Source: Phycisphaera mikurensis NBRC 102666
GTDB taxonomy: Bacteria > Planctomycetota > Phycisphaerae > Phycisphaerales > Phycisphaeraceae
Length of the DNA: 32,000 nt
Assembly (NCBI RefSeq): GCF_000284115.1
Contig: NC_017080.1
Span: 3,000,001-3,032,000 of the forward strand
Reading direction: 5' to 3'
Below, piece by piece: positions 1 to 32,000 of the stretch. Every line of letters starts with the position of its first letter. Positions within the stretch are counted from its first letter, which is position 1. The translations under genes were made by a program, and so were the position numbers. The notes beneath the pieces are model-generated. The model saw only the letters and a program-made list of their open reading frames with translations. It searched no databases and was not told the DNA's origin.

Positions 1-633
1 CAGCTCATGTGCGAGCTGGCGAAGCAGCACAAGATGGTGCTGGTCGTGCCGATCTACGAGGAGGAGCTGCCCGGCGTCTACTACAACACCGCCGCGGTGA
101 TCGACGCCGACGGGACCTACCTGGGCAAGTTCCGCAAGATCCACATCCCCCACTGCCAGCCGGGCTTCTTCGAGAAGTTCTACTTCCGGCCGGGGAACCT
201 GGGCTACCCGGTGTTCGACACCGCGGTGGGCAAGGTGGGCGTCTACATCTGCTACGACCGCCACTTCCCCGACGGCGCCCGCTGCCTGGGGCTCAACGGG
301 GCGGAGATCGTCTTCAACCCCAGCGCCACGGTCGCGGGCCTCTCCGAGTACCTGTGGAAGCTGGAGCAGCCGGCCCACGCGGTGGCGAACCAGTACTTCG
401 TCGGCGCGATCAACCGCCCCGGCAACGAGGCCCCGTGGAACATCGGCGAGTTCTACGGCCAGAGCTACTTCTGCGACCCGCGGGGTCAGTTCATCGCCCA
501 GACCGAGGAGCGAACCGCCGACGCCATCGTCATCGCCGACATGGACCTGGACCTCATCCGCGAGGTCCGCAACACCTGGCAGTTCTTCCGCGACCGGAGG
601 CCGGAGACGTACGGCGCGTTGGTTGCGCCTTGA
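1..633 (+). CDS. Beta-ureidopropionase / N-carbamoyl-beta-alanine amidohydrolase-type carbon-nitrogen hydrolase; 5' end lies outside the window
   Basis: The reading frame runs open from base 1 and stops with TGA at 631-633. The translation carries nitrilase-superfamily motifs: RKIHIP (catalytic Lys region) and VYICYDRHFPD (catalytic Cys). GC3 is strongly biased. Neighbouring pyrimidine-catabolism genes support the call. Confidence 0.85.
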   Translation, partial: QLMCELAKQHKMVLVVPIYEEELPGVYYNTAAVIDADGTYLGKFRKIHIPHCQPGFFEKFYFRPGNLGYPVFDTAVGKVGVYICYDRHFPDGARCLGLNGAEIVFNPSATVAGLSEYLWKLEQPAHAVANQYFVGAINRPGNEAPWNIGEFYGQSYFCDPRGQFIAQTEERTADAIVIADMDLDLIREVRNTWQFFRDRRPETYGALVAP

Positions 634-644
634 AGGTTGTGCGC

Positions 645-901
645 GCAGCGCTTCGCTTGAACACAGAGGACGCAGAGGCACAGAGAGGAAGGCGAGCATG
701 CCCTGCCTCCCCGCTTCGCCGGCCGATCGCAAAACCGCGGATCGTCGAGGAAAAGCCTTGAAAACGATCAGGATCCGCGGCTCCTCGCTCTCTGTGCCTC
801 CTCGGTGGCCTCCTCGGAAGGAAGGCTGCTTCCGCCTCGAGGCGCAGCCATTCGGTCGCCACGGCGACCGCCTCCGTGACCTCTGTGATGGAGCGAAGCG
901 A
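645..901. repeat. CACAGAG-rich long inverted-repeat element, copy A (degenerate, right arm split)
   Basis: The left terminus is GCAGCGCTTCGCTTGAACACAGAGGACGCAGAGGCACAGAGAGG. The right terminus is CCTCCGTGACCTCTGTGATGGAGCGAAGCGA, its imperfect reverse complement. An extra internal half-arm, CTCTCTGTGCCTCCTCGGTGGCCTCC, lies at about 789-814. The element fills the gap between the stop at 633 and the start at 923. Confidence 0.8.
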
Positions 902-922
902 CTGCTCGTCCACGGCTGACTC

Positions 923-2332
923 ATGACCACCCCCCGCACGATCCGCTACGGCCTCGACGACGTTCCTCCACCGGGAAGAACCGGGGTGTTCGCGCTGCAG
1001 CACGTGCTGACGATGTTCGGGTCGACGGTGGCGGTGCCGCTGCTGCTGGCCGGGCCGCTGGGGCTGGACACGGCGGGGACGGCTCTGCTCATCAGCAGCG
1101 TCATGCTCTGCTCGGGCGTGGCGACGCTGCTGCAGTCGACGTTCGGGTCGCGCCTGCCGCTGATCCAGGGCGTGAGCTTCTCGCACCTGGGGCCGTTCCT
1201 GGCGATCATCGCCGGCGTCGCGGCCACCGGCGACGCCTCGCCCGGCGCCGCGATGCCGTGGATCGCCGGGGCGATCATCGGCGGGGCGCTGGTGGAGATG
1301 GGCATCGGCTTCAGCGGGCTGATGGGCCAGGTCCGCAAGGTGCTCTCCCCGGTGGTCGTCGGTCCGGTCATCACGCTGATCGGCCTGGCGCTCTACCAGG
1401 CCGGCGCCCCCGTCGCGTCGCAGGACTGGCCGATCGCCGTGCTGACGATCGCGCTGATCGTGCTCTTCGCTTTCGTGCTCGCGCGGAAGACGCACCCGGC
1501 GGCGAGCCTCTTCGCGATGTTCCCGATGCTGCTGGCGATCCTCACCGCCGTGGCGGTGTGCGCGCTGCTGACCCTCGCCGGCGTCTACGGCTCGGATCAT
1601 CCCGCCCGGCCCGACCTCTCGGCCTTCCGCGAAGCGGATTGGGTGCGGACCACGACGCTGGTGCTGCCCTGGGGCGTGCCTCAGTTCTCGCTGGGCTTCT
1701 TCGTGGCGATCCTGGCCGGTTACCTCGGCTCGATGATCGAGAGCTTCGGCGACTACCACGCGGTGAAGCAGGCCAGCGGCGCCGGCAACCCGACGCCCAG
1801 GGAGATCAGCCGCGGCATCGGGTTCGAGGGCGTTGGCTGCGCGATCACGGGCCTGCTCGGCGGCTTCTCGTCCACGAGCTACAGCGAGAACGTCGGGCTG
1901 GTCGGGCTCACGGGCGTCGCCAGCCGGCGGGTCGTGCAGGTGGCGGCGGTGATCCTGGTCCTGCTGGGCGTCTTCGGCAAGTTCGGCGCCCTCGCCGCCG
2001 CGATCCCCGGCCCGGTCGTGGGCGGCCTGTACTGCGCCATGTTCGGCCTGATCGCCGCCGTGGGCATCCGCCAGTTCGCCCGCTGCGACCTCTCCAGCGA
2101 CCGCAACCTGTTCATCGGCGGCTTCGCGCTGTTCATGGGTTTGAGCGTGCCGTACTACTTCGCCAACGGCGGCAGCGACGCCGTCACTACCGCCCTGCCC
2201 GCGTGGGCCGCCGGCCTCGTCAACGCCCTGGGCTCCACCGGCATGGCCGTCGGCGCCATCCTCGGCTTGTTGCTCGACAACCTCGTCCCCGGAACGGACC
2301 GCGAGCGTGGTTTGGTGGAGGAAGCGTCGTGA
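923..2332 (+). CDS. NCS2/NAT-family nucleobase (uracil/xanthine-type) permease
   Basis: 469 aa polytopic membrane protein. It has a NAT-signature-like segment, SYSENVGLVGLTGVASRR, and an N-terminus (ALQHVLTMFGSTVAVPLL) typical of xanthine/uracil permeases. It is embedded in the pyrimidine catabolism operon. Confidence 0.85.
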   Translation: MTTPRTIRYGLDDVPPPGRTGVFALQHVLTMFGSTVAVPLLLAGPLGLDTAGTALLISSVMLCSGVATLLQSTFGSRLPLIQGVSFSHLGPFLAIIAGVAATGDASPGAAMPWIAGAIIGGALVEMGIGFSGLMGQVRKVLSPVVVGPVITLIGLALYQAGAPVASQDWPIAVLTIALIVLFAFVLARKTHPAASLFAMFPMLLAILTAVAVCALLTLAGVYGSDHPARPDLSAFREADWVRTTTLVLPWGVPQFSLGFFVAILAGYLGSMIESFGDYHAVKQASGAGNPTPREISRGIGFEGVGCAITGLLGGFSSTSYSENVGLVGLTGVASRRVVQVAAVILVLLGVFGKFGALAAAIPGPVVGGLYCAMFGLIAAVGIRQFARCDLSSDRNLFIGGFALFMGLSVPYYFANGGSDAVTTALPAWAAGLVNALGSTGMAVGAILGLLLDNLVPGTDRERGLVEEAS

Positions 2333-2368
2333 GGAGGAAAAGAACTTCGTGGTTCGATTCCCTCACGC

Positions 2369-2557
2369 GCAGCGCTGCGCTGGAACACAGAGAGCACGGA
2401 GGCACAGAGGCCACAGAGAGAGGCACAGAGGGAGGAAGACGAAAGCGGTGCTTCCCCAACTTGTCTTCGTGCCTCCACAAACGCTCTTCCCCTTTCTTCT
2501 CTGTGCCTTCCTCTGTGGCCTCTGTGCCTCTGAGTCCTCTGTGATTGAGCGAAGCGA
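2369..2557. repeat. CACAGAG-rich long inverted-repeat element, copy B
   Basis: The left arm is GCAGCGCTGCGCTGGAACACAGAGAGCACGGAGGCACAGAGGCCACAGAGAGAGGCACAGAGGG. The right arm is CTTCTCTGTGCCTTCCTCTGTGGCCTCTGTGCCTCTGAGTCCTCTGTGATTGAGCGAAGCGA. The two are imperfect reverse complements, and the core of about 65 bp is unrelated to the cores of copies A and C. Confidence 0.85.
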
Positions 2558-2575
2558 ACGCCCCGACGCAGCCCC

Positions 2576-4000
2576 ATGCCCCCCACCACCGCCCCCCAAG
2601 CAGAACGGACGATCGAGCTTCCGCAGTTCGATCACCAGCCCCGGCCCTACGACGGGCCGAGCCGGGAGGAGGTGCTGGCTTTGCGGCAGCGGTACGTGAA
2701 CCCCGGGGTGCTCACGTACTACCGCGAGCCGCTGATGATCGTCGAGGGGGCGATGCAGTACCTCTACGACGAGACCGGCAAGCGGTACCTCGACGCCTTC
2801 GCGGGCATCGTCACCGTGAGCGTCGGCCACTGCCACCCGCACGTTGCCGCCGCGGTGAAGGAGCAGGCCGGCACGCTGCAGCACGCCACGACGATCTACC
2901 TGCACCCGACGCTGCCGAGGTTCGCGGAGAAGCTGGCTTCGAAGATGCCGACCGGCCCGAACGGCACGCCGCTGGACAGGACCTACTTCACCAACTCCGG
3001 CAGCGAAGCCAACGAGCTCGCCGTGCTCATGGCCCGCGAGGCGACCGGGAACCAGCACGTGATCGGCCTCCGCAACGGCTACCACGGCGGCACGCCCAAC
3101 ACGATGGGCCTCACCGCCCACGGCACCTGGAAGTTCCCCAGCAACGCCCCCGGCGGCATCGCCCACACGCACCCGGGCTACTGCTACCGCTGCCCGTACG
3201 ACCTTGCGTACCCGTCCTGCGAGATGAAGTGCGCCAAGGACGTCGCCAACGTCATCGCCTACGAGACGCCCGGCCAGGTCGCCTGCTTCATCGGCGAGCC
3301 GATCCAGGGCGTGGGCGGCGCGGTGCTGCCGCCGAAGGAGTTCTTCGGCATCGTCTACGACGCGGTGCGGGCCGCCGGCGGGCTGTGCGTCGCCGACGAG
3401 GTGCAGGGCGGCTTCGGCCGCACCGGCGAGCACTACTGGAGCCACCAGCACTTCGGCGTGCAGCCCGACCTGGTCGTGATGGCCAAGGGCATCGGCAACG
3501 GCGCCCCGCTGGCGGCGGTGACGACCACCGAGGCCACCGCCGCGACGATGACCAAGCGGATCCACTTCAACACCTACGGCGGCAACCCGGTGTCGATGGC
3601 CTCGGGCCTGGCGACGCTGGAGGTCATCGACGCCGAGGGCATCCAGGAGAACGCCCGCGTCGTCGGCGGTCGCCTGAAGGAGGGCCTGCTGGAACTCCGG
3701 GACAAGCACGACCTCATCGGCGACGTCCGCGGCCTGGGGCTCATGCTCGGCGTGGAGCTGGTGACCGACCGCGTCGCGAAGACGCCCGCCAAGCAGGAGG
3801 CCGCCGACCTCATGGAGCTCGCCAAGGAGCGCGGCCTGATCCTGGGCAAGGGCGGCCTGCACGGCAACACGATGCGCATCAAGCCGCCCATGTGCATCTC
3901 CAAAGACGACGCCGACTTCCTCCTCGCCACCGTCGACGAGTGCCTCGGGATCATCGAGGAGAAGGCCCGCCACGGCTCTTCCTGGAAGGCGGGGGCGTGA
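2576..4000 (+). CDS. Class-III PLP aminotransferase (beta-alanine/3-aminoisobutyrate:pyruvate, AGXT2-like)
   Basis: 474 aa. Motifs seen are FTNSGSEANE, VADEVQGGFGRTG and VVMAKGIGNG (PLP-lysine region). The operon context fits conversion of beta-alanine produced by ureidopropionase. Confidence 0.85.
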   Translation: MPPTTAPQAERTIELPQFDHQPRPYDGPSREEVLALRQRYVNPGVLTYYREPLMIVEGAMQYLYDETGKRYLDAFAGIVTVSVGHCHPHVAAAVKEQAGTLQHATTIYLHPTLPRFAEKLASKMPTGPNGTPLDRTYFTNSGSEANELAVLMAREATGNQHVIGLRNGYHGGTPNTMGLTAHGTWKFPSNAPGGIAHTHPGYCYRCPYDLAYPSCEMKCAKDVANVIAYETPGQVACFIGEPIQGVGGAVLPPKEFFGIVYDAVRAAGGLCVADEVQGGFGRTGEHYWSHQHFGVQPDLVVMAKGIGNGAPLAAVTTTEATAATMTKRIHFNTYGGNPVSMASGLATLEVIDAEGIQENARVVGGRLKEGLLELRDKHDLIGDVRGLGLMLGVELVTDRVAKTPAKQEAADLMELAKERGLILGKGGLHGNTMRIKPPMCISKDDADFLLATVDECLGIIEEKARHGSSWKAGA

Positions 4001-4021
4001 TGCGCATTGAGAGTCGTACGA

Positions 4022-4230
4022 GCAGCGCTTCGCTTGGACACAGAGGACGCGGAGGCACAGAGGCCACAGAGAGAGGCACAGAGCGACGGAGAAACAATTA
4101 CTCCGAGCAGCGGGCAGGCTGTCGATGGATCCAGACAGCACGCCAAGCGGTCTGAAGACGCGGCATCCTGCCTCTGTGCCTCTCTCTGTGACCTCTGTGC
4201 CTCTGTGCTCTCTGTGATGGAGCGAAGCGA
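4022..4230. repeat. CACAGAG-rich long inverted-repeat element, copy C (best preserved)
   Basis: The left arm at 4022-4085 is GCAGCGCTTCGCTTGGACACAGAGGACGCGGAGGCACAGAGGCCACAGAGAGAGGCACAGAGCG. The right arm at 4170-4230 is CCTCTGTGCCTCTCTCTGTGACCTCTGTGCCTCTGTGCTCTCTGTGATGGAGCGAAGCGA. The arms are largely complementary and the core of about 85 bp is unique. Confidence 0.85.
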
Positions 4231-4278
4231 CCGCCCGCAGAAAGAACGAGCTACCGGCCCCGCACCCCAAGAACGATC

Positions 4279-5463
4279 ATGCCAACCCTCGAAACCACCG
4301 TCGACGGGATCACGTTCCCGAATCCGTTCCTGATCGGCTCCGGCCCGCCGGGAACGAACCAGAAGGTCATCAAGAAGGCGTTCCAGGAGGGCTGGGGCGG
4401 CGTCATCGCCAAGACGGTCTCGCTGGACGCGAGCAAGGTGACCAACGTCGCGCCGCGCTACGGGAAGCTCACGGGGGAAAACAAGAAGGAGGTCTTCGGC
4501 TGGGAGAACATCGAGCTGATCGCGACCACCAGCTTCGAGGACTGGCTCGACGACTTCCGCGCCTGCAAGGACGCGTACCCGGACCGCCCGCTGATCGCCT
4601 CGATCATGGAGGAGCATTCCCGCGACGCGTGGGCCGAGGTCGTCGGCCGCTGCGAGGAGGCGGGTGTCGACGGCTTCGAGCTGAACTTCTCGTGCCCGCA
4701 CGGCCTGCCCGAACGCAAGATGGGCGCGGCCATGGGCGAGAACCCCGACCTCGTCGAGGAGGTCACCGGCTGGGTGATGGCCGCCGCGAGCACGCCGGTC
4801 TGGGCGAAGATGACGCCCAACGTCACGCGCATCGAAGACCCCTCGCGGGCCGCCCTGTCCGCGGGTGCCCACGGCGTCTCGGTCATCAACACGATCCGCA
4901 GCATCATCGGCGTGGACCTGAAGTCGCTGCGGCCGATGCCCACCGTCGAGGGCCACACCACGCCGGGCGGCTACTCCTCGGTCGCCGTGAAGCCGATCGC
5001 GCTGCGCATGGTGATGGAGTGCCGCCGGCTGATCGACGCGGATTTCGGCGGCCGCTCGATCTCGGGCATCGGCGGCATCGAGACCGGCCACGACGCGGCG
5101 GAGTTCATCCTCCTGGGGGCGGACACCGTGCAGGTGTGCACCGGCGTCATGAAGAAGGGGTACCGCATGATCGGCCCGATGCTCGAGGAGCTGCTGGGCT
5201 TCATGGATCAGCACGGCTTCGAGACGCTCGACGACTTCAAGGGCCACGCCGTCCCCTACGTGACCACGCACGCCGAGCTGGTGCGCCTCCAGGCCGAGGC
5301 GCAGGACCGCAAGCGGGCGCGGGTCGCCGAGGAGATGGCGCTCAAGGAGAAGGCGAAGGCGCAGGAAGAGCTGATCGCCGCCGGCAAGGAAGCCGTCGTC
5401 CGCGACGAGAACTGGGACGAAGACGCTTTCGTGGAGCAGAGCGACGAGCTGGCGGGGGGTTGA
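4279..5463 (+). CDS. Dihydropyrimidine dehydrogenase catalytic (PreA-like, DHOD-family FMN TIM-barrel) subunit with a charged C-terminal tail in place of the ferredoxin domain
   Basis: 394 aa. Motifs seen are FPNPFLIGSGPPGT, NFSCPHG (active-site Cys loop) and GIGGIETGHDAAEFILLGADTVQVCTG. The last 70 aa or so are Lys/Glu/Ala-rich and contain no CxxCxxCxxxCP motif. Confidence 0.8.
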   Translation: MPTLETTVDGITFPNPFLIGSGPPGTNQKVIKKAFQEGWGGVIAKTVSLDASKVTNVAPRYGKLTGENKKEVFGWENIELIATTSFEDWLDDFRACKDAYPDRPLIASIMEEHSRDAWAEVVGRCEEAGVDGFELNFSCPHGLPERKMGAAMGENPDLVEEVTGWVMAAASTPVWAKMTPNVTRIEDPSRAALSAGAHGVSVINTIRSIIGVDLKSLRPMPTVEGHTTPGGYSSVAVKPIALRMVMECRRLIDADFGGRSISGIGGIETGHDAAEFILLGADTVQVCTGVMKKGYRMIGPMLEELLGFMDQHGFETLDDFKGHAVPYVTTHAELVRLQAEAQDRKRARVAEEMALKEKAKAQEELIAAGKEAVVRDENWDEDAFVEQSDELAGG

Positions 5464-5564
5464 GGCCCGGCGGAGCCTTGCTCGGAAAAGATCCAGCAAG
5501 CAGCGCCTCCGCGATCCTCTCGACCCCCAAAGAACCCTGGACCCTGAAGGGGGACCCTGAGAAG

Positions 5565-5648
5565 GACCCGGAAAAGGTGACAGCCACCGATTCCGCCGTT
5601 AGACCCGGAAAAGGCGGGAAAGGTGACAGCCACCGATTCCGCCGTTAG
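5565..5648 (+). repeat. REP array upstream of the RAYT gene (2 direct copies)
   Basis: AAAGGTGACAGCCACCGATTCCGCCGTTAG occurs identically at 5573-5602 and 5619-5648. The core GGTGACAGCCACC is a small stem-loop (GGTG/CACC). The second copy ends 9 nt before the RAYT ATG. Confidence 0.85.
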
Positions 5649-5657
5649 CGTCACTTC

Positions 5658-6344
5658 ATGAGCAGACCACGCCGGCTGACCGTCGGGAACCTCGTGTACC
5701 ACGTGATCCACCGAGGCAACGGGCGCATGACGATCTTCGAGGACGAGGAGGACATGGACGCCTTCGAGCGTGTGCTCGAAGAGGCGCTGGCGCTGCATCC
5801 ATCCATGCGGATGATCGCCCACTGCGTGATGCCGAATCACTGGCACCTGGTGCTCTACCCCAGCGAATCGAAGGTCCTCTCGAAGTTCGTCGCGTGGGTG
5901 GCATCAACGCACACGCGACGTTGGCACGCGCACCGGCACCAAACTGGCGAGGGCCACCTGTACCAAGGCCGCTTCCGCTCTTTTCTGGTGCAGAAGGGTC
6001 CCCCGGTGGCCAAGGTCTGCCGCTACGTCGAGCGGAACGCGATGCGGGCGGGGTTGGTGGAGCGTGCGGAGGATTGGCGGCACGGCAGCCTCTGGCGATG
6101 GTCCCGAGGCGCCGCCAAGCAGAAGGAGCTTCTGGCGGCCTGGCCGGATCCCCCCGGGCGCCGTCCCGCGGGCTGGCTGGACCTGGTGAACCAGCCGCAG
6201 TCGGACGCGGAGGAGGAGGCCATCCGGGTGTGTCTGCGTCGTGAGCGTCCGTATGGCGACGCGGAGTGGATGGAGACCGTGATCCCGCAGTTCGGCTTGG
6301 TGTCGACGCTTCGGCCCCAAGGACGGCCCCGGAAGGAGGGGTAA
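5658..6344 (+). CDS. REP-associated tyrosine transposase (RAYT; IS200/IS605-like Y1 HUH transposase family)
   Basis: 228 aa. The HUH motif is MPNHWHLVLYP (cac tgg cac at 5838-5846). The C-terminal catalytic Tyr motif is CRYVERNAMRAGLV, resembling the YxxxNPxRAGLV pattern of RAYTs. Inverted REP arrays flank the gene. Confidence 0.85.
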   Translation: MSRPRRLTVGNLVYHVIHRGNGRMTIFEDEEDMDAFERVLEEALALHPSMRMIAHCVMPNHWHLVLYPSESKVLSKFVAWVASTHTRRWHAHRHQTGEGHLYQGRFRSFLVQKGPPVAKVCRYVERNAMRAGLVERAEDWRHGSLWRWSRGAAKQKELLAAWPDPPGRRPAGWLDLVNQPQSDAEEEAIRVCLRRERPYGDAEWMETVIPQFGLVSTLRPQGRPRKEG

Positions 6345-6442
6345 TCGGTGGCTGTAACCTTTTCTTGATCCTTTCCTCGGCCTAATCGGTGGCTGTCACC
6401 TTTTCTTGGTCGGCCTAATCGGTGGCTGTCACCTTTTCTTGG
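6342..6442 (-). repeat. REP array downstream of the RAYT gene (3 copies, inverted relative to the upstream array)
   Basis: TAATCGGTGGCTGT(A/C)ACCTTTTCTTG occurs at 6342-6367, 6383-6409 and 6416-6442. The last two copies sit in a 33-bp tandem unit. The first copy contains the RAYT stop codon TAA (6342-6344). Confidence 0.85.
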
Positions 6443-6477
6443 TCCGCTGCAGCTGCTTCACCCGCCTGCGTTGGGCC

Positions 6478-7215
6478 TCAGCCTCGGACTCCTGAGGTCC
6501 CGCCGGGTGGGTCGTGTTCATGCGGCTGCGAAACTTGAGCAGCGCCGCCCGGGGCGTCGGCGAGATCGAAGCGGAATCCGCCGAGCTCGACGAAGGGCCG
6601 GAAGGCGCCGAAGGAGGTGGCCCGCACCCGCCGCGCGACCTCGTCGGCGGGCATCGCCGGTTCGATGCGGCTGAGGTCGTCGAGGTCGCGACGCGTGTAG
6701 ACGCGGCCGCCCCACCGCTCGGCCGACGCGGGGAGCGGGTCGCCCCGCTGGAGCCGGTCGAACATCTCGTAGAACAGCTGGAGCTGGGCGTCGTAGGTGC
6801 GCTCCAGGAGCGAGGCGACGCCGTCGTGCGGGTACACGGGGAAGCGGCGGACGGCCAGGACCGGGCCGGAATCCACCGCCGGGTGCATGCGGTGGCAGGT
6901 CGCTCCAAAGGTTTCCACGCCCCGGTACAGCGCCTGGTTGATGCCGCCGAAGCCGGGGTAGTCCGGGGTGGCGGGGTGGAAGTTGATCGCGTGCTCTGAC
7001 GCCCGCGCAAGCAGCTCCGCCGGGAGGATCCAGCGGGAGAGGTAGGAGACGATCCACTCACCACGCCAGGCACGGGCGGCATCGGGCAGCTCGTCGCCCC
7101 AGTCGCCGTGGAAGGCGGTGACCAAAGCCCCGGACCGACGGAGCAACGCGAGCGCCTCCGATCCATGGGCATCACCAGCCTTCCCAAGGAACAAGACGCG
7201 AGGTGGCGACTCCAT
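6478..7215 (-). CDS. Formyltransferase-family protein (probable sugar N-formyltransferase)
   Basis: The ORF spans 6478..7344 and I prefer the internal start MESPPRVLFLG (ATG complement at 7213-7215). It has the formyltransferase core HAINFHPATPDYPGFGG and a CHRMHPAVDSGPVL Asp loop. It sits next to DegT aminotransferase and GT genes. Confidence 0.75.
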   Translation of the reverse strand: MESPPRVLFLGKAGDAHGSEALALLRRSGALVTAFHGDWGDELPDAARAWRGEWIVSYLSRWILPAELLARASEHAINFHPATPDYPGFGGINQALYRGVETFGATCHRMHPAVDSGPVLAVRRFPVYPHDGVASLLERTYDAQLQLFYEMFDRLQRGDPLPASAERWGGRVYTRRDLDDLSRIEPAMPADEVARRVRATSFGAFRPFVELGGFRFDLADAPGGAAQVSQPHEHDPPGGTSGVRG

Positions 7216-7278
7216 TGCCGCATCATGCAAACTACGCCAGCCCGCCGCTTTCGGAGCGGCTCCTCGACGAGTGCCTTC

Positions 7279-8244
7279 ATGGAACAACGCCGCCTGCCCG
7301 CCAACTCGAGACCCTCCGCGTCCGACGGCTTGGAGGAGCCTCACGTCGCGTCACCGAAGACGGCACGCTGTCGGATCTGCGACGAGGCGACGAGCCCGTC
7401 GTTCGACGCGCTCGTGCTCGGACGCCACCGGGTTGGGTACCACACGTGCGGGTCGTGCGGATTCCTGCAGACCGACGAGCCCTTCTGGTTGAAAGAGGCC
7501 TACGCCGCGCCCATCGCTTCGGTAGACGTCGGCCTGCTGAGCCGGAACGCCGCGAACGCCGATGCGACGTCGCTGCTGATCGACCGGCTCCTGCCTCAAG
7601 CGGAGCGTTTCCTCGACCACGGTGGCGGCTACGGCATCTTCACGCGGATGATGCGCGACCGCGGGTACGCCTTCCTCCACCACGACCCGCACTGCGAGAA
7701 CCTCTTCGCTCCGCAGCATGGGTGCCAGCCGCAGGCTTTTGACCGCGCCTTCGACCTCACCACGGCTTGGGAGGTTTTCGAGCACCTCGTCGATCCCGTC
7801 GCGACGGCTCGGGAGGTGCTGGGTTTCTCGCGGGTGCTGCTCTTCTCGACCGTGCTGCAGCCCGCGGCGGAGATCCGCTCCGCTGAAGACTGGTGGTACC
7901 TCGTGCCCGAGACCGGCCAGCACGTCGGCTTCTACACGGTCGATGCGCTACACCGCCTGGCGGAGCGGTGCGGGGCTTGCCTCCGAAGCGATGGCACCAA
8001 CCTGCACACGCTCAGCCGCGAGCCGCTCCCACGGGATCCTTTCGCATCGGCACCACCGACGCCCCGCGGGCCGGGCCGCCGGAGCCTGCTGGACGCGGAC
8101 TTCGCCGACGCGATGACGAGGCTCCGCCTAAGGCAGGCGGAGCCGATCGGTGCGGCCACGAAGCCACGGCAGATCACCCGGCCATCGCGTGAAGCGCCGT
8201 CCGCCAAGCGGCTTCCAGGCGCTGGGCGGTCGGCTCCCGCGTGA
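7279..8244 (+). CDS. Class I SAM-dependent methyltransferase with N-terminal Cys4 zinc-ribbon
   Basis: The zinc-ribbon is CRICDE...CGSCGF, followed by the SAM-binding loop FLDHGGGYGIFTRMMRDRGY and WEVFEHLVDP. Start is ambiguous: ATG at 7279 or 7225, and the track ORF begins at 7108. The 3' tail overlaps the convergent GT4 gene by about 70 nt. Confidence 0.7.
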   Translation: MEQRRLPANSRPSASDGLEEPHVASPKTARCRICDEATSPSFDALVLGRHRVGYHTCGSCGFLQTDEPFWLKEAYAAPIASVDVGLLSRNAANADATSLLIDRLLPQAERFLDHGGGYGIFTRMMRDRGYAFLHHDPHCENLFAPQHGCQPQAFDRAFDLTTAWEVFEHLVDPVATAREVLGFSRVLLFSTVLQPAAEIRSAEDWWYLVPETGQHVGFYTVDALHRLAERCGACLRSDGTNLHTLSREPLPRDPFASAPPTPRGPGRRSLLDADFADAMTRLRLRQAEPIGAATKPRQITRPSREAPSAKRLPGAGRSAPA

Positions 8245-9244
8245 GCTCCTCGAAGCGGCGCGAGCCGTGCGTGGCGATGGCTTCGCGGTGCGCGGGATCC
8301 TGCGCCAGGCGGCAGAGCTGCGCGGCGATCGCGTCGGGATCGCGCGGGTCGAAGGTCGCGGCCGGGTTGCGGATCGTGTCCGGCAGCGAGGTGACGGCGG
8401 AGCAGGCGACCGGCACGCCCAGGGACATCGCCTCGCCGAGGGGGATGCTGCCCGCCTCGTAGAGCGTCGGGATCACCACCGCGAGGCAACGCCGGTAGAG
8501 CCAGGCCAGCTCCGCCTCGGGCACGATCCCCAGGAAGCGGACGCGGGCCCGCACCGGCGAGTTGGCGAGCCGCGCCTCGATGGCGGCCATGTGCCCATTG
8601 CGCCGGCCCGTGCAGACCAGGCCCGCCGGGGAGCCGGTCTCGGCGGCGAAGCGCTCGAACGCGTCGATGAGCCGGAGGTGGTTCTTGTGCGGCCACGTCT
8701 GGGCGGGGTACAGGAAGAAGTCCCCGAGGCGCCGGTGCCGGTCCGCGAAGCGGGCCCGCTCCGCCGGCGGCGGCTCCGGCAGCCGGAAATGCCCCCAGGG
8801 CAGCGGGACCACCGTCACCTTCTCCGGCGGCAGGCCGAAGTGGTGCAGCAGGTCGTCGCGGACGTGCGGGAAGGAGACGACAACGTGGGCGGCACGGTCC
8901 AGGAGAGCGGGGTAGGCCGCTTCGCGGAACGCGAGCACCTCCGCGTCGAAGTGCTCGGGGTGGTGGAGGTGCTGCACATCGTGCATCGTGCACGCGTAGC
9001 GGACCCGCAGGTTGGGCGGCGGGACCTGCGCGGGGACGTGCAGGAGGTCCAGGAAGCTCTCCAGCGGCCGGCCGCGGGGGCCCCGGCCGAAGTGCAGGTC
9101 GTGGGGCACCTCGGCGACGCCGAGGCCCGGGCCGAAGGCGTGGGCGCCGAGCGTCGACCAGAGCCGCTCGCCGTAGGGGCCAACGCCGCCGTCGGCGAGG
9201 CCGTGCAGGCCGGTGAGGAAGCCGACCTTCACGCCCCGCTCCAC
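8174..9244 (-). CDS. Glycosyltransferase family 4 (GT-B, retaining type)
   Basis: 356 aa with a GTG start. The C-terminal half has the typical GT4 signature LYPAQTWPHKNH...FLGIVPEAELAWLY...PTLYEAGSIPLGEAMSLGVPVACS. Confidence 0.8.
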   Translation of the reverse strand: MERGVKVGFLTGLHGLADGGVGPYGERLWSTLGAHAFGPGLGVAEVPHDLHFGRGPRGRPLESFLDLLHVPAQVPPPNLRVRYACTMHDVQHLHHPEHFDAEVLAFREAAYPALLDRAAHVVVSFPHVRDDLLHHFGLPPEKVTVVPLPWGHFRLPEPPPAERARFADRHRRLGDFFLYPAQTWPHKNHLRLIDAFERFAAETGSPAGLVCTGRRNGHMAAIEARLANSPVRARVRFLGIVPEAELAWLYRRCLAVVIPTLYEAGSIPLGEAMSLGVPVACSAVTSLPDTIRNPAATFDPRDPDAIAAQLCRLAQDPAHREAIATHGSRRFEELTREPTAQRLEAAWRTALHAMAG

Positions 9245-9302
9245 CGGATCCCGCGTGCCGCCCCGACCGCCGGGCCTGGTTGTCTTCGCCGGCGAAGCCG
9301 TC

Positions 9303-10463
9303 TCAAAGCGCCTCCCGCAGCGACGCGGCCACGCGATCGACCTGGGCGTCGGCGAGGCCGGGGTGGCTGGGGAGGTTCAGCCCGGCCGCCGCCACGGCGG
9401 AGGAAACGGGGAAGTCCTCCGCCGCTCCGCCGTGCATCGGCATGCGGTGGACGGGGTGGAACACCGGCCGCGTCTCGATGCCGCGCCGGAGGAGGCTCCA
9501 ACGCACCGCGTCGCGCCGCTTCGGCTCGGGCAGGCGCAGGCACACCATCCAGTGGCTGTGGACCGTGCCCGGCCGCGTCGCCTGGAACGCGAGCCCGGGC
9601 AGACGCTCGCGGTACCGCGCCGCGATCGCCCGCTTGCGGGCGAGCACGCCGTCGAGCCGCTGCAGCTGGGCGCAGCCGATCGCGGCGCAGATGTTGGTCA
9701 TGCGGTAGTTGAAGCCCACCTCGTCGTGCCAGTAGGGATCCTCGCCGGCGAGGCCCTGGCCCTTGAGCTTGGCCACCCGCTCCGCCACGTCGGCGCGGTG
9801 GGTCAGCACCATGCCGCCCTCTCCGGTGGTGAGCGTCTTGTTCCCGTAGAAGCTCAGCGTGGCGGCGTCGCTCCCGGCGCCGACGTGGCCGAGGGGGGTC
9901 GCGCTGCCGAGGGCCTCGGCGGCGTCCTCCACCACGGCGAGCCCGTGACGCGCGGCGACGGCGTGCAGGGCGGGCGTGTCGCAGGGCTGGCCGTAGAGGT
10001 GCACGGCGAGGATCGCGGCGGTCCGCGGGCCCACGGCGGCCGCCACGGCGGCCGGGTCCATCTGCCAGGTCTCGGCGTCGCAGTCGACGAAGACGGGCTT
10101 CGCTCCGGCGTACGCGATCGCGTTGACCGACGCGACGTAGGTGAGCGTGGGGACGATCACCTCGTCGCCGGGCCCGACGCCGACGCCGAGCAGCGCGACG
10201 TGCAGGGCGGCCGTGCCGTTGCAGACGGCGACGCCGTGGCGGTGGCCGGTCCAAGCGGCGAGCTCCTGCTCGAACCGGCCGACGAACCCGCCCTTGGACG
10301 AGATCCAGCCGCTGTCGAGGCACCGCAGCACGTACTCCCGCTCCAGCGGGCCCAGGCCCGGCTCGTACACGGGGATGAAGCCGGCCGCGGCCGCGTCGCC
10401 GGGTGCCTCGGCGAGTGCAACCGCTGCCTCGCCTGCTCGCGGCCGGTCGTGCGGGGCTTCCAC
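9303..10463 (-). CDS. DegT/DnrJ/EryC1/StrS-family PLP-dependent sugar aminotransferase
   Basis: 386 aa. Motifs seen are CNGTAALHVAL, DEVIVPTLTYVASVNAI and SFYGNKTLTTGEGGMV (PLP-lysine motif). It lies 58 nt upstream of the GT4 gene on the same strand. Confidence 0.9.
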   Translation of the reverse strand: MEAPHDRPRAGEAAVALAEAPGDAAAAGFIPVYEPGLGPLEREYVLRCLDSGWISSKGGFVGRFEQELAAWTGHRHGVAVCNGTAALHVALLGVGVGPGDEVIVPTLTYVASVNAIAYAGAKPVFVDCDAETWQMDPAAVAAAVGPRTAAILAVHLYGQPCDTPALHAVAARHGLAVVEDAAEALGSATPLGHVGAGSDAATLSFYGNKTLTTGEGGMVLTHRADVAERVAKLKGQGLAGEDPYWHDEVGFNYRMTNICAAIGCAQLQRLDGVLARKRAIAARYRERLPGLAFQATRPGTVHSHWMVCLRLPEPKRRDAVRWSLLRRGIETRPVFHPVHRMPMHGGAAEDFPVSSAVAAAGLNLPSHPGLADAQVDRVAASLREAL

Positions 10464-10693
10464 CGCCCGAAGCTAGCAGGGCCCGGTGGCGGCGAAGGCC
10501 GGAGCACGGCCGCGCGACCGCTGCGCCAGGTCGCGTCTGGAAACCCCCTGAGGCCAAAGCGACAGCGGGAGGAGTCGCTGCCAAGGAGGGCGAAGCCGGG
10601 GGCTGTGGCCCCCGGATGTAGCCCGACGCCGGCAGCGGCTTCTCCCGCCGAGCGACGCCCAGCGGGTATTCAGACGCGGCCTAACTTGGGCTC

Positions 10694-11821
10694 GTGCACG
10701 CGGACGACGCGACGGAGGTCTGGTACGCGATCCCCTCGGCCGCGCCCGACAAGGCGCAGGAGACGCTGCCGGTGTGGAGGCGGATGGGGTACCGCGTGGC
10801 GGTGCTGCTCGACGGCGACACGCCGGAGGTGCCGGCCGACCGGACGCTGCGGGTCCCGCGGTACCGCGGCTGGTCCGCCTCGGTGAACGAGCTCATCGAG
10901 CGGGTGGTGCCGCCCTCGGCCGGGATCGTCGTCACCGGCGGCGACGACATGCTCCCGGTCCCCGGCCAGCCGGCGCCGGCGCTGGCCCGGCAGTTCGCGG
11001 ACCGCTTCCCCGGGCTCGACGGCGTCATGCAGCCGTGCGGCGACGGCTTCGGCGGGGCCGGGGGCTTCTGCGGCTCGCCCTGGATCGGGCGCGGCTTCAT
11101 CGAGCGTGCCTACGGCGGGCGGGGACCGCTCTGGCCGGGCTACTTCCACACGCACGCCGACGTGGAGCTGCACGACGTCGCGGAGCGGACCGGCCGGCTG
11201 TGGATGCGGCCGGAGATCGGCCAGCACCACGCGCACGCCACGCGCGACGCCGCGGCCGGCGGCGGCGGCGAGGTCACGCCGGGCGGCCGGGCCGACGTGC
11301 GGCGTGACCTGGAGCTCTTCCTCCGGCGGCACCTCGACCACTTCCCCGGCTCGGGCCTGCCGGCGGAGGGGCCGGCGCCACCACACCGCCTCGAGAGCCA
11401 CTGGTTCCGCACGATCGGCCTCGCCGGGCTCGGGGGCGGGGCCTTCGAGGACGAGGCCCTCCGGCTCGCGCTCGGGGGCCTCGCCGACCGCGGCGTGGAG
11501 CGGGTGGCGCTCTGCCCGGCGGGGCGCTGGCTCCGCCGGGCCGCCTCCGCGCTGGCGGACCCGCCGGTGGAGGTCGTGGCCGTGGCGGACGACGCCGCCC
11601 CCGCGGCCGCGGGCCGCTTCCTGGGGTACCCGCGGGTGCGGCCGGAGGTCCTGCTCGACGGCCTCCCCGGCGGACCGCCCGGAGCGGTCCTGCTCTGCAC
11701 GGACACGCACACGGCGAAGCTCCACGCGCGGCTGGGGTTCCTGGCCGCCGCGGGCGTTGAGGTCGCTCCGCTGCCGGCGGCCGGCGGACCGGAGGCCGCC
11801 GCCCGCACCGGCTCTCTTTAG
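10694..11821 (+). CDS. Uncharacterised protein: unknown N-terminal domain with a GGDD motif plus a C-terminal Rossmann-like module shared with 13873-15963
   Basis: 375 aa with a GTG start and strong GC3 bias. No family is recognised for residues 1-250. Residues about 255-360 (LADRGVERVALCPAG...VEVVAVADD...GYP) align by eye with the C-terminus of the downstream GT4 protein. Confidence 0.6.
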   Translation: MHADDATEVWYAIPSAAPDKAQETLPVWRRMGYRVAVLLDGDTPEVPADRTLRVPRYRGWSASVNELIERVVPPSAGIVVTGGDDMLPVPGQPAPALARQFADRFPGLDGVMQPCGDGFGGAGGFCGSPWIGRGFIERAYGGRGPLWPGYFHTHADVELHDVAERTGRLWMRPEIGQHHAHATRDAAAGGGGEVTPGGRADVRRDLELFLRRHLDHFPGSGLPAEGPAPPHRLESHWFRTIGLAGLGGGAFEDEALRLALGGLADRGVERVALCPAGRWLRRAASALADPPVEVVAVADDAAPAAAGRFLGYPRVRPEVLLDGLPGGPPGAVLLCTDTHTAKLHARLGFLAAAGVEVAPLPAAGGPEAAARTGSL

Positions 11822-11863
11822 GCTCGGGCCGTCCGCCCCGGAATCGCCCGGATCCCGCCCCCG

Positions 11864-13786
11864 ATGAGCACCGAAGCCACCCCCCCGCCGCGGATCGTGC
11901 TCGGCGCGGAGGCGGCGGCGGGGGTCGGACGGATGCTGCGTGAGCGGCGGGCCGCCGACGCGCCGCACTACCAGCCGCTGGTCCACCTGGTCGACCCGGC
12001 CGAGGGTGCCCCGCTGCGGGAAGCGGCCGCGGGGCTCCACCCGGCGGAGGTGAGGCTGCACGGGGGCCCGGACTGCCTCCGCTCGCTCGCGGCGGCGCTG
12101 GGCGAGGAGCTGCACGCGGCGCTGCCCCCGGCGCTGACGCTGTCGCCGCGGCTGGCGGCGCTGCGGGAGCCGGCCGCGGCGGCGCTGCGGGCGCTCGCGA
12201 CGCTGCAGAAGAAGCGGGAGGACGCGGCCCGCCGGCGGCTGGCGGCGCGGGACGCGGCGCGGGACGCGGCGTGGTGGGCCCGCCGCCTCGCGGACGCCGC
12301 CGGCACGGAGACGGGCGCCGGCCAGCCGCTGCGGGTGGCGGTCGTCACCTCGCGGTTCAGCACCTTCCTGCGGCACGCGGCGGCGGGCCTGGCCGCCGCG
12401 GTGGGGCGACGCGGCGGCCTGTGCGAGCTGGTGCTCGAGCCGACGCCGCACGGCCCGCGGGCCCCGCTTCAGCTCCTGGAGCGGTGTCTCGCGCTCGACC
12501 CGGACCTCCTCGTCGGCATCAACTTCCGACGCGCCGACCTGCCGGGCCACCTGCCCGAGGGCGTGCCCTTCGTCTGCTGGATCCAGGACGCGATGCCGCA
12601 CCTCTTCCGGCCGGCGGGAACCGGGCCGGGACCGCGCGACTTCGTGGCCGGCCTGCGGCTCGCGGGAAGCGACGCGTTGGAGCGCTGCCCGCCGGAGCGT
12701 TTCCTGCACTTCGGGGTGCCGGTGGCGCCCGAGCGTTTCGCCGGCGGGAGCGGCCGCCCGCGGACCGGCCGCGGCCGCGGCGTGGTCTACGTCAGCCACC
12801 AATCCGAGCCCGCCGACCGCCTCATCGAGCGGACGCGGGCCGGGGCGGCGGCGCCCGACCGAGACCGCTACGACCGGGCGGTGGTCCTGGTCCGCGAGGC
12901 GGTGGACCGCTGGCCGACGACCGCTCCGCTGGGGCTGCTGCGCCGGGCGGCGGACGCGCTGCTCCCCGCCCACCCGCGGCCGGGCGCCCGCGAGGCGATG
13001 CTCCGCCTGCACGTGGCGCCGCTCGCCGAGCGGCTGCTGCGGCACGAGACGCTGGCCTGGGCGGCGGAGGCCGCGGCCGCGTGCGGCCTGGAACTGCGGC
13101 TCCACGGCCGCGGCTGGGAGGACCACCCGACGCTGGCCCGCCACGCGGCGGGGCCGGCGGGCCACGCCGACGCGCTCGCCGGCGTCTACGCGGGGGCGGT
13201 CGCGTCGCTGCACGCCTCCGTGGAGGGCACGGCGCACCCGCGCGTGGCGGAGATCGCCATCGCGGGCGGCCTCCCGCTCGCCCGCCGCAGCTGGCAGGAG
13301 CTGTTCCACCTGCACTTCCACCGCGTCTACACGTACGCGTCGACGGTGCCCCCCGACCGGTGCCTCACGGCGGATCGGAAGCACGTCTTCGAGCTGGAGC
13401 GGCACCCGCGGCTGCGGCGGCGCCTCCGCGAGCGGGAGCGCCTGCCTCCGCTGCCCGATGAGATCGCCTTCGACGGCGCCGGCTGGGACCACCTCCGCCC
13501 GCCCAGCGACTGGCCGCGCCGCTGGGCGGTGCGGGCGGACCAGCCCGTGCCGGAGCTGCCGCGTTTCGCGCACGGGCTGGTGCTCTACGGAAACCCCCGG
13601 GATCTGACCTTCTCGACGCCAGGCGGCCTCGCCAAGAGGCTCCAACGGGCGGCGGACGACCCCGCCCGCGGCGTCCGACGCTCCGCCCGGCTCGCCTCGA
13701 TCGCGCGGCGGACGCAATCCACCGACGCCTTCCTTCAGGAGGTGCTCGGCGTGGTGCGGCGGGAGACCGCCGCCGCGGTGGGCTGA
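11864..13786 (+). CDS. Hypothetical protein, CgeB-like glycosyltransferase-like C-terminal half (tentative)
   Basis: 640 aa. The N-terminal 150 aa or so are Ala/Arg-rich and probably helical. The central region LRVAVVTSRFSTFLRH...VCWIQD and the C-terminal LELRLHGRGWEDHP...VYAGAVASLHA...RVAEIAIAGGLPLARR resemble the CgeB / Glyco_trans_1_2 pattern. This call rests on recalled motif patterns only. Confidence 0.5.
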   Translation: MSTEATPPPRIVLGAEAAAGVGRMLRERRAADAPHYQPLVHLVDPAEGAPLREAAAGLHPAEVRLHGGPDCLRSLAAALGEELHAALPPALTLSPRLAALREPAAAALRALATLQKKREDAARRRLAARDAARDAAWWARRLADAAGTETGAGQPLRVAVVTSRFSTFLRHAAAGLAAAVGRRGGLCELVLEPTPHGPRAPLQLLERCLALDPDLLVGINFRRADLPGHLPEGVPFVCWIQDAMPHLFRPAGTGPGPRDFVAGLRLAGSDALERCPPERFLHFGVPVAPERFAGGSGRPRTGRGRGVVYVSHQSEPADRLIERTRAGAAAPDRDRYDRAVVLVREAVDRWPTTAPLGLLRRAADALLPAHPRPGAREAMLRLHVAPLAERLLRHETLAWAAEAAAACGLELRLHGRGWEDHPTLARHAAGPAGHADALAGVYAGAVASLHASVEGTAHPRVAEIAIAGGLPLARRSWQELFHLHFHRVYTYASTVPPDRCLTADRKHVFELERHPRLRRRLRERERLPPLPDEIAFDGAGWDHLRPPSDWPRRWAVRADQPVPELPRFAHGLVLYGNPRDLTFSTPGGLAKRLQRAADDPARGVRRSARLASIARRTQSTDAFLQEVLGVVRRETAAAVG

Positions 13787-13872
13787 GCCCGGCGCCGCGG
13801 ACCGCGGCCTCGATCGGCCTGCGGAGGTCACGGTCCGCGGGCCCCCGCCGCGAGCGGTAGCGTCGGGGCCGC

Positions 13873-15963
13873 ATGCCCCCGGAGCCGACGCCGACGAACC
13901 CGCGCGGGACCGCCCCGCGACCGCCGCGGGTGGCGATGATCGGGCGCGGCTTCGGCGCCACCGGGGGCGGCGTGGGCGTCTACCTCGACGGCGCCTCCCG
14001 GACGCTCGCGGACGCGGGCGTGGCGGTGCACGTGGTGACCGCGGCGGCGGACGGCTCCGCCCGCACCCAGCGGGACGGGCTCCGCACCGTGCACCGGCTC
14101 CCGCTGCTGCCGGCGTCGTGCGGCTGGGAGCGGCAGGTGGCCGCCTTCGCAATGGACGCGGCCGAGCGGGTGGCGGCGCTGCACGCCGCGGGCGCCGTGG
14201 ACGTGGCCGAGGTCGCCGAGTTCGAGGCCGCCGGCCTGGCGCTGCAGCTGCTCGGGCGGGCGGCGGGGGGCGCCCGCCGCTGCCCGGTGCAGGTCCACGC
14301 CCACTGCCCCACCGCCGAGCTGATGCGGATGAGCTCGGTGCCGGCGTCGCTTCCGGGCGCCTCCGTCCGCCGGATCGACCTGGCGGAGCGGGCCTCGCTG
14401 CTGCTCGCCGACGGCGTGGTGACGCCCTCGGCCTCCCAGGCCGGCTGGCTGCGGGGCCCGCTGGGGCTCCCGATCGAGCCGGCCGTGATCCCCCTGCCTC
14501 TCGCCGATCCGGGGCCGCCGCCGCCCTGGCCCGAGGGCCCGCCCGAGGTGCTGTACGCCGGGCGGCTGGAGCCGGGCAAGGGCGTGGAGGCGCTGGTGCG
14601 GGCGTGGCCGGCGGTGGCGGAAGCGGTGCCCGGGGCGCGCCTGCGGATGGCCGGCGCGGACACGTCGACGGCGCCCGGCGGCGGATCGATGCGCGCCCAT
14701 CTGGCGGCGCTGCTGGAGGAAGCAGGCGTCGCCCCGCCGGCCGCCGCCTTCCTCGGAGCGCTCCCGCCGGCGGGCTTGGCGGAGGCGCGGGCCCGCGCCC
14801 GGGTCTGCGTGGTCCCGTCGCTCTGGGAGAGCTTCTCGTGGAGCTGCGCCGAGGCGATGGCCGCGGCCCGCCCCGTGGTCGCCTCGGACACGGGGGCGAT
14901 GCGGGAGCTGCTCGGCGGCTGCGAGGGCGGGTGGCTGTTCGCTTCGGGCCGGGTGGAGGCGCTCGCGGACGCGCTCCGGCGGGCGCTGCAGGAGACCCCC
15001 GAAGCGGCGGCGGCACGCGGGCGGCGGGGGCGGGAGCGGGTCCTCCGCCGCTGCGACCCGGCGGCGAACAACGCGCAGCGGATCCAACGCTTCGCGGACC
15101 TCGTCGCTCGCGCGGAGGTGCGGGACCCCCGGCCGCGACGGCTCCCGCCGGATCGGCGCGAAAGGCTCCGGGAGGTCGGCGTGGCGCTGGCCCGCGGCGG
15201 CGATGGACCGCACCCGGCGGTGTCCGCCGACGCCGTCCCGCCGGCCTGGCACGGCTGGCTGGGGGTCCGACGCGAGCGCGCCGGGGCTTCCGCGGCCGCC
15301 CCCGGCTCGATGGATCTGCCGGAGCCGCCGACGCGCGGCACGGCCGAAGCGGCCCTGGTTCCGCTGCTGCTGGCGTGCCTGACCGGCGATGCGGCGGAGC
15401 CTCCCGCTTTCGCGTGGGCGGCCGCCGAGGAGGACCCGGCCGCGGCCGACGCCGTGGACCTGGTCCGCGTGCTGGCGCCCGGGCTGCGCTGCCTGCACCC
15501 CGACGCGGCCTGGCGACGCTTCGGCGTGGACGCCGCCGACCCCGGTGCGGGCGCGGAGCCGCTGGCCGCGGCGCGGCGGTGGCTGGGGCTGCAGCCACCG
15601 GTCGGCGACCCGGGCACGACCGACGCGAGGGGCGACGCCGCGGCCCGCCTCGGCCGCGCCCTGCAGGACCTCGCCGACCGCGGGGTCCGCCGCGTCGCGC
15701 TGCACGGCGCCGGGGCGCACACCCGCCGCGGCGCCGCCGCCCTCGCCGAGCCGCCGGTCCGGATCGTGGCGGTGCTCGACGACGACCCGCGCCGCGCCGG
15801 CGGGTCGCTCTTCGGCCACCCGGTCCTCGGGCCCGACGAGGCCGTCGCCCGCGGCTTGATGGAGGCGGTCGTGCTCAGCTCCGACGCCGCCGAGGAGCAG
15901 CTCGCCGCCGGCTGGGCGCAGCGGGCGGCGCCCGGTGTCGAGGTGGTCCGGCTCTACGCCTGA
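13873..15963 (+). CDS. GT4 glycosyltransferase fused to a C-terminal extension of about 300 aa that ends in a Rossmann-like module
   Basis: 696 aa. The GT4 core is RVAMIGRGFGATGGGVGVY, GRLEPGKGVEALV and VVPSLWESFSWSCAEAMAAARPVVASDTGAMRELL (E-x7-E). The C-terminal 110 aa, LADRGVRRVALHGAG...VRIVAVLDDD...GHPVLG, are homologous to the tail of 10694-11821. Confidence 0.8.
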   Translation: MPPEPTPTNPRGTAPRPPRVAMIGRGFGATGGGVGVYLDGASRTLADAGVAVHVVTAAADGSARTQRDGLRTVHRLPLLPASCGWERQVAAFAMDAAERVAALHAAGAVDVAEVAEFEAAGLALQLLGRAAGGARRCPVQVHAHCPTAELMRMSSVPASLPGASVRRIDLAERASLLLADGVVTPSASQAGWLRGPLGLPIEPAVIPLPLADPGPPPPWPEGPPEVLYAGRLEPGKGVEALVRAWPAVAEAVPGARLRMAGADTSTAPGGGSMRAHLAALLEEAGVAPPAAAFLGALPPAGLAEARARARVCVVPSLWESFSWSCAEAMAAARPVVASDTGAMRELLGGCEGGWLFASGRVEALADALRRALQETPEAAAARGRRGRERVLRRCDPAANNAQRIQRFADLVARAEVRDPRPRRLPPDRRERLREVGVALARGGDGPHPAVSADAVPPAWHGWLGVRRERAGASAAAPGSMDLPEPPTRGTAEAALVPLLLACLTGDAAEPPAFAWAAAEEDPAAADAVDLVRVLAPGLRCLHPDAAWRRFGVDAADPGAGAEPLAAARRWLGLQPPVGDPGTTDARGDAAARLGRALQDLADRGVRRVALHGAGAHTRRGAAALAEPPVRIVAVLDDDPRRAGGSLFGHPVLGPDEAVARGLMEAVVLSSDAAEEQLAAGWAQRAAPGVEVVRLYA

Positions 15964-16928
15964 GCGGCCGGTGGACCGGGCACCGCGCGCGGCGCGCGCC
16001 GCTCTTGGCCCGGTGCCGGCCGCGGGCGGGTCAGCGTCTCGCCCGCGAGGCGGAGCAGGCGCGGGTCGCGGCCGCCGAACGCGTAGAGCCGGGCCAGCAG
16101 GATCCAATCCGCGTCGAGCCCCTCGCACGCGAGCCGGGCCATGCGCTCGTGGACGCCGCGGAAGACCGGCCGGCCGACCCAGCGCATCAGGTTGACGGCC
16201 GCCGCGGCCCGCACCGCGGCCGGCTCGTCCCGCGCGTGCCTCTTCAGCAGGCGGAGCGACTGCCGCAGCGTCTCGGACGGATCCGACACCGAGCCGTTGC
16301 CCGCGTGCAGCCGGTAGTGCAGCGTCACGGAGGGCTCCAGCCGCAGGCGCCGGCCGCGGCAGAGCTTCAGGAGCAGGTCCCAGTCCTCGACGATGCGCAG
16401 CGACGCGTCGAAGCCGCCCGCGGCGCGGACGGCGTCGGTCCGCAGGAGCGCCGAGCCCAGGCTGACGACCGGGTCGCCGATGACCAGGTCGTCGAAGCCG
16501 ATCGCGTCCGTGTCGGGCAGCGTGCCCAGCGCGATCGGCGGCCCGCCGGCCTCGCGGAAGCCCTCGACGCGGCCGGCGACGCCGACGGCCTCGGCGTCCC
16601 CATCCGCCCGCGCCCGCAGGCGGGCGAGGGCGCCGGGGGCGAGCCGGTCGTCGTCGTCGAGCACGCAGACCCACGCCGCGGCGGCCTCGCGGAGCGCCGC
16701 GTTGCGCGTCGCGGCGCCGCCCGCCGCGGGCGCCTCCACCAGGCGGCACCGCCCCGCCGCCGCGAGCGCCCGCAGCGCCGGCTCCGGCGCGGCATCGCCC
16801 CCGTCCACCGCCACCACGACCTCCACCGGGAGGCCCTCCGCGGCGGCGGGCACCGAGGCGACCGCCTCGGCGCACCATGCTGGCCGTCCCCTCGTGGCGA
16901 TGGCGACGCTGACGGCGGGAGCGGGCAT
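15954..16928 (-). CDS. Glycosyltransferase family 2 (GT-A)
   Basis: Only the C-terminal part of the 726-aa track ORF is credible. It starts at MPAPAVSVAIATRGRP (ATG complement at 16926-16928), with an alternative start 14 codons upstream at 16970. The DxD region is VCVLDDDDRLAP, followed by VEDWDLLLKL. Confidence 0.8.
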   Translation of the reverse strand: MPAPAVSVAIATRGRPAWCAEAVASVPAAAEGLPVEVVVAVDGGDAAPEPALRALAAAGRCRLVEAPAAGGAATRNAALREAAAAWVCVLDDDDRLAPGALARLRARADGDAEAVGVAGRVEGFREAGGPPIALGTLPDTDAIGFDDLVIGDPVVSLGSALLRTDAVRAAGGFDASLRIVEDWDLLLKLCRGRRLRLEPSVTLHYRLHAGNGSVSDPSETLRQSLRLLKRHARDEPAAVRAAAAVNLMRWVGRPVFRGVHERMARLACEGLDADWILLARLYAFGGRDPRLLRLAGETLTRPRPAPGQERRAPRAVPGPPAAQA

Positions 16929-16979
16929 CGGGGGCCGTTGTATCGCGCAGCCCGCGGGCCGGTTCGTCATGCTCCGCCC

Positions 16980-17990
16980 ATGCCCGAGCGCGAGGCCTCC
17001 CTCACCGTCGTCATCCCCAGCGCCGACCGGCCCGGCACGCTGGAACGCTGCCTCGCCTCGCTCGCGGCCCAGCGGCTCCGCCCCGGGGCGGTGAAGGTGG
17101 GCCTGGACGGCGGTGCGGGCGCGCGGGTCGAGGCGCTGCACCGGCGCTGGAGCCCCCACGTCCCCGGCCTGGACGTGCGGGCGCTGCCCCGCGCCGGCTC
17201 GCAGCCCGCCCGCGCCGCGCTGCTCGCTTCGGTCCAGACGCCCTACACGCTGTGCCTCAACGACGACGTGGAGGCCCAGCCGACGCTGGTGGAGGCGCAC
17301 CTCGACCGACTCGGCGCCGGCGACCCCGTGCTGGTGACGGGGCCGTGCCGGCAGTCCGCGGCGGACCCGGCGGACCCGCGGCCGGCGACGCTGCTCGACC
17401 GGCTCGTCGAGGAGACGGACCTCGTGTTCTTCGACGCCTCGGCGGCGGCGGCGGCGGGCGAGCTGACCTACCGGCACTGCTACGGGCTGAACCTCTCGGC
17501 GGCGACGGAGCTGCTCCGCCGCGACGGCGGCTTCCTCGACCTGCCCGGGCGCTACGGCTACGAGGACCTGGAGCTGGCGTGGCGGCTGACCCGGCGGCAC
17601 GGCGTCGCGCTCCGCTGGGCCGCCGGAGCCGGCGTGGTGCACACGCACCGGCTGAGCGTCGAGCAGCTCTGCGTGCGGGAGGAGCGGCTCGGGGCGACCG
17701 CGTGGGACGTGGCCGCACGCAACGGCGGCTTCATGCGGGAATTGCTCGGTCTGGACTGCCGGTCCGCCGACCACCTGAGCTTCTGCCGCCGGGCCGTCGA
17801 CCGCGGCGCCGCGGACGCGGCCCGCTGCCGGGCGTCGTTCGAGCGGCTCGCCGCCATGCCGGCCGAGACGATCCCCCCCGGCTCGCCGCTGCTGATCGAG
17901 CTGCAGCACTTCTGGATCCCGCTCAAGCGGCAGCTGTGGCGGCAAGGGCTGATCCTCGGCGCGGAGCAGGAAAAGGGCCGCGCCGGGTGA
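16980..17990 (+). CDS. Glycosyltransferase family 2 (GT-A)
   Basis: ATG at 16980 is in frame with track ORF 14118..17990. The translation is MPEREASLTVVIPSADRPGTLERCLASL...LCLNDDVE...YGYEDLELAWRL. It is divergent from the previous GT2 gene. Confidence 0.75.
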   Translation: MPEREASLTVVIPSADRPGTLERCLASLAAQRLRPGAVKVGLDGGAGARVEALHRRWSPHVPGLDVRALPRAGSQPARAALLASVQTPYTLCLNDDVEAQPTLVEAHLDRLGAGDPVLVTGPCRQSAADPADPRPATLLDRLVEETDLVFFDASAAAAAGELTYRHCYGLNLSAATELLRRDGGFLDLPGRYGYEDLELAWRLTRRHGVALRWAAGAGVVHTHRLSVEQLCVREERLGATAWDVAARNGGFMRELLGLDCRSADHLSFCRRAVDRGAADAARCRASFERLAAMPAETIPPGSPLLIELQHFWIPLKRQLWRQGLILGAEQEKGRAG

Positions 17991-18054
17991 GCCCGCGGGG
18001 TGGCCGCGACCCGCTCGGCCCCTGCTCGCCACCCGCTGCGGCATACTGCCCGTC

Positions 18055-19734
18055 GTGTCCGCCCCGCCGCCGAAGCCGATCGACGGGGCCGGGCTCCAGG
18101 CGGTCGGCGAGCGGGCGCGCGCCGCCGGCCGCAAGGTCGTGCTGTGCCACGGCTGCTTCGACGTGCTCCACCCCGGCCACGTCGGCTACCTGCAGGCGGC
18201 CGCGGCGCAGGGCGACGTGCTGGTGGTCTCGATCACCTCCGACGACGCGATCGAGAAGGCCGACGGCACGCGGCCGCACCTGCCCGAGGAGATGCGGAGC
18301 GAGCACCTCGCGGCGCTGGCCTGCGTCGACCACGTGGTCGTGTGCGCGGCGGAGACCGCGAGCCCGGTCATCGAGCGGCTCAAGCCGGACCTCTACGTGA
18401 AGGGCAGCGAGTACGCGAATTCCGACGACCCGCGGGTCGCGGCGGAGCGCGAGCGGGTGGAGTCGCTGGGCGGCCGCGTGCTCTTCACCTCCGGCGCGGT
18501 GGTCATGAGCTCCACCGCCCTGCTCGCCGCGGCCGGCCCCGCGGGCGCGGCGGGCGAGGCGGAACGGCTCGCCGCGGCGTGCGGGCGGTGGGGCCTGGAC
18601 GCCGCGCGGGCGCTCGGGCTGCTCCGCGGCTTCGCGGGCCTGCGGGTGGTGGTGGTGGGGGACGCGCTGGAGGACCGCTACAGCGTGTCCGACGCGGTCG
18701 AGGCCGCCGACGAGGGGCCCTGCCTGTCGATGCGTCCCGAGCGGGTGCTGTCTTTCGCGGGGGGCGCGGCGGCGGTGGCCTCGCACGCGGCCGCGCTCGG
18801 GGCCGAAGTCACGCTCGTGGCCCCCGGCGGGCCGGACGCGGCCTCGCGAGCCTTCGCCGACCGGCTCGGAGCCGCCGGCGTGATCCCCCGCCTGCTCCCG
18901 CTCCGCGGCGGGATCCCGGTGAAGGAGCGCTTCGTCGTCGGCACGCAGAAGCTGCTGAAGGTGGACCACGGGAGCAGCGTCCCGCTGGACTCGGCGGGCC
19001 AGCGGCGGCTGCGGGAGGCCGCGGTGGAAGCGGCGGCGGGCCGCACCGACGCGGTCATCCTCAGCGACTTCGGCCTCGGCTGCCTCGACGCCGCCTCGCT
19101 GGCCCCGCTGCTCGCCCCGCTCCGCCCGCGGGCCCGCGTGCTCGCCGGCGACGTCTCCGGCCCGCGGCCGACCCTCGAGGCGATGCGGGGCGTGGACCTG
19201 CTCACGCCCAACGAGCGCGAGCTGCGGGCCGCCTGCGCCGCGCCCGACCTCTCGCTGCCGACGGTGGCTTCGGGGCTGATGGAGCGGCTCGGGGTGCCGA
19301 ACCTGCTGGCGACGCTCGACGCCCGCGGCGCCGTGCTCTTCCACCCCCGGGATCCCGCGCCGGGCCGCTGGTTCGACCACCGGCTACGCAGCGACCACGT
19401 CCCGTCGCTCACCGCCCGGGCCGTCGATCCGGTCGGCGCCGGCGACGCGCTGCTCGCCGTCGCCACGCTCACGCTCGCCGCCGGCGGCACCGGCCCGCAG
19501 GCGGCGTACCTCGGCTCGGTCGCCGCCGCCGTCGCGGTGGACCGCCTCGGCAACGCCGCCGTCGACGCGGCGACCCTGCGGTCGGCGCTGCGGGAACGGC
19601 CCGAGCTGCGGGCGTCGACCGCCACGCCCCGCGTGGTGCTGGGGGCCGCGGCCTGGCCCCAGAGGCGGCCTCACGCGGCGTTGGGCTCGCCCGGGGTGCC
19701 GCTCGCCCGCGCCGAACCGAGCCCGACGGCCTGA
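18055..19734 (+). CDS. Bifunctional heptose-phosphate nucleotidyltransferase / PfkB sugar kinase (HldE/RfaE-like) with reversed domain order
   Basis: 559 aa with a GTG start. The N-terminal cytidylyltransferase-like domain carries the HxGH motif (VLCHGCFDVLHPGHVGYL) and YVKGSEY. The C-terminal PfkB kinase domain has LRVVVVGDALEDRY, LTPNERE and VDPVGAGDA. Confidence 0.85.
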   Translation: MSAPPPKPIDGAGLQAVGERARAAGRKVVLCHGCFDVLHPGHVGYLQAAAAQGDVLVVSITSDDAIEKADGTRPHLPEEMRSEHLAALACVDHVVVCAAETASPVIERLKPDLYVKGSEYANSDDPRVAAERERVESLGGRVLFTSGAVVMSSTALLAAAGPAGAAGEAERLAAACGRWGLDAARALGLLRGFAGLRVVVVGDALEDRYSVSDAVEAADEGPCLSMRPERVLSFAGGAAAVASHAAALGAEVTLVAPGGPDAASRAFADRLGAAGVIPRLLPLRGGIPVKERFVVGTQKLLKVDHGSSVPLDSAGQRRLREAAVEAAAGRTDAVILSDFGLGCLDAASLAPLLAPLRPRARVLAGDVSGPRPTLEAMRGVDLLTPNERELRAACAAPDLSLPTVASGLMERLGVPNLLATLDARGAVLFHPRDPAPGRWFDHRLRSDHVPSLTARAVDPVGAGDALLAVATLTLAAGGTGPQAAYLGSVAAAVAVDRLGNAAVDAATLRSALRERPELRASTATPRVVLGAAAWPQRRPHAALGSPGVPLARAEPSPTA

Positions 19735-19757
19735 CGCCGCGACGCCGCCCGCGCCCC

Positions 19758-20930
19758 TCAACCGGCCGTCGCGACCGCCGGGTACGCGTCGCGGAGCAAG
19801 AGCGACGGCCGCCCCGCCGGGTCGGGCGCGGGCCGCCGGCGGCCGGGGTTCAGGTCGGTGTGCAGGACGGCCCGCGTGGACGACGCCGCTTCCGCACCCG
19901 GAGCGACGACGGGCACCGCGTGCAGCACGCCGCCGCGGAAGGCTTCCGCCGGATCCGTCACCGCGGCCACCACCAGCCCCGCGGCTTCCGCCGCCTCCGC
20001 CGTCAGGTCGGCGTGCTTCGTGAAACCGGCGAGCGTGACCGGCGTGCCCGGGGCCAGGCGCTCGCGCTCCGCGAAGGCCGCCACCGCCGCTCGCTGCCGC
20101 TCGAAGCCGTACAAGGACTCCGCCGCGGCGGCCGGCAGCGGCGGGCCGATCCGCGGGAGCGACGACGCTTCCGCCGCCGCCGCGTCCGCGTCCGCTCCGG
20201 TGCCGCCCGCCGCGAGCAGCAGCCGGCCGTAGCGCTCCACCAGCCCCGGACGGGCCGCCGCCGCCCGCTCTGGCTCCAGATACCCCGCCGACAGCGCGAG
20301 GTTGTTCCGCAGATCCAGCCGAGCCGCCCGGAGGGACCGCCGCGCCGTCGCCGCCTTGCGGTGGTCGAACGCGACCGCCTCCTCCCGCGCCACCGACCAC
20401 CCCGCCGCGAGCAGCCGGCACGCCAGCCCCAGCTCCTCGGCCTGCATGAACAGCCCGGCGTCGAAGCCGCCCACCCGCTCGAAAGCCTCCCGCCGCACCG
20501 CCCACCCGCACGCCGGCGACAGGGCGGGCAGCGCGCACGCGTCCTGCCCGCCGCCGGGCAGGTGCACAGGTCCGCCCACCGCGCCCAGCCGCGGATCCGA
20601 AGCCAACGCCGCGGCCGCCGCGGCGAGCGTGCCCGGCCGCGGCGTGGAATCGTCGTCGAGGAACAGCAGCCGCTGCCCGCTGGACGCCGCCGCCGCCTGG
20701 TTCCGCCCGGCGCAGGGGTTCGCGTCGCCCCGCTCGATCACCCGCACCGCCAGCCCGGGCCGACGCCTCGCGAACCCGCGGACCGCCGCCGCCGTCCCGT
20801 CCTCCGAGGCGTTGTCCGCGACGATCACCTCCAACCGGCTCGCGGCCGGATGCTCCGCGAGCGCGTGCAGCGTCACGCCCAGCTCCTCCCGCCGGCCCCG
20901 CGTCGCGATGATCACGCTCCAGTCGGCCAC
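19758..20930 (-). CDS. GT2 glycosyltransferase fused to a C-terminal Rossmann-like module
   Basis: 390 aa. Motifs seen are WSVIIATRGRREE, VADNASEDGT and LLFLDDDS (DxD). The C-terminal segment PVTLAGF...GLVVAAVTDP...AVPVV...AVLHTDLN follows the same pattern as the tails of 10694-11821 and 13873-15963, but more weakly. Confidence 0.8.
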   Translation of the reverse strand: MADWSVIIATRGRREELGVTLHALAEHPAASRLEVIVADNASEDGTAAAVRGFARRRPGLAVRVIERGDANPCAGRNQAAAASSGQRLLFLDDDSTPRPGTLAAAAAALASDPRLGAVGGPVHLPGGGQDACALPALSPACGWAVRREAFERVGGFDAGLFMQAEELGLACRLLAAGWSVAREEAVAFDHRKAATARRSLRAARLDLRNNLALSAGYLEPERAAAARPGLVERYGRLLLAAGGTGADADAAAAEASSLPRIGPPLPAAAAESLYGFERQRAAVAAFAERERLAPGTPVTLAGFTKHADLTAEAAEAAGLVVAAVTDPAEAFRGGVLHAVPVVAPGAEAASSTRAVLHTDLNPGRRRPAPDPAGRPSLLLRDAYPAVATAG

Positions 20931-21015
20931 GCCGCGACCCTACCCGCGGACCGTCCGCAGAAACCGGCTTCAAGGCCCACGGTCCGCGGCGCCGCCGCGG
21001 CCGCCGGACCCCGGC

Positions 21016-21064
21016 GCCGGAGGCGGCACCGGTGCCGGGGGCCGGAGGCGGCACCGGTGCCGGG
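21016..21064. promoter_or_regulatory. Two tandem copies of GCCGGAGGCGGCACCGGTGCCGGG, each containing the perfect 12-bp palindrome GGCACCGGTGCC
   Basis: The palindromes lie at 21025-21036 and 21050-21061, a 25-bp period. They sit in the 189-bp gap between the GNAT-like gene stop (21120) and the GT2-fusion start (20930). A regulatory role is an inference. Confidence 0.35.
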
Positions 21065-21119
21065 CACGACGCCCGGCCCGCTCCTCCGGAAGGCTTCACG
21101 CGGTGCGCGACAGGCGGAT

Positions 21120-21938
21120 TCAGAAGAACATCTTCGCCCGGAACCAGTAGCGGTACCGCTCCTCGAAGCTCACGTGCTCCCGCAGCTCCTCCCCGAGCGT
21201 CTGCTCCATGTCGGTCTCGACCACCAGCCGGTGGAAGCCCGCCTCGCGGGCGCTTTTCGCCAGGCCGTGGACGAGCAGCAGCCGCCGATCGGTGCCCGGC
21301 TCTGCGCTGCGGCGGGTGGCGTCGCCGCCCTGCGCCTCGGCCACCGTCGCGGCGTCGCCGGTCAGGTCGAACACGTAAGCCGTCCGGCTCCCGGCGTCGG
21401 TGCACAGCACCGCCGCCGCCCGCGGCTGGGTGCCCTGCATCCAGAGGCTGTACCTGACGGGGTGCCGGAAGCAGCGGAGCAGGTCCGGCCGGGCCGCGGC
21501 CGTGGTCTCTCCCTCCGCCCCCCGCCAGCGCGTCGTGAGATCGAGCCAGCCCCGCGTCAGCTCCTCGCGGCCCTCCACCCGACCGGTGGCCACCTGCGGC
21601 GCGAGCATCTCCTCCAGGTCCGCGCGCGGCGGGGCCGTGAGGTCCAGCGTGTTGACCGAGGTCCGCTCCACCCGGGCGTAGCCGTTCTCGGCGAGCAGCT
21701 TGTCGAAGCGTCCCGGCGGGGTGTAGACGTTCATCCGGAAGATCGGCCGGAGCTTCTTGCTCACGTAGAGCTTCTCCACCACCGAGACCTTCTTCTCGAG
21801 CGGGTGCACGCCCTCACCGAGGGGGTACACGGCGTTGCCGCGGCGGCTGTAGGCCTGGCTGAAACGCATCAGCCAGCCGTCCTCCTCCTTCTCGCGGACG
21901 CCGCCCCAGGCTTGGATCAGGCCGCGATCGATTTCCAT
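21120..21938 (-). CDS. GNAT-like acetyltransferase-fold protein (tentative)
   Basis: The preferred start is MEIDRGLIQAWGG (ATG complement at 21936-21938); the track ORF extends to 21998. The N-terminal motif DGWLMRFSQAYSRRGNAVYPLG resembles the GWLLR..G.T.RANSV.PLG motif of a GNAT subfamily. The C-terminal part is RLLLVHGLAKSAREAGFHRLVVET. This call rests on recalled motif patterns only. Confidence 0.5.
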   Translation of the reverse strand: MEIDRGLIQAWGGVREKEEDGWLMRFSQAYSRRGNAVYPLGEGVHPLEKKVSVVEKLYVSKKLRPIFRMNVYTPPGRFDKLLAENGYARVERTSVNTLDLTAPPRADLEEMLAPQVATGRVEGREELTRGWLDLTTRWRGAEGETTAAARPDLLRCFRHPVRYSLWMQGTQPRAAAVLCTDAGSRTAYVFDLTGDAATVAEAQGGDATRRSAEPGTDRRLLLVHGLAKSAREAGFHRLVVETDMEQTLGEELREHVSFEERYRYWFRAKMFF

Positions 21939-22106
21939 CCGCGCGGCGACCCGGGCGGTGTGGGCGGGGTCGTTGCGTCTGCGGCTGCTGCTGCCCAAGA
22001 ATGGTCCTCACCGGTGCGATCCCCACGCCGGCCCGGGGGGCCGTCCAAGCGTTATCGGCCCGACGGTGTACCCGATCGAGGAGGCCGCCGCCGCCCGCCA
22101 CGCCAA

Positions 22107-24290
22107 TCAAGCCGGCGAAGGCATCATGCCCGACGCCGCGGGCGACGCCGGCTCGTCCGCCCGCCGCGGGTCGGGCCGGTTCGCGTCGGGCGCCACCTTC
22201 CGGTCGTCGGCCGCCAGCAGCTCGCTCACGGAAGGCCGCCCGAGCTCCTGCCCGTTCATCAGCCGCGTCACGTCGGCCGCCGTCAGCGTCTCGTGCGAGA
22301 GCAGGGCGTCGGCGAGGCGGACCGTCTCCTCCCAGTGCTCGCCGAGGATCTTCTCGGCGTCGGCGAACGCCTCGTCGCTGAGGCGTCGGATCTCCTCGTC
22401 GATGACGTTGGCGGTCTGATCCGAGTAGGGCCGGTCGGCGGAGAAGCCGTTGGGGTTGTCCTTGGGCGTGTAGTTGATGAAGCCGAGCCGCTCGCTCATG
22501 CCCCACTCCAGCACCATGGCCCGCGCGTAGTTGGTCATCATCTCGATGTCCATGGAGGCGCCCGAGCTGATGTCGTCGGTCTTCCTCTGCTCGGCGATCC
22601 GCCCGCCGCACAGCACGCGCATCGTGTCGTGGATGTACCGCCGCCCGTAGCCGAAGCGGTCCTTCTCGGGGAGCGACATCGTCGCGCCCATGGCCCGGCC
22701 ACGCGGGATGATCGTCACCTTGTGGAGCGGGTCGGCGTGGTCGAGCAGGTACTGGATCACGGCGTGGCCGGCTTCGTGGTACGCGGTGGCGAGGCGGTCG
22801 TCCTCCTCCACCTTCCGGCTCTTGCTCGCGCGGCCGAAGCGGACCTTGTCGCGCGCCTCCTCCAGGTCGTCCTGCTCGACGAACTCCTTGTCGGCCAGCG
22901 TCGCCCCGATGGCGGCCTCGTTGATCACCGCCGCCAGCTCGGCCCCCGAGAACATCGGCGTCGCCTTGCCGAGCTTCTCCAAATTCACGTCGGGCGAGAG
23001 CTTGATCTTGCGGGCGTGGACCTTGAGGATCTCCACCCGGCCGCGGAGGTCCGGGAGCGGGACCTGCACCTGCCGGTCGAACCGACCGGGCCGCGTCAAC
23101 GCCGGGTCGAGCACGTCGGCGCGGTTGGTCGAGGCGATGACGATCACCTGGTCGGACGAGTCGAAGCCGTCCATCTCGACGAGGATCGCGTTGAGCGTCT
23201 GCTCGCGCTCGTCGTGGCCGCCCGAGGAGAAGCCGTTGCCGCGGCGCCGGCCGACGGCATCGATCTCGTCCAGGAAGATGATGCAGGGGCTCGAATCCTT
23301 CGCCTGCTTGAAGAGGTCGCGCACCCGCGACGCCCCGACGCCGACGAACATCTCCACGAAGTCCGAGCCGGAGATGGAGTAGAACGGCACGTCGGCCTCG
23401 CCCGCCATCGCCTTGGCCAGGAGCGTCTTGCCGCAGCCGGGCTGTCCGATGAGCAGCACGCCCCGCGGCACGCGGCCACCGAGCCGCTGGAACTTCTTGG
23501 GGTTCCGCAGGAACTCGATGATCTCGGAGACCTCGTCCTTCGCCTCGGTGATGCCCGCGACGTCGTCGAGCTTCACGTTGGAGTGCTCCTTGGTGAGCGC
23601 TTTGTGCTTGCTCTTGCCGAAGTTGCCGAGCATGCCGCCGGGCCCGCCGCCGGCGCCCCGGAGGGCCCGGAAGAAGAAGAAGTAGATCAGCAGCGCGATC
23701 AAGACGATCGGGCCGAAGGACAGCAGCACCGCGATCCAGACGCTCTGGCTCGGATCCTCCTGGAACCGCTGCCCCATCCGCTGGAGGCGGTCGGTGTGGA
23801 GGATCAGGTTGGTCGGGTTGGTTGCGTAGACGACGCTGCGCTTCTCGCCGAGGCTCTCGGGCAGGCCCTCCACCCCCTCCTTGATCTCGGCGGTCAGCGC
23901 CTCCGGCGAGATCAGCACGCCCTCGTCGGTGAAGCTGTTGTTCTCGGCGAGCTGGAAGAACTCCTGGTAGCTGACCGGCGCCGCGGCGTTTTGATTCGCG
24001 TTCATCACCAGGACCAGCAGCACCGCGAGGCCGATGAGGAGGATCCAGCCGAGCGTCTGCTTGCCGGCGAGCGTGGCCGGCGGCTTGCCTTTGCCGCCGG
24101 GTTGGTTCCTGCCGCCGGGCTTGTTCCTCTGGCTGGGCTTGTCTCTCTGGCCGTGCCGGTCGCCCCGACCGGACGGATTCCCCCCGCCGGCTTCGACGTC
24201 CCCCTTCCCCGCCTCGCGGCCGGGGTTCTTGTCGTCGCGGTCGCCGCTGTCGCCCTCGGACTCGTGGCGCTGGGAAGAGGGATCGGGCAT
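22107..24290 (-). CDS. ftsH: ATP-dependent zinc metalloprotease FtsH
   Basis: It starts at [10 protein letters not shown] (ATG complement at 24288-24290) inside the longer track ORF. It has Walker [14 protein letters not shown], Walker [13 protein letters not shown], an AAA SRH region and the zinc site [11 protein letters not shown]. It has two TM segments and an N-terminal Gly/Arg/Lys-rich extension of about 75 aa. Confidence 0.95.
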
Positions 24291-24425
24291 GAGCTTGGGT
24301 TCCGGTTCCCACCGCCCGGAACGCCCGGCCGCGGGAGAACAAGCGTAGGCGGCACCCGGCGACGCTCCGAAGCGGCGCTGCGGACGCCCCGGGCGGGATC
24401 CTCCGGCAGGCGCTAATCTGCCGCG

Positions 24426-25214
24426 ATGCCTGACAACACCCGCCTCGCCGTCCAGCTCTACACGCTCCGCAGCTTCACGCAGACACCCTCCGACATCGCG
24501 GCGACGTTCGAGAAGCTCGCCGCTCAGGGCTGGCGGGCCGTGCAGGACTCCGCGATGGGCGAGATCGAGACCGCGGAGCTCAAGAAGATCGCCGACGACA
24601 ACGGCATCGCGGTGATCGCCAGCCACGTCTCGCTCGACCAGATCGAGAAAGACCCCCAGGCGATGATCGACCGCCACCAGGCCCTGGGCTGCACGAACTC
24701 GGCCATCGGCGGCTTCTTTCCCTCGAAGGAAGACTTCACCGAGGACAAGTGGTCGGCCTTCATCGACCGCTTCAACGCCGCCGCGGCGAAGCTGCGGGAG
24801 GGCGGGATCCACTACGGCTACCACAACCACAGCCACGAGTGGATCCGCTTCGGCAACCCGCTGGAGACCCGGCGGCCGATCGACCTGCTGCTCGAACGGC
24901 TCGCGCCGGAGGTGCCCTTCGAGCTGGACACCTATTGGGTGGCCCACGCCGGCGGCAACCCCGCGGCCTGGATCAAGAAGGTCCACGGCCGGATCCCGTG
25001 CGTCCACCTCAAGGACATGCTGATGGGGCTGGACCCGCGGGAACCGGTCATGGCGGAGATCGGCGTGGGCAACCTCGATTGGCCCTCCATCCTCGGGGCC
25101 TGCGCCGATGCGGGGGTGAAGCACTACATCGTGGAGCAGGACCACTGCTGGCGCGACCCCTTCGACTCGCTGCAGACCAGCCTCGAGAACCTCAAGACGA
25201 TGGGTCTTTCCTGA
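24426..25214 (+). CDS. Sugar phosphate isomerase/epimerase (xylose isomerase-like TIM barrel)
   Basis: 262 aa. LAVQLYTLRS, VIASHVSL, GYHNHSHEW and YIVEQD match the conserved pattern of the AP-endonuclease-2 / xylose-isomerase-like TIM barrel family. Confidence 0.8.
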   Translation: MPDNTRLAVQLYTLRSFTQTPSDIAATFEKLAAQGWRAVQDSAMGEIETAELKKIADDNGIAVIASHVSLDQIEKDPQAMIDRHQALGCTNSAIGGFFPSKEDFTEDKWSAFIDRFNAAAAKLREGGIHYGYHNHSHEWIRFGNPLETRRPIDLLLERLAPEVPFELDTYWVAHAGGNPAAWIKKVHGRIPCVHLKDMLMGLDPREPVMAEIGVGNLDWPSILGACADAGVKHYIVEQDHCWRDPFDSLQTSLENLKTMGLS

Positions 25215-25420
25215 TCCACCCGTCGGCGTCTCGCCCGGCGGCACCGTCGCTCCCTTGGGTCGGGTGCGGCTCGAGGCGCGTGCCCCGGCACGGGCGGCAG
25301 CAACCCCCCCGCCGCCCACAGTCGGCGAGGCGGGATCTTCGCGGCCGCAACCTGTTATGAAGGTGGCCGCCGGTTCGCCCGGCCCGCTCCCCGTCTCCCG
25401 CTCCCATCGCTCCCGGTGCC

Positions 25421-27019
25421 ATGAAGTACCTCTTCGCCGCTTCGCTGGTCGTCCTGCTGCTGTGCTCGGTCGGCCTGCGGCTGTCCTTCCCGGACGTCTC
25501 CAGCGACAAGCCGGTGATCTACTGGATCACCGACAAGAACCCGGCCCGCGTCGAGCAGGTCGACACCTTCCACCGCTGGCTGGTGAAGGAGGGCCACGTC
25601 GACGAGGAGGGCGAGGCCGTGTGCGAGCTGCGGATCGACACGAGCAACTCGGACAACACCAAGAAGGTGATCCAGAGCGTGTCCGGGGTGGGCTCCGACG
25701 TCATGGACCTCTACGCGGGTTACAACATGCGGCTCATGTCCTCGATGGGGGTGCTCGCCCCGCTCAACGAGCCCGCCGAACGCCTTGGCTTCTCGCTGGA
25801 CGACACCTTCGAGGTGCTCGAGCCGGAGATCTCCGTGAACGGGCAGCAGTACATGTACCCCTGCAACGTCACGGCCCGGACGATCATCGCGAATCCCGCC
25901 GCTTTCGAGGCGGCGGGCCAGCCCCAGCCGCCGCGGCGGTGGACGATCGAGGAGTTCACCGAAGCCGGCCGGGCGTACGTGGCCGCGGCCAACCGCCCCG
26001 ACACGCCGCCCTCGGACCGCCGTTTCTTCGTCGACCAGATGTCGATCGACGTGCTCTGGCGGAGCTTCGGATCCTCGGCCTTCAACGAAACGGGCACCGC
26101 GTCGGGCTTCAACACCGGCGGTTACAAGCAGGCGTTGCGGCAGCAGAAGCAGTGGATCTACGAAGACGGGATCATGCCGACGCCCGACGACCTCGCCGCC
26201 TTCGCGACGGCGCAGGGCTACGGCGGGGCGTCGCTGCAGCTCTTCGGCCGCGGCAACTTCGCCATGCTCACCGGCGGGCGCTACTTCCTGATCCAGCTGC
26301 GGCAGTTCCCGGGCCTGCGGGGCCTGCGGGCGATCGAGCTGCCGCACGGCGGCTTCCCGAACACGACCGTGAACACGCGGGCCGCGGCCGTCTACGCCGG
26401 CAGCGAGGGCAAGCCGTACGCCTACCTCTTCCTCGCCTATCTCGCCAGCGACGACTACAACGCGTTGATCGTCCGGGACGCCGACGCCCTCCCGCCGAAC
26501 CCCGCCGCGCTGCGGACCGAAGCGTTCCTGCGCCCGCCGGATCACCCCACGGAGTGGGAGTTCCACGGCCCGCAAGCCGAGGCCGCCGTCACGATCGGCA
26601 TCGGCGGGGCCTACAGCCCCTTCGTCCAGAAGACCGAGATCCTGCGCGAGCGTGAGGCCTTCGAGCAGCTCTACATGATCGGCCGGCTCAGCCTCGAGGA
26701 GGCGGTGCTCCGCACCGACGCCGCGGTGAACCGCCGCATCCGCTCCACGGTGGAACGCAAGCCCGACCTGCGGCCGGAGTTCCTCCGCCGGCAGGTGATC
26801 CAGACCGCCGTCGACGAGCGGCGAGACGCGGGCCGGCCGATCCCCGCCAACTGGATCTTCAACGCCTTCTTCAAGGCCTACTACGAGCGGACGGGTCGCC
26901 TCGGCCCCGACGAGCCCTTCCCCGCCGGGGGCGAGCCTCCCGCCCAAGCCGGCGTCGCCGCGAGCCCCGACACCGATTTCGATAGCGACACCGCCACCGC
27001 CACCGCCGAGGCGGCCTGA
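25421..27019 (+). CDS. ABC transporter extracellular solute-binding protein (family 1, carbohydrate type)
   Basis: 532 aa. The N-terminal hydrophobic signal MKYLFAASLVVLLLCSVG has a possible lipobox Cys. It is followed by a family-1 SBP-like pattern (IYWITD..., GSDVMDLYAG). The permease genes follow directly, and the C-terminal tail is Ala/Pro/Asp-rich. Confidence 0.75.
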   Translation: MKYLFAASLVVLLLCSVGLRLSFPDVSSDKPVIYWITDKNPARVEQVDTFHRWLVKEGHVDEEGEAVCELRIDTSNSDNTKKVIQSVSGVGSDVMDLYAGYNMRLMSSMGVLAPLNEPAERLGFSLDDTFEVLEPEISVNGQQYMYPCNVTARTIIANPAAFEAAGQPQPPRRWTIEEFTEAGRAYVAAANRPDTPPSDRRFFVDQMSIDVLWRSFGSSAFNETGTASGFNTGGYKQALRQQKQWIYEDGIMPTPDDLAAFATAQGYGGASLQLFGRGNFAMLTGGRYFLIQLRQFPGLRGLRAIELPHGGFPNTTVNTRAAAVYAGSEGKPYAYLFLAYLASDDYNALIVRDADALPPNPAALRTEAFLRPPDHPTEWEFHGPQAEAAVTIGIGGAYSPFVQKTEILREREAFEQLYMIGRLSLEEAVLRTDAAVNRRIRSTVERKPDLRPEFLRRQVIQTAVDERRDAGRPIPANWIFNAFFKAYYERTGRLGPDEPFPAGGEPPAQAGVAASPDTDFDSDTATATAEAA

Positions 27020-27022
27020 CCG

Positions 27023-28663
27023 ATGGCCGAAACCACCTCCACCGCGATCGACGCCCGGGCCGAGCAGGCCGCCCCCGTCGGCCCTCCGCCCAAGAGCTCC
27101 ACACGCCGCGAGCTCGCCACCGGCTTGAGCTTCCTGGCGCCCAACATCCTCGGCGTCCTGGTCTTCGTGATCTTCCCGGTCGTGTTCAGCCTCGGGATGG
27201 CGTTCACCAACTGGGACCTCACGCAACAGAACATGTTCAAGCCCGAGGCGAGCGTCGAGTTCACCGGGCTGGACAACCTCATCGAGCTCACCACCGAAAA
27301 CCGCGTCGGCGACGTCAACGCCGACGGCCAGACCGTCGGCCTCTGGGAAGCGATCAGCTCCTCCCGCTTCCTCCGCTTCTTCGGGAACACGCTCTTTTTC
27401 ATGATGGGCATCCCGCTGGCCGTCGGCGGTTCGCTGATCGCCGCGATCCTGCTCAGCCAGGACACCCGCGCCGGCGGCGGCCGCAACCACGCCTGGCTCA
27501 TCGGCGGGGGCGTGCTCCTTTCCTCGTGCGTCCTGCTCGCGGCGCTGGGCATCGGAGCCTCCGCGATGGTGCTGCTGGTCGTGGGCACCGGCTGCGGCAT
27601 CCTGCTCATGGGCCTCGCCGGCGGCCTCACCTTCTACCGCACGGTCTTCTACACGCCCCACTTCGTCACGGGCGTGGCCACCTTCGTGCTCTGGAAGAAC
27701 CTGTACTCCAAGCAGACCGGTCCGATCAACAACACGCTGCAGCCGATCCTCGACGGCGTCTCCGGAATGGTGGCGGCGGTGCCGCCGGGTGTCGCACGCA
27801 GCCTGCACTTCCTCGGCTACGCGCTCCTGCTTGGCCTGTTCTGGAAGCTGCTCGCGATCCTGCGGAGGATGCACCGCGACGGCGACCTGGGGCGCATCGC
27901 CACCGCCCTCTCGGTGGCGCTGCTGTGCCTGCCCTTCCTCGCGGCCGGTCTCTGGTACGCGACGGCCCCCACCGCGTGGATCCTGCTCGCCGCGGCGGGC
28001 ACGATTGCCATCGCTCAGACGGCGATGGCCCTCCGCGGCGGCGACCGCTTCCCCTCCACCGCGATGGAGGGTCTCGGATCGGGCCTGGTGCTCTCCATCT
28101 TCGCGATGGTCGGCATGTTCATCCTGCTGGGCCTTTCCGCGGTCGCCTGGTACCTGCCCGGCCTGGTCGAGGGCGAAGTCGTCGACGGCGTCGTGGTCGA
28201 TGCGCCCGGGCTGGAGGCGCCCAGCTGGCTCAACGGCTACCACTACGCCAAGCCCGCCCTCATGTTCATGGGCATCTGGGGCGCCATCGGCAGCAACAAC
28301 ATGCTGCTCTACCTCGCCGGCCTCTCCAACGTGCCCGGCGAGCTGTACGAGGCCGCCGACATCGACGGCGCCACGCCGCTGTCCCGCTTCTGGAACGTGA
28401 CGTGGCCGCAGCTCGCGCCCACCACCTTCTTCATCTTCGTGATGAGCACGATCGGCGGACTCCAGGGCGGCTTCGAGGCGGCCCGGGTCATGACCCAGGG
28501 CGGCCCCGCCGGCTCGACGACCACGCTGTCGTACTTCATCTACCAGGAGGGCTTCGAGACCGGGCGGCTGGGCTTCGCCTCCGCGGTGGCTTGGGTGCTC
28601 TTCCTGCTCATCTTCGCCGTGACGCTCTTCAACTGGAAGTTCGGGAACAAGTATGTCGATTGA
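27023..28663 (+). CDS. Carbohydrate ABC transporter permease (MalF/UgpA-like), about twice the usual length with extra TM segments
   Basis: 546 aa. The N-terminal motif is LSFLAPNILGVLVFVIFPVVFSLGMAFTNWDL. The EAA loop is LYEAADIDGATPLSRFWNVTWPQL. The region at roughly residues 150-370 forms additional hydrophobic helices. Confidence 0.85.
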   Translation: MAETTSTAIDARAEQAAPVGPPPKSSTRRELATGLSFLAPNILGVLVFVIFPVVFSLGMAFTNWDLTQQNMFKPEASVEFTGLDNLIELTTENRVGDVNADGQTVGLWEAISSSRFLRFFGNTLFFMMGIPLAVGGSLIAAILLSQDTRAGGGRNHAWLIGGGVLLSSCVLLAALGIGASAMVLLVVGTGCGILLMGLAGGLTFYRTVFYTPHFVTGVATFVLWKNLYSKQTGPINNTLQPILDGVSGMVAAVPPGVARSLHFLGYALLLGLFWKLLAILRRMHRDGDLGRIATALSVALLCLPFLAAGLWYATAPTAWILLAAAGTIAIAQTAMALRGGDRFPSTAMEGLGSGLVLSIFAMVGMFILLGLSAVAWYLPGLVEGEVVDGVVVDAPGLEAPSWLNGYHYAKPALMFMGIWGAIGSNNMLLYLAGLSNVPGELYEAADIDGATPLSRFWNVTWPQLAPTTFFIFVMSTIGGLQGGFEAARVMTQGGPAGSTTTLSYFIYQEGFETGRLGFASAVAWVLFLLIFAVTLFNWKFGNKYVD

Positions 28664-30296
28664 TTCCGACCCCCGCGACCCCCGCGACCGCCCGGTCGGG
28701 GATCAGCGACACGATCCCGCGGCCCCGGCCCAGGAGGCGGTGCCGCAGGTCGGCCGGCTGGCGACGACCCACACGGTCACCGGCGCAGCCGCCCCCCAGG
28801 CGCCCGCGCCCATCGCGGAGGTGCCGGGCTCCCGACCCACGCCGTCGAACCAGCCGCGGGCCGCCGAGCGGGCGCGGGCGCTGGCGAAGGCCGCGTCGCT
28901 GCACATCGTGCTGACGGCGCTGGGCCTGATCCTCTTCCTTCCCTTCCTCTACATGTTCCTGACGTCGGTGAAGGACCTCAGCCAGGTCGGGCTGCGATCC
29001 TGGATCCCCTCCACCGTGGTCACCACCGACGCGGGACAGTTCGGGGAGGAGCGACTGGCGGCGCTCCACGGCGTCATCCAGGAGCCCGCGGCGCCGGCCG
29101 AGCACTGGCTCTCGGCTCGCTTCGGCGAGCTGATCGAGCCGACGCCCGCGGAGGCTTCCACCGTGCTCAACCGGCTGATCAACGACGGTGCCGATGCGCT
29201 GGCGCTGCCCGCCGAGGACGTCGCCGCGGCCGCATCCGCATCGGCGGCGGCCGAGCCTCCGGCGGACCCCGCGAGCGGAACCGACGCCGAGCGGATCACG
29301 CTCGACGGCATCCCAGGCCCTTTCGATGCCGCGGATCTCCGGCTCCCGGAAGCCGGGTTCGCCGCCGACACGCCCGGAGCCCGCGCCTCGGCGGAGGCGG
29401 AAGCGGCGCTCCAGCGGGCGGAGGCCGCCGTCGCCGCCCACACCGCCTTCGAGAACGGCCTCGCCCTCGCCCCCGAAGGCGAGCGGGCCGCGGCCCGCTC
29501 CGAGGGCCTGGAGCTGCGAGCCGCCGCCGCCGAGGCCGCGCAGACGCTGCGGAGCGCGTGGACCCGCGTCCGGGGCCACCAGCTCGCCGCCGCCCTGCCG
29601 GCGGTGGTGCCCGAGCCCACCGCCTTCCGCTGGCACAACTACCTGCAGGTGTTCCGCGACATCCCCTTCGGCCGCTTCTACATGAACTCGCTGTTCGTGG
29701 CCGCTTGGGTCACCTTCCTCCAGCTGTTCACCAGCTCGATGGCCGCCTTCAGCTTCAGCCGCCTCAGGTGGAAGGGCCGCGACCAGGTCTTCCTTCTCTA
29801 TCTCGCGACGATGATGCTGCCGGGCCTGGTGTTGATGATCCCCAACTACCAGATCATGATCTCGCTGAGGCTCGTTGACACGCTGGTGGGCCTCATCCTG
29901 CCCGCCGCCTTCACCGCCTTTGGCACCTTCCTGCTGCGGCAGTTCATGATGGGCATCCCGGCGAGCCTTGACGAGGCCGCCGAGATCGACGGCGCCAGCA
30001 AGTGGCGGGTCTACTGGGACGTCATCCTCCCGCTGGCCCGCCCCGGCCTGGTGACGCTGGCCATCTTCACCTTCATGGGCACCTACAACAGCTTCTTCTG
30101 GCCGTTGGTGATGCTCAAGAGCGAGCACCGCTACACGCTGCCGATCGGCATCCTCGCCTTCGACACCAGCGCCGGCCAGCAGACGAATCTGATGATGGCC
30201 GCCATCACCATGACGATCGTCCCGATGATCATCGTCTTCGTGCTGCTCCAGAAGCAGCTGGTCAAGGGGATCCAGCTCGGCGCCGTGAAGGGCTGA
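28653..30296 (+). CDS. Carbohydrate ABC transporter permease (MalG/UgpE-like) with an Ala-rich insertion of about 230 aa after TM1
   Basis: 547 aa. Its ATG overlaps the upstream stop (ATGTCGATTGA), suggesting translational coupling. The EAA loop is LDEAAEIDGASKWRVYWDVILPLARPG. The conserved tail is YTLPIGILAF...IVPMIIVFVLLQKQLVKG. Confidence 0.85.
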   Translation: MSIDSDPRDPRDRPVGDQRHDPAAPAQEAVPQVGRLATTHTVTGAAAPQAPAPIAEVPGSRPTPSNQPRAAERARALAKAASLHIVLTALGLILFLPFLYMFLTSVKDLSQVGLRSWIPSTVVTTDAGQFGEERLAALHGVIQEPAAPAEHWLSARFGELIEPTPAEASTVLNRLINDGADALALPAEDVAAAASASAAAEPPADPASGTDAERITLDGIPGPFDAADLRLPEAGFAADTPGARASAEAEAALQRAEAAVAAHTAFENGLALAPEGERAAARSEGLELRAAAAEAAQTLRSAWTRVRGHQLAAALPAVVPEPTAFRWHNYLQVFRDIPFGRFYMNSLFVAAWVTFLQLFTSSMAAFSFSRLRWKGRDQVFLLYLATMMLPGLVLMIPNYQIMISLRLVDTLVGLILPAAFTAFGTFLLRQFMMGIPASLDEAAEIDGASKWRVYWDVILPLARPGLVTLAIFTFMGTYNSFFWPLVMLKSEHRYTLPIGILAFDTSAGQQTNLMMAAITMTIVPMIIVFVLLQKQLVKGIQLGAVKG

Positions 30297-30315
30297 CGCG
30301 TCCCGAGCCCGTGCC

Positions 30316-30564
30316 CGGGTGCCACGCCGCCCGCGGGGTGGCGAGCGCGGGAGATGGTCGCGACGCGGCCACCCCCCAAGGGGCGTGGCACCCGGAGACC
30401 CCGATCAAGCGGACATCTCGGGTGCCACGCCGCTTGCGGGGTGGGGAGCGCGGGAGGTCGTTGCGGCGCGGCCACCCCCCGAGGGGCGTGGCACCCAGAG
30501 ACTCCAACCAAGCGGAGATCTCGGGTGCCACGCCGCTTGCGGGGTGGTGGTCGCCGCAGGCGAC
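30316..30564. repeat. Tandem 103-bp hairpin-forming repeat (2 full units plus a partial third)
   Basis: CGGGTGCCACGCC recurs at 30316, 30419 and 30522. Each full unit holds GGTGCCACGCCGC(C/T)(C/T)GCGGGGTGG and its imperfect complement CCACCCCCC(A/G)AGGGGCGTGGCACC, 27 nt apart. For example, 30421-30444 pairs with 30472-30495. The array ends in the palindrome GTCGCCGCAGGCGAC (30550-30564). Confidence 0.85.
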
Positions 30565-30619
30565 GCCGACGCCCCGGAATCAGGCGGGTCGCGCCTCACG
30601 CACGCCCACCGAGCCGGCT

Positions 30620-31216
30620 TCAGCGGATGTTCTCTTTAAGCGCCGCAATCACGGCCTGCTTGTCGTGGCTGCGGAGGGCGTCGAGGATGTGCTGGTGCTC
30701 CTCGAGCACCTCCCCGTAGTCGTGCAGGCGGGAGTACGCCATGAGCATCTTGGCGCAGAGCTGCCGCCAAACCTCCATGAAGTCTTCCGCCCCGCAGGCG
30801 AGCAGGACCGCCTCGTGGAAGGCCATGTCGCACCGGGCCACCGCGGCCGCGCTGTCGTTGCTGCACGCGAAGCGGAGCTCGCGCAGCGCCATCTCGATCC
30901 CCGCGTAGCCCTCCTCGGTGATGTCGGCGAGGCCGGACTTCACCGCGAAGGTCTCGATCTGCACCCGCAGCGACACGATCATGTCGCGGTTCTTCTTCAC
31001 CGGGGGGTGCCGCACGGTGACGCCGCGGTTGGCGACGTAAGCGAGGAAGCCCTCGTGGGAGAGCTGCAGGAAGGCATCCCGCACCGGCCCCCGGCTGACG
31101 CCCAGCCGCTGCGCCAGCTCGACCTCGCGCAGCACGTGGCCGCCCTCGAAGTTGCCGGCCACCAACTCGTCGCGGAGCGCCCGCGTCACCTGCTCACGGA
31201 CCGTCTGTGGCTGCAT
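30620..31216 (-). CDS. GntR-family transcriptional regulator (FadR/FCD subfamily)
   Basis: The preferred start is MQPQTVREQV (ATG complement at 31214-31216); the track ORF extends to 31321. The winged-HTH segment is REVELAQRLGVSRGPVRDAFLQLSHEGFL...NRGVTV. The helical FCD-like C-terminal domain ends in HQHILDALRSHD. Confidence 0.85.
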   Translation of the reverse strand: MQPQTVREQVTRALRDELVAGNFEGGHVLREVELAQRLGVSRGPVRDAFLQLSHEGFLAYVANRGVTVRHPPVKKNRDMIVSLRVQIETFAVKSGLADITEEGYAGIEMALRELRFACSNDSAAAVARCDMAFHEAVLLACGAEDFMEVWRQLCAKMLMAYSRLHDYGEVLEEHQHILDALRSHDKQAVIAALKENIR

Positions 31217-31364
31217 GCGTCGTCCCATTCCCAATCGTCCGGCAAGACTATAAGCTTGCGGCGCGAGGAGGACAGTCCGCCGCCGGGCGGCGGCCCGACG
31301 CACCGGTCGATCTCGCCGCAATCCGCGGGATGGCGTGCCCGCGTGCCGGGCCCGCCCGGTCGCC

Positions 31365-31877
31365 TCAGGGACCGGCCACGACCCCGACCGCGGAACCGTC
31401 GGGGCACCCGCCGGCGGCCGCCTCCATCATCTGGATGTTCTCGGGCGACATCTTCGGACCCCAGTTCGCTCCGGTCGCGTCGGAGACGAGTTCAGAGCCT
31501 CCGGTCGCGTCGCCCTCCTTGCGGATCGAGACCCAGCCCACCCGGGCCTCCACCCCGGCGAGTTCGTCCACGCTCATGCCGTTGGTGATGTCCCCGGGGT
31601 CGCCGCAGGTCAGCAGCGTGACGTCGACCAGCGACGATCCCTCACCGATCTGCGGATACGACCGCACCCCGGCGCCGCCCTCCGCGGCGGGAGAGCGGGT
31701 GTCGACCGGCCGGGCGTGAACGATCTGCGTCTCGAGGTCCAGCATCCACTTCTGGTCGCTGGGGCCGCGGTCGGAACCCAGCAGGTTCACCGCGAGGAGG
31801 ACCGCCGCGATGCCGCCGACCACCGCCACGGCACCAAGCTTCAGCAGCTTCTGAGGATCATCTTTGTCGTTGGCCAT
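31365..31877 (-). CDS. Hypothetical membrane-anchored protein
   Basis: 170 aa with strong GC3 bias. It has a single N-terminal TM helix (LGAVAVVGGIAAVLLAVNLL) and an extracytoplasmic domain with two Cys. No family is recognised. Confidence 0.55.
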   Translation of the reverse strand: MANDKDDPQKLLKLGAVAVVGGIAAVLLAVNLLGSDRGPSDQKWMLDLETQIVHARPVDTRSPAAEGGAGVRSYPQIGEGSSLVDVTLLTCGDPGDITNGMSVDELAGVEARVGWVSIRKEGDATGGSELVSDATGANWGPKMSPENIQMMEAAAGGCPDGSAVGVVAGP

Positions 31878-32000
31878 GGCAGCAATCGGGAATCGTGGGG
31901 ACGGGCGTGGGCGCCGGCTCGGGGATCCGTCACCCCGGCCGCACCGCCGGAGACGGCGAAGGGCCCCGCTTCACTGCTTCGCGTTCCAGTAGTTCGGCCC

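Follow-up and report, generated by a model that had tools for sequence, protein, structure and literature searches.

Heptamer-array hairpin elements in the intergenic spacers of a pyrimidine catabolism operon of Phycisphaera mikurensis

The four-gene operon of the reductive pyrimidine pathway in Phycisphaera mikurensis NBRC 102666 carries a long inverted-repeat element in each of its three intergenic spacers, which raises the question of how such elements came to lie there and what they do between cistrons. The window referred to below is the whole 32-kb stretch of DNA that was analyzed. A preliminary description of this DNA had reported elements with shared termini in all three spacers, and this observation was confirmed: each of the two terminal consensus sequences has exact matches at three positions, all on the plus strand, with zero expected by chance. 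The operon and its elements are arranged as follows.

7..633, plus strand: CN_hydrolase gene, beta-ureidopropionase-type, 3' part; first cistron of the operon
645..902, plus strand: element 1, 258 bp, gap CN_hydrolase/permease; left arm 645-692, core 693-782, inner right-arm segment 783-800, interruption 801-869 (69 nt), outer right arm 870-902
923..2332, plus strand: xanthine/uracil permease family gene (Xan_ur_permease)
2369..2558, plus strand: element 2, 190 bp, gap permease/aminotransferase; left arm 2369-2430, core 2431-2498, right arm 2499-2558
2576..4000, plus strand: class-III aminotransferase (Aminotran_3), BAM04678.1, Phycisphaera mikurensis
4022..4231, plus strand: element 3, 210 bp, gap aminotransferase/DHO_dh-like gene; left arm 4022-4083, core 4084-4171, right arm 4172-4231
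4279..5463, plus strand: DHO_dh-like (dihydropyrimidine dehydrogenase-type) gene; last cistron before a RAYT-like gene

Anatomy of the three elements

The CN_hydrolase gene is partial in the window, its full length being found at 7186-8058 of locus L001, and in relatives a dihydropyrimidinase gene continues the operon. The left termini of the elements start at 645, 2369, and 4022, and the right termini occupy 881-901, 2537-2557, and 4210-4230. The 32-kb window has 21 exact CACAGAG/CTCTGTG heptamers (3.4 expected), every one of which falls within the elements. A profile of the arms recovered six arms, no more and no fewer, in the window and gave no match over about 16 kb of flanking contig. Each arm starts with a small CGCTTCGCT palindrome, the 11-nt AGCGCTTCGCT terminus alone is itself palindromic, and each terminus contains the mini-palindrome AGCG-CTT-CGCT.

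Arms of about 60 bp with about four heptamers each had been described for all copies. This holds for elements 2 and 3, in which the arms are 58 nt long and contain four to five heptamers at spacings of 9, 8, 9, and 12 nt, mirrored in the opposite arm; these arms are also imperfect reverse complements, as originally stated, with 83-84% complementarity. It does not hold for element 1, in which the outer arms span just 31 nt (649-679 and 870-900) with two to three heptamers per arm, positions 675-692 and 783-800 pair as an inner segment of 18 nt, and the right arm is broken by a stretch of 69 nt. Element 1 is a degraded or composite copy, and a CCGCGGATC...GATCCGCGG hairpin is nested in its core at about 735-780. 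Core lengths are 68-90 nt (182 nt for element 1 by arm-profile boundaries), and no similarity was detected among the cores of the three window elements, in agreement with the earlier view that they are unrelated. When folded, as had been proposed, all three copies gave strongly stable predicted RNA structures, with energies of -136, -115, and -142 kcal/mol and z-scores of -5.2, -9.5, and -13 for elements 1, 2, and 3, respectively.

The suggestion that the element belongs to no named family also stood. None of 11 Rfam matches reached the gathering score, the best being the plant MIR1437 hairpin (54.6 bits vs 168); no rRNA match was obtained within 500-4500, and no mention of the element was found in the literature searched. 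The window copies combine inverted arms, at least two C(A/G)C(A/G)GAG heptamers at 8-9-nt spacing, and outer CGCT(T/G)CGCT termini, features by which a class of "heptamer-array hairpin cassette of GxxExxY genes" was defined operationally in the present analysis.

A dispersed family and its gene-loaded relatives

A search for further copies, which had been called for, recovered the same arms in at least about 30 paired elements at 45 or more loci in Planctomycetota (mostly Phycisphaerae) MAGs. These MAGs supply 45 of the 120 pattern matches listed, against a background of roughly 100 chance matches that, by our arithmetic, would be expected over all 185,579 species. The related MAG g3_MAG_00007 holds at least 15 element loci, and 48 kb of P. 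mikurensis DNA holds three copies. The elements of the operon are secondary insertions of a dispersed family and not an operon-specific device. Family members are almost always intergenic and directly past stop codons, which answers the question of whether they always occupy intergenic DNA: by crude gene calls, most are located no more than about 60 nt from the preceding gene, and the 31 elements with both neighbors called lie between co-directional (19), convergent (11), or divergent (1) genes. Neighboring heptamers are spaced 8 or 9 nt apart in 332 of 365 pairs, and the CRCRGAG heptamer is conserved across phyla in genomes with a GC content of 0.27 to 0.73. The cores consist of loops of 5-150 nt, nested hairpins of sister families, a GxxExxY ORF, or an IS3 insertion, and elements nest inside one another's loops. 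Direct repeats indicative of target-site duplication were not above shuffled pairings in 32 elements examined at offsets of 0 to 14 nt with k=3-5.

Five copies (L023, L089, L092, L121, and L122), with cores of about 400 nt, enclose a GxxExxY gene of ~125 aa that matches TIGR04256 (1.7e-35) and PF13366 (1e-36). GxxExxY genes picked independently of the elements have such arms on both sides in Bernardetia, Saccharicrinis, Algisphaera, a Dehalococcoidia MAG, and an Anaerolineae MAG; those of Bacteroidota and Chloroflexota have arms of the CRCRGAG type. In each of 11 cases the ORF points the same way as the host gene upstream of it, and GxxExxY genes are not adjacent to the element arrays of IMG/VR contigs. 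The GxxExxY / PDDEXK_3 family comprises at least 6070 clusters at E<=1e-10, among the matches listed. Its modeled structure shows a weak likeness to Cas4 and lambda-exonuclease cores (TM about 0.5), and to our knowledge no transposase activity has been recognized for the family. The function of PF13366 is listed as 'Unknown' (PMC3424549). The systematic wrapping of GxxExxY genes in heptamer-array hairpins, together with empty hairpins in operons, offers a concrete functional hypothesis for these genes.

A tblastn search of the window for GxxExxY found no similarity at E values up to 10, and neither the gene nor a remnant of it occurs in 48 kb of P. mikurensis DNA or in the element cores; the window copies, which have no GxxExxY ORF, are therefore the empty form. 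Because the same arms elsewhere enclose GxxExxY, the window copies appear, as far as sequence can tell, to be MITE-like members, lacking an ORF, of a cassette with the same build as the 23S rRNA intervening sequences, namely a stem, tandem heptamers, and a small ORF. This widespread hairpin cassette is apparently without a family name.

Insertion history and maintenance of arm pairing

In the ortholog of the operon at L125 the genes abut, with gaps of 6, 1, and 3 nt. Elements are present in all three gaps at L252 and in gaps 2 and 3 at L123, two closer relatives than L125 whose elements have diverged in the same gaps, and at L124 a sister hairpin family fills gaps 1 and 2 of this operon. Ortholog comparison at the level of sequence shows secondary insertion into a once-compact operon in the P. 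mikurensis lineage, with retention at the same gaps in sister genomes. Operon junctions of 1-12 nt, probably translationally coupled, were swapped for structured spacers of 240-290 nt, and the four cistrons are therefore likely to be expressed in an uncoupled manner.

Divergence among the three element-bearing genomes is substantial, with third codon positions of the orthologous genes about 0.70-0.78 identical. Between orthologous copies in sister genomes the arms are 67-81% identical and the cores are no more similar than shuffled sequence. The preliminary description had held that conserved arms with unrelated cores exclude a MITE-like element. This argument fails because even orthologous cores diverge fully while arms stay similar, the cores varying within the family as cargo or fast-turnover sequence.

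Across seven arm pairs, the paired fraction of cells is 85.9% vs 74.6% in shuffles, double-sided change affects 25 pairs vs 14.3, and the covariation score is 0.398 vs 0.194, with slid controls reaching at most 0.19; none of 500 shuffles attained the observed value of any of the three measures. These comparisons indicate that the arms keep pairing by concerted or compensatory change while the cores are replaced. The covariation among orthologs could stem from repeat homogenization instead of selection. Among the paralogs of one genome, the two arms of an element resemble each other no more closely than arms taken from separate elements do (0.786 vs 0.810; p about 0.09 for variable columns), and spacer dinucleotides show no covariation. 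Between orthologs the heptamer drifts through CACAGAG, GACAAAG, GNCAGAG, and CACGGAG with arm-to-arm pairing retained, which points to pairing and not to a fixed recognition word.

Origin and possible role of the elements

Taken as a whole, the reading that we favor, with moderate confidence, is that the elements are MITE-like, non-autonomous copies, lacking an ORF, of a palindromic selfish cassette. A cassette arm consists of the CGCTTCGCT palindrome followed by three to five C(A/G)C(A/G)GAG heptamers at 8-9-nt spacing, and full-size relatives have one small GxxExxY gene, with a PD-(D/E)XK nuclease fold, in the loop. Spread would most likely proceed via hairpin or cruciform DNA and the element-encoded GxxExxY nuclease acting in trans, and the fast turnover of the hairpin tips would reflect DNA-level instability at palindrome centers. 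A sigma-70 promoter and a terminator were sought at the elements and neither was found; the elements are therefore presumably transcribed within the operon mRNA, into which they probably introduce long double-stranded stems. Each transcribed element would form an imperfect duplex of about 55-60 bp, a type of substrate that, by analogy with the 23S intervening sequences and Correia elements, RNase III may cut. In that case the polycistronic mRNA would fall into segments differing in stability, with loss of the ancestral translational coupling. By the same analogy, a role as an RNase III processing site, stabilizer, or insulator of the operon mRNA is plausible. Both strands of the elements fold equally well, and the excess of G-U over A-C cells in the arms (23 vs 16, p=0.34) is not significant. 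With neither folding asymmetry nor G-U bias, an RNA-level role is therefore indistinguishable from a purely DNA-level palindrome.

The 23S rRNA intervening sequences of Salmonella, Leptospira, and Coxiella resemble the elements as selfish insertions in a highly transcribed unit, with stem-forming terminal inverted repeats, heptamers beside the stem, and an optional small loop ORF that decays or disappears. In Coxiella, the intervening sequence that RNase III excises has a 28-bp terminal stem, with tandem GACAGAT heptamers preceding a small ORF (PMC4990558). The window elements differ in lying between protein-coding cistrons and not in an rRNA helix, in having arms twice as long with heptamers 8-9 nt apart instead of in tandem at 7 nt, and in that the ORF of loaded relatives is GxxExxY (PF13366) and not of the S23p four-helix-bundle family. 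The two share no sequence homology, and the suggested kinship is based on architecture and one paper. The Correia elements (CREE / NEMIS) of Neisseria are likewise inverted-repeat elements of 100-200 bp, intergenic or intercistronic, and co-transcribed with genes. Their inverted repeats are 26 bp long, their ends form promoters, they come with an IHF site and a TA target duplication, and they are known only from Neisseria. The window elements, in contrast, have heptamer-array arms and another terminus sequence, lack a target duplication and a promoter, and belong to a cross-phylum family. Within mRNAs, Correia RNA hairpins serve as binding or cleavage targets of RNase III and alter the expression of neighboring genes (PMC2649163; PMC10969869). 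An integron attC site was rejected as a candidate, the ORF of loaded copies being inside the hairpin, the gene order ancestral, and no integrase being called in 48 kb of DNA.

Retention at the same gaps in three genomes, arm pairing kept through double-sided changes, the sister hairpin family in gaps 1 and 2 of the L124 operon, and the single orientation common to the three window copies would all fit hairpins that the host has exapted as intercistronic processing or stability elements or translational insulators, setting the ratio of the four proteins irrespective of their selfish origin. We nevertheless consider such a host-selected device rather unlikely, given that the same family occupies dozens of unrelated intergenic sites, that the L125 operon works with abutting genes, that the cores are entirely unconserved, and that folding shows no strand asymmetry and pairing no G-U bias. 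The strict heptamer spacing, the persistence of CRCRGAG over phyla and GC contents, and the absence of covariation in the spacer dinucleotides of paralogs raise another explanation, in which the arrays are iteron-like binding sites (8-9-bp spacing) on double-stranded DNA for a host or element protein and palindromy is a by-product of two inverted arrays; it is quite improbable, since the heptamer drifts between orthologs while pairing stays and the ORF-less copies have no candidate binding protein associated with them.

Two explanations assign the movement of the elements to a known kind of transposase. A Y1_Tnp / RAYT-like gene (5658-6344) lies 195 bp downstream of the operon, and REPIN-like elements mobilized by it as single-stranded hairpin DNA would account for the terminal mini-palindromes and for the lack of a detected target-site duplication, a lack that Y1 transposition also shows. 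REP, BIME, and REPIN sequences share with the window elements extragenic hairpin palindromes downstream of genes, inverted doublets, the lack of target duplication, and the proximity of a RAYT-like gene. REP units are reportedly imperfect palindromes of 20-40 nt with a conserved tetranucleotide, two inverted units making up a REPIN, and a cognate RAYT is said to be flanked by the same REP that is dispersed in the genome. The arms here reiterate heptamers over about 60 nt, and the RAYT-like gene is flanked not by CACAGAG arms but by its own repeat GGTGACAGCCACCGATT (two copies upstream, three inverted downstream), which was found nowhere else in the DNA searched. The gene scores 64 against NF047646, below the cutoff of 80, its homolog is absent from every element-bearing locus, and L252, with all three elements, has no such gene beside the operon; mobilization by this gene is thus very unlikely. 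Less probable still is derivation as classical MITEs from a DDE insertion sequence with matching terminal inverted repeats. The elements are small (190-258 bp), encode no protein family, have long inverted arms (31-58 nt), and form a multicopy family, and like the prokaryotic MITEs ERIC, RUP, BOX, and Nezha they are intergenic and have larger relatives that share their ends. They differ in that a 7-nt word is repeated along their arms, one element can sit in the loop of another, no target duplication was detected (k=3-5), and the product of the larger relative is a protein of the PD-(D/E)XK family and not a recognized transposase. No transposase was found bounded by element arms: the search for an IS with matching ends, proposed earlier, encountered a single IS, of the IS3 family in L083, which has its own 29-nt inverted repeats and sits inside an element. 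A 2024 review of MITEs mentions neither heptamers nor Planctomycetes nor Bacteroidetes.

The selfish-cassette reading can be extended, tentatively and with considerable doubt, to an undescribed cross-phylum class of mobile cassette of which the window hairpins would be the empty form. In this view, a GxxExxY PD-(D/E)XK nuclease would be the sole cassette gene; the cassette would enter hairpin tips and the intercistronic spacers of operons that are transcribed, leaving no target duplication, with fab operons, catabolic operons, and phage genomes as targets; and the cassette would ride host read-through transcription and, by analogy, might be excised from RNA at the heptamer-array stem. The classical rRNA intervening sequences would then be one branch of the same kind of element, and this 30-year-old puzzle would become part of a broader family amenable to study in ordinary operons. 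For genome annotation, heptamer arrays yield spurious small ORFs and may confuse scans for repeats and miRNA-like hairpins.

Three hairpin elements in a pyrimidine catabolism operon

The inverted-repeat elements considered here are members of a dispersed hairpin family, full-size copies of which bear a gene for GxxExxY, a small PD-(D/E)XK-type protein. In the window, which derives from Phycisphaera mikurensis NBRC 102666 and maps to contig JACHEL010000002.1 of GCA_014207395.1, three copies lie between four co-directional genes (1–5463). The content of this gene set and the dihydropyrimidinase gene that comes after the same four genes in relatives identify a reductive pyrimidine-catabolism operon, as the preliminary description had proposed.

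Features of the operon and its downstream neighbor
CN_hydrolase gene, first of the four, clipped by the window edge
645–902, termini on + strand: element 1, in gap 1
xanthine/uracil permease gene
2369–2558, termini on + strand: element 2, in gap 2
2576–4000: class-III aminotransferase gene (BAM04678.1 / WP_014437891.1)
4022–4231, termini on + strand: element 3, in gap 3
DHO_dh-like gene, last of the four
5658–6344: Y1_Tnp / REP-associated tyrosine transposase (RAYT)-like gene, 228 aa (BAM04680.1)

The left terminal consensus is found at 645, 2369, and 4022 and the right one at 881, 2537, and 4210, all on the + strand, with 0 expected by chance for either. All 21 exact CACAGAG/CTCTGTG heptamers in the 32-kb window (3.4 expected) lie within the three elements, and a profile built from the arms, i.e., the inverted heptamer arrays, recovers six arms in the window and none in the 7.4 kb of upstream or ~8.6 kb of downstream flank. 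These matches confirm the presence of three inverted-repeat elements with common termini. Copies 2 and 3 have 58-nt arms whose complementarity of 83–84% establishes them as imperfect reverse complements; the heptamers of these arms are spaced 9, 8, 9, and 12 nt apart, in mirror order in the opposite arm. Copy 1 is more degraded, with outer arms of 31 nt, an inner 18-nt pairing (675–692 with 783–800), and a right arm split by a 69-nt stretch, so that the heptamer arms first described hold for copies 2 and 3, while copy 1 has fewer heptamers. The proposal that each copy could fold is borne out by predicted RNA folds of −136, −115, and −142 kcal/mol for copies 1, 2, and 3 (z-scores −5.2, −9.5, and −13). 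The core of copy 1 contains a small CCGCGGATC...GATCCGCGG hairpin at 735–780.

Insertion history and turnover of the elements

Comparison of the orthologous operon in four further genomes revealed the three elements to be secondary insertions.

Orthologous operons compared, with identity and gap contents
L125 (MAG): aminotransferase 79% (protein); genes abut, with gaps of 6, 1, and 3 nt
L252: coding DNA 88–90% identical; elements fill all three gaps
L123: aminotransferase 89% (protein); elements confined to gaps 2 and 3
L124 (MAG, GCA_039033855.1): aminotransferase 81% (protein); sister-family hairpins of 162–168 nt in gaps 1 and 2; gap 3 of 5 nt

Terminus signatures are specific to the gap, gap 2 having GTGATTGAGCG, for example, in the window as well as in L252, which shows that copies at shared gaps were inherited. 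The sister-family hairpins of L124 (4087–4254 and 5839–6000) have arms of 9-nt units, nnCnGGATG, and in this more distant MAG the same gene junctions were colonised independently. Judged from this comparison, the operon was ancestrally compact and has been colonised more than once. Within the 48 kb examined, all three copies occupy the three gaps of this operon; were they placed at random among ~40 gaps, the probability of hitting these three would be roughly 0.004 by our estimate. L123 shows an element-associated rearrangement: within positions 1–170, upstream of its CN_hydrolase gene, a second copy of the ~60 nt that open the DHO_dh-like gene comes after the right end of a further element. 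The start of this contig is a run of (GGAGA)n.

The heptamer word of orthologous copies differs by lineage and is identical in both arms, being CACAGAG in the window, GACAAAG in gap 2 of L252, and, in L123, GNCAGAG in gap 2 and CACGGAG in gap 3. An alignment of seven orthologous arm pairs from three genomes contained 85.9% paired cells (74.6% in shuffles), two-sided changes in 25 of 45 pairs (14.3 in shuffles), and a covariation score of 0.398 (0.194 in shuffles), values reached in each case by 0 of 500 shuffles; covariation in slid registers was ≤0.19. Because paired cells, two-sided changes, and covariation all exceed the shuffles, arm pairing has been maintained, by either selection or intra-element homogenisation. 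Covariation is seen only among diverged orthologs and is absent among paralogs within genomes, where the match in variable arm columns is 0.442 vs. 0.401 in shuffles (p about 0.09). Arms of the same element (likeness 0.786) are no more alike than those of different elements in one genome (0.810), indicating that the palindromy of paralogs simply reflects their common consensus.

Orthologous arms are 0.67–0.81 identical, similar to third codon positions (0.70–0.78), while the likeness of orthologous cores is no better than that of shuffled sequence. This indicates complete turnover of the hairpin tip, which agrees with the earlier claim that cores are unrelated among copies; pairing was retained while cores were replaced. 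Palindrome centres are unstable, being subject to SbcCD cleavage and centre deletions. Given this instability, the core turnover is what would be expected of DNA that truly extrudes hairpins.

A dispersed family and its GxxExxY cargo

A scan for the common terminal pattern, using one genome per species, yielded at least 120 loci, where roughly 100 chance matches would be expected in 596 Gb by our arithmetic. Planctomycetota MAGs (mostly Phycisphaerae) account for 45 of the 120 matches listed, often several per genome, and both arms are present there. The family consensus consists of aAGGCAgCGCTTCGCTttACCACAGAGgcCACAGAGnnCACAGAGnnCACAGAGcAAGGCA, a core, and the mirror image. Approximately 30 paired elements occur in those loci among the matches listed, most with cores of 5–150 nt, and heptamer-to-heptamer spacing over all loci is 8 or 9 nt in 332 of 365 cases. 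According to crude gene calls for the listed matches, the elements are nearly all intergenic and most lie ≤~60 nt from the preceding gene; the 31 with neighbors called on both sides are situated between co-directional (19), convergent (11), or divergent (1) genes. No target-site duplication was detectable at the elements.

The triple heptamer CACAGAGnnCACAGAGnnCACAGAG, for which <1 chance match is expected given its 21 fixed bases, is present in >120 IMG/VR contigs with GC contents of 0.27–0.70. Its usual form there is ttcacCACAGAGnn(x3)-loop-mirror-gtgaa, sometimes within or around hairpins of sister heptamers, and the arrays in these contigs are not adjacent to GxxExxY genes. Nesting of CACAGAG/CACGGAG-armed hairpins inside or around sister-heptamer hairpins (CGCAGATGAA, CACGAAG, CGCAAAG) was observed at L136 (1405–1582), L168 (1774–1900), L201 (2134–2301), and L231 (701–756). 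A 168-bp hairpin of the same layout as the elements, with a GCGCTGCGCTTAAA terminus and CAC(A/G)(A/G)AG heptamers in both arms, is found in the archaeon Methanocella sp. MCL-LM (L067, 3194–3361).

Among the matches listed, five copies (L023, L089, L092, L121, and L122) have ~400-nt cores, each containing one ORF of ~125 aa, which begins a few bases past an AGGAAGG-like inner arm end and encodes GxxExxY (TIGR04256, 1.7e-35; PF13366 PDDEXK_3, 1e-36). Residues E30, D69, E79, and K81 are invariant in an alignment of 40 homologs. The folds closest to a confident structural model (pLDDT 94.9) are the cores of Cas4, lambda exonuclease, and MGME1, but at a TM of only about 0.5, so a role as an Hjc-like cruciform resolvase is unsupported; in searches of defence-system libraries, the one similarity, a weak one to the Cas4 core, came from PADLOC (E about 4e-4). 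The cores in the window bear no similarity to GxxExxY and were rejected as its remnants. The association was examined further in seven organisms, whose GxxExxY genes were chosen irrespective of arms before their flanks were inspected.

Flanks of GxxExxY genes in seven organisms
Bernardetia (Bacteroidota): CACAGAG arms, both sides
Algisphaera agarilytica (Planctomycetota): CACGGAG arms, both sides
Dehalococcoidia MAG (Chloroflexota): CGCAGAG arms, both sides
Anaerolineae MAG (Chloroflexota): CACGGAG/CACAGAG arms, both sides
Sphingomonas (Pseudomonadota): CGCGAAG arms, upstream only
Gemmatirosa (Gemmatimonadota): CGCGGAT hairpin adjoining, downstream
Treponema (Spirochaetota): 10-nt inverted repeat CACGGATTCG

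The association of arms with GxxExxY genes thus extends across phyla. Heptamer arms of this kind also flank the GxxExxY gene of Saccharicrinis, a locus that had been selected by the pattern scan. In 11 of 11 readable contexts, the GxxExxY ORF has the same direction as the upstream host gene, which fits a cassette living on read-through transcription. GxxExxY cassettes recur within fatty-acid synthesis operons (L127, L254, and L257), lying between fabD and fabG in Sphingomonas, after fabF-acpP in a Dehalococcoidia MAG, and, in an Anaerolineae MAG, with fabF on one side and rnc, which encodes RNase III, on the other.

Mobility, known systems, and the operon transcript

We infer that the elements are non-autonomous selfish DNA. 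An IS with matching terminal repeats, a possibility raised in the preliminary description, was not found: the sole IS encountered, an IS3-family member in a Phycisphaera MAG (L083, 4313–5577; orfA 89 aa, orfB 297 aa), is inserted inside a CACAGAG element and has its own 29-nt inverted repeats, TGAGG...CCTCA. The RAYT-like gene (Pfam Y1_Tnp, 8e-14; NF047646, 64 bits, under the cutoff of 80) occupies the place of the operon dihydropyrimidinase gene in relatives L124 and L125. A REPIN/RAYT relationship with this gene as mobiliser was rejected, since it has no homolog in other element-bearing loci and is flanked by a different repeat of its own, GGTGACAGCCACCGATT, in direct copies upstream (5576 and 5622) and inverted copies downstream (6343, 6384, and 6417). 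Two of the three downstream copies score as terminator-like, with the hairpin GGTGGCTGTCACC followed by TTTTCTTGG. The elements differ from classical MITEs in that neither a target duplication nor a recognised transposase partner was found, and integron attC sites, considered for ends like RYYYAAC / GTTRRRY, were rejected on architecture and context. A blastn search with element 3 against plasmids and phages gave no match, possibly as a result of low-complexity masking.

The closest architecture is that of the 23S rRNA intervening sequence (IVS). In Coxiella, this selfish element combines a terminal stem of 28 bp with a variable number of tandem GACAGAT heptamers, followed by a small decaying ORF, and it is excised by RNase III (PMC4990558). 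Among mRNA elements, the Correia element is the closest functional analogue, forming a hairpin that RNase III binds or cleaves (PMC2649163; PMC10969869). Membership in either group was rejected, as the window elements are located outside rRNA, contain no S23p ORF, show no Correia features, and share no sequence homology with either. An Rfam E-value search of 500–4500 identified no family, with only sub-threshold plant miRNA-hairpin matches, and no published description was found for heptamer-array hairpins, the GxxExxY link, or the Phycisphaera repeats, in keeping with the earlier view that this is not a named family, although literature coverage was incomplete and an earlier description is possible.

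RNA strand asymmetry was rejected, since the + and − strand MFEs are similar (−130 vs. −135, −112 vs. −110, and −140 vs. −130 kcal/mol) and the excess of G-U cells (23) over A-C cells (16) on the sense strand is not significant (p=0.34); nothing tells RNA-level and DNA-level roles apart. A scan for sigma-70-type promoters and intrinsic terminators found none at the elements, and so they are expected to be carried within the operon mRNA. By analogy with the IVS and Correia hairpins, the ~55–60-bp stems in this mRNA would probably be RNase III substrates, and their cutting would uncouple the cistrons.

Elsewhere in the window, a BIME-like array of another family lies at 30317–30547, between an ABC permease gene (28653–30296) and a minus-strand GntR-family gene, and consists of five palindromes of 26–28 nt, GGGTGCCACGCCGCyyGCGGGGTGG, which alternate in orientation and are separated by ~25 nt.
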